Positions 1 to 64,000 of a DNA stretch of 64,000 nucleotides are shown here, in pieces (within the stretch, counting starts at the first letter, position 1; every line of letters starts with the position of its first letter). The stretch lies in contig OY740788.1 of NCBI GenBank assembly GCA_963514005.1, positions 45,880,001 through 45,944,000 of the forward strand, in the 5' to 3' direction. The stretch is from Raja brachyura (Eukaryota). Both the position numbers and the translations under genes were made by a program. The notes beneath the pieces were generated by a model. That model made no database searches. It worked only from the letters and a program-made list of their open reading frames with translations, and was not told where the DNA came from.

Positions 1-591
1 AAAAATGAAATAAAACATTTAAGTTAACCAGATTCTTACAATTATTTGGTATTTATTTAAAGACATATTTTATTAGGTTTTATTGTCTGGGAGAGGGAAA
101 TTGACCACAAAAGATTATTCCCTTCGTCTCATTCATTTTATTCCTCTGTCAATACTGGTAGATGTCTGTCATCCAGCCACAGTGCATCATTGAGCAGGAT
201 GAACAGCCAGCGGTGTTGATAAATTCTTCCAAGTAGCAAAACATTAACTTAAAAAAAACAACCTTCAAGTAAATTCTTAAATATTTACTGAATTACTTTG
301 GTATTTGTAAATTTGTTTTACTACTTGGAAATTACTACATCTAATAAAAATATTATTAACAGAAAAAAAAAAATCTTAAATATTTCACTGAGGCAAATAA
401 AGATTGCAAGATAAGCATGACATTAAGAGAGACGATGAAATACCGGACTTCTTTTAAAAATTAATTCATTTCATTGATTATGCTTCTGCTACTGCGTGTG
501 GAGTTTGCCAGAGTGAGAGAGATCTTCACTTATATTATATTTTATGACGTATACTCATGTGCTGGAAGTAGTTGATATTTGCTGGGATAAT

Positions 592-704
592 GGAGATACA
601 GGAGACTGCAGATGCTGGAATCTTGCATAACAAATAAAGTGCTGGAGGAACTCAACAGGTCAGACAGCATCTGTGGATGGAAATGGATAGATGGTGTTTC
701 GGGA
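592..704. mobile_element. Penelope-like terminal fragment
   Basis: ctgcagatgctgga...gctggaggaactcaacaggtcagacagcatct matches the terminus attached to the GIY-YIG element at 17372-18114. Confidence 0.7.
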
Positions 705-845
705 CAATAGGTGCAGGAGTAGGCCATTCGGCCATTTGAGCCAGCACCGCCATTCAATGTGATCATGGCTGATCCTCCACAATCAGTATCCCGTTCCTGC
801 CTTCTCCCCATATCCCCTGACTCCGCTATCTTTAAGCGCCCTATC
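705..845 (-). mobile_element. CR1-type LINE 3' end
   Basis: caataggtgcaggagtaggccattcggcc... is the reverse complement of the CR1 3' end at about 29640-29730. Confidence 0.75.
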
Positions 846-849
846 AAAG

Positions 850-1505
850 GATCAAGGACATTTATTGTCACATACACCAATTGGTGTAGTGAAATTTGTC
901 TTGCCATGCAGCACACAGATAAAGATAAGACACAACATTAAAGAATTTAACAATAAACATAAAAAACATCCCCCCCCACAATGATTCCCATTATAAAGGA
1001 AGGCACAAAGTCCAGTCCCCATCCCCTTGTTCATCCATAGTCAGGGCTATTGAGGACTCCCCAGTCGCCGCTACGGGGTCCGATGTTACAGGCCCTTCTT
1101 CGCCAGGTGATGGTGTTCCGGCGTCGGGAGAACCCTCTCCGCGTCATGGGGTGCCTGGAACGGCCGCTTCCTTGCTGGAGACCGCGGCTTCCAACGCCAA
1201 CAGGCGGCGCTGAATCCCAGGCTCCCGACGTTAGAGTTGAAGTTCGGCGCCGCGGCACAGTCCCACAGTTCCGCAAAGTTCACCTGTGATCTCACTGGAG
1301 TTCCAGCGCGACGACCCAGGCAAGCCGAAGCCGTGGCTCTGGGCAGCCCCCCCCCCCCCCCCCCCCAAGAAATGCCGCTCCAGGCCCGCTGGAAGGGCGC
1401 GAGGACGGGTCGAAAATGCAGCCCAGAGAAAAGCTGCCTCTCCGACCAGGTAGGGGCCCCCTAGAAAGCAGTTTCCCCCTCTCTCCCCCCCCCACACACA
1501 CAATT
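850..1505 (-). mobile_element. GC-rich non-autonomous retroelement with Rex1-like 3' tail (family of 10500-11320 and 48105-48830)
   Basis: tttattgtcacatacaccaattggtgtagtgaaatttg matches the reverse complement of 11270-11310; shared architecture. Confidence 0.6.
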
Positions 1506-2832
1506 CTTCCACTTTGATTTGGATCCCTGCTATGGTACCAGATTTTTGCAAAAATAAAAATTATATTTGACCATGCCATTTCTCATTCATTTGGATATGT
1601 CTGGATCCTGTTGCTATTTAATGCTATAAAAATGAAAACCCCATCTCATGCTTACAAATGTTTCTCCACAACTCTTTTCCTTTAGTCAAACTTTCAGTCA
1701 CATCTCATAAACTGGCCTCATCATGATTACTGTGTCCCAATCAATGAAGTCCTGTGAGAGTGAGGCAGGCTTGAGGTAACCAGTGGCTGGTTCCTACTTG
1801 TGTCTGAAAGAGCTGTTGATATGGGCAGTGGCAAAACAACATGTGGTTACAGCAGCAAAAATTGAAAATGCTGGAATTGCTCAACAGACCAGAAGATATG
1901 GGGAAAGAAATGAATGTTTTTGATTTGGGTCAATGACACTACATCAGATAATCATGGATTTTTGTTTCACCTTCCATTGATGACTGGGACTGATTGGTAT
2001 TATTCTGCAGCCTTCTTCTTCACCTGAGCTTTCAAGCACTTTGTTGTTATTTCAGATTTCCAGCATCTTCGTGTTTTTTTTTCATCCCTTTTGTGATTTG
2101 ATTCCAACATTCTGCAACCTACTGTCTTGAGCAATGCTTTTACATTCCACTTCAAATAGATATGTTAATTTATTATTCATCTCCCTATGTTCAAATGGTG
2201 AGCTGCCTGAATAGCTGGAAAAAGTTTTGGATATGGAATTCTGGTTATACCCATTTATTAGTGTTAAAATTAGTTATTAGTGTGATTTTTTTTATTTTCA
2301 TTTCTACTTCTGTCTTGTTTATGCAGGCTTGGCTTATTTAACTCTGATTTGACTGGGACGTAGCCATTAATTAAACTGAAGCCTTATTCTTGTAAACCAG
2401 GACAGGAAAATGCTGGAAACTAAACTCTGTAATTGCATAACTTTGACACGTTCAACCAGAGGACCCGAATGAAGCATGATTTTATCTTTTCTTAGTGGGA
2501 GGGAATTCTGCCTCTGAGCAGTCTTATGCTCCCAACCGATTTCCCTTCCCTATTCTGTCTCACTTTGCCATTTTAATGTCCTTTCCGATTGTCCAACGCC
2601 CCACCTGCACTAGGAACATTTTGCAGTTACTGTTTAACTTAACAACTTGTGTGAATACAAGAGGCTCTCATAGTTGTATTCAGATTTCTGATTAAACTAA
2701 TCTGTAAATTTGCCTTTGAAAGCTGCAGTCATCAATTATATCATTAATTAGCAGAGATCATGTGGCATTATTAGGAGCCAAGAAGCCGGAGAAGAGCATT
2801 CGGAGGCATTTTATTTTTTAATGCACTCTTTG

Positions 2833-3865
2833 TAGCAGTGTTACAACATTTTGAGATTTTAAAAAATCAAGTTTGCAATTTATCCCATCAGATAAAGCAT
2901 AAAAATAAGTTTAATTTGACACCTAATTCACTTTCATATCTTCAGTATTAAGAAAATTATGGACATTTCCATACGCGGAAATTAGCATTTTGTTCCCCAT
3001 TGCCTTTCCATTGACTTAACTCAAAAGCTGTGATCTAGGACAGTCAAAAGCCCATAACTTTCTTAAATATTAAGAGAACTGAATGAAATTTTCAGTTATT
3101 ATAGATTGAAGCATTCTGAAACAAATATGAAACAATCTTACTTGGATGACCTGAAATTAAAGCATATAATTAGTTAGTTACTTAATTGTGGCTAATTACA
3201 AAATTCAATTACTAGATCTAAACACCTATCCATTTCTTAAGAAAAGATAAACATTTTTAAATTGCCTAAGTGTCCAAATAACATTCACACAATAATTCAC
3301 AATATAACATGATTTTTAAATCTCATTTGCATGAATTTATTGGCCAAATAGAAGGAATTTAGTGTTTAATTACCCTCAATCAATGGCCATTTAAATCAAC
3401 TTGCGAGTGGGTTTTAGTGGAACACAGTGGATTGGAACGTTGCGGGTTGCTGTGAATTTAACCCACAGTCAGCAGGAAAAAACTGCTGGTTCATATATAT
3501 TTTTTGTCTCCTTTTCGCAACATGAAAATTTGATTAAAGGCTTCCTAAGAAGCACGTTTTTATGTAAAAATAAACTGTGTACCTTCTTTTATCCCCTACG
3601 TAAAATCCTTCCCGTTGTCGGTGCTCATGGCTTTAGAAGATGATTTTTAAATTACTCTAGCTAATAAATGATCTAGCGTAGTTTAAAAATACCATCATAA
3701 AACAAATGTTGGAGCGATTTCTCTTTAGCAACAAAATCCCCTGAGATGGATCGATTTGCCCTGTCTGGAGAAAAACAGCATTTTAACCCCCCCCCCCCCC
3801 ACACTGAAAGGCGCCAAAGTGGCAGAACTACAGCGCCGTTCAAGGTAAGTTTTGTAACATACCTA
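2833..3865 (-). mobile_element. Non-autonomous DNA transposon, TAG...CTA termini, 7-bp TSD CTCTTTG (probably hAT superfamily)
   Basis: Imperfect TIR tagcagtgttacaa / ttgtaacataccta; CTCTTTG at 2826-2832 and 3866-3872; inverted homologue at 56668-61458. Confidence 0.85.
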
Positions 3866-3997
3866 CTCTTTGCTAATCCCCCTCCAACTTCGGTGTTCCA
3901 CTACCCGGCCTTTGTTTGTGATAGCATTTTCTAAATTGTCTGAATTGTCCACTTGTCTGGATACTGCTGCTCCAACAGCTCGCAGGAAGTTCAACCC

Positions 3998-4306
3998 ACA
4001 GTGGCACAGCCGGTAGGAGCTGCCTTAGCGCCAGTGACCCAGATTCAATCTGACCTAGGGTGGTGTATGTGCGCAGTTTGCACTTCTCTCTGTAACTGCA
4101 TGGGTTTATCCAAATGCTCCAGTTTCCTCCCACGACCTGAAGGCGTGTTGCTTTGTAGGTTAATTGGCCTCTGTAAATTGTCCACCTAGTGTGTAGGAAT
4201 TGGAAAGTGGTTAACATTGAACTAATGTGAATTGGTGAACGATGGTCGGCTTGGACTCAGTGGAGCAAAGGGCGAGTTTCCATGTAGTATTTCTAAATTA
4301 AACTAC
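3998..4306 (+). mobile_element. tRNA-derived V-SINE (HE1-like)
   Basis: tRNA-like head, V-domain-like tgctccagtttcctcccac, (ctaaa)n tail; paralogues at 27.9, 38.8 and 44.4 kb. Confidence 0.8.
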
Positions 4307-4743
4307 ACCCATGCAACCTTGGATATTAACATCGAAGCCTGTTTGATTGGCTCCTGTCCGCATTAATTCCCTTCACTACCAGTGCACGATGGTTGCAGTA
4401 TTGAACCACCATATACAAAATGTGCTGATTGATCACCTAGGCAACCTCAACAGTATCTCTCAAATCTGTGATCTCCACCCATAACAGCGAGGACTTCAAC
4501 ATGGAACACCACCTCCTGCAAATACCTGTGATCCTGACTTGGGAATATATTATCTTTCCTCGTTGGTGCGGATTCTAAATCCTGGCTCGATCCCCAACAA
4601 CATTGTGAGTGTGCATTCAGCTGAAGGATTGTTGCAGCTCAAGAAAGCAGTTTACTGCCATTTTGTCAAAGAGAATTAGGAAAAGGCAATACATGCTGGG
4701 CTCTTGAGCAACACAACAGAGTGATCCTAAAAAATGCAAGCCT

Positions 4744-5295
4744 AAGGGCCCTTTCCCACTTGGGCCGTCATTTACATGACAGGCCAGTGGTGACGGTCGC
4801 GCAACGTTCCCGTGCGTCTTCATGCGCCCGCACAGCCGTCTGGAGCATGTGACGTCATTTGAAGATGGACACAACATGCAGGAGCAACACAGCGGGATCG
4901 GCAGCATCTCTGGAGAGAAGGTATGGATGATGTTTCGGGTTGAGAACCTTCATTAGTCTGAAGGAAGGGTCTTGACCCAAAATGTCACCCATTTCTTCTC
5001 TCCAGGGATGCTGCATTTTGTGTCTATCTTCAATCTTCTTGGCCCTGCTCTGGGAGAAGGAGTGGGGGCGGATCCGGATCCGCAATGGCCGTGAGTCCCA
5101 GGCTGAGTTCGACGATCGTTTGCCTGCTTCTGCTGCTGTTGGAGGTGAGACATTGCGTCGCGCCAGGGTCTTGGGCCTGTCCCACTTTGGCCGTCAGTTA
5201 CGCGACAGGCCGGTGGTGGGCGAAGATTTAGTGCACGACAAAGTCCACACTCCTCCACGCCACTCCACACTCCTCCTCACCACTCCGTCATCATG
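4744..5295. mobile_element. MITE-like element (GGGCCTGTCCCACTT-type end, possibly PIF/Harbinger) containing a palindromic Penelope-terminus cassette (about 4862-5032)
   Basis: aagggccctttcccactt at 4744 and gggcctgtcccactt at 5173; internal inverted repeat aagatggacacaa...ttgtgtctatctt. Confidence 0.55.
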
Positions 5296-8200
5296 AAAAT
5301 CAGTATACAGAAATATCAGATACAGGCAAGATCAAACAATATCGAATATATTCATATTATTTTGAATGTTGAAAATTTTGGTGTCAATATGTTGTTAGAC
5401 TGGCGCTATAGAATTTAAAATTTAGTAAAACTAGTTCACTTTCATCTGTATGTGTTGAAGAAATAATGTTTGTCTTTTAGTTTTCCTTCTATTTAACTGT
5501 CAGACGTTTCCAAATCTATTCAGATGTGTTTCCACAAGTTTTCTTTGTATCATAAACATTCTACGATGATGGCCCTTTTCTTTATTTTTGTGAACATCAA
5601 TAACATTCACAGGTTAGGCAGGGTTCCGTGCGAGTGTTGATATTTTGAGTTTGTGGCCTTTGGGACAGATTAAGCTGGATATAGAAATGCGTGATATGTG
5701 CATTTGTCTCTGATAATTGTAAATATGTATTTTATCAAAAGAGCACAATGTCATACAAGAGATTATAGCAAACTCCAAATAACTCTGAATAACTTTTAAC
5801 TGGTTGATGGAAATTCTGACTGTTTTATAGTTTCCAAAAAGAAATGCCATTGTAATTGCACTATGATAATAATGATAAATATTGGAAGTAATATGGTTAT
5901 GACCATATAATAGGTTACAGACGAAGTGTTGGTAAATAGGATTAGTGTTGATTTGTACTCTAGGCTGGCATAGTGGACCAAAAGGCATGATTCTTTGAGA
6001 TATGTTGATGGGAGGAAAATAATTGATAAAGATAGAAAGTACAGTATATTTAAAAAAATCTAATAATATCACAGGTCAATAAATATTTTAAAAGATTGTT
6101 TACAGCTGTGATTGTAGGAGTGAACTAATATCAACACCAGCCATTCCCAGAATCTAGTTGCAGAGAATCACTGAACAAAAGTTGCTTGTGTTATTTCCTC
6201 CCACATATAGTTTAATATCTCTGATACCAATAATAATTTGGTATAGATCAAATGATACTGCTGCATCATGCAGAACATCAACACATTTTGTGGAACAGTG
6301 ATGTGAAAATAATGAAAATCTAATATATCAACCAATCAGACAAATTGCACCAGGAATAAACTCTCTGGCATTTTCTTTGTATATTTGCCACAAAGTACTT
6401 AACATGCCTACTGGAGGACATTTGTGAATTGCTAGATTACAGATTTTAATGTACTATTATAATTGCATTATCAGCTGGTGTGGCGGTAAAGCTTGCTTCA
6501 TCTACATTCTGACTTTCCAAGCCAACAGTGACACTTCATCAATATTTAAAATATAAATAGACCTTGTATACCAATCTACAGTGCAAATAACATGACCAGT
6601 TTACTTAGAACAGAAAGTCTTTTCAGATCTCTTTCACATTTTTCCTTGTTTGGTCAAAAATAAATCCCTTGAAGCAATAGTTTTTGTATTGCATATTAGG
6701 ATCATAATATGATTATGAGCAGCAAAGCCATTTTTATATTCCAGACTGAAAAGCTAAAGCCATTATCAGTAATTGAAGGGTCACTATGATTGTCTTTTTA
6801 GAATCTATTTATACCTCTCTCTAACTTTGACAGGTGACCTTGCTCCAGAAAATACTTCGATGATTGAGATCAATGCAGCAGCCTCTGATCGATTTAGAGG
6901 CAAAGCAAAATGCTGCACTGTCCTGGTGCTCCCTATGCAATGTTTCAACCTCAGTGACTGCCTACCCAATTCTTCCTGCACCCCCCTTATAATTGGCATA
7001 TTAAACCAAAAAGTCAATTATTTTTCACTCATTCTTTGCTTTATGCCTTGATCTTGGAAACAAAGCACTGAAATTGATGATGTCTGCAGATTCCCAGCTG
7101 TCATGAGCAAAGCTCGTCATGCTTGACTTTCTCATCAGCCACTTGAGACATTCCTTATGTGACCCCCTGTAATTAAGTCCTACTTTCTGACAGGAGAGAG
7201 GACATGAAAACCTTACTCCTGCTGGCTTGGAGTGGTATTTTGTTTTATTCTTTCATCTACTTTTACTGTGCCTGTACGGTTGCAGTATTTCATAAACAGA
7301 AGATTGGACAGAAGATTCCAGGGGTCCTTGAGGGTTTACGTCCCCCAGAACTAGACTGAGCTCGGACTGTTAATATATGGTGTGCATATGACCCTCGGTC
7401 ATTTTCAGTTGCATTTTTTTTTTTAATTAAATGAAGGGGGGTGTCATATTCCTCCACAAATCCAAATTCAGTTGGCATCATTGTCCAACAAAAAAGCCGA
7501 ATGTATTTGCAGATTTTTAAAAAAAAATTTGAAAACGATGTGCACAGAATTGACATTTGTTGTGATGATTACATTAAAGAGTTGCTCAATAACAAGGGCA
7601 ATTAAAGAACTACAGCTTTCATGTACATTTTATTTTATCCTCTATATTGGAACATAATATTTCCTTCCCCCTCAATGGCACTGGTTGGATAATTTGCCTT
7701 GTGCATTAATGAATGAGACTGCATTTCTTGTTCAGCTGTGTACTTATCAGATTCTGCAGAATGCAATAACAGTCTAGTTAGATAACTGACCCTTTCCCTG
7801 ACAGGGAAGCAATGCCACTGTCATAGGGCATTCAAATGACAAATGCTAGAGTTAGTTCAGAGCTGAGAATGCACTCTGCTATCAGTGCAAAGAATATTTA
7901 TAATTTTTTTTAAATTTAAACGTGTGAACATATGAATTAGCAGCAAGAGCAGCCTACTTGACAACTCTTCCCCACCCTCGCCCTCCCTTCTTAGGATTGC
8001 TTCCCTATTCAAGAAGCTATTGGCAGGTCTAATTGTACCCTCGACTACCCATTCCTGTCTACCCTGTAACGTTTCACCACACTCAACAATGTGTGCGCCC
8101 CAGCTTTGACTAGTCAATGACTCTACTTTGAACGAGTGCTTCAAAGACTCAGAAACCTGTGAGGGAGACAAATTTCATCTTATTTTATATATCTCTATGT

Positions 8201-10504
8201 CAATGCTGACTTGACACTGCCAGCACCTTGTATGTTTCAGTTAAGTCCCTTCTCCCTCGTCTGAGCTCCAGCACTACCCTGTCCTACCTTTCCGCATTAG
8301 ACGGCTCATCCATTTTAGATATCAGCCTAATGTTGTTTTTCTGATCCTTCCCAATTCCCAACATTGTAAATATGCGGAATAATAAAAACACTGCAGATGC
8401 CCCTCTATAATAGAAGCATAATCTCACAAATTTTGTATTCAGTTATTCTCACAGTATACTGTACAATAACACTGGATCTTGCTAATTACTTGCTGCACCT
8501 TTTGTGCATTGTTTGATGGATCACAAGGATCCCTTTGCCTCTCAGAGTTCTGCAGTCTCTCACCAACTGTACTCTCCACAACTTATTTTCTTGCACACTT
8601 TTAGATCATTTGCAAATATAGCAACCATGCTTTCAATGCCTTGTAAAGAAACTTGATTGATTGGTATAACCATGAACTAAATTGATGTGCATTATTGCTT
8701 GTGATTTACACAGGAGCAGTAGCAGTAGTAACCTGGTCAAAGGTTATGAGTTCCTATGGAAATTGCAATGTGTAAGAATAAAATCCCATTGTACAATGTT
8801 GCCCGCAGTGATAAGAATTCACATGTCTGTCAATAAACCCATTGCAAAGTTGTATGAATGTAGTGTTGACTGTTTATTCAATCTTAAATGTCTATTTGCT
8901 TGATATACCAGATTTGCTTTATATACCTCTAAATACTTCAGAATACGCTTGTGATTAATAGTTCTATTGATTAACTATCTGAAAAAGAACACTTCACAGC
9001 AGGTTTTCAACCGGTTTAAGGCAACTGTTTATGCACAGTTTTCAAACTCAAAAGTAATGGCAAGAGCTAGTATTGGGAAAGAAAGTAAAACAATTCCAAC
9101 CAGAAAATTTATAGTTGCCAATTAACCAACAAATCTTTGGTACGTGGGAGGAAATGAGAGCAAACCCGTATGGTTACCAGAAGAACATACAAACTCCTGA
9201 GTCAGGATTGAGTCTTGATGGGAGAATGCCTCCGTGCTCTCTATGTATTATGGTACTTTGTCACAGATACTGAGGTACAGTGAAATTCATTTTTGTACAC
9301 AATACAGGATAAGTATCACTATACATAAGCATTTAGATGCATATTAGATACGCATCTCAAATGCAGTATAAGAGGAAAAGCAGTAGTACACTGAGACAAT
9401 ATACAGAGTTGCCAGTTTGTCACCATTTTCAAGTCCCAGTTGTTGTGAATGCAGCAATCGTGACCTGACCATGAAGGTCTGTTGTCCTGGTGGCGTTGCA
9501 GGGTCGGCCTGGCTAAGTGTAGCCATTAGTGTCCTCCATGGGATGACTACAGTAACAAAATAGTGAACACTTGCTCACAGACCTTTTGTGAGTATTTGAG
9601 CAGCAACTGCTGTATTTATCCTGTTGGACCACTTCCAACATATTGTCCTTTGCAGCTTGCACCAGAATGGTTGTTCACTCAATCAGATTGAAGGAAATAT
9701 ACACTGTTACAAATAAGCCCAAGAAATGGGTCATATATAGTGCCAGTCTTTAGGCAATAATTACACAAAATTAAATAATGCACAGAGCAGCAAGTATTTC
9801 CAGGTGAAACTGGGTGAAGGCCAAGAGACCTGCTGTGGCAACAGAAAACGAAGGTTGGCACAATATGCTTATCATGGGCAAGAGGGAGAATCCCCATACA
9901 ATAAAACGCTCATTACAGTCTGATTGAATGAAGCTCTGCTACAATTATTAGAATAGCTTATGACCAAATTGGTGGAAGAATGCCTTAAAGAGCCCAGACT
10001 TCATAAAAAATATATTTTTATGTGAAGATCTCCACTCTTCAGGTATACAAATGGTGTTCGGTTCTCCCTGACCAATCGTGAATCGAGAAACTTCCTTTCA
10101 CATTGCTTTATTGTGTGGGATTCTCAGTCTTGCCAATGTGGCTACCTAATGCCAAACTCTGCTCTCTGTAACCTTGGATAGATATAGGCCTTCACCCCAG
10201 CACAGTTGGCCTAATTCCTGCCCTGTGTCTCGTTGAGCAGAAGTTGCCCCTTTCTCCAGCGTTATAGGCATTGCTGCAGCCTGCCTACTATGGGCAGTGT
10301 ATTGTTAAGGACAGGCACCCTTCTCTGTACAGCAAAGTAACAGGCAATTGGCAAAATTGGATTAAGTCCTATTATCAATCCACAAGTTGTGCATTTGAGA
10401 TTGAGTCCGTGTGTAAATCGTTCTTACACAGTTATGCATGGATCCTACATTTTTATTTTACTCTCGCTTCTCATCTGCTCTGTAAAGTAGTGCAGAAATA
10501 TATA

Positions 10505-11320
10505 GTCTGTATGGCGCGGCGGCCTCGCCAGCAGTCTGTTTGTCATTTTACCCTTTTTGTTATTTTTAGTCTGTTTAAAGTATGTTTTTGGAGGTTTCTT
10601 AGTCTTTTTTATGTGGGGGAGGTGAGGGGGGAAGAGGGGAAACTTGTTTCCCAGTTACTTCCTGGTCGAGGATGTGTCTTCTCTCCGAGTCGCATCTTCG
10701 CGCCCCTCCCCCCCGCGGCCAACCATCTGGATTGGTGTGACCTTTCCTGTCGGAGTCCGGCCAGAGCTTCAGTTGCATTGCAGCACTGAATTCCTTCGTG
10801 GAGTGGGCGATGCCTTACCGGGGATCGCCGTGTTGGAGCTCTGGAGTGTTGGGCCTGCTGTTTAATACCGTGGAGCTGTTTGCGGAGTTTCTAGCCGCAG
10901 GCAGGGCTGAATTTAACACCGCGGAGTCCTCGGATCCTTTGCCGAGGGTCGCCAGTGTTGGAGCTCCACCCAGCTCGAAAATGACGGTCTCTGGTAAGAA
11001 GTGGACGATTCGGAAACTCCAAGCTGCAAGTGTGTTCTTCCGCTCCGATGCTGAAGTTCCGATCATCCCAGCGAGAGGGCCTGAAGTTCGGGGTGTCGTA
11101 GCGGCGACTGCAGAGGTCTCAAAGGCCCCGACCACGGGTGAACAAAGAGGAAGATGACTGAAATTTATTGCCTTCCCTCACAGTGGGAAACCTTGATTCC
11201 GCTGTATGGGGATGTTCATGTTAAATTCTGTCGTGTATTGTGTTCTTTTTATTCGTATAGCTCTATGGTAACTCAAATCTCACTGCACCAATTGGTGCAT
11301 GTGACAATAACTTGAACTAA
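10505..11320 (+). mobile_element. GC-rich non-autonomous retroelement with Rex1-like tail (gtgacaataacttgaact)
   Basis: Homologous to 850-1505 and 48105-48830; CpG-rich core; no recognisable ORF. Confidence 0.6.
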
Positions 11321-11892
11321 AGATTTTTGTTCTTAGTTTCTACTTGCTCTTTTATCCCTCTCTTTTGCTATCCTATTTTAACATTTCTGTACAAGTTTTT
11401 TACCAATCGATAAAATCTAATTTCCAGTATCCTTGTTTCTACTTATTGATTTGAACTTTACTACCTGGCACTGGAGTCGCCTAGATTTGGTTAGCGAAAT
11501 CTCTTTTAATTCTTTAAATATATACAATGGATAAATGGCATAATTTTGAGAAAAACATCATGGACATATACAATTTCAGCCAAACCTTATGACCCTTGTA
11601 AAAGAAGACAGTTCATATTGTTTTCAAGCTTTGCAAGATTTTTGCAAGATGGGTGCAATGTGATTGACGTGTTGGTTTACAAAATGGCTGATGAGCCATA
11701 AAGTAATTCATTAAATAAGGAATATTTTGGAGGCATTTCTGAGAAATGACACAAAATATAAAGTAAAAACATATAAGTGTGAATGGTCTCACGTTGAGTT
11801 GTACTAACAGCCCACAGCAATTGCAACTAGACTGTAATTGGTTTGATTTAATTCAATCAAGGCATAATCAATAGAAACCAATAACTATAGTA

Positions 11893-12020
11893 TGTATAAG
11901 AAGGAACTGCAGATGCTGGTTTAAACTGAAGATAAACACAAAAAGCTGGAGTAATTCAGCGGGACAGGCAGCATCTCTGAAGGGAAGGAATGGGTGACAT
12001 TTCGGGTTGAGACCCTTCTA
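11893..12020 (-). mobile_element. Penelope terminal fragment truncated within the hammerhead core
   Basis: aaggaactgcagatgctgg...tttcgggttgagacccttct. Confidence 0.75.
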
Positions 12021-12662
12021 TAGTATTTCAGTCTCATTTGACAGACCCTGTTAAGTTTTTGGGTAGATTGTGTTTCAGTAACAATTAACTAGTTCATCAT
12101 GCCAGCCAAAGCTGATCTATTTTAGCAAAGAACATGCCGGGTGAGGTTTTATTTGTTAATCTTGGAAAACTGTTAGTTGCATATCATTTTCAGGTGTTGT
12201 AGTTCAGTTTATGTTGTAGAATACCTGCAGCCAAGGACACGTTAGGAGGCAAACTGTGTAAGGTGTGCATGTAATCCTATTGCCTGGCCACCAATTATAA
12301 CACAGTGCCTGTTCTCAGTCCTATTAACTCATAACTATTTTACAGTTGCCTTGCAGTGTAAGAGTGTAATTTGTATAATACCAGGCAACAGAATTTGGAA
12401 AGTTTCTCCCTAGGGCTGGATTCAAACCAAGGTCAAAAAAAGTGAAAGAGCTTATATATTAATGCACTGAATTGCCCTGTTCTGCATTATGTTTGTTTTG
12501 ACACTAATCCAAGTCTTCTGTCAAAGATCAAAACTAAATGGCCCTTGTATTGTACTCTATTGTGCAGACGGCTTCATAATGAGTTTCAGTAGTTTATGTG
12601 GAGAGCAGACTATAATGTGTTTTTCAGAAAATGCTAAATTCTCATATTTTTCATTTAAATAG

Positions 12663-12711
12663 CTCTTTCGGGAAGTAAGGATTATGAAAATTTTGAATCA
12701 TCCCAATATAG
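12663..12711 (+). CDS. MARK1: MARK1 coding exon (kinase domain, LFREVRIMKILNHPNI), 49 nt; first MARK1 exon found in the window
   Basis: tttaaatag| acceptor, |gtaaga donor; peptide matches the MARK-family alphaC region. Confidence 0.95.
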
Positions 12712-15288
12712 GTAAGATTGTATTTTAATCATATTTGACTGTGTACTGAATATAGATTATTAATTTTAAATAATCTGTTACTCTTTTGTAAGAGCATCAT
12801 TTTGAACTTTTATTTCTAACATTCTACTGACCATTATTTTTCATGCCAAATGTAATAAATATTTGTTATGTTGCATCAGCTTTTACATTGCTTTCCACGT
12901 TTTTGTTCCCTTTCTAATATCTGCCTATTCTCAATCCAGTGTCTCTTGTTGGGTTTTGTTCCACTGGCAGTGATGAGTGGTGTGCATGGGTACAGACAAA
13001 AAAGGGATTCAATTTACTTAAATTGTCATATAAAACTTAACATAAAACTTAAAAGTGTGTTTTTTTCCCCCCTATGAATTAGGGAGGTCCCTGCCAAGTG
13101 TAATTTAATTCTGAGGTTTTTATAATATAAGTCCCCCCCCCCGAGCCACGAGGTGCTGAGGCCCACATTAAAGACACCTAGCTGAAATTACAGCTGTGTA
13201 GAAATTGGATATGATCTACCTGTACCTCTTTGCAATGCACTACTTTCTTTTTCGACACCATATAGCCAAAGTATGAACAAAACAAAACAGTATCTCACAA
13301 AGCATGACTTAATTTATGATGATAGAAAGATCCCTTCACAAGCAGCTAATGAGAACAATGTGCATCAAATTAGGGTGAACTTGTATACTTCATTTTATAA
13401 CATATTTGACTTTGGGTAATAAAGATGGCAAATCTTTATGGTGTCGGGAAAGAAAGCTACGCAGTGCAAATATGTACAGGCAGAGCATATCCTATTTCTA
13501 CATTGCTGTCATTTCAGCTAGGTGTGTTGAATGTGGGTTTCCAATGTCCATTCTATATATTGTTCTTCTGCTCCAGTTCCCCACATTCTAAACCCAAATC
13601 CCTTAACAGCAGTTTCTGTTTTTTACCACATTGGGTATTTTTTAACACTTTTTTTAGAAAATCAAGCTAGTGTGTGAAATTGAATTCCTGTTTTTTTTAA
13701 TGGTTTGTGTTTATGTGGAATAATTAATGGAACTTTTTTTTGGGAGGCTTAAAGCACAATTTATTAAGTTTCAATAAATTCTCAACCTTTCCGCCTCAAA
13801 TACAAAATTGAAGTAATATTTCTGAATGGGGACCAGACATTCACATTGCTGTTTTACTAAATGTATAATTTATTGGAATTTATTGGGTTATCTTTGTATT
13901 TAAAGACTTGGATTTTACAGTCCACGTCCTTTTCTCATTGGCAGAAATAAATGAACAATTTAATTAAAAGTATTATTTTACTTTTGCAGGCACTATAAGC
14001 ATAGGGAGCAAGGAAATTATGGTATACATTCTCTAACTTTCAGTAACAGTCACTAATACAAGTTTATTTCTTAACATTACAAAATTATATTCAGAGGGAA
14101 TCTTCAGATAGTGCCTAGTGTTCAAAAATACTGATTAACTTAGCTGCAACCATGTCTGGATTGAAAAGAGAAGTACCGATGCAGTGTAAATGCAGATTTG
14201 GGAGTGCCATATGCTTCTCCCAAATTCCCAGCGACAACCATGTATGTAGATTTCCGTATAGATTTATATAGTTTTCAGTAATGGGGGAAAAAAAATGTTA
14301 ATGCTAGAATGTCTTGGCAAAACCACCTTTGAGCTCAGCTTTGTTCATGTACTCCACTCTCTAGGAAATTGAGAAGCACCATTGCAAATGTATCAAATAT
14401 CATTCCTCTTAGTTTAAAAAATCCTTCTGGCTATCTCGCAAAACCTTCATTGGAGATATGAAATGCTATAGATACTGACTGCCTGCAAAGTGCTAGAGTT
14501 CACAGCATCTACAGTTTTTGTTGTTTCAGTTCGTATTCAGTTCCAGCATTGTTTATTTTTGTCATTTTTCTTTCTTTCCCTTCCTCTGCTTTCATTCATC
14601 TCATATTATCCATATCTGCCCCCTGGCAATGATCTTCAGATGTTAAGCCGCATTCCCTCTCTCAGCTGGTACCACAACTGCCGCTTATGTTGATTTTCTG
14701 CTAATCACAAGCTTTCCATTTGTTCTCCACCTACTATTATTCTCTTCAATTCAAAATGTGCAAATTTCTAACTTTTCCTTGTTTCGATGGGAAACTTTTA
14801 GATTGAAATGCAACTGTTTTTCACTTGCCTTTCTAAATCCTGCCTTGTTGGCTGCATATTTCAACAGTTTTCTTTTTATATTATTTAGATGTGTAATTTG
14901 CAAAACACTTCCATCGATTCAGATCTATATGAAGCAGGTTTATTTTCAGGCGCAGAGTATTTAGAAATGCCTCAGACCATGAAAATGTAATATGTAATAA
15001 ACTGTAGGTCAGATTGACACTGACATTTACAACGTTCATCATGATCATTGGAAGGTCAGAGTGAAATTCAAGTATCCTTGCAACAGGCAAGGATAAGGAA
15101 GTGTTCAAACCGCACTGTTGCACAGCTTAAGTGTTTAAATCTTTCAAATGGAATAATGACTTGAATGGGGAAGATTTAATTGTGTGAATTCGGAAGTAAG
15201 GATTTTTTTTTAAATTGGCTATTTTGCTTTATGAACTTAATAATGATTTTAGTAGTATTATTTATAGGCAACCTTTTTTCTCTCCTAG

Positions 15289-15354
15289 TGAAATTATTTG
15301 AAGTAATTGAAACTGAGAAGACACTGTATTTAATCATGGAATATGCAAGTGGGG
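15289..15354 (+). CDS. MARK1: MARK1 coding exon ([22 protein letters not shown]), 66 nt
   Basis: ctcctag| acceptor, |gtaagt donor; phase compatible with previous exon; overlaps ORF 15180..15362. Confidence 0.96.
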
Positions 15355-15743
15355 GTAAGTGAAGGCTTTGGCTGTTCCTTGTAATTGATGCAAAGTGTGT
15401 GGCTTCCACAAGAAGAGAATCTCACTGAAATAATGGAAGCACAAGAGACTGCGGATGATGAATGCTGCAGGGGGTGAAAATGAGAGCAGCTGGTCAGGCA
15501 GACAGCATCAGAGGGAAATTAACAGTCGATATTTTGAGTAGACCCTTTCGTGTTATCCAATAGAGAGCCAGAGTTTTGGGTTAAGACTCTTCGCCTAGAC
15601 TGATGTAGGGTCTTGACCCAAAATGTCGTCTGTCCATTTGCCCCCACAGCTGCTGTCTGGCTTGTGGAATTCCTTAAGCTGCTCTCCCTTTTTTGTTCAC
15701 TGTTATAATGTTGGATTTGCATCAATGACTCTCTTAATCTGGT

Positions 15744-15928
15744 AAAGAAGTAACTGCAGATGCTGGAAAATGAAAGGTAGACAAAAATGCTGGAGAAACT
15801 CAGCGGGTGAGACAGCATATGGAGCGAAGGAAACAGGAGATGTTGGTCTCGACCCGAAACGTCGCCTATTTCCTTCGCTCCATAGATGCTGTCTCACCCA
15901 CTGAGTTTCTCCAGCATTTTTGTCTACC
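15744..15928. mobile_element. Palindromic Penelope-terminus insert (hairpin 15776-15928)
   Basis: Roughly 70-nt inverted arms; degenerate 13-bp direct repeat CTCTTAA(TC/AG)TGGT at 15731 and 15928. Confidence 0.8.
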
Positions 15929-17371
15929 TCTTAAAGTGGTTGTTCAAATAAATGTATTCTTAAAATTAAAGACAGTGTTTTGTCACCATTGTTATTTATC
16001 TCTTCTAGTATTTATCTCTTCTGGGTTTTTTTTAAATTAAGATTTTGCTCCATTCTCCCTTTGACTTCTGTGAGTCTCAAGTTCCTGAACAGCCTGGTTC
16101 CATTATAGCTGTTCAAGCACCCAAAAGCATAGATTGATATCAAAGTAAGCAATCCTTTTGACGATGATGAGCTGTAGTTTTAGCTCAGTTGTAAAAATAC
16201 AAACATAGAAAATTAGTACATTTGGACAGGGAACATGATCGGGAACAAAAGCAGAATAACTTAATTTCAACAATTGTATTAAATAAATAATTGAGATTAA
16301 GTTATTGCTTTTTTGTTCCCAATAAAGTTGTTCTTTGCCAATTAACACTGCAATGTTTGCACATTAACTACTTTAATCTTTACATTTTGAAGCACCTTGT
16401 ATTTGTGCACTATTTGTTAAACTGAGAGTTGAAAGTTATATTTGTATTCTAAAATCGTAATCTGTGGCAAATGTGAATAAGAGATGATAAATTAATGTGT
16501 GTCAAATTATCTTAAAATTGTAAAGATAGTAGTTATAACTATAGTTTTCCTCCGATGAATACAGAACCATTTATCTATTATCGAAACTACAATGCAGTAA
16601 ATATTTCTAGCAAATTCCTTTTGATATATACCCCAGAAAATTGCAGGGTGAGATCATGTTTAAATAGTGTGACGGTTGAACTTCTAATGCCAGCAAAGTG
16701 TCTCTTACATCAAATCTCATCTAAAAATATCTGCAGGATAAAGCATTGGAATGCAGAAATGTTTTACCGGATACATTAGACTGTCACAATATGTATTATG
16801 TTTTTTCAAGCTTTGTCCCACTTAAACGTAGGTCTGTCACATTCTGCTCTTTCAAATTCTACCCCAGCTGTGAAGTTTTGGATGTCTGGGTACTCCATAA
16901 ATTCTTTCCATTCATCTTTGTGATCAGTCAGAAGACACACAGTTCAAACAGGGAAACTGGTAATACACCTTTTCCTTGAATTGGATCAGTCCCTTCTAAC
17001 TTAAAATTTTGCACGAGAATAGACTAATTTATTCAAGAAATTGTAGAAGACAATCTGCATTTAATTGTAAGTGGTGTATTCTTGAAATTGCTGGTAATTT
17101 TGCTTCTGTGGGAAGGTTCATACAACATGATAACCTTGATCATTCTTCATGGCTAATTAGTTGCAAATCTGTTGAGATTAATGTAACAAATAATAAAAAG
17201 CTTTTAAAGTTTTTCTTAAATCGGTTGACCTTTTAAGTCTTTGGAAGAATTGAAAGAAATCAATTCATTTACCCTGCCATTCACATTTGATCTGCAGAAT
17301 ATTTATTAGCTGCCACTTGTCATTTTGTTTCATGGAATAAAAAATAAATTGTCTAGCATTATTTTTGTAGT

Positions 17372-18114
17372 CACAAAATGCCTGAGTAACTCAGCAGGTC
17401 AGGCAGCATCTCTGGAGAAAAGGAATAGTTGATGTTTCGGGTGAGACCCTTCTTCAGACTGATGTCAGGGGGACAAAGATGGAATGTTGTCACAGTAAGA
17501 CTGGTGGGAGAACTGGGAAGGGAGAGGGGATGGAGAGAGAGGGAAAGCAAGGGCTATTTGAAGTTTGAGAAGTCAATGTTCATACCGCTGGGGTGTAAGG
17601 TACTCAAGCGAAATATGAAGTGCTGTTCCTCCAATTTGCGCTGGGCCTCACTCTGAGGAGGCCCAGGACTGAAGGGTCAGATTGGGAATGGGAGGGGGAG
17701 TTGAAGTGCTGAGCCACCAGGAGATCAGGTAGGTTAAGACGGACTGAATGGAGATGTTCAGCGAAACAATTGCCGAGCCTGCGCTTGGTCTCGCCGATGT
17801 AGTGAAGTTGACACCTGGAACAGCCGATACAGTAGATGAGGTTGGAAGAGGTGCAAGTGAACCTCTGCTTCACCTGGAAAGACTGTTTGGGTGCTTGGAT
17901 TGGTTGAGGGGGGAGGTAAAGGGACAGGTGTCACATCTCCTGCGGTTGCAGGGGAAAGTACCTGGGAAGGGGGTAGTTTTGGTGGGAAGAGATGAGTTGA
18001 CCAGGGAGTTTTGGAGAGAACGGTCTCTGCGGAAAGCAGAAAGGGGTGTAGATGGGAAGATGTGGCCAGCAGCGGGATCCCGTTGGAGGTGGCGAAAATG
18101 GATTATATGCTGTG
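17372..18114 (-). mobile_element. Penelope-like element 3' part: degenerate GIY-YIG endonuclease plus terminal repeat with hammerhead core
   Basis: ORF 17604..17873 NLIYCIGCSRCQLHYIGETKRRLG...EH...VAQHFN; TSD ATTTTTGTAGT at 17361 and 18115. Confidence 0.9.
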
Positions 18115-18637
18115 ATTTTTGTAGTGTTGCTAACTGTTGGTTTTAACTTGCCCACCACCAAAGTAACTGAAAAAAGAACCTGCGTTTTATTGTTTCTGAA
18201 TTGTTAATGTATGATTCTAATCAAATGAAAGTGGATTTATGTTATATTCTTCAGCTTTGTTTGCCAGTTGTTCTGGTACTCAAATCCGAAGCTGTCCTGT
18301 TGAGTATCTCCAGTCAGCTTTCAAGTTTTTATTTTCATTCTTTTAAATGGAGATGAGAACTTCCTTTGTACATTAAAACAAATCATAATTATAGAGTTCA
18401 GAAAATATGGAATGTGATAAGGTTTGCAACAAAGATTTTGTGTTTGAAATTTGTCTTTGGCCACTGAACAATGAATCCAAATTTTGGAGGATTGTAGCTG
18501 CATACTCTATTGCATGTGTAATGCAAGTGATGAAGGATGTATTTCTACCACTTTGCTTTTCAAAGTTCATTTGAAAAGAGCTTTGAAAAGTGAACATGTT
18601 TAGGAAGAAGTGTAATATTAGATTGTGCATTCAGTAA

Positions 18638-18751
<114 letters not shown>

Positions 18752-19349
18752 TGAGTGCAATTACATAAGAATTTAGGTTTAATTCTCATGACATTAATTA
18801 TAAATTGTTATAGATTGTTGCATATACATATGTGAACTAAATTACCAGGTTTGAAAGAGTGATTTAAAGGAGAAAAGAAAGATAGGAATGGAAGGGGGTG
18901 GTGTAGCAGTTCCTCAGCGCTGGTGCAGTTATAGGGCTGGAAACACACACTTGAGCAATGTAAAAACAAGGATGGGAATTGCACAACCCAGGAGCGCTGA
19001 CCTGAAATGAATTGGAAAAGATGGGTTCAGGTACAATAATCACATGAATTCAGCATCAGACGATCTAAGAATGGACATGAGTCTGGTAATATTACAGATG
19101 TGGAATTATGCATACTAATGGCAAGATATGCAGTAGGATCTGAGGGTCGAGTGGAAAGCAAGAATGCAAACAAGTCCACTGAAACTTTTATCAAATATTT
19201 ACCTAGAAGGCAGATTATGTCATCGGTTAAAGCAGTGTGTCTAGTAGGAACGGTGGGTTTTGTCATCTGATATGACTGATTGTTGTTAAATACTTCTAAC
19301 TTTAATAGTGCTTTAGATGGTGTAGTGGGGCAGGAGGTTCAATTAAAGA

Positions 19350-19485
19350 TATTTAGTTTAGAGGTACAGCGCAGAAACAGGCCCTTCGGCCCAGCGATCT
19401 CCGCACATTAACACTACCTTACACACATTAGGAACAATTTTACATTTATAACCAAGCAAATTAACTTACAAATCTAGCTTCTTTG
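19350..19485 (-). mobile_element. V-SINE 3' fragment
   Basis: tttagtttagaggtacagcgcagaaacaggcccttcggccc is the reverse complement of the SINE tail. Confidence 0.7.
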
Positions 19486-19669
19486 TGGAAGAGAGGAGCA
19501 CGAACAGATTGGACAGAAATTTTGAGCCATTAAGCAAAATTTTGATGAGCTGTTTTGGAAGACGTGCAACAAGCAACGTGCAACATTCTTATGCGTTTCC
19601 AACTTCTAAAACCACTGGGTTTGCTGAATTGGTTCCAACCAAAGTCACACATGACATCCTAAGGCATTA

Positions 19670-19900
19670 AGGTCATAATGAATATTAGAATTAGGCCATT
19701 CGGCCCATCAAGTCTACTCTGCCATTCAATCATGGCTGGTCTATCTCTCCCGCCTAACCCCATTCTCCTGCCTTCTCCCACTAACCTCTGACCTATACTA
19801 ATCAAGAATCTATCTCTGCCTTAAAAATATTCACTGACTTGGCCTCCACAGCCTTCTGTGGCAAATAATTGCACAGATTCACCACCCTCTGACTAAAGAT
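19670..19900 (-). mobile_element. CR1-type LINE 3' end
   Basis: gaattaggccattcggcccatc...cacagattcaccaccctctgact, reverse complement of 32960-33180. Confidence 0.75.
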
Positions 19901-21059
19901 TGCCTCTGACTGCATCCTTTGTGATGCATTTCCCTCCTCTTCAATGCAAGCCTTCATCATGATGGGTAGAACCTCCTGTAATGTATTTCCTCATTGTCCC
20001 AGCATAATCAAATACTCCCCACTTAATGCCACTTAGTTTCCCAATTTTAATTAGAGAATTTCAACCAATGATATCATATTATATTCTGGATTTATTCCAT
20101 AAATCCCTCTGCTACTCTCCCTCCCCCTTAATGCATTAAAAATATGACTGAACTTTTGGGACATTTGCCATAATATGTGGCACAACACCAGATGTCATTC
20201 ATTATGCTCCTATGAAACTTACTGGTAAGCAAGATGTCAGCCTTGCTAATAGTGCAGGTGTCTCTCTGTATGAATGAATGAATATTGTCACACGTGTCTG
20301 TGACTTGTCATCTTCCTTAGTGATATGCTACATGTTAAAGACATCATGCACAAAAGTGTTGTACATTTCCATGCATGCATGATATCACCCAGTTCTAACT
20401 CTTATTCCTTTCACTGAAAAAAAAATAGGGGTTAGATGTTAGCACTCCAAGGTCATTAGGAATTGTCTTCAGTTTCATATCTAGAATTTGCTTCACTATG
20501 GTATGTTTAGATGAACAGATGATGCAAATGTAACTACCATTCCAACATTACACTTAAAAAGAGAAAACTTTTTTGTTTAACCAAAAATGCAGTTGTGTGA
20601 AGCAGCTTGGCTTTGTGGTAGTACTGTCATCTAACAAGTTGTAGCTACATACGCTGATGCCCCACTTTTTTATTGAATATAAGTTGCAGCAAGAGTAGGC
20701 CATGTGTCCTTGGGCCTTCTCCAGCTTTGAGACAACCTGCTAAATTCAGGTATTATTTTCCTTTGTTATGTTGGATATAGTGGATTTTTTGATATTTACA
20801 GAAGGTCTGTGAAAGGGGGTGAATGTAAAGTAGAGGAATGTAGTGTTCATCTTTCAATAAAACTGCAATGAATTGTCTGGTCATTTATTGTTGTTTCTGA
20901 CATCTGTGTATCATGTGCATGTGATTTATCACAAAACAATACTACAAATAAACTTCAAACATAATTCATTGGTTGTGAAGCATTTCAGTTGAAGGACATT
21001 CAAAGAATTTCAGCAGAGCTGCATTTTAATATTTACTGAGAGATGTGTAATGTAAGTAG

Positions 21060-23010
21060 ACGACTGTCCAGCTGATCCTGCTCCAACATTCAGCATGGGA
21101 AAAGGGCCTCTGACTCACCAAATAGGATCTCATATTTATCCATATTATTAAAAAATCTCCCATATATCTACACACTCCATCATTCTGCCAAAATCACTTT
21201 GGAACTTTTCTTCTTCCTCCTCAGGACACTCTCCTCCCATCTTTATCCTGTCTGCGGGATGCTATATTTAATTCCCACATCCAAATCAACATGTATTGTG
21301 AATAGTTGGAGCACCATCAATGATCCTTCTGTTACTCTACTGACCACTGCTTGTAATTTTGAAAATGACAAATTCATTCCTTTGCCCCCTATCAGCCAGT
21401 CAGTTCTCTATTAAATATAAGCACCTTATATTTAATCCCATCTGCTTTTATTTTGCACATTATTTTCATACATGGGCCTTATCAAAAGAAAACTTTCAGA
21501 AAGTCCAAATATTTGACATTCACTTTTTTTTTATTTATTCTGCTTGTCACATCCTCTCAAAACTCCAGTAGATTTATCAAGCATGATTTATTTTCCACAA
21601 ATCCATGGTGGCAACACCTGATCCTGTCATTCTTCTCCAAGTTCTCTGCTATTCCATATTTCATTATGAGCTCTACCTTTTTTCCTGCTACTTGTGTCAG
21701 GCTAAACGTATAAAATTCCCTGTTTTCTCTTTACCTGATTTTTTTTTTTAACATCATGGTTATGTTAGATATCCTTCAATCATTGGAACTGTAGAGTCTG
21801 ATGAATGTTGGAAAATGCCACTTCCTTAAGTACTATACAAATCAAACTGTTGTGCCTTGGGAATCTATTGGTCTTTAATCTAATTCCCTCGCATCATTTC
21901 CCTATTAATACATTTAATTTAGTTTCCCTTGCTGTGTTTCCCAATATTCCTGGGATGTTATTTGTAACCTCCTTTTTAAAGATATAATCTAATTAATTTG
22001 TGAAGAAAGAAGTATGCCATTTCTTTATTCCCTATTACAAGTTCTCCTATTTCTGGGTGTAATAGACTCCTAATTTCATTCACTAATATTTTTCTCCTCG
22101 CATCTATGTGATATGTCTTTATATCAGAGTTTTAAGTACTCTATAAGTTTTGCTGTCATATTTTATTTTTTCCCTTCCTAACCAATCCTTGTGTTGAAAT
22201 CTAAACGGCTCTAAAACCTGCACATTTTTCTGGAAAATAATATTCTGATTAAAATAATTATTTTAAAAGTTCAGGTCAAATAATTGTATTCAGATGGTCA
22301 TATGGCACAGAAACAGATCCTGTTAGCCCACCATGTCCACATTAACCATCAATACCCATCTATACTAATTTGATTTACCAGCACTAGATTCATGGTCCAC
22401 TATGCTTGGGCGCTTGAAGTGCTTATCCAAATATTGTGATAGTACCTGCCTCCACTACTTTCTCAGACATTGCATTCCAGATGCAAACTTTTTATTGATG
22501 AAAATATTCCTGCACAGATGCCCTCTGAAACTCATACTCCTCACGTTAAACCTGTGGCCTCTGATCTTGGTCACCTCTATCACGGTGCAAAACTAACATA
22601 GTGTCCACCAAATGTCATAATTTTCTATACCCCTCCCCCACCTCAAGCTTCCTTTGGTCCAAGGAAAAAATATCCAGTATGTCCTACAACTGAAACACTC
22701 AGCCCAGGCAAAATCTCCTCTACACCTTCTCCAGAGCAATCACATCAAAAGTGTGGTGACCAGAATTGCACACTGTATTCCAGCCATGGCTTAACCAATG
22801 TTTTATGAAGTTATATCAAGACTTCTTTGCACTTGTTGACTATGCCCTGGCTAAAAGTGCAAACATCCCACTATGCCTCCTTCACCTTTCTACCTATCTG
22901 CACCTTGGACTTGTACACCAAGACTCCTCCGTTTTTCTCAATACTCCCTGGGCCTTGCCATTCACTGTGTATGCCCTCCCCTGAGTAGACTCTCCAAAAT
23001 GCATCATTTG
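21060..23010 (-). mobile_element. Old, decayed CR1-type LINE fragments
   Basis: Degenerate CR1-like motifs (ttttccacaaatccatggtg; gtggtgaccagaattgcacactgtattcca); no intact ORF. Confidence 0.55.
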
Positions 23011-23552
23011 CTGATATGTATATAAAATGGCAGTTTTATAAATATCTACCAGCATTTATTTGCAACTGAAAATCTTTTAGTGCATTTTTAGTGACTAGTA
23101 GTTCCCATACCTGAGAACAATTTACACATGTGACTGAACAATCGATTTGTTTTAATTAATTGACATAAATGATAATCACAAATTCAAGTTTGCTCAATTT
23201 TTAGGTTTTGGCATATATTCAGGACTAGAAAAATGAAATTAAATGCTAATGTTCAACCAAACTTTCTCTTAAAGAGGTAAGAACTGAAGTGTACAGTTTT
23301 TTTCTGTCATACCATAGAAACAAATGAGACCATTCTTATTCCTTAAATTCAACATATTCATTCTACTTTACATCCTTCCCCTTTCATAGTCATTTTTTTT
23401 CTCTGAATGAGTGAACATGTGTTAATGTTATCTCAATCGATGCATCACTAACTTTGATATTTAAGATAATGTATTGCTGCAGCTTCAATGAAATGACACT
23501 GGCATATGTGTGTTGAAAATATTTCTGAATTGTTCTGATTTTTATTTTTCAG

Positions 23553-23609
23553 ATTGTTTCTTCAGTAGAATACTGTCATCAGAGGTGTATTGTACATAGA
23601 GATCTTAAG
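23553..23609 (+). CDS. MARK1: MARK1 coding exon (IVSSVEYCHQRCIVHRDLK, catalytic HRD), 57 nt
   Basis: tttttcag| acceptor, |gtacct donor; HRDLK catalytic loop. Confidence 0.95.
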
Positions 23610-23735
23610 GTACCTGAAACCGAAAGGAATTTTCTGATTCTGATGTTGTATTTTTAACAGCTGCTTCGGTTTAAGGTTTTGTTAATTCATGAATTAATTG
23701 GCAAAGGTAATCATTCGATGCTTCAATTTTTTTAG

Positions 23736-23999
<264 letters not shown>

Positions 24000-25129
24000 T
24001 AACATTGAATTGTATAAAATCTACAAAATAGATTACCCTTACTTGCTATCAGCCATACTGGCTTTGTTGCTCTGTTTGAGCTCCCATCCTTCCACTTCTA
24101 TTCTATTGTAATAGCACTCTATTCCTTCCCCCTTCACATGCTTATCCTGATTTCCCCTTAAATCACTTGAACTATTCTGTTATTTCGATGTTCTTCTTTT
24201 GGGGTAAAATGGCTTTTGAAAAGGTTATTTGATTACTCGACGACTGTCATATTGCCATCCCATCAGTTCGCTGTAATCCACAAGTGGACCCACCATATCA
24301 GCTCTTGTTAAACATGTCACAACTTGAGCACAATGTTGATAAAGTCCCATGTTGCTAGATCTAAAACAGCTTTGTTTTAGCCTTTCGAAGGTACATGAAA
24401 ATATAATATCATTATAAGGCCCTCACCTTTCAGTTATTCCATTATCCCCTCCGCCCCTCTTCCCTTATGGGGATGTTTCTCTACTGATGTACCTCTTAAG
24501 ATGAAGGAAAAATGGAAAGTACCAGTCTTCAGTTAATACCAGTGTGATCAGACTGCCCTTGGCCTTGGCACTTCGTACAATCTTATGCGGTTCATTTTTT
24601 TAAATGGTGTAGCATCACCTTTTTTTGCAAGTTACTTTGTATTTTAATTATCTATATTTTTACTTGAGGTAATTTTGCTTACTGGCTTGGCAGCAGTCTT
24701 ACTACTTCAGTTACTTGCTGAGTAGAATATCATAAAATAGAGACATTGATTTTGAGTCCAATAATGTTTAAAATGTATTGATTTGGCATTTTTTTGAATT
24801 GGCACCAATGCAGAAAGCACTCTCGTAAAATGTCCTTTGGTGCTTGTGCACAAAATTTATAGGGCTTACATGGCACAAGTTTATTTCACTGACCTTGATG
24901 CTGGAGCCTACAACTACAGCTCAACCATGCTCACAGTAAGTAAATGTGAGTAAGATTAAAAATATAATGGACTGGTGTTTCATTTCATCAGTTTAATAAA
25001 ATTAGTAAAATAAAATCAGCTCCCTATTTATCCCCGACTTCCCGTTACATCCACCTAAAAAACAATGGATGCATTGGTACTACTTCCTGCATCATTGTGG
25101 AAGTTGACAATTTAATCATCTTTGCTTAT

Positions 25130-25860
25130 TAATTTTCACCCCACTCCAGAATTTGCTTGGGCCATTTCTCTCCCTTCTCTGTCCCCATCTCAGGAGACAA
25201 ATTACCCACTAACATCTACTATAAACTCACTGTCTCCTACAGCCTTCTAAACTGCACTCCTTCACATCCTTCTCTTGGATACCATTCCTTTTGCCCAGTC
25301 TCTCTACCCCACCCTCCCCTTTTTCCTTTGACCCTCCTCATGTCCACGTATTTTTTTTGGTCCCGTTTCCAATAATCTCCTCCTGCCCTCCTCATCACCT
25401 ACTTTCAACCCCCATCCCCTCCTGGTTCCATCCACCTAGTACATGCAGATTTTATTCACTGACTCCCCCTCCACTATCTTGTTCTGGTTTTATCTGTTCT
25501 TCACCTCTCCCTTAATGATTCCCATTATTACCTTACTTATCAGATTCTGACATTGGTAGCCTTCGTGTTGCTGTTTATCACCTCCCATCTGTCTCCATCT
25601 TCACTCTTCCCCTACCTGGCCACATTCCATAATGTGTCTTTGTCTTCTCTGTAACCCACTGACATCAGTCTTCCAACTCGCGCCTTGCCATTCCTTACTG
25701 GCTACATCTGCCTGTCATCCAGCACCTCAGTCCACCATTCATTTTCTGATTCCAATCTCACCCTCTCTCTCTCCACCTCATACAGGTTATCTTCCCTTTC
25801 CACTCTCATCCTGATGCAGGGTTTCAACCTGAAGCATCAACAGTTCTGCTCGGCCCCCTG
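25130..25860 (+). mobile_element. Decayed Penelope-like fragments, pyrimidine-rich, ending in a degenerate hammerhead-like terminus
   Basis: RT-like peptide remnant (ISGDKLPTNIYYKLT, ORF 25157..25375); ctgatgcagggtttcaacctgaagc near 25811. Confidence 0.55.
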
Positions 25861-26153
25861 CCCTTCATTTTTAGTACTGTGGCTTGACTTAGTAGTATGC
25901 TAAAAACACTTTGAAAATGCTGGAATCCATTAGTAATTCAACCAGTCAACGCAATTTTATGCCAAGTAAATCATTTTGAGAAATCTAAGCCTTTTCATTT
26001 TTTAGCTAGTGGTCCAAATAGAAGGAAAATAAATCGACACGGGTTATTTGGTTTAAAGGCATTCTTTGATTCTTGTCTCAGTAAATTCAGTACTTTTTGA
26101 ACCAAACATTTGAGGACTTGATTCTGTCTCATGGTCCAGGAAAGGTGCTATGA

Positions 26154-26312
<159 letters not shown>

Positions 26313-26471
26313 TAGAATTTGTGACGCTCACATTTTTGTTAATGGTTAATGTGGTTTTTTTAAACTAATTTTTCCACTTTTGCTCCAAAAATTATTGATA
26401 TAATTTTTTAAAGTTAATAAAGTTTACCGCTGGCAAACTTACTGAAATGTCACGATTTTTTTTGGAAACAG

Positions 26472-26571
26472 CAAATTATGAAGGATCGATGGATGAATGT
26501 TGGTTTTGAGGAGGAGGAATTGAAACCATACGGTGAACCAGAACCTGACTATAGTGATTCCAACAGAATAG
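26472..26571 (+). CDS. MARK1: MARK1 coding exon ([33 protein letters not shown]), 100 nt
   Basis: aaacag| acceptor, |gtaaat donor; kinase C-terminus and linker. Confidence 0.95.
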
Positions 26572-26870
26572 GTAAATCTTTTAATATTGCTTGAATGATG
26601 GGGGTTTGGTCTGCTGATCAATTGAAGTGAATTACAATTGTAAAAATAACTGTCCTTGGTTTATATTCACTCTTTCTATAATAAACACATTGAAAATTAG
26701 AAAAAGGTCTTACTATTTGTTCATTGGAATATGTTGTAGGATTCCCTCAGGCTAAGAATGAGCACAGAGAGTGTGCTGCAGAAATGTAGTTATGATGAGA
26801 ATAGTGCTTTGAGTGTATTTAAGCAAAATATATATTTTTAGATTGTAATTTCTGTTTTGATAATTTACAG

Positions 26871-26983
26871 AAACTATGATTACTATGGGCTACCCAAGAG
26901 ATGAAATTACTCAGTCCCTTGTGGGGCAGAAGTATGATGAAGTCATGGCCTGTTATCTATTATTAGGCAGGAAACCTCCAGAG
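26871..26983 (+). CDS. MARK1: MARK1 coding exon, UBA domain (ETMITMGYPRDEITQSLVGQKYDEVMACYLLLGRKPPE), 113 nt
   Basis: tttacag| acceptor, |gtaagt donor; MGY...YLLLG UBA signature. Confidence 0.95.
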
Positions 26984-27930
26984 GTAAGTTTCATAATAAT
27001 TTTTTACAAAGCCAGAAATAGTTCTGCGTAATGCAGATTATAGGAATATACACATGCATGCATTTTCTCCATTGCTGCCCTTGAACAGTGCATCAGTGGT
27101 TTCCCTTTTGAAAGGGTAGTTGCATTGTTTCAACTCCTGTGTATCACTATGTAAAACTGATCAGCATTTTGACTTCCCACTGGGCTCTGGAACCTATCTT
27201 AAAAAGCAATAGTTTTTCTATCCCTTACTCTATATAAATATTTTTTTAAATGGCATCATTTCCAGCTTCAAAATATTTAGGCTGAGAAAATTAATTGAGA
27301 ATTGTATTGTTCTGTTTCAGTACACAAGACGAAGCTCTCTTTACTCCAGGAACAAAGGAAAAAAGCGCTCTTCAGTTTTGTTCTGTCATCCAATAAAATA
27401 ATTGGTTGTTACTATCATTCATTCTGGGATTTTTAATTAATATTTGCCCTTGGGCCAATTGCTATTTGTAGGGAAGAGCTCAACATAAATAGCACCACCT
27501 GCATATGGAAATGTCTCCTAACATCAACCTGAAAGTTCTGGTGACCCTTACGTCAATGATAGAGACGTTGTTGGATAGATTCTGAAGGACAAGATTTATG
27601 TTCACTTGGAAAGGCAGAGACTGATTCAGAGGAGTCAGCAGGGTTTTATGCAGGGGAGATCAAGCCTCGCATTCTGAGTTTTTTTAAGAGATAACTTAGA
27701 AAGCCGATGAAGGCAAGACATGACTTGCATGTAAGGCTTCAACAAGGTCCTGCACCGTAGGCTGGAACAATGGGTTCAGGCTCAAAGAAACCAAAGCGTG
27801 TTAGCAAACTCATCTAAAATTCGCTTGGCGATAGGCAGTGGAGGGTGAGTGAATATTGTTTTTTTTTACAGAAAGACTGCCACAAGTAGAGTATTACAGG
27901 GATTGGTGTTTTAATATGTAATATAATATT

Positions 27931-28187
27931 GGGTGGTACAGTGGCACATCTGAGGAGTTGCTGCCATACAGTGCCAGAGACCCAGGTTTGATCGGGGGTG
28001 CTGTCTGTCTGGAGTTTATACGTTCTCCCTGTGACCACTAGGATTTTCTCCCAGTGCTCAGGTTTCCTCCCACACTCCAGATGCACAGGTTTGTAGGTTA
28101 ATTGGCGTCTGTAAATTTTAAATTGTCCCCAGTGGGTAGGATAGTGCTAGTGTACAGAGTGATCGCAGGTTGGCACGGACTCAGTGG
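27931..28187 (+). mobile_element. V-SINE (HE1-like)
   Basis: ggtggtacagtggcac...ggtttcctcccacactcc...gtaggttaattggc. Confidence 0.8.
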
Positions 28188-28249
28188 AGAATGAAAATGG
28201 CCAGTGAAGGAATGGTGGGGTAGTCCTGCCTACCGAACACTGATGCCTC

Positions 28250-29750
28250 ACAAAACAGAGGTCATTCTGCAGTTGTACAGAGCCCTAGTGAGACCACACC
28301 TGGGGTATTGTGTGCAGTTTTGGTTCCCTAATTTGAGGAAGGACATTCTTGCTATTAAGTCAAGTCAAGTTTATTCGTCACATACACATACGAGATGTGC
28401 AGTGAAATGAAAAGTGGCAATGCTTGCAGACTTTGTGCACAAAACAAACAAACAAACTACAAACAGAATGGAACAAAATCATATTAGTTTACATGTTACA
28501 TATTGTGGGAGGAAGGAAAAAGAAAAAAAAAATAGCAATTTTGAAAAAACAGTAGAATGGTACAGTAAAGTTAGTCCCTGGTGAGATAGGAGTTTACGGT
28601 CCTAATGGCCTCTGGGAAGAAACTCCTTCTCAACCCCTTCATTCTCACAGCATGGCAACGGGGGCGTTTGCCTGACCGCAGCAGCTGGAACAGTCCATTG
28701 CAGGGGTGGAAGGGGCCTCCCATGATCTTATTAGCTCTGGAGTTGCACCTTCTGATGTATAGTTCCTGCAGGGGGGGAGAGAAGTTCCTATAGTGCGTTC
28801 GGCTGAACGCACTACTCTCTGCAGAGCCTTCTTGTCCTGGGCAGAGCAGTTCCCAAACCAAATTGTGATATTTCCGGACAAGATGCTTTCCACAGCCGCT
28901 GAGTAGCAGCACTGGAGGATCCTCAGAGACACTCTGAATTTCCTCAGTTGCCTGAGGTGGTAAAGGCGCTGCCTTGCCTTACTCACGAGTACTGCAGCGT
29001 GTGATGTCCATGTCATATCCTCAGAGATGTGGACTCCCAGGTATTTAAAACAGCTCATCCTATCCATAGTATCCCCATTTATCCTCAACGGTGTGTACGT
29101 CCTCAGATGGTGTGCCCTCCTAAAGTCCACGAACAGCTCCTTAGTTTTTTTGATGTTCAAGAGGAGGCTGTTGTCCTGACACAAGAGTGCCAGATCAGCC
29201 ACCTCCTCTCGGTAGGCCTTCTCATCGTTGTCTGAGGTCAGGCCCACCAGGGAGTACAGCGTAGGTTTACAAAGTTAATTCCCGGGATGGCGGGACTGTC
29301 ATATACTGAGAGAATTGAGCAGCTGGGCTTGTACACTCTGGAGTGTAGAAGGATGAGAGGAGATCTCATTGAAACATAAAAGATTGTTAAGGTCTTGGAC
29401 ACGCTAGAGGCAGGGAACATGTTCCCGATGTTGGGGGAGTCCGGAACCAGGGGCCACAGTTTAAGAATAAGAAGTAAGCCATTTAGAACGGAGACGAGGA
29501 AACACCTTTTCTCACAGAGAGTGGTGAGCCTGTGGACTTCTCTGCCTCAGGTGGAGGCAGGTTCTCTGGATGCTTTCAAGAGAGAGCTAGATAGGGCTCT
29601 TAAAAATAACAGAGTCTGGGGATATGGGGAGAAGGCAGGAATGGGGTACTGATTGGGGATGATCAGCCATGATCACATTGAAAGGCAGTGCTGGCTCGAA
29701 GGGGCAAATGGCCTACTCCTGCACCTATTGTTTATTGTCCATTGACTATT
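28250..29750 (+). mobile_element. CR1 LINE 3' portion interrupted by a Rex1 insertion
   Basis: LQLYRALVRPHLGYCVQFW (ORF 28204..28410) continues after 29248 with TRGHSLRI (ORF 29395..29652) and a CR1 3' UTR. Confidence 0.85.
28357..29247 (-). mobile_element. Rex1/Babar-type LINE 3' fragment (RT C-terminus)
   Basis: ORF 28645..29247 FKYLGVHISEDMTW...KARQRLYHLRQLRKF...VESILSGNITIWFGN; tail aataaa(cttga)n on the minus strand. Confidence 0.9.
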
Positions 29751-30344
29751 GTCGATATGCGTTTGGTTTCTCCAGTGTGTAGGAGACCACATTGGAATGA
29801 AATCTGCATTAGCAGTAGGGCAATAGAGTGAAGAAAACATTCCCAATGTTGCAAGTGTAAGATACAAGGCTGGAATAGCTGTTTATATAATATTGTTCAA
29901 TTCAGTGTTGAGTCTGGTTGGTTTAATGCTGACTGGAATGATAAGGAGTTGTTGGGCTTTGTTGAGACAGTGTAAGAAGCCAATTAGAGGATAGTTGGAG
30001 TGGGATGAAGAATCGATCTGACAATTCAATGTAGTGTGAACAGTGGTACTGTTTTCGATGGAAATGATCGCATAACTTTTTTTGAGACAAAGCAGGGGAA
30101 ATGTTCAAATATTATCAATATTTGTTACACTAAAACATGTTTTGAGATAAATTGGTAATCTCATTTCTATTTGTGTATCCTTTATTTTCACAACTTGTTC
30201 TGCAATTATTTGTCCTTCAGTGTGCAATAAGGACACTTGCAGCAATTTTTTATTTATGAGAACTCCACAATCCACACTATTCGGGAAGTATTGACATATG
30301 CCTTTAAAATTAACGTATTTTATATATACATTACTGTTCTCTTA

Positions 30345-31165
30345 ATGTTAGGCACACCCTAATACAATTTAAAATACTGCATAGACTCTATTATTCAAAG
30401 TCTAAATTGAACAAGATCGTCCCAAATGTCTCCCCTATCTGCGATAAATGTCTCCTCCAAGAAGCGACTATAACCCATTCTTTTATTTCCTGCACAAAAT
30501 TACAAAACTTCTGGAGGAGAATTTTTGATATTTTTTCCAAAATACTTAAAACTAAATTGGATCCCAATATAAAACTGATCACACTAGGTATGTCAGAGGC
30601 CTGTTCGGAGCTAACAATATTTCAAAGACGTTTCCTTAACTATGGCCTAATAACGGCAAAAAAATTAATACTCAAATTTTGGAAACAGACAACAGTCCCT
30701 ACAGTGAAGATGTGGATCACAGACATGTCCGAGACACTATATTTGGAAAACATTAGGCTTGTCTTGGCGGAAAAAACAGATCAATTTCTTAAGATATGGG
30801 CACCCTTTACCGAATTCTTACAACAATAGTATGGTGCAACACAAATGTAAATTTAAATCCGATGCTGGGTTGGGTGAGGCGGGCGGGGGAGACGAGGGGC
30901 AAGGTATATCTCCACTTTTTTTTTTCTATATCTTTCTGCTACACTGCTTTGGTAGTTTAGGGGATTTTCTTTTGTTCTTCTTCAATCTACCTTGTCACCT
31001 TCTACTTTTCTTTCTTGTTTTCTTTTTCTTTTCTTTTTTCATTTTCATAATTTAGGTTATAAGGTTAAAAATGAAGCTGTACAATAATTGTATACTTTTA
31101 GATGCCGAATGTTTTATCTCTGTACAATTGCTTCTGATAAAAATTAAAATAAATAAATAAATAAT
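30345..31165 (+). mobile_element. L1/Tx1-type LINE 3' end (zinc-binding C-terminus of ORF2, 3' UTR, A-rich tail)
   Basis: ORF 30407..30829 CDKC...THSFISCTKLQNFW...AKKLILKFWK...P...W; (AAAT)n tail at about 31140-31164. Confidence 0.85.
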
Positions 31166-31304
31166 GAGATTGGCGTCAGGTGGCTTGGAATAATGGAAAC
31201 AGTGAAAATTTAATGGAAAATGTTTTATCTTAATACAGTGAAAACAAATAAAGATTTAAGGTTTCAAAACTTATTTTTAACAACATTTCTGTTCCAACTT
31301 CCAG

Positions 31305-31458
31305 TTTGAAGGCAGCGAATCTGTATCCAGTAGTAACCTGTGTCAAAGGTCGCGACCCAATAGCGATCTCAACAACAGCTCCACGCAGTCCCCTGCACAT
31401 TCGAAGGTCCAGCGCAGTACATCAGCGAATCAGAAACAGCGACGGTTTAGTGATCATG
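31305..31458 (+). CDS. MARK1: MARK1 coding exon ([51 protein letters not shown]), 154 nt
   Basis: cttccag| acceptor, |gtaggg donor; MARK1 spacer sequence. Confidence 0.94.
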
Positions 31459-32042
31459 GTAGGGATGACACTCAAACATGTAACATAACATGGCACATTT
31501 CAACTTTGAGTGTGCGGTACCTTAGTGTGCTGTTCTGGAGCAAACCTTCTTTTAACTTTTAATTTTGTCCAGTTATTTGTTTCAAAGTTTTTTAAGTTCA
31601 TCATTTCTGTTTGTGTATTCAAATTTGATAGTTAATTTTTTTCCTCTTGCAATGCCTCTTCCTTCACCATCTATCAGTTCCTGCTGGATTGCAGATGTGG
31701 AACTTCTAATTTTAATTGAATCACTACAGCCTGATACCAGTAATATTTACTTTCTGTGAGGCATTAATTTTTGAACAATAATGTTTCTCTTGCAGGCTTT
31801 ATTAACCAACGTCACTAACAGATAAAAACCCAAATTGGTTCAAACTTTAGGGTTCCATTCGACCACTTGTTCATATCTGATTACACATAATTTAAATTTG
31901 TAGACAGTATATTGTCTCTCCCTGTGCTGCTAGACGTTTACCTGAAGTTTAACTGAATATTTGTATCATGGAATGTTGTTTAAAAAAAAAAACTATTTTT
32001 ATTTATGTAGTTGGGGCAAAAACTCAAAAGGGAATAAATATA

Positions 32043-32227
32043 CAGATGGTCCCCGATATACGATGCTTCAACTTAGGATATTTCGACTTTACGATGGTGC
32101 AAATGCTGGGCAATGGCAGCGAGCAGCAGCTCACTTCTGGTCACTTGATCAAATTGTATTAAATGCGTTTTTGACTTAGGATATTTTCGATTTACGATGG
32201 GTTTATCGGAACATAACCCCATCGTAG
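32043..32227. mobile_element. Tigger/pogo-type MITE (Tigger4-like)
   Basis: TA|CAGATGGTCCCCGATATACGATG start; repeated gacttacgat-like motifs; right end truncated. Confidence 0.65.
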
Positions 32228-32849
32228 GTGTTAGAAGCAAATTTTAGGATAATAGATTTTAAAAGCATTTCTTTCAAGCAAAAAATTAGAAATCTGAAAT
32301 GCACAACAATCCCATTCAGTGTCTAATAGAGATTCTGGTTTATTTATGAATGTTTATTTTTCCCGAAGCTGGTTGGCTTGCTGTTACGCATTCCCATATT
32401 GATAGTATTTGCAAAGTTCCAGCTTTCAGGATTTATTCTTTATATATTTTTTTTAATGTGGCTGGAAATCTACTAATTGTTCTGTTCTTTGAAAGGTTTA
32501 AGCATTTATAGGTGGTGGAGTTGGTCATTATAACATTGCTGGAGAAATCTTTATAACTGTCAGTTTCTAAGGAAATATTTTCTATGACACATTAATTAGA
32601 TTTTAAAAAATCCAGCCATATGTTTAGTCTGTTTAACAAAAAGCATGTGCTTTCTTTTTATTACAAACTAATTAAGTCTAATCTTTATCAGCTATCTTAT
32701 GTCTGTCATACTTCTAAATGTAAATTGCAAGAGGTATTACATAGGTAAATTGATTATTGTGATTTATTCTTTTTTTTCAATATTAATATACTTAAATTGG
32801 AATAAAGACAAAAACAATACAGGAATTAAACCCCATCTGTGTGTTTTCG

Positions 32850-33182
32850 CTTTGAGAGGCCTCGAGTGGATGTGGAAAGGATGTTCCCAGCAATGGGAGA
32901 GTCTAGGACCAAGGGGCACAGTCTCGGAATACCTATCGAATGGAGATGAGGATGAATTTCTTTAGTCAGAGGGTGGTGAATCTGGAATCAATTGCCACAG
33001 ATGGTTGTGGATGCCAAGTCATTGGGTATTTTCGAAGATGAGATTAGTAAGGGCATCAAAGGTATAGGGAGAAGGAAGGAGAATGGGATTGAGAGGGAAA
33101 AATAGGCAAGCCAGGATCGAATGGCTGAGCAGACTTGATAGGCCAAATGGCCTAATTCTGCTCCTATGTCTTATGATCTTAT
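32850..33182 (+). mobile_element. CR1 LINE 3' end
   Basis: gagtctaggaccaaggggcacagtctc...ggccaaatggcctaattctgctcctatgtcttatg. Confidence 0.8.
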
Positions 33183-33888
33183 AAAGAAATCAATGAAATA
33201 AATAAATAAAGACAAATAAATAAATTAATGAATAACAGAACGAGGAGATGACAAAATATGAAATTTCAAAAGCATCTTTGGATAATAGAGAGCAGTAAAA
33301 CAGCTGTTGGGTGAAAGACAGAATAATAATCCTTGTGAAAGGATTTTAAATCATTGAACTTTGGCCTTTTGTGTGTTTCTGATGATTTTCAACTGATTGA
33401 ATCAAACTTTAATGTGTAACCACATCATTGGTTTGTGACTAGTTCCTCTGACTCATACACAAAGCATCAGTTCACAATAACAGAAAGAATTAGCTTTAGT
33501 CAGAAGAAAAAATGTACAGGGATAATTGAGTAGTACATTTTTAGGTCAATTTTTATAACAGTTGAGAGCTTTATAAAGATTCTAAATATAAAATGCCTTT
33601 ATCACAGTTTGGCTGTTCAATACCTTTACCTGCCCATCATCTGTTTTCTATGGTCATTTTTTTAAATTTGAGGTGAAATCGAGAGATCCTGTGAAATTGG
33701 CTCCTGCAATGTTTACCTTCCACGGCTAACTCATCCCTTCATAATGGTGCTTATTATGCCTGCTATCAGTTGTCCAGTCATATTCACTTGCTGAGCTTTA
33801 AAATATTTCGGCATTAAAAAAAAATACTTGGAATTTTACACAATTGCAGTTTAACTAATTTTTGTTCCCGTATTTTCCGGTTTTACAG

Positions 33889-34082
33889 CTGGTCCATCAA
33901 TCACATCTGCTGTGTCATACACCAAACGACCTCAAGCAAACAGCGTAGAAAGTGACCAGAAGGAAGATTGGGACAAAGACATTGCTCGCAAATTAAGTAG
34001 CACCACTGTAGGTTCCAAGGGGGATGTCCCTGCCAGCCCACTTTCAGGTCTAGAAAGAAAGAAATCCTCAACAGGGCCCAAT
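33889..34082 (+). CDS. MARK1: MARK1 coding exon (AGPSITSAVSYTKRPQANSVESDQKEDWDKDIARKL...GPN), 194 nt
   Basis: ttttacag| acceptor, |gtaagc donor; SYTKRPQANSVES is MARK1-like; ORF 33912..34103. Confidence 0.95.
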
Positions 34083-34587
34083 GTAAGCAGCAAATTCATT
34101 TGATTGAGTTGTTTGTTGCATTTCTTTATGTTCCAAGCAGCTTTGCCCTTCTAATACTGTTAAAGAACAAATGGTGCATTCTTAATTAAAACAGATGTCT
34201 AGATGTGAAATGAATGCAAAATTCCTCTTTCCCTCCTGTTCATTGTGGATGTAGTCTATTGGAGAAATTCTGAGACTTTTATCATGTTAACGGCTTTCTA
34301 CTCTTAATGTTATTGTCACATGATTTGAAATGATGGCACTGATGTTCATACTTGATATTCAGTGAACAGGTAACAAACGTTAGCCTCCACAGTTGCAGAC
34401 CATTTACGATACAGTTCTGCAGAAAAGCTCATGTACAGACTGTAAGTAATAAGCATGTGCTATACATGGGAAGTTTTCTTCTGGTCAATAGTGCAGAGTG
34501 AGAATGGGATAAATGCAGGTCACCCAGAATGAAAGGTTAATGAAAGTTCCAGGTATAAGTTTAATATTAACTGGAACACAACTAATA

Positions 34588-36233
34588 CAGTGCCTTCCAT
34601 AATGTTTTGGACAAAGACCCATCATTTATTTATTTGCCTCTGTCCTCCACAATTTGAAATTTGTAATAGAAAAAAAATCCCATGTGGTTAAAGTGCACAT
34701 TGTCAGATTTTAATAAAGGCCATTTTTACACTTTTTGGTTTCACCATGTAGAAATTACAGCAGTGTTTATACATAGTCAGCCCCATTTCAGGGCACCATA
34801 ATGTTAGGGATGCAGCAATCTCGTGTAAATGAAAGTAGTCGTGTTTAGTATTTTGTTGCATATACTTTGCATGCAATGACTGCTTGAAGTCTGTGATTCA
34901 TGGGCATCACCAGTTCCTGGGTGTCTTCTCTGGTGATGCTTTGCCAGGCCTGTATTGCAGCCATCTTTAGCTTATGTTTGTTATTGAGGGCAAGTTCCCT
35001 TCAGTTTTCTCTTCAGCATATAAAATGCATGCTCAATTGGGTTCATATTGGGTGATTGGCTTGGCCACTAAAGAATTACAATTTTTTAGCTTTGAAAAGC
35101 TCCTTTGTTGCATTAGCAGTATGTTTGGGGTCATTCACTTGCTGTAGAATAAACCGCCGGCCCATGAGTTTTGAGGCATTTGTTTGAACTTGAGCAGATA
35201 GGATGTGTCTATACACTTCAGAATTCATTATGCTACTACCATCAGCAGTTGTATCATCAATGAAAATAACTGAGCCTGTACCTTCAGCAGCCATACATGC
35301 CCTGGCCATATCACCCCCACCACCATTTTTCACAGATGAGGTGGTATGCTTTGGATCTTTGGCAGTTCCTTCTCTCCTCCATACTTTGCTCTTGCCATCA
35401 CTCTGATGTAAGTTAATATTCGTCTCATCTGTTCACAAGACATTTTTCCAGAACTGTGGTTGCTTTTTTAAGTACTTCTTGGCAAACTGTAACCTGACCA
35501 TCCTATTTTTGCGGCTAACCAGTGGTTTGCATCTTGCAGTGTAGCCTCTGTATTTCTGTTCATGATGTCGTCAGCGGACAGTAGTCACTGACAAATCCAC
35601 ACCTGATTCCTGAAGAGTATTTCTGATCTGTCGGACAGGTGTTTGGGAATTTGTCTTTATTATAGAGAGAATTCTTCTGTCATCAGCTGTGGAGGTCTTC
35701 CTTGCTCTACCAGTCCCTTTGTGATCAGTAAGCTCACCAGTGCTCTCTTTCTTCTTAATGATGTTCCAAACAGTTGATTTTGGTAAGCCTAATGTTTGGC
35801 TGATGTCTCTATAACAGTTTTATTCTTGTTTCTCAGTCTCATAATGGCTTCTTTGACTTTCATTGGTACAACTTTGGTCCTCATGTTGATAAACAGCAAT
35901 AAAAGTTTCCAAAGGTGATGGGAAGACTGGAGGAAAGACTGAGTAGTCTCTTGTACCTGGATTAAGGAGGCAATTAAACACACCTGAGAAATTACAAACT
36001 CCTGTGAAGCCATGTGTCCCAAACATGATCGTGTCCTGAAATGGGGGGACTATGTATAAACACAGCTGTAATTTCTCCATGGTGAAAGCAAAATGTATAA
36101 AAATGGCCTTGAATAAAATCTGACAATGTGCACTTTAACCACATGTGATTTTTTTCTATTACATATCTCAAATTGTGGAGTACAGAGGCAAGTAAATGAT
36201 GGGTCTTTGTCCAAAGCATTATGGAAGGCTCTG
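34588..36233 (-). mobile_element. Full-length degenerate Tc1/mariner transposon (IR/DR type, about 225-bp TIRs, TA TSD)
   Basis: TA|CAGTGCCTTCCATAATG ... CATTATGGAAGGCTCTG|TA; transposase remnants MRTKVVPMKVKEAIMRLR (ORF 35789..36022) and GGG...FILQQVNDPKHTA (ORF 35076..35333); frameshifted. Confidence 0.93.
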
Positions 36234-36573
36234 TAAGTAGATTTTACTTGGAATTGATGTGAGGTACCAAAGTGAAAGAGTCCTCAAATTAGCCTTTTTT
36301 TGACAAAAATAGAATTTTACTTATGGAAAGTAGTAAATAAAACTAATCCACAAGCATATTTAGTAGCTAGAACAAAATTATAAAACTTGACTGGTAGCAT
36401 AATAGTTGTATTGATTATTTATTTCTAAGCACTTTTATTATGTACAATATATGGAAAATTATGAAAATTGTGACATTTCTGTTACATTTAAAATTGCAAA
36501 AATCAGAATCTAAATTTCTGAATTTTTTTCGTGAAACTGTACCTATCTGATAATACTTCATTTCTTATGTCAG

Positions 36574-36671
36574 AACAACATGGTTCCTGGTATGACGAGA
36601 AGAAACACTTATGTGTGTGAACGATCCACTGGAGATCGATATTCTGCTGTGCAGAATGGAAAAGACAGCAG
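36574..36671 (+). CDS. MARK1: MARK1 coding exon (NNMVPGMTRRNTYVCERSTGDRYSAVQNGKDSS), 98 nt
   Basis: tgtcag| acceptor, |gtgaga donor; RRNTYVC motif. Confidence 0.93.
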
Positions 36672-37624
36672 GTGAGAATCCATAACAAAACACTATTGTC
36701 AGATCTCGGTGATCTTCTCAAAATTAAAGCAAGTAAGGAGCTATAAAGAGCTAATGAAAATCATAATGAGTGTAGCAGTTATGCATTAATCACACCTAAA
36801 TTAGCGCAAAATGTGTACTTTGGGAAACAAAAGCAGATATTCAACTGAACGAGACCATTATTGGAATGTACATGGTAAGTAACATATTAAATTTGAAGAA
36901 GATCATGTAAGAAATAATGTTGATGAGATGAAAAATGTTTTGAGTCTTATGTTGGCAATGGGTGATTAAAGTTCAAGAGCAATATTTTTCTATACACAAA
37001 TGAAAGTGTTATGATTAAATACCACCAATATTTGTTCCATAAAACTGATCTCATTCTCATATTTACTTATTTATTTTGCTTTTTAGTTGTTTGCTAAATG
37101 TCTAAATGATGCCTTTCATTTTGTTTAGCACTAGTCTTTTAATGCAAAATAAATTAGCATTCTGCACAGCTAACAGCTTAGGAAATGATGTGCACTGACG
37201 TGCTGAGAAGAGATGAACTAGATGAGATGCCATCAGAAAAGAAAGGTTGCAGTTGAAAACATGAATGATAATTAATTAGGGACTGACAGCACATTAATAA
37301 TATTGAGAACTCAATAAAATAATAACTTTGTGCTTAAAAGAAAGAGAATTGATGTTCTGTTTGCAGATTTTCTTTGGGCATTTGATGGTACATGGCTGAT
37401 AAAGTTAAGATCCTAGTTTTAAAGTAAATTACCTCATGGTAAAGATTTTGCATAAAGGAGAGCAGATGCATGCTGTTGAATGAATGTGTCTTGAATTATC
37501 TGAATGTAAATAGTAGTTCCCATGGCAATCTATTATTGCCAGGGATCTTCTATTATAAATAGGCTCCGTTTCAAAACTTGCAATAACGGGATAACTTGGC
37601 AGGGTAGTAGTTTGGTCAGATAAC

Positions 37625-38075
37625 TGCCAGATGAGGACTGTGTTTGCATGAGAGAGGGTGAAGAGGAGATTGATTAGGATCTTGCCTGAGATGAAAGATT
37701 TCAGTTTTGTGGGGGAAGTAGATGGGCTATTTATTTTCCTTGGAATGGAAGAGACTGACAGAGATGTATGTAAGGAACAAAGACAGGGTAGATGGTAGTC
37801 AACATGTCCCCACAGTAGATGGGTCTAATATTAGAGGACATGCGTTCCGATAAGAGTTTTAGATGGAATCTGAGGAAAACATCTGTTACCCAGTGGATCG
37901 ATGGAATTTGAAATATCCAACCTTCATAGATGGTAGAGGTCGACATTTTATAAAGTACCATAGAAACATAGAATGTAACAGACCAAATGTGGGTAAATTG
38001 GATTACTTTAAAACTTTGATGGTCAACATGGACTTGATATGCCAAAGCACCTGATTCACTATTGCATGGCTCTAT
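37625..38075 (+). mobile_element. Decayed CR1-type LINE 3' end
   Basis: tctaatattagaggacatgcg...catggctctatga tail. Confidence 0.55.
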
Positions 38076-38599
38076 GAAAATTAACCAGAGAATTATAAAA
38101 TGTATGGTATGTAGAGAAAATAATTTTTGCATTAACTGATAACATTTTGCAAGATGCAGATAAATGGAGGTTACATAAACGCAACCGTTTAGAATTGGCC
38201 TTAGTTTCCATACAACATGACCCTTTACAGCGCCTTTTAGTTTAATGTAGATAATGGTTAGAAACATAGTTAACAAGAGTTTTTTAAAGCACCAAATGTG
38301 TAATTGGCCCATTTAAAATATAGGTATAAGAAAAATGTCTTTCTAGAAATGAGAGAAAATTAGTTACATCATGTTTCAGTGCCCACATTTTGCTAGATTA
38401 TATAGTTTATGCTGTAGGTTAATAAACAAATCAATCTTGGTCCACCTACTCTTATCCTTGTGTAGGGCTTTTGTTGGGAACATGAGTAGAATGTATAGTA
38501 TGTACGAGGACCACAGAGTATGTATTTTTTTTAATTTCTTGACCCGGGTATTTTCTGTTACATTTTGGCCTCTATCTGTCTTTTGGCTAAACCCATAAG

Positions 38600-38776
38600 C
38601 CTAATTGAAATGTCTGCTTGTGCAAGCAGTACTTCCACATCCATCGCAAGTCCTGCAGGATCTTCTGGGCTACCTTCAGCACGGCCTCGACACCAGAAAT
38701 CCATGTCGGCTTCTGGTCATCCAATTAAGGTCACTTTGCCTTCCATAGAAGATGGGAGTGAAGGTTATCGGTCCAG
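38600..38776 (+). CDS. MARK1: MARK1 coding exon (LIEMSACASST...SARPRHQKSMSASGHPIKVTLPSIEDGSEGYRS), 177 nt
   Basis: cataag| acceptor (AAG), |gtaaat donor; ARPRHQKSMS motif; phase 2-2; ORF 38565..38780. Confidence 0.9.
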
Positions 38777-38840
38777 GTAAATATTTACAAGATTCCAAAG
38801 CATAGAACATTCCAGCAAAATGAGAAACTAACTTAAGAAA

Positions 38841-39090
38841 GGGTGGCATGGTGTCGCAGCGGTAGAGCTGCTGCTGTACAGCGCCAGAGATTCAGGTTCG
38901 ATACCTAGGTGCTCCGGTTTCCTCCCCCACTCAAAAGATGTTCAGATTTGTAGGCTAATTGGCTTGGTATAATTGTAAAATTGTCCTTCGTGTGTGTAGT
39001 ATAGTGTTAATGTGTGGAGATCGCTGTTCAGCACGGACTTAGTGGGCCAAAGGGCTTGTTTCGGTGCTGCATCTCTAAACTAAACTAAAT
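38841..39090 (+). mobile_element. V-SINE (HE1-like)
   Basis: ggtggcatggtgtcgcagcggtagag (A box), ggttcgatacc (B box), V-domain, (ctaaa)n tail. Confidence 0.85.
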
Positions 39091-39991
39091 GTGAGCACTT
39101 TGGCATTGTGGATTTAAAAAAATCACCTGCTCTGATATTTTCTTATTTGAAATTTATAGCTTGCACAGTTTTTTCCCAATTGAAGTTGGAAATGGAGTTA
39201 AAAATATGGGGAAAAGCACTTCCATTGTAGTATAGTTAAAAATAAAATTCAAATTCATGCCCATATGCTGACTACCTTTGAGATTGGAATACATTTTTAT
39301 TCAGCAAATAATGTTTTTTTAAAGTTAATAATTTAATACGGTTTCTCCTTAGTTGCGGCTTCGTTCTGCAATCCACATATAACTAAATTATTGATATCCC
39401 TTTTCTCTGTGTATATAACAGAACAAGTCAAAGAGGAAATCAATACAGATTTCTAGAAATATTTATATTCTTTGGAGAGAAAAAGAGGAGTTAATATTTC
39501 AAGTTCATAATATTTCAACGTATGAAAAATAACAAGGACAAGTATTTAGTTCTTGTATTTGTTTCCCACGTGGTATTAATGTAAATTAAGCTTTGCTTTA
39601 CTTGCATGGACTTTAAAAGTGGAATAAAAATAGTAAGTTTAATAAGAATTCTTTATGGAGCAGTTAACAGCTCATCGCACTTCATTGTAAAACTTATCTT
39701 TTTGAACAAATTGAAACAACATTTTTACATTGTTTTTTAAGGCTTTACGGGGGGGGGGAGGGGGGGGGAAGGGAGGGGAATCACTGGTCGGCATGGACTT
39801 GGTGGGCTGAAGAGCCTGTTTCCGTGCTGCATCTCTAAACTAAACTAAGCTGCATAACAAATGCAGAGAAAATATGTTGTACAATGGAACATTGTTCATC
39901 AAACTGTGTTTGTCAAATAATGAACGGCAATCCTTTAGGATCACACAATAGATTACAACTAGTCTGGTATGTTTTTTTTTTCCTAACTCAG

Positions 39992-40252
39992 CTCTGGAGC
40001 CCAAAGGGTACCTGCTGCTTCCCCGTCTGCACACAGTATTAGCACTACAACTCCCGATCGAACCCGCTTCCCTCGAGGTAGCTCTAGCCGAAGCACTTTT
40101 CACGGTGGCCAGTTACGGGAACGGCACACTGCAACGTACAATGGACCGCCAGCTTCACCAACATTGTCACATGACACTGGTGCCCTGTCTCAAGCTCGAA
40201 GAGGAACTTCAACCGGTATAATAAGCAAGATCACATCCAAATTTGCACGCAG
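39992..40252 (+). CDS. MARK1: MARK1 coding exon ([18 protein letters not shown]...[12 protein letters not shown]...[12 protein letters not shown]), 261 nt
   Basis: ctaactcag| acceptor, |gtaggt donor; RSTFH aPKC-site motif of Par-1/MARK. Confidence 0.95.
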
Positions 40253-41839
40253 GTAGGTTGTCAATTGTTTCAACACGTTAATAGTCTTTTTATGTTTAAG
40301 ATATAGATACAAAAAAATTGTAATAACCCCTCAAGCACAACCCACTCCTATCTAATTTGGAGGAAGGCACTACTTTCTGGCAGCAGACTTACTATTTTGG
40401 TTCTGAACTAAAAACAGTAGTTGAGAAGCTCCTTTGGGTTTAACTCAAGATAACATCTGTTCATCTGCAATCTTCTCACAGGTAAGTAAGGTGAGTGCAG
40501 AATTAATACTTGGTTTCTGGTTATATTAGAACATTTGTTTGATGCATAAAAAAAACATGCATGAAAAGATATTTGATATAAAAAAAAAATCTAGCCTTGG
40601 TTCAATTTGTTTTCTTTTAATTACTCTAATTCACCAGTAGAAGATCCATCATCTCATCAGTTATAATAACCATATAACATATAACCATATAACAATTACA
40701 GCACAGAAACAGGCCTTCTCGGCCCTTCCAGTCCGTGCCGACCATTTATTTTCCTTCAGGTCATTCTAGAATTTTTTTAAGCTTTTAATCAGCAAGTCCC
40801 CAACTTTTCAAATCTATTTTTATAACAGTAGTTTGTCATCCTTCATCTTACCCCAGTTATTTTATCATTATCTTACAGTTGATTTTATATACTTCCTCTT
40901 ATTAACGAATAAAGGCTAAAAAAAAATCAACTTGCATTAGCTTTGGCCGAGCTTTGGCAATACTTTATCCCGAGATATAGATTCATGCAATAAGTGTATA
41001 GAGTACATATCAAACCGCCAATTGTTTCTAATAGAGACGTGTGTACATTCAACTGGCATTTATTGTGAATTTAGCCAAACATTTGGATACTGTGTAGTGA
41101 TGTGAAGACTTTACTGTGTAAATATTTTGTCCACCTAATCTTCATGGTTTCCTGTGATAGTAACAGAAAAATAGAGAATAGGTATTTGGCTTTAATGCTT
41201 GCAATAGGTTGTACTTCTATGTGTACTTCTAAGAAACGTTTTTAAATGTTTTATTGCATTTGCGGCATACTATAATTTCAAATGTGGACTTAGTCAAATA
41301 AACTATTTCAATGATTGTGTGTAGATTATTTTATAAAAATTAACATGACAGTTTTCTAATCTTCACTGCCAATCATGCCATGTGTTTGAAACTGAAGACA
41401 TGAATCTTCCACCACCCTAGAACGTTCATTAGATGAATTGAAAACAATTAGTTTGCTTCAATATCCACCAGATGAATACATTCTGATAATTAACATAGTT
41501 TCATTTAGACCAATTTAAGAATATTGTGAAAATAATTATTATCAAACACTCCTGATCATCCATTCATCAATGTAGCAGCTGAATATGTAGTAATATATAT
41601 TTTAAAAATAGTTCTAGGAACTAACACCTGTTAATATGAAACATGATCTGACATGTGCAATTGCTCCATCTTAAGAAAATAAGATTAGGAACAAGTTTAA
41701 CTTAGCACAGTTAAATTTTATTGGCAGAGTTGGCCAAAGCAAAAAAGTCAAAGTTATTTTGGGTTGGTTCCCTCAACCAGATGATCCCTCACGGAATAAA
41801 TGCAGTTAAATGGGAAATCAGGGCACTTGTTGCTGCTAA

Positions 41840-41960
41840 AAAAATAGACACAAAATGTTGGAGTAACACAGTGGGCCAGGCAGCATCTCTGGAAAAAATG
41901 GATAGGTGACGTCTCTCAGGTCGAGATCTTTCTTCAAAACTGCATCTGTAGTTCCGTTTC
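41840..41960. mobile_element. Penelope terminal fragment
   Basis: gacacaaaatgttggagtaacacagtgggccaggcagcatctctgga. Confidence 0.7.
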
Positions 41961-42877
41961 ATTACACTTGTTGCTGCAGTTGGATTCAAGTGATGGTTGA
42001 CAAAATGAGTGTCCAAACGTTGGGGTACATTTGCCCTTTTTAATATTTTAATCATCAATTGAGTGTTTGGAGCCTGTGCTTGTGCCAAATCCCTGTTGAA
42101 ATTGGGCCAGGTACTTTCTGTTATAATTCGCCATGATGAAGGTTTCTGTAGATTATGTGCACAATGACATTGGTTTTATTTAACTAACAATAGAAACTAC
42201 GATTAAAAAGTCATGGTTAATGGCCCTTGTTAGTAGATGTACACAATGCAGACCACAATGAACAATGTGTGAATTTAAATGATCAACCACCTCCAGCACT
42301 TTAAAAAAATCATGTATAATTTTAATCAAAAATCAGTGCTAGTTGCCTTGTGCTGAAATGGAAGATTCTGTGAACTACTATCAGTAACCCCCCTCTTATC
42401 CGCTATTTCCTCCCCTCCATTCATCCTCATTTCCTCACTTGCCACAGAGAGATCTGTTTAAAAGTACCAACCCACTTCCTTTGTATCAATGAATGACATG
42501 GCAGCTGCAAGTCCATCGACTAGCTAGATATCTGTGGAACTCCAGATTAGCTTTTAATATTATTGGCGGGGAGCATGTCACAACAATGATCTCTTAAATC
42601 AAAAACTGCGATTTCCAATTTCATATGGGTGCAATATGTAACACTTTGCAGCACTGAGATGCATTAGGTTCAATTTCTAGGCAGTGGACTGTGATCATGC
42701 ATCTGATTGTACACACCAAGTTGAAGTACATTCGCACTTAAGTGATGCTTTAGATTATGGTCCCATTACTAAAAACAAATTTTGAATAAAATTGACTTTG
42801 ACTTTGGGAACAAGTCTGCCAAACATGGTTGCTCAGACTATTTTGGAATTAGCTGGTTTCTTTTGAAGATAAAGGCT

Positions 42878-43008
42878 TATTCTTCTTCTTCTTTCGTGTG
42901 GCGTGCACAGCCTAAAGTTGTTAGACAACTTGTTCTATTTGATCTTCCGTTTGTGCACGTCGAGTTGATTGCAGTCAAAACAGGTGAAGGTTGCAATCTT
43001 CCCCCCGC
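42878..43008 (-). mobile_element. Short retroposon with (AAG)n tail and 12-bp TSD
   Basis: AAGATAAAGGCT at 42866-42877 and 43009-43020; ttcttcttctt tail at the left end. Confidence 0.8.
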
Positions 43009-43034
43009 AAGATAAAGGCTGAAAATAGAGAACC

Positions 43035-43700
43035 TATTGACCCCATCTATTCAATCAGACTGTTCCAGTTTGTAACCACTGGGTGGGGGGAATAAAACTC
43101 TTCCTCGGATCCACTTTAAACCTGTGTCCACTGGTGTCAGACATTTCTGCCATAGGGAAAATATCCTTGCTATTCACCCCGTCGATATCCCTCAGAATTC
43201 TGTAGACCTCTGTCAGATACTCCTTCAGCCTGCTCTGCTCCAAGCAGAACAGATCCAGCTAACTGTTAAAGAAGGAACTGCAGATGCTGGAGAATCGAGG
43301 GTACACAAAAGGCTGGAGAAACTCAGCGGGTGCAGCAGCATCTAAGGAGCGAAGGAGATAGGCGACGTTTCGGGTCGAAACCCTTCTTCAGATCCAGCTA
43401 ACTAATCGTTCATCAGTAGAGTTGCATCTTTCCTCTAATGTGGTGACCAGAACTGCACACAAAATTAACCAATTCTGTGCCCCAGCTAATCCAAGCACGC
43501 ATCACATATGTCTTCACCACTTTATCTAGCTGTTCTGATCTTTACCCCTTTGCATAGGCTCCCTTTGAACTTAAATACTCCTGAGTGCTCCCATTCATGG
43601 TGTATGTTCCACCTTTCTAGACCTTCCAAAATGAATCACGTCACATTTATCAGGTTTAAAGTCTATCTGCCGTTGTCCTGCCTACGTCCCATTGTGATCA
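43035..43700 (-). mobile_element. CR1-type LINE fragment interrupted by a Penelope-terminus insert
   Basis: ORF 43055..43243 LTEVYRILRDIDGV...TSGHRFKV. Confidence 0.7.
43265..43391 (-). mobile_element. Penelope-terminus insert with intact hammerhead core and 15-bp direct repeat
   Basis: CAGATCCAGCTAACT at 43250-43264 and 43389-43403; minus strand CTGAAGA-AGGGTTTCGACCC-GAAAC-GTC. Confidence 0.85.
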
Positions 43701-43714
43701 TTGTCGTTCTGTTG

Positions 43715-44072
43715 CCCGAAGTGTATAAAATGTTTGTAGTGTATAAAGTGATAAGAGGATTAGATCTGGAAGATGCACAGTGTCCCTTGCCCAGTGGGTG
43801 AATCGAGGTCCAGAAGGCATAGGTTTAAGGTGAAAGGGAAAAGTTTTAATAGGAATCTGAATGGTAACTTTTTCACACAAAGGGCAGTGTGGGTATGGAA
43901 CAAGTTGCCAGAAGTTGCTGAGGCAGGGACTATCCCAATGTTTAAGAAACAGTTAGACGGGTTTGGAGGGATATGGACCAACCACTGGGAATAGTGTAGC
44001 TGGGACATATTGGCCGGTGTTGGCAAGCTGGGCTGAAGGGCCTGTTTCCATGCTGTTTCGCTCTATGACTAT
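43715..44072 (+). mobile_element. CR1 LINE 3' end
   Basis: ORF 43773..43994 SRRHRFKVKG...FFTQRAVWVWNKLP; ctctatgactat tail. Confidence 0.8.
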
Positions 44073-44116
44073 AAGACTACCCTCCTCACTAACATCAACA
44101 CATTACATAATATCTA

Positions 44117-44172
44117 GGGTAGACAAAAATGCTGGAGAAACTCAGCGGGTGAGGCAGTATTTATGTGAGGCA
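44117..44172. mobile_element. 56-bp Penelope-terminus insert with 12-bp TSD
   Basis: ACATAATATCTA at 44105-44116 and 44173-44184. Confidence 0.8.
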
Positions 44173-44417
44173 ACATAATATCTATGTATTTTGGGATAGA
44201 AAGTGGGATCTAAACTTGTCTTGGAATCGTAACTCCTGTAAGTGATGCCACAGCACCATCGCTAGGGTAATGTATAAAGAGATTTTGACAAGTTTTTGTT
44301 AAAGTTTATTTTAAAACTCTGGATGTTTTCATGTGCGATCCGGACAGGAAGTATGCATAGGCAATATTTGCATAAAGGCACAAAGCAAAACAACACTAGG
44401 CATTTCTAGCGAGGCAA

Positions 44418-44632
44418 CTCTCCCCGTAACCACATGGGTCTCCTCCTGTTGCTCCAGTTTCCTGTCACATCCCAAAGATGCGGGTTTGTAGGTTAATTGG
44501 CCTCTAAATTGCCATAAGTGTGTAGGGAGTGTAAAGTAGGATAACATAGAACTAGTGAGAACGGCTGATCGATGTTTGTTGTGGTCTGGGTGGGCCGAAG
44601 GGCCTGTTTCCATGCTGTATCCCTAAACTAGA
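44418..44632 (+). mobile_element. V-SINE 3' part
   Basis: V-domain plus gggccgaagggcctgtttccatgctgtatccctaaacta tail. Confidence 0.75.
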
Positions 44633-45454
44633 CCACCAAATTTCATCTGTGATAGAATTGCAATCCTACAACAGGATAGTACTATAGCTCACTTGCTAAT
44701 TTGAAATCAAAATGTAATTTGTTTTGTTTTTATGAAATCTGGGAACAGAGTGTAATGCATTCCCATAACTGATCATAAAATGTTTGAATGGGTAACAGAA
44801 ATATGATTTAGAATATATTCTGTTTGTATTGATGGGATGAGTTATGTGATATGCCTACATTATTACTTGGATGTGCATAGTCAGATCAGTTTCCACATGC
44901 ACAATTTTGTGTTCAGCCTTTCTTTGGAAATGCTTCATATTTAGTATTGTCCCAACATATGTGTTAGGACTGCAACTATCAATTGTGTATACAGGTTGTG
45001 TATTTTCATTGATGAACCAAAAATATGCGGATATAATGATAGCTTCTGGAGCAGTATTTAGCTCTTTCTTTCTTTGGGATTGAGTTGGTGAGGAGTCATG
45101 AGCTTGTTGGTGTATTTTCATCTGCATTATATTGCATTACTCAGTTTTATTTCCTTAAAATCTAGTCATACTGCATGTACAGTATCTCCCTTGTTCTACA
45201 ACAAATGACAAATCTCTGCAAATGAAACCAGTCACTGATTTATTCTTAGCTTATTCAGCCAATATTTCCTGCCAATATGATATTGCATAAGGTACAAGAT
45301 AATTACAGTACTTTAATTAAGGAAAAATGCGAACAAATCACTTTACTTGCACTCTCTCCTGCACCCACATTACTGTTTATTTCAGCTCCTTGTTTTGCAC
45401 TTTAACCTTGCTGCTGTGGCCATTTCTTGAATATGATCTGCATTAATCACAATT

Positions 45455-45772
45455 CAAGGACTCCTGGGCCTCCTCCATTGCCAGCGTGAGGCCCTGCGCA
45501 AATTGGAGGAACAGCACCTCATTGGATAGTTGACACCCCAGTGGTATGAACATTGACTTCTCCAATTTCAGATAATCCTTGCTTACTCCCTCTTTCCCCT
45601 CCCCTACCCAGCTCTCCCACAAGCCTACTGTCTCTGCCTCTTCCTTTCTTTTCCCACCCCCCACCCGACGACAGTCTGAAGAAGGGTCTCGACTCGAAAC
45701 ATCGCCTATTCCTTCTCTCCATAGATGCTGCCCCACCCGCTGAGTTTCTCCAGCATTTTCGTCTATCTTCAA
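45455..45772 (+). mobile_element. Penelope 3' end (endonuclease C-terminus plus terminal repeat); hammerhead core on the MARK1 sense strand
   Basis: Reverse complement of 17372-17670; CTGAAGA-AGGGTCTCGACTC-GAAAC at 45676-45700. Confidence 0.85.
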
Positions 45773-46142
45773 GGAATAAAACATGGTTGTCATCCTTCGA
45801 TTTTATTGTTTACCTTCGATTTTTCCAGCATATGATGTTCTTTCTTAAACATGTTTTATTCCTCAGTATCTTTGTCACTGCAAGTTGTGTAAAAAATTGA
45901 ATTTTGCGTGTTATGAAGATTATTTCTTCTTTTGACATAATTTTGAAATTACAAAATGGGAAAAGCGCAAGCAAAAGTATTGCTTTAATTTTATGAAATC
46001 TTTCACATGTACAGGAAAAGTAGAAAACCTTCATTTAATGATAAATGGAAAAAGTTAAAATCTGGACTTGCAGCACTCCCTAAGAGTGCTCACTTCAAGG
46101 GATATAACCTGAATGACCCACTGCAAATTAGTGGAAAGAGTA

Positions 46143-47009
46143 AAGTACACCCTCTTTTTAACGGACCCCCTTTATAACGGACGGACCTGCTGGCACCATT
46201 CCGGCTTCCGATGCCACCCCATCTCGCAAGGTGCACCAGCAAGCCCTTCTTCACCGCATAGTCTCGTTGATGTGGCTGATGTTGCGGCTCACGTTATGGC
46301 CCCTGGGGAGAGCACTTTCTTCAGACCACCACCACCGACAGGGCGTTCTTGGTCACTGTGAGGCTTCCTCCCCTTTCACCGGCTGCTGCTTCTTCCTATC
46401 ATTGTCGCTTTGTCTACATGCGCTATGTGCCCCCTCCCTCCACTACTGCCTCCTTCTCCACCTCCTGTCACTTTGTCCACTCAGCCTCTCCCTTCCTCCA
46501 CCATCGCGTTCTCCTCCCCCCCGGGGTTGCCAACATACTCCACCTTGGAAGATATCGGGTGACTGCAGGGGAGGTGGTGGCGGGGCAGCAGACAAGGCAA
46601 CGGGTAGAGAGGAGCAAGTCCCACGGTGACCGAGCACATCCTGTTGGTAACAGCAGCCTGAAGATAGCATCCTGTCTAGAGGGGGGGGAATGCAATGTGA
46701 GCAGCAACAACAGCCAAATCAACTGGTGAAGGGCTCATTGGTGCATACCTGCAGCATCAGTGCCTAGTTTTATGGTGAAACCACATTGTGAGGAGCAACT
46801 CTGCAGACTGAATCATTGTTCTCCAGAATTCCTGCCTGACCCACTGAGTCACTCCAGTACTTTGTGTCATTTTGTGTCTGAACCATCATGTACAGTTCTT
46901 TGTTTCAACTATATACAATGATAAAACCTTACTCGGTTAGTGTGGACAGTCATCAACAATAATGGACACCATCCCCCCCCCAAGGGTCCATTATAACAAG
47001 AGTTTGCTG
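46143..47009. mobile_element. Tigger/pogo-like non-autonomous DNA transposon with nested Penelope terminus (about 46795-46912)
   Basis: TA|aagtacaccctctttttaacggaccc ... gggtccattataacaagagtttgctg|TA imperfect TIRs. Confidence 0.6.
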
Positions 47010-47605
47010 TACTGCCAAATAATCCATGGAATCATATATTTGTGGGAAATGGGGATTAAGGAGAGCAAAGTTGTACCATTTAGTATCAGCAATGAGGGTT
47101 ATGTTCTTAGAGAAAAATCAGCTCCATTTTGACAGTAAATTGCATTAAATTAATTGAAGTTATAAGATGTCTCAGCAGAAATATTGGTTTGTTAAGGTGA
47201 TAATGGATTATGCTAATCAGGGTACTATGATATATTTTAGTTTGCCGCATTGCTATTAAGCCATAAACAAATAAAGTTCAGCTATCTGGTCAAATTACTA
47301 TATTAATGCTAAGTAGAAATATTGAGGATGCAGTTTTGACTACAGACTAATTTATTTCTTCCTCTTGCTTTGAACCTAGTTACACAACAAAGATTCCATA
47401 ACATGAATCTTAAATAAAGAATTATCGGTTTCCATGTTCAGAACTATTGCATTTTGATTGTTCATTGGTTGTGTTTTTTAAGGTTGCATTTCTGTCCTCT
47501 TGTCATGTGTTTGGGATCTAGATTCACAACACCATTCTTCAGACTGATAATTTGTTATCTTGTTTCCTCTGCTTGCATTGAACCTTAATTCTGATTGCTT
47601 TTGAG

Positions 47606-47650
47606 GGGCCCAAGTGAAGGTGAAGGCAGTGGCAGAGCAGACACTGCAAG
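47606..47650 (+). CDS. MARK1: MARK1 45-nt symmetric exon (GPSEGEGSGRADTAR)
   Basis: ttttgag| acceptor, aag|gtgagg donor; resembles mammalian MARK1 DPSEGEASGRTDTSR (from memory); phase 2-2. Confidence 0.85.
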
Positions 47651-48104
47651 GTGAGGAGAAGTGCTATTATTCTCATGTGTAATGATTACTTTGTTTGTTG
47701 AAATTATATTGGTGAAGGTCACGATTTTTAACTTTAGTGTTTAGCATCCATTTTCATGTTGGAAGGGAGGGGATGCACTCCACTGATATGGAGTGAAAAA
47801 GGAAACCAACCTCATCAAAAGATTTAGAGTAAACATTTTCCCTACGATAACACAATTACACATTTTAAACTATAATGTTCATCTTTAAACATATGTGTGA
47901 TAGACTCTTCTGATAGTTCTTTCTCGCCAAAACTGGTGGTGAAATGTTTAATGGAAACTGACATATCGAACAAAATGACACATAACTTTGAATAAATTAG
48001 TGGGACAATTGTTATTAAGCTGCAATATACAAATGGTATTCTAACGAGCTGAAGATATATATTTTAAAGTGTGTACAAATAGGCAGTTTTGTGAGCCACT
48101 TTGA

Positions 48105-48830
48105 ATCAGAATCAGATTTGATTCGACAAGTATGTTTTGCAACATACGAGGAATTTCACTGGCCAGATCAGTCATACAATTAAAAGCAACAGACTCAAAA
48201 ACACATTTTAACATGAACATCCACCATAGTGACTGCTACACATTCCTCACTGTGATGGAAGGTGAAATAAAGTACAAGTCCTTCCTTTTGTTCTTCCTCA
48301 ATCAGGGGCCTCGAGCCCTCGTTGACGGGACGGTCTTGACTCCCTTAGACGGCGGCGTTCGTGTCCTCCGCGTCGAGGCGTTCAGCTCCTGCAATGGGGG
48401 GGTTGTCAGCTCCCCCGCGCCGGTCGAACCTTCTGTGGCGTTGGAGCTCCTGACTAGCCACTCCCGAGACTGCAAGCCTTGATGGTAAGTCCGCAGGCTG
48501 CGGTGGGAGCGATCCCAGGCAAGGGATCCGCTCCGATGTTAAGTCTGCGCCCCACGGTGGGGCTCACGACAGTCCGAGGAGGCCTCCAGCTCTTGTGATG
48601 GTAGGCCGCAGAGCCCGGAGAATGTGATCCGAAAATTGATCACATCTCCGGGAACGTAGGAACTTGAAAAACAGTTTCCCCCGATCCCCTCCCCTCTCCC
48701 CCCTCCCCCCACATAAAACAGACCGATGTACATTAAAACAAATGTTTAACAAACGCTAAAAATAACAAAAAGATAAAAAAACAAATAAACTGCCGGCAGG
48801 GCTGCCATCCCCCCGGCGCCCCTGGTGGTC
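48105..48830 (-). mobile_element. GC-rich non-autonomous retroelement (family of 10505-11320)
   Basis: (gaatca)n tail at left; right end is the reverse complement of the ggcagc...gcagtctgtttgt head at 10520-10560. Confidence 0.6.
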
Positions 48831-51767
48831 TATATCTTTGTTACCAATAGCCACTTCTATTTAATTAATAGAGTTTTAAGATGGGGCCGGGTGGATGGAT
48901 ACTAAAAAGGTATGCATCAGCGTGCATGTTAAAGTCGGAAAGCAAGGTAGGAAGTTTCCGAGAAAGGACTTTTGGCAGTTAAGGAGCACAGATTTTAGAG
49001 AGTTATAGGGTTGGAACAATTTACAGAGAAGGAATTTAAATAATATTTAGATTTTTTTTAATCAACACATGCTTAATCAAGACCTTATCAAGAATAGGTA
49101 AAGTGGGTGGATGACATTTGATGTGTTAATATTCAAAGAAGAAATTTCAATGACTTCAAACTTAGCAAAGCTTTGGGAGGTCAGCCACTAATAGTTAAGA
49201 CAAGGTGTTCAGCAACAAAAGAATAGAGACAGAGGCAGAGTTGGATTCTTTTAAAGATATAGCATTCAGTGGACTTGGTATTCGTATGGATTTGTGATCA
49301 AAGTTGGAGCAATAGAATTGATTTGTGGCAGTGAATGTTAAACAATCAGTCTTCTTGGAGATGTTGCAATGATCAAGAGAGAGGGTGACGAGGTGTTGGA
49401 TTGTGTCTGGCATATTGTAATGTAAATTGTCTCATATTCTGAAGGAGTCCTGAGCATTGATTCGGTTTTCAGTGAAGAATACCCTTGTGAGTTGTGCAGC
49501 TGCCCAACTTCATACAGCTGAGAGATTCTGAATGATGTTGCAAAGTAGGATGTAAATTATTGCTGGTAGGGGGTGGAGTGGCAGCCGTGGATACATCATT
49601 AGGAAGCCAAAAGGTAAGAGAGTGGGGGAATGAGTAAAGGCTTGTTTCATCTAATCTGTATGAAGAGAGGCAGCTGCACAACACACAAGGGTATTCTTGA
49701 CTGAAATCTGAATCAATGCTTCTTCAGAATATGAGACAATTTACAGGAATTACCATGTATTGTTTTATATTGCTGACTCTGGTTTCATCGTCAATTCAAT
49801 AGGTCATGGGTTGAATTTTAGCCATGCGATAGGCAGTATTTCATCAATATATAATATTAGGTGGCATACAGTAGAATATATTTCATTTAAAATCTCTTAT
49901 TACAGGCACATCATTGTAATGAGATCTTCTTTGGCCCGAAGAAAGATTGTATTATTGCCAGTGTAGAAGTTCAAAATTCACTGAGATTCAATGATAATAA
50001 CTATCATAGAATCATGCAATACTTACTTTTGATTACAGTTCAAATTAAAGATTCTTCCATCCTGGTTGGAAGATTTTGATTAATGATTCACTTGTTGCTG
50101 ACATTTAAAATGATTACCTTCCAAAACATGTTGAAGTAGAACAGGAATATTTGATATGTACATACAATATAAAATTCTCCATCTGCACTCGGTGACAGGA
50201 GATGGAATTATTAATATTGACAACATAATTTAGTTTAGTCCATTGATATTCAAAATTTGTTCGAAAAACAGTGGTAGTTATAATCCCTAGTTTTAGGATA
50301 TTTGCATTATCAACAATTTAATGTTAGGTGGAAATACGCAATTTCCCATTTGCCACATATTGACAAAACTTTGGTTCTATCCCAATGGTTTTAAGCAAAG
50401 GAGTACACTTGCCTGTTCATCTGAAGAGTTAAGTTTAGATCATTAATGAAAATTAATCTTGCACACAATTCAAGTCATAAAGGTCTAGTTACTTACATGT
50501 GTAGCTCTTACATATCAGCAGATCTGGAAAGTCCGTAAAGAGCACAATAAAACAGGTTTAAATAAAAAAAACACACAAAAAATTAACCAATATCGTGTCG
50601 GAATTACCATGAACAATACTGTGACTTGGGATCAATTTTTCAAAGCAAAACTATTTTGACACTGCAAAATGAATATGGAATTTGGAATGTAATACAAGAA
50701 TAATTTGGAACATGACAGTAATAGTAACATATTTTGCAGGCCGGTGGTGACCCATGGTTCATAAAGATATGCATGAATTGACACCTGATGCATGTTGTAA
50801 AGCAACTGATAAAGATTGATTGATAAGAATAATCAGTAACTTCATTGATGTTGTACTGTGCCATTATGCATGACACCAAGTGGAATTTGTTCTTTTTCAA
50901 TCCAGCAATTCATATTTGAAGGCAAATCACTATGAAAGCCTATCTAATATTCCTGGTTGTGAGAATGTGGCTTCATTAATATTTATATATATTTCCCAAA
51001 AGCTTTAATTATTTTAAGTAGGATGAAGAAAATTATTAGAAAACAAAGGGGTTTATTTTGGATCTGTCACTTTTATTAAATGTTACAAAGATAGAAGCAT
51101 TTAAAATCATTCTTATCATAACCTAATGACAGCACTGAAGTTAGTATTTTAAATGTTAATTTATGAGATGATTGCTAATGGTGCACACACAAAGCTTTCA
51201 TGGAACTAATTGTTTCTATAAATTGGTTTCCAGTGAAGTGCTAAATTAATCTGCATCATGCTCTTAACCATACAATGGAAGTCCATTTCAAGGCAAATCT
51301 AGTTTGGTCTTAATACACCTTCCTTGGAGCAAAGGCACACAGTGACACTGTATGTCAAAACAAGTAATGATTTAAACATCATTCGGAAGTATCTGAGCTC
51401 ATATATTAATTGTGCAATATTCTATAAATACAGCACTATTTAGCATCTACATATCAACTATAACATTTTAATTCTACAAATGTAAAAATACTGAAGCTGG
51501 CTGACAAAAAATGTTTGATGTGTTTTAATAGAGTTTGCTTTAAATTACCACTTTCTGTTTTAGCTAAAGATTGCAGGTTGATTTATCCTGCAAAACAGTT
51601 ATTGCAAATCTATTTTATTAATGAGTCAGAGTAGCTTTTAAGAGTTGCAATGTATTTTGAGTAACTTAAATGTATTTTGAAATGGGATAAAACCATATTT
51701 GTAAAATCAGGCAAAGAACCCAAATCTATGTTGTACCTAAACATGAAAAATATGGCTCTACTTTCAG

Positions 51768-52122
51768 GAGTATGTCAGGAGAATCAAAAGACAAAGAAAG
51801 GGATGACATTAAAGATGCAAAACCAAGGTCTTTGAGGTTCACGTGGAGCATGAAGACCACTAGTTCAATGGATCCCAATGATATGATGCGGGAGATCCGA
51901 AAGGTGCTGGATGCTAATAACTGTGACTATGAGCAACGAGAAAGGTTCCTTTTGTTCTGTGTTCACGGCGATGCGCGACAGGACAACTTAGTTCAATGGG
52001 AAATGGAAGTCTGCAAGTTGCCACGTTTGTCTCTAAATGGTGTTCGTTTTAAGCGAATATCAGGAACATCTATAGCATTCAAGAACATTGCATCCAAAAT
52101 TGCGAATGAGCTGAAGTTGTGA
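51768..52122 (+). CDS. MARK1: MARK1 last coding exon, KA1 domain, ending ...[13 protein letters not shown]
   Basis: ctttcag| acceptor; ORF 51772..52122 with [16 protein letters not shown] and the ELKL C-terminus. Confidence 0.98.
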
Positions 52123-53500
52123 AGAAAAACTATAATTATGAGATCAGGGAAGTTTCTGGTATGATATACAGTTCACTCCTGAATGTACTGGTATTATTGC
52201 TAATGTGCGTGAGTTTGGCCACCGATCCCACTTCCTCTCTCATACCAATAAACGGTTAGAAATTACCGTCGCAATAAGGTTATATATATTGTGATTATAA
52301 ATTGTAAAACCTGGATCCGTATGGCTTATTGTGAATTAGCTTTAATGAATTGTGATCTTATTTCCACATGTACAGGTAAGTATATTGAGCATTGTCACAG
52401 CTTATGTTCATATAGTTGTACAATAAAGAATAATACCTAACACCTACAGGTATTGTATAGTTGTGTCCTGATTTATGTACAGAAATGCTCATTTTAATGT
52501 TCCATGTGTTTTTTGAGCTTGAAGTTCTTTAGCACTAACTACATTTTTGAATGGTAGATAAATAAAGATTTTTGACTTCATGTTAATGAAAGTTAATCTC
52601 TCCCTTCTACCATGACCCAAAACAGAAGTCATTACAATCTTTTAAATTTGTGACATGGAAGTCCAATCTATTCTCTCCACATTATACTATTGTCATTAAT
52701 AGCACAAAATAGCTTTTGGGAAAGTTGTCTCAGGAATTATCAGTCATCTTTGAGGATGATAGTCCTCTTCCTTCCTTTTTGTGCTGTATGGGACTACAAA
52801 TACCCACCATTCACATTTTAAAATTTGTGTATAAAATAGTAAAGCTTACACATTAAATGGTATGATTTCCTGACCCTCTTGTAATCTCATGTACTGAATA
52901 GTTTACCAGATCTCCTGTATTTATTCCAGGACAGTATACCTGTAATGTGCATTGTAATTATTAGGCCTTTGCCAATTAAAGGATTTTTTTTCCTTTATAA
53001 CTAGTGATGTACAATGTAAAACCACTAGTACTGGTACATTTAATACATGTTTTGTACCAAATTAACCATGTAGGTTAATTGTGCAATTGTATTTTATGTT
53101 GTAATTATTGTAATATTAGCATTTGACCCCGTCTGCACTCTTGTGACAATTTGGAAAAGTAATCAAGCTCTGTCAATATACATGTTGTGATCTGATCGGC
53201 ACTGATTATCAGAAGGTAATCTAAATCTTTGAATGGTTGCATACAAATGCAAGAACATTAGGTTGAAGCTTTGGATTGTAAATACTCTGTAATGTAGCTT
53301 TCCTGTGGCGGTTGTGTTTCAGAATGACATTGATCTTGCTGCCTTAGAAGATGCTTGGACAGTTGTACTTGCCCCTCCCCTTTATGTTTATTGAGAGGAG
53401 TTCAGTGCAAGGTACATGGGTACGTTTTCAATGGTGCACAATATTAAAACAAATTTGAAATGACTTGAACATGGAGTAAGTTTTATTTCATTTTAACCTT
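52123..53500 (+). other. MARK1: MARK1 3' UTR (end uncertain); candidate polyA signals AATAAA at 52247, 52422, 52561 and ATTAAA at 53443
   Basis: AT-rich, free of recognisable repeats, rich in TGTA motifs; follows the stop codon. Confidence 0.6.
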
Positions 53501-53567
53501 TTCCTGGGAATTTTTCTTTGAATCATTGGATGTCAATGTAAAAAGATATTTATACTTTTACTTAGAA

Positions 53568-53740
53568 GCAAGGAACTGCAGATGCTAGTTTACGAAAAAA
53601 GACACACGGTGCTGAAGTATAGGTGCTGGATAGATACTTATCCATGTTCTTCAGAGATGCTGCCTGACCTGCCGAGTTACTCCAGCACTTTGTGTCCTTT
53701 TTCATCCTTTTATTTACATTTCCAGTTGCACATTCTTACA
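53568..53740. mobile_element. Penelope-terminus insert, partly palindromic
   Basis: aaggaactgcagatgctag...gatgctgcctgacctgccgagttactccagcactttgtgtc. Confidence 0.7.
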
Positions 53741-54474
53741 AAGAAGCTTGATTATTATATTATTAATACAGACCATATTGTCCAATTGGCTTATTGTTTA
53801 TTATGTAACTTACTTTGGTAAATTAATTTGTTTGTTTCAATATTTATTGATGTTTGAAATAATTGTGGTAAAAACAACTATTATGGCCGTATAGATAATT
53901 TTCTCAAGGCCTTGCCCTGATAGCCATAAAACCCCATGGCGACTGTGAATGGCTTTAGCTTACGCACTCACTGAGCTTCAGTGATAACAAAATGAGTCTT
54001 CCAGTTGTTGAATCTTGATTCATTTGCTTTTAATAAAGTAATACAAAGGAAAGACATAGTTCATCACACTCCGATCTCAATTGCTGTTCCATTATGTCAT
54101 AAACCCGTTTTAATCTGTTATCCATAGCTCAGCACATGGTTCAGAGCACAATAAAACTCAGTGCCTGTGTGGTAAAAAACTGTAAGACATCTCAGTCCCA
54201 CAAGGTTTAAACTGCAACTAATCTAAAAAGCCCCTAGCTCCACCGAAAGCCACACAACTTCACGTAAGCTTGCTGATCATAGCTAAATGGCTCCAACACC
54301 AACTAAGAAGACTAGTTCCTTCATATTAGTGATTCTTAAATAATAAGCTTACTTTGATAATTTCTATTAGTCATAGTAAATTTCAAAAATCAAAATCAAA
54401 TGATGGAAATATTCAACAGGCCACACAGCAACAGAATACACAAAGTGCTGGAGTAACTCAAGCACCATCTTGGA

Positions 54475-55085
54475 GTCAGAGTTATACAGCATGGAAACAA
54501 GCCCTTCGATTCAACTTGCCCACGCCAACCAACAGCCCCCATCTGCCCTAGACTCACCTGCCTGCATGTGACCCACATCCCTTTAAACCTATCCTATCCA
54601 TGTATCTGTCCCAATGATTCATAAATGTAACGATAGTACTTGCCTCAATTACCTTCTCTGGCAGCTTGTTCTATACTCCCTCCACCCTTTGTGTAAAAAA
54701 TAAAATTATCCCTCTGGTTTCTATTTAATCTTTTCCCCATCACCTTAAACCTATGTCCTCTGGTTCTTGATTTCCCCTACTCTAGGCAAAAGATTCTGAG
54801 TATTTACCTGATCTATTTTGCTCATAATTTCGAAGATCTCTATAAGATCTCTCCTCATCCTCCTGTGCACAAAGGAATAAGATCCTAGCCTGCTCAACCT
54901 CTCTCTATAGCTCAGGCTCTCAAGCCCTGGCAGCATCCTTGTAAATCTTCTCTCAACACCTTCCAGCTTGATAATGACCAAAGCTGAACACGGTACTCTA
55001 ATTGTCGTCTGACCAATGTTTTATACAACTGTAACATGACCTCCCAACTTATATACTCAATGCACTGACTGATCCAGGCCAATAT
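54475..55085 (-). mobile_element. CR1 LINE 3' fragment
   Basis: ORF 54751..54981 LEGVERRFTRMLPGLESLSYRERLSRLG. Confidence 0.85.
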
Positions 55086-57377
55086 TCAGAAAGCCTTTTC
55101 AGACTGATATGGTGGAGGGTGCAGAAGAAAGTTGGATGAGAGGAGGAGGAGGTGGATGTGTTTTTTTGTCAGCTTTACAACTCCTCCCTGAGGCAATGGA
55201 CAATGGGGACCCGACATGTGTGGGGGGGGGGGCGCCGTGACGGAGAGGGAGGAACAATGGGTGGGGGGGGGGGAATGACCGTTGTAAAGTAGGGGGGAGG
55301 GGGGAAGAACAAAGGGAGAATTTGAGTGGGGAGGGGGATTTGTAACTTTGTAAGCGCCCTTCATGGACGACTATTGCATACCTTAACATGGTATGCAAGC
55401 AAAAAATTTCACCATGACTTCTCACATGCGACAATAAATTTTTCATTCATTTTTTCATTTATTTCAGATGAATTGGTAAAGATGTAAAGAACTTTATAGG
55501 CAGATGCAAGAAAGAACTATTAACAAAAAGTGTTCTGAGGAGCAATTTGCAGACAAACACTAGCTGGATAATGGATATCTGGCTGTGGTGCAAGAAGGTA
55601 AATGGATAAAGGATGGATGTAGATAGAGCAAGCAGAGGAAGTTCTTGGAGGTGTCAGTGTGACATGGTGGGTTAATGAGTAGAGTTGCTATTGCACAGCA
55701 CCAGAGATGAGAGCTGGATCCTGATATTTCCTATGTCCCAACAAAAGGCGTGCTGGTTGTCAGGTTAATTAAATAGGTTTAAATTGCCACTAGCACAGGC
55801 ATAGCAGGAAAGTGGGAGGTTAGGGGAAGGGTTTGGCCTGGGCTTGATGGAGGTGCAAGAGGAAATGTAGGATTAATATAAATGTGTGTTGGATAATCAG
55901 TACAAAGGTGTTGGTTTGAACAACTTGTTTCTGTTGCGAATGACAGCTAAGGGTGGGTAAATTGCAGTTAGGGAAGCTAATTTACTATCTTAACTGGTTG
56001 GTAGTAGAACGGGGTTTATGCAAACAGGTGAGTAGCAAGTAAATTATGGACAACTGGTGGGTGTGCAGGGATTTGGTGCCAATTGATGGCCACAGCCTAA
56101 AGCAGAGAGAGATGTTGGGTGGACAGTCTAGCACTGTGGTGGCTACCAGTTGGATATTGGGGGGGGGGGAGGGGGGAGTGGTGCTATCTGACTATGTTTT
56201 AGGGCATGACCAGCTGTTGGGTAATCAAGATGGGAATTAAAAATAACTTTGGAGCTGTGCATTGAGAATGTTAGTGGTTTGTGGCATAATGCTGAGATTC
56301 GTAGAACAATAAGGGGCAGATTGAGGAATGTGATGTAGTCCAAGAGGAGAGGTAGATAAGAATTGAGGAGGTGTTCTGGACCAGCAGAGTTGCCAGACCT
56401 GGTAGGCAGGCCCTGTTTTTTCCCCTAGAGTCAAGCTGGCCTTCAGCTCCTGGATGATGGAGCAAAACACCAGAGCCAGAGGATGATGATCTCTTGCTCC
56501 CTTCATTGGCTGCCTTAATGAACATATCAAATCAAAATAAGCAATGGGATCCACTTTTTGCACTCTTTCTCCCTGCTAGGTCCTCTCATAAATTATGGGA
56601 GCATTCCCAATCTCATTGTAAACACTGGGACTGTAACTGTAACACTATAAAGCTGTAACACCATATTTATCAATGTTACAAAACTTACCTTCAGCAGCGT
56701 TGCAGTTCTGCCACTGGCCGTGTGTGCGATTTTGGCGCCTTTGAAGGGGGGGGGGGGCTGGATTAAAATGCCGTTTTCTCCTGCCTGTCAGAGGCGGACT
56801 TCCTCGAGCTGCCAGCTGCTGAAGAAAAATCGATCCGACTTACATTCCCGATTTTTTTTTGATTTTTTTAAATAATCGCGAGATAATTTAATAATTATAT
56901 TAAAATAAAATGTGACTTATAACGCCCTCAACACCTACAACGTGAAGGATCACATGAACGGGACAAAACAACGGGTAAGTTGTTTATTGTACATATAAAC
57001 CTGCTTCTTGGGATGGCTTTAATCAAATTTTACATTGCAAAAATGTGATTTGGGCCCCATACGAACCGGCAGTGTTTTTCCTGCCGACATAGGGTTCGCA
57101 TTCACCGCAAATGCAACATTCCAATCGATCCCGTTCCAGAAAAACCCACTCGCATGATGATTTAAATGCTCTTTTTTTTGAACAATCACGTCATAAGAGA
57201 ATCTAAATCGATTATATTTTGTGTTATTGTCTACCCATAGTCAATATTTTTATACTAAATATCAGTTTTAGTCCAATGTAAAAAAATTTAAATTTTGATT
57301 ATATTGAGTGGATGTTTCTAGATTAATTTATGGGAATTAAACATCAAATTCCATCTGACATATGAATTCATGACAGT

Positions 57378-57574
57378 TTGACGGTCGCAAGAATGACAAC
57401 TAAGTTTTGTAACTTTTATTCTAAAAATAGCTTAACTCACAGGTTCTTACAACATGTCTGACCACAATGTTGGTCAGCACTCAACTGCCGAGTGAAAGCA
57501 AAACCGCGTGAAAATCCAGCAGCCCCTCCCGAGTCCGGGTTAGAAACCTCCATGCGCCAGCAGGCGTCGCTATA
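57378..57574 (-). repeat. 3' LTR of the Gypsy element; PPT immediately adjacent (about 57575-57590)
   Basis: Similar to 60381-60621; minus-strand gattctggggggggca polypurine tract. Confidence 0.8.
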
Positions 57575-60367
57575 TGCCCCCCCCAGAATCCACGGTAAGG
57601 AAATGCACAGGTGCCCGGACGATTCGGCCGTAACGCATAGTCTGAGGTCGCGGGGCAAATGTAACAATAGGGGCCGGCAAAACAGAACCGGTGGGGTGCG
57701 ACAAATGCGAATGAGGGACGGGCGTAACAGAGGGGACCGGTGAAACATAACCGGGGTAACAGGTGCAGAGGGCGGCAAAACGGCCGGTGGACGTCCTCTA
57801 CGCTGCGGAGTGGCCACCGCCACCGGGCTATCCTCGTCGACGTGTGCTGGCTTAAGGCGGTTGATGGAGACGAACTCCTTGCCGCCCATATCCAACGTGA
57901 ACGGCGAGGTACCAGTCCTCAGCACCCTGTACAGACCTGGCGAGTGGTGAGCACCCCAACGAAGGAAAACATAAGCATAATCCCATAACATAGTAGGCAC
58001 ATGCACCGCGGACGACCCGTGTCGGGCTTTCAAAGCTGACTTGAGGTGTCTGTGGAAACGCTCAAACAATCCGTTTGACTCTGGATGATACGCAGTGGTC
58101 TGGTGCAACTTCGCACCATACACCTACGCCATACCACTCCACAGGGAGGACGTGATCGGTAGCCCCTTGATCGGTAGATCTGAAGGGACCCCGAAACGAG
58201 CGATCCAATGTGAGACAATAGCCGTGCACAAGCCTCAGCGGAGGTATCAGTTAACGGTATTGCCTCCGCCCACCTGGTGAACCTGTCCATTATAGTGAGT
58301 AAGTGAGTAGCCCCATGCGAACACGGCAAGGGACCTACCAGGTCAACATGAATGTGCAGGAACCTGTTCCAATGTGTCTGGAACAGCGAAATCCTGCACG
58401 GGCGGGCGCACATCCTCTGAACCTTAGAAGTCTGACAGATGATACAAGAACGGGCCCATGCTGCGACCTGCTTTCGTAACCTGTGCCAGATGAACTTGGC
58501 CACAACCAGGCCAGAGGTGGCGCGAATGGACAGGTGAGCTAGGCTGTGGATGGTGTCGAAAATCCGACGCCTCCAGGCAATCGGGTCAATACGGCGGGCT
58601 TTGCCCGTGGAGACATCGCAAAGTACCCGCACGCCGGTGGCGTCGCAGGACACCTTGCTCAATTTAAGGCCCGACTCAGCATTGTGGTAAACCTCCATGC
58701 CGGCATCAGCCTGCTGGGCAGCGGCCAGCTCCTCATAAACCACCCCTAGGCTTAAAGCGGAAACCTCAGGGACTGCCGGACGGGACAGCGTGTCAGCCAC
58801 AACGTTCAGCTTTCCGCCACATGCCGACTATCAGATGTGAATTCGGATATGTAGGCGAGGTGCCTCTGTTGCCTGGCGGACCAGGGATCGGACACCTTGG
58901 TCAAAGTGAGCGTGAGTGACTTGTGGTCCGTGAATGAGGTGAACGCGCGCCCCTCCAGGAAATAACGGTAATGGCAGATCGCTAGGTAAAGCTCGAGGAG
59001 TTCCCGATCAAAAGTGCTGTACTTGATCTCGAGGGCAAGCAGCTGCCTGCTGAAAAATGCCAGCGGCACCCAGCAGCTTCCTACCCATTGTTCGAGGACA
59101 GCACCCACCGCGACATCAGGTGCGTCCACGGTTAGGGCCGACGCCCTAAGGTGAACTACCATAATGGCATTGGCCAACGCTGTCTTAGCCCCCTCGAAAG
59201 CCATCTCAGCCTCCTTGGACCAGACCAGGTCCTTAGTCTTACCCGCCAGACACTGGTACAACAGCTGCATGATGGCGGCTGCTGACGGGACGAATCAATG
59301 GTAGAAATTTACCATTCTGATAAATGTTTGCAGGTCCTTGACGGATAGTGGCCTCGGGAAGCGACGGATAGCGTCGACCTTCTCGGGCAGTGGCTGTGCG
59401 CCGTGGCAGGTAATGCTGTGACCCAAAAAGGAAATGGAACGCAATCCGAACTGGCACTTCGCGGGGTTGATCACCAACCCATGTTTGCGCAGCCGTTCGA
59501 AGTGCAGGCGGAGGTGCCTAACTTGCTCTGTCTACGAGCTGCTGGCCACCAGAACATCATCGAGGTGGATGAATATGAAGGGCAAACCCCGACCGACCTG
59601 ATCCATTAGCCTCTGGAATGCCCGAGCAGCGTTCTTCAGGCCAAAAGGCATTCTGAGCAATTCGAAAAGGCCGAAAGGGGTGATGGTGGCCGTCTTAGGG
59701 ATGTCGTCGGGATGGACCGGAATTTGACTATACCCGCGAATGTGGTCGACCTTTGAGAAGAAAGTTGCGCCCTCCAAATGAGCCGAGAAATCCTTGATCT
59801 TCGGGACTGGGTACCGTTTTGCCGTGGTTACGGCGTTAAGACACCTGTAATCACCGCAAGGTCTCCAACCCCTGGCCGCTTTGGGTACCATGTGCAGTGG
59901 GGAAGCCTAAGGGCGAACCATCAGGCGAACTTCGTCGGGCATCTGCTCTAAGAACGCCTGTTGGTGGTGCCCGTACATCAGGGCTAACATCTTTGCCATG
60001 ATGGTGGATGGCCGACGCTGTCCATATGTAGAATCTTCGACGCCCTGCCTCTGCGACTGAGACTGAAGGTGTGGAGCAGGAGGGCCTTCAGACCTTCATA
60101 CTTGGCGATCGTTGGCGGGTCCCTGTTGTAAGGCAACAGCCTTGAGGCACAGTCCTGTGGCAGAGCTCCTACCTCATGGAAATACATGGTGTCATCCGCA
60201 ATAATGCGGTGCAGGTGAAACTGTGCCTCTACGTGGGCGAACCACACCTGAGGTTGATCCGGCCAAAATGAGGGTAGTTTGAAGCCCCGTGAGCCCTGCC
60301 TTATGCCGGTTGATTCTGCGGGAATCAACCTGCATGATCTTTTGCTTGTCTAACGACGGCTAGACAG

Positions 60368-60380
60368 GTCGGGGTCACCA
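60368..60380 (-). promoter_or_regulatory. Primer binding site, tRNA-Trp
   Basis: Minus strand TGGTGACCCCGAC is complementary to the vertebrate tRNA-Trp 3' end (GTCGGGGTCACCA). Confidence 0.8.
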
Positions 60381-60621
60381 ATTTGGCTAAGTTTTGTAAC
60401 TTATTTTAAAACTTAACTAAGTTTTGTAACTTATTTTATTCTCAAAATAGCTTCTTAGCTCACAGGTTCTTACAACATGTCTGACCCAACGGTGGTCAGC
60501 ACTCAACTGTTGCGCGAAACCGAAACCGAAACCTAACCCTAAACCGTGCGGAAAACCAGCACGTGACCGCGGCTTCCGAATGCCGGGTTCGATACCTGCG
60601 TGCGCCAGCAGGTTCCCTACA
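60381..60621 (-). repeat. 5' LTR of the Gypsy element
   Basis: Starts TGTAG on the minus strand; shares ctcacaggttcttacaacatgtctgacc with the other LTR. Confidence 0.85.
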
Positions 60622-60734
60622 ACAGTGAGATTTTAAAAGCATGTTATATTGTGAATTCTTGTGTGAATGGGAATAGTTTGTTATTTGGATACTTAGGCTA
60701 TTTTTTTAAAATATCCTTTTCTTAAGAAATGAAA

Positions 60735-60952
60735 TCTACAGGACATTCTTAATGGGAGTGAGCTGAAAGGAGTGGTTTGAAGAGCTAAAAGTTGTAGTTT
60801 ACAATGCCAAAATTGAAAAGTTGAGGAAAAACAAGGAGTACAGAGTTGCTTATTGGTTACAATCTGAGGAGTATGATGATGCTACTGATTATGATATGCC
60901 AATGTACCAGCTATCAACTGATCTTCTCCATAAAGACTTGGTCTATTGCTAG
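60735..60952 (+). pseudogene. Coding remnant inside the DNA transposon, probably a transposase C-terminus with Spin/Tudor-like pattern
   Basis: Open frame 60773-60952 WFEELKVVVYNAKIEKLRKNKEYRVAYWLQSEEYDDATDYDMPMYQLSTDLLHKDLVYC*, preceded out of frame by LQDILNGSELKG. Confidence 0.6.
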
Positions 60953-61604
60953 AAATTGTAATTTATTTACCTATCGGTTACGGACTTACAGCATATAATA
61001 CAATAATATTAAAGTTCTGATCTTGAGAATATCACATTTTTTAATTTTCAAGGCAGTCTGGGTGTTTATTACTATTTACGTCATAGCGGTCAATTTTGTA
61101 ATTGACTACAATTAGGTAATTAACTAATTATATGTTTTAATTTCAGGTCATCCAAGTAAGATGTTCTATATTTGTTTCGGAATGCTTCAATCTATAATAA
61201 CTGAAAATTTCATTCAGTTCTCTTAATGTTTAATAAAATTTTGGGCTTTTGACTGTCCTCGATCACAGCTTTTGTGTTAATGCAAAAGCAATAGGGAACA
61301 AGATGCAAATTTCCGAGTATGAAAACGGCCATAACTTTTTTTAATACTGAAGATATGAAAGTGAATTAGGTGTCAAATTAAACTTATTTTTATGCTTTAT
61401 CTGGTGGGATAAATTGCAGACTTGATTTTTTATATCTCAAAATGTTGTAACATTGCTACCATATTCCTCACTCTTTTTTCTTTGCACTATCCGTTGTGCT
61501 TGAGTATGACTTGATTGTACTCTAATGCAGAGGATGATTTGGGTGTATAGCACCATACGATTTTCACTGCAGCTGGGACGTGTAACAATAATAAACCAAT
61601 GCCA

Positions 61605-61859
61605 CAAAATGCTGGCGTAAACTATGCGGGACAGGCAGGCAGCATTTCTGGAGAGAAGGAATGGGTGGCGTATCGGGTCGAGACCCTTCTTCAGACTGGA
61701 CGACCCGAAACGTCACCCATTCCTCCCCTCCAGAGATGCTGCCTAACCCGCTGTTACTCCAGCATTTTGCGTCTATCGTCGATTTAAACCTTCATCTGCA
61801 GCAAAGATTATAGAGTGGCTCCGCTCTATGATCTTTGCTCTGCAGTTCCTTCCTACACG
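61605..61859. mobile_element. Palindromic Penelope-terminus insert with 13-bp TSD
   Basis: TAAACCAATGCCA at 61592-61604 and 61860-61872; inverted arms centred near 61700. Confidence 0.85.
61802..61837. mobile_element. 36-bp palindromic micro-MITE (CAAAGAT...ATCTTTG)
   Basis: 17-bp arms with 2 mismatches; flanks ATCTGCAG / CTCTGCAG. Confidence 0.75.
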
Positions 61860-62080
61860 TAAACCAATGCCATCTATGTGATGCAAGCGTCAGCAGCAGC
61901 AAGTGACCAATCCAAGGTGGCACCAATTGCAGCGTTTGTTACTCCGAGAAGAGAAGACAAAACCAATGACATCGCTGATTATCTGAACACGCCCACATCA
62001 TAGAGCCAATCGAGCCCTAGGTTAGTGGGAGGCGATGCCTGAGGAAGCGGTACAGGAGGGGCGGCTGCGAGGAGGTGAGT
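61860..62080 (+). promoter_or_regulatory. Putative promoter and first exon of a downstream gene
   Basis: Five CCAAT boxes (61864, 61907, 61923, 61963, 62006), CpG enrichment, strong donor GAG|GTGAGT at 62074/62075. Confidence 0.5.
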
Positions 62081-62108
62081 GGCTTAGCGGGACTTCTGCA
62101 GTTGCTGC

Positions 62109-62134
62109 CAAAGATCCTCTAGCAAGGTTCTTTG
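62109..62134. mobile_element. 26-bp palindromic micro-MITE (CAAAGATCCT...AGGTTCTTTG)
   Basis: Perfect 8-bp direct repeat GTTGCTGC at 62101-62108 and 62135-62142. Confidence 0.8.
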
Positions 62135-62149
62135 GTTGCTGCCTGCACT

Positions 62150-62210
62150 GGGGTGGGGGTGGGGGTGGGGGTGGGGGGGGGGGGGTGGGGTGGGGTGGGG
62201 GTGGGGGTGG
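62150..62210 (+). repeat. (GGGGGT)n G-rich simple repeat, G-quadruplex potential
   Basis: About ten G-runs of 4 or more separated by single T. Confidence 0.85.
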
Positions 62211-64000
62211 CTCATCGGGACTGGCAGCTTCAATATATAACCGGCATCTGCAGTTGCTTCATACAAGGGAGGTTAAGTGCAGGGTTTAATACTCGTGCAG
62301 GTGAAGGTTTCGTCGTAGTTGTTGCGGTGAAAACAAAGTCGTTCTGGTGATGTCTTTAGGAGAAAAAGTCAATCACCTCCTCCCTTATCATCTGCATCTT
62401 CTAAACTCTGAACGGTTGAAGATGCCGACGGGAGGACGCAAGAAGAGAGACACCGTAGGCGACACAGTGCAAAGAGCGAGTCCAGATGGGCCGAGTTACT
62501 ATCCTTATTTATCTCCTTATTTGTGGGCAGTGGAGAGAATGTTTATTAGGTTGATTCCTTGGATCCATGGGCTTTCTTATCGGAAAAAGCTAGGTTGATG
62601 TTTATTAACGTTGACACCGAAGTTTCAGCGATTAGATTATGTAGAAAGATTGCATAAACTTTTATTTTTATTTACAAAAACCTCGCTGGTTACAATAAGA
62701 TTTGATTGAAAGTTTAAAGCTCTTTAGAGGAATGCACTGTAGGTGATTTGTGTCTGTTCATTGCAGATTCTAGGACCTGGTGTAGAATGAATTCAGAAGT
62801 GAATTTAGGAAAAAGTTCTAAAACTGCCCAAGTGAAAGTGTCTTTCATAAAAAGTGATTAATACAGGTACAATTATAAATATGAATCTCAAGATTAATAA
62901 CATAGTTAATGAATGTACTTAAAAATATGGAGCAGTTGAAGAAGTGTATGAAGGCATCAGCAGAGAGTGAAGACCTGCATATCTCTTTTCTGAGCTGAAA
63001 TGGTTTTCTTGGTTTTGGACTAAAGTCATTTCTCTGTCCAAAATCTTGCCAATTAGTGTGCACATTATGAAAGGTCATACACAGATGTCTTTTTTTGGAA
63101 AATTGACCACTGTCCTGGATTGAAATATTCTTTGAGAGTCGATCATACTTGACTGAGGTATTGTATTCATGATCAGTAACTATGTGGAACCTTTAGGATT
63201 ATGCAACCCAATGAAAATCAAGAGCCCGTGAAAATGTTTTCTTGGGGCAAGTGAGAGGAAACTGGAACCATTGTACACTACGGCAGGCTTACCAAGAAGG
63301 GAACCAAACAATGTCACTCAATGATATGAGCAGTCATGTGGGATGGTACCAATGAGAATAGTAAATATCAGACAATCTTATTGGTATCTTTCATTATCTT
63401 GGTTTCAGCGATGTGGCACAGGTAGGCACTTGAGAAGTTGTGAGAAATATGAGACTGATGTGTGAAGCAAAATCGTCTTTACAGACAAAGTAAGGATGGG
63501 CAGTAGTTTGCAAAGATGGAGACAGATCTTTTGTGAGAACATTCACATTAACAGGATCTAGGGTGACAATAACTGGAGAGAGGTCACCCGTTTATCATGT
63601 ACACTTTAGCAGCTTTTGATTGTTCATTAGGTGTGATACACCACTGTAGTGAATCAGAATTTACAGCAGTGCAATGGCTGTTTGACTCAACCGATCCATG
63701 CCACCATTATTGTCCAGCTATGCTCCATGAAGGCCTTGTACCACCATCTGCATAATCTTACATGATTCTCTTTCTATTCAGGTACACAAGTACTGACAAT
63801 GTACAGGGTTGTTGTAGGAATGTTATGTAAATGTTAGTCAGTAACTGCGGATTACAACTTTTGTTTGTTTTCGCAATACAAAACCGAAGATGTATTTTAA
63901 AAGCTTTTCTATATATCAATGTTTCTAGTGGCAAATGAACTGTCCAAAGATGTGTAGGTTTGTAGGTTAATTACTTTAGTGATAATCTTTCAAAACTCTT

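Follow-up and report, generated by a model that had tools for sequence, protein, structure and literature searches.

Introduction

The closest described counterpart of the feature reported here is the excision product of the Drosophila P element. According to the available part of PMC7776569, the P transposase of Drosophila cuts one strand at the tip of the element and the other 17 bp inside, and in the sections available of PMC2895639 the 17-nt 3' tails of element sequence that fly excision leaves on the chromosome are joined via microhomology, bluntly or with templated inserts, both target copies being kept. This 17-nt stagger is a signature oddity of the P transposase, reported for the fly enzyme alone in the accessible portions of PMC7776569 and PMC10983969. 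Moreover, YARNG is quoted as the P terminal consensus in the excerpt at hand of PMC2820524.

Here, a 26-bp unit enclosed by an 8-bp target site duplication (TSD) is described in a window (the whole stretch of DNA that was analysed, 64,000 nt, G000:C8:45880001-45944000) of Raja brachyura, together with similar stubs searched for in 2.7 Gb of genome. With a probability of roughly 85%, the unit is taken to be the donor-site scar of an excised P-superfamily transposon and not a mobile unit. On a broader scale, this genome rather likely preserves the traces of thousands of cuts made in the germ line by a vertebrate P/THAP9-type transposase, a fossil record that shows a stagger of about 20 nt.

Results

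The unit and its surroundings

Positions 62101-62142 of the window comprise two perfect 8-bp direct repeats and, between them, a 26-bp unit (62109-62134) whose 10-bp arms, with 9 of 10 positions matching, enclose a 6-nt spacer, exactly as claimed in the earlier note. The two copies of the target are the following:

62101-62108, + strand: left TSD copy, GTTGCTGC, read from the sequence
62135-62142, + strand: right TSD copy, GTTGCTGC, read from the sequence

When the window was scanned for units of 20-35 bp with arms matching at 9 of 10 positions or better and enclosed by a perfect 8-bp direct repeat, 62101-62142 was the sole match, and any match at all was obtained in one of 100 order-2 Markov control windows. 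The loose pattern CAAAGA-N5..35-TCTTTG matched five times in the window, against 0.36 expected. Furthermore, when the unit plus its left flank served as a DNA query against the genome, the self-match alone was obtained, in a search that skipped common words and does not imply uniqueness of the flank.

The unit consists of 18 and 10 bases of two element ends joined over AG:

62109-62126, + strand: 18-nt tip of the GCAAG-type end of a P-MITE of about 400 bp, with 17 of 18 letters equal to the end of MITE L255
62125-62134, - strand: 10-nt tip of the other element end, with a 2-nt AG microhomology (62125-62126) common to the first arm

The predicted 18+10-2 join and the unit differ at 2 of 26 positions, namely by one substitution in the first arm (62119) and one in the second (62128). 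Organism F has the parental A at 62119, and both substitutions postdate the join, which was also present at nine unrelated flanks. The arms of the window unit itself (16-18 and 8-10 nt) lie within the expectation for 17-nt tails, and this single unit is ordinary in itself and probably inert DNA.

A second stub was located about 300 bp upstream of the 26-bp unit:

61794-61845, no strand assigned: second putative scar, with a 36-bp stub (61802-61837) and a TSD matching at 7 of 8 letters, composed of 20 + 17 nt with a 1-nt overlap

This 36-bp stub represents a sister end variant, of which a long end was found at L062:1361, and it is held in a sequence tail that we take to be SINE-like. In another copy of this host tail (L002), a 26-mer appears at the equivalent position. 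The stretch 61790-62145 looks like a hot spot, as it has two scars in less than 350 bp and organism E shows as many as three additional, lineage-specific ones. It is also GC-rich, with CCAAT-like and GC-box-like words seen by eye; the site of the 26-bp unit is only moderately rich in CpG (observed/expected ratio of 0.60 vs. 0.42 for the window). Fly P elements are known to prefer promoters. No gene was identified near 61790-62145, where a 97-aa open frame (62305-62598) had no Pfam match. Other observations in the window include a 60-bp (GGGGT)n/G run immediately to the right of the unit (62150-62211), in which G-quadruplexes are possible in principle; a 44-bp inverted repeat with a 20-nt gap (61637-61744), formed by two head-to-head short repeat fragments; and broken open frames on the minus strand at 57437-60349, which by their motifs presumably resemble the gag-pol of a Gypsy-type retrotransposon.

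The parent element

The 20-nt end of the family occurred 1,564 times in the genome. Of the first 30 loci with this end, 23 continue into long elements, and in 17 of those 23 the opposite end was found as well, together with a TSD matching at 6/8 or better; these 17 have lengths from 371 to 1,196 bp, mostly about 400 bp. Over their first 45 positions, the two family ends agree at 38. A search for the GTP-binding domain of the P transposase gave 10 loci, one of which lies inside a 6,847-bp element with family ends and a perfect 8-bp TSD (L068:1381-8227), and the MITEs of about 400 bp match both ends of this element; around the genes of the other nine loci, no TSD-flanked pair of family ends was found within 10 kb. 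The same ends therefore bound both the short MITEs and a long element, which bears out the derivation from a longer element that the earlier note had offered as an option.

The domain order within the 6,847-bp element is a weak THAP piece, a TNP-like RNaseH_N, the GTP-binding domain (GBD) and RNaseH_C. PF21787, PF21788 and PF21789 were above the cut-off, and the THAP piece, at its expected place, was partial (E = 0.002, 19.3 bits vs. a cut-off of 23.9). The gene is decayed by frameshifts and inserts. For a related 700-aa open reading frame (L065), the sole PDB match was the Drosophila P transposase 6p5a (E = 1.4e-29). This open 700-codon core (L065:3982-6084) has no family ends in the 10 kb around it and would be either a recent copy from a different subfamily or a gene that has been domesticated. 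Moreover, the element ends begin with CAAAG, which fits the P consensus. Because of the P-type transposase domains, the 8-bp TSD and the YARNG-fitting ends, the parent is assigned to the P superfamily, with a THAP9-like transposase, and not to hAT, the origin suggested before from the TSD length; no hAT families were found in 18 minus-strand frames of one long parent, where the P-type was. As a separate observation, one or two scars of the same family were seen among short direct repeats in the subterminal region of the parent itself (L068:8016-8075).

Stubs across the genome

The genome was searched with a pattern in which the two 10-bp arms of the window unit were made symmetric. A total of 1,613 exact-ended stubs of 20-50 bp were found (control, 2), so that the search for further short TSD-flanked copies proposed earlier did reveal recurrent similar units. 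Stubs of 29-38 bp numbered 424, and those of 39-69 bp only 78 (control, 1). Flanks were compared in 149 units plus the two window units, a sample chosen by pattern and not at random, which fell into 88 flank clusters, 76 of them single. The 76 single-flank units had a perfect TSD in 45 cases and one of at least 7/8 in 61, while none of the 76 reached 6 matching letters in the shifted control. Over these 76 units, the mean match was 0.89 for a TSD length of 8 bp, vs. 0.20-0.29 at 4-7 and 9-11 bp.

Exact 26-mers appeared 35 times (control, 0): 23 occupy a single site in one host repeat, 9 belong to the common type and have unrelated flanks, and 3 are built otherwise. The TSD of three of the nine unique-flank 26-mers matched at only 4/8. 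The number of stub copies thus exceeds the number of events. When all microhomologies of at least 2 nt between arms of up to 20 nt were considered, the predicted joins had sizes of 12, 20, 22-28, 30, 32, 33, 37 and 38 bp. Those seen were 20, 22, 26, 27, 28, 30, 32, 33, 37 and 38 bp in the genome lists, whose size listing left out 23-25 bp, and 12 in organism E. Furthermore, stub types mirror the end types of the long parents: the 36-mers built from two GCAAG arms have counterparts among the parents in which both ends are of this type (like-ended MITEs, 6/30 loci). The longer units, as judged by eye, mostly have short stretches copied from end sequence close by between their arms, or tandem duplications of later date, and one stub (L037) is one-ended, with 18-20 bases of a single end inside the TSD.

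Many scars were carried by host repeats. In 92 copies of one of them, 65 were empty with a single target copy and 27 had the start of an element end; none of these 27 filled copies held a full element, by a pattern blind to one end type, and neither did any of nine matches in two other host repeats. Since no full element was seen at any of these stub sites, excision is deduced and was not directly caught. At one host site, 25 of the listed copies have the 26-mer and two have a 37-mer, the two versions differing by a deletion between two CT repeats, and stubs can therefore change size after the first event. For this reason, the window unit may itself have been shortened secondarily from a scar of 36-40 bp. 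The 37-bp stubs at the host site of the common 26-bp stub (L273 and L274; G000:C8:81074834 and G000:C12:28862904) could have arisen in either of two ways: a single insertion was repaired independently in separate copies of the host, or the palindrome was altered afterwards by deletion or template switching. In addition, 39/47-mers with a private insert remained in their host flank in 4/4 checked cases. Scars have been carried and multiplied by eight or more GC-rich, unclassified host repeats, each about 0.3-1.5 kb long (L001, L004, L005, L006, L017, L075, L100, L117 and others), and some of these repeats carry different scars at more than one site.

Arm lengths of the stubs

The arms of the stubs have a ceiling at base 20 of the element end. 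Among the short units, 189 arm matches had end bases 1-19 intact and a single one had bases 1-23 intact. For the other end type, none of 59 stub arms passed base 20, and 608 ends run on to base 23. The microhomology joins available, on the other hand, would favour longer arms, as there are 32 with an arm of at least 23 and only 4 whose arm is 19-22 long. Blunt 20+20 joins were represented by six 40-mers with unrelated flanks. The exceptions to the ceiling were few long-armed stubs, among them a 58-bp stub with a 45-nt arm (L121) and one more listed. Bases 19-20 are GC, itself a microhomology, and arms ending there may have been favoured, while base 21 (A) was ambiguous in some joins. One arm-length histogram biased by the patterns used for collecting units was excluded from this result. 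We infer from these arm lengths a long staggered cut by the transposase of the family, which would have left 3' tails of about 20 nt (range, 19-21) rather than 17, an estimate that we hold with moderate confidence.

In a sister family with other end letters, the search for such a ceiling gave 54 matches vs. 31 in the control, that is, mostly chance. Separately, a 40-bp sequence observed at L064:6346-6385 is nearly palindromic, is enclosed by a perfect 8-bp TSD and has other letters following CAAAGAT; it is possibly a 20+20 scar of the sister family.

The site in relatives

The unit was found at the window site in contigs of organisms B, C and F. The F contig is long and differs by 16 letters and 7 gaps over 283 bases, and those of B and C are short. 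Since the unit is present in all three, the scar is probably old and fixed before organisms B, C, F and the R. brachyura genome split. Neither an empty nor a full-length orthologue was found in B, C or F, and the contig of organism E ends at 62104. The empty sites for which a search had been proposed were thus recovered for the 26-mer class (65/92 copies of one host repeat) and not for the window unit in these relatives. Organism E presented two further stubs, each inside a perfect 8-bp duplication, at targets that are empty in the window:

61889-61896, + strand: empty target of a 9-nt stub in organism E, where the 8-mer is present twice, with 17 letters inserted behind 61888
62064-62071, + strand: empty target of a 12-nt stub in organism E, where the 8-mer is present twice; equal to the predicted GATC-microhomology join

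The 9-nt stub comes from one contig of run X10 (depth, 28.8), and the 12-nt stub was read by hand in one X10 contig, with insertions at 62057, 62060 and 62062 and a change at 62068. Ahead of 61876, the organism E contig shows another piece that resembles an element end. At lengths of 9 and 12 nt, stubs can hardly be taken for mobile units.

Discussion

The preferred reading is that a longer element with family ends would have inserted at the window site, duplicating 8 bp, and would later have been cut out in the germ line by its own transposase. Two single-stranded element tails, presumably 3' tails of about 20 nt, would then have remained on the chromosome, to be rejoined over the 2-base microhomology by a microhomology-mediated (polymerase theta-like) end joining.

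Three other explanations have to be weighed against it. The stubs could be true micro-transposons, 26-mers or palindromes of 38-40 bp moved in trans by the transposase of the family, as would fit the same 26-mer at nine unrelated flanks besides the window, the retention of at least 7/8 TSD letters in 61/76 unique-flank units and the single target copy in host copies without the unit (65/92). However, identical 26-mers at unrelated flanks are also expected from repeated joining, 23/35 exact 26-mers share one host flank, and the distinctive 39/47-mers with a private insert were tied to their host (4/4 checked). Besides, for every stub class there is a long parent whose end types correspond, and stubs as short as 9 and 12 nt have perfect TSDs in organism E (one contig). 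As for geometry, deduced from the available part of PMC7776569, cuts 17 or 20 nt inside both ends would leave no duplex in units of up to 34 or 40 bp, respectively; the 26-mer would therefore keep no double-stranded core, which makes its mobility unlikely. With copies mostly within host repeats, stub types that mirror the parents and no duplex core, the idea in the earlier note of one of the smallest mobile units is the least probable of those considered, with very little chance of being correct. A deletion driven by a hairpin is only slightly less improbable. In it, the inverted ends would pair during replication and the polymerase would slip between short direct repeats near the tips, with no cut by a transposase; the nearly precise excision of bacterial Tn10 is a comparable hairpin-slippage deletion. 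Such a process yields the same microhomology junctions and would explain the 58-bp stub with a 45-nt arm, and the 37- and 26-bp versions at one host site, which differ by a CT-repeat deletion, argue that slippage does act on these palindromes. Nevertheless, since the ends match beyond base 20 (38/45) and long-arm joins are more available (32 vs. 4), a hairpin deletion would not stop at base 20, yet arms of at least 23 were seen once vs. 189 times for the shorter ones, so that the ceiling already speaks largely against this mechanism. Broken ends would also be needed for the blunt 20+20 joins, for the inserts that look templated and for the one-ended L037 stub with its TSD. A recurrent collapse product, as proposed before, was hence close to right as to the outcome, while the ceiling at base 20 points to excision by a transposase and end joining, not to the collapse of a hairpin.

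The third explanation shares the excision and would differ in the cut. It assumes tails of 17 nt as in Drosophila, with arms of 18-20 nt produced when gap repair copies a short stretch from the sister chromatid and the ends are joined afterwards. In its favour, 17 nt is the sole stagger given in the portions available of PMC7776569 and PMC10983969, most fly repair products include incomplete synthesis followed by end joining in the accessible text of PMC2895639, and the window unit itself needs only 16-18 nt. Repair synthesis would predict, however, a spread of longer arms and not a stop between bases 20 and 23 (189 vs. 1), and blunt 20+20 joins recur at six unrelated sites. Tails of 17 nt are thus considered unlikely, though clearly less so than the two explanations above, and the donor-site scar with a longer stagger is preferred.

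Should this reading be true, P elements would not be bound to a stagger of 17 nt, and both the cut geometry of extinct transposases and their end-joining choices would be readable from genome assemblies. The 20-nt ceiling offers a concrete prediction for a vertebrate family and tests whether the looped-out end in the fly structure has a fixed length. Moreover, the scars amount to an extensive natural collection of end-joining products formed in the germ line from long tails that are not complementary. In annotation, very short palindromes flanked by a TSD and bearing P-type ends belong among scars, not micro-MITEs.

With regard to other systems, the hAT superfamily is alike in its 8-bp TSD, but the parent transposase here is P-type. 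Excision of hAT elements is not known to leave element tips at the donor site. Some P-MITE ends of Anopheles gambiae begin with CAAAG. The P-MITEs of this mosquito, as presented in the available text of PMC1562414, are likewise non-autonomous, with ends and an 8-bp TSD common to a P master, which fits the parents of about 400 bp; they differ in spanning hundreds of bases and keeping subterminal DNA, and the word 'footprint' is absent from that text. The portion at hand of the Galileo paper (PMC2775673) contains nothing on footprints either. Zebrafish Pdre2/THAP9 (PMC10983969, PMC7776569) and medaka Izanagi (PMC2820524), in the sections available, resemble the present family in the 8-bp TSD, the YARNG-fitting motif, the combination of THAP, RNase H and GTP-binding insertion, and the existence of internally deleted copies. 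Their end sequences differ, with inverted ends of 13 bp (Pdre2) and 27 bp (Izanagi) vs. imperfect ones of 34-42 bp here, and neither stubs nor cut geometry are described for them in those sections. A literature search over titles and the starts of abstracts found no such stubs in cartilaginous fish and no stagger other than 17 nt; the family may be present in Repbase or Dfam.

The closest likeness is with the P{wa} excision junctions of Drosophila, where, in the accessible part of PMC2895639, both 8-bp target copies are found with the tips of both ends between them, together with microhomologies of 1-6 nt, blunt joins and templated-looking inserts. Those junctions are laboratory recoveries with tails of 17 nt, whereas the stubs of R. 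brachyura are fixed in the germ line, in more than 1,600 exact-ended copies, some of them spread within host repeats, and the arms of their class reach up to 20 nt. The feature in the window is real and probably a scar of a known kind, and the cut geometry is likely new.
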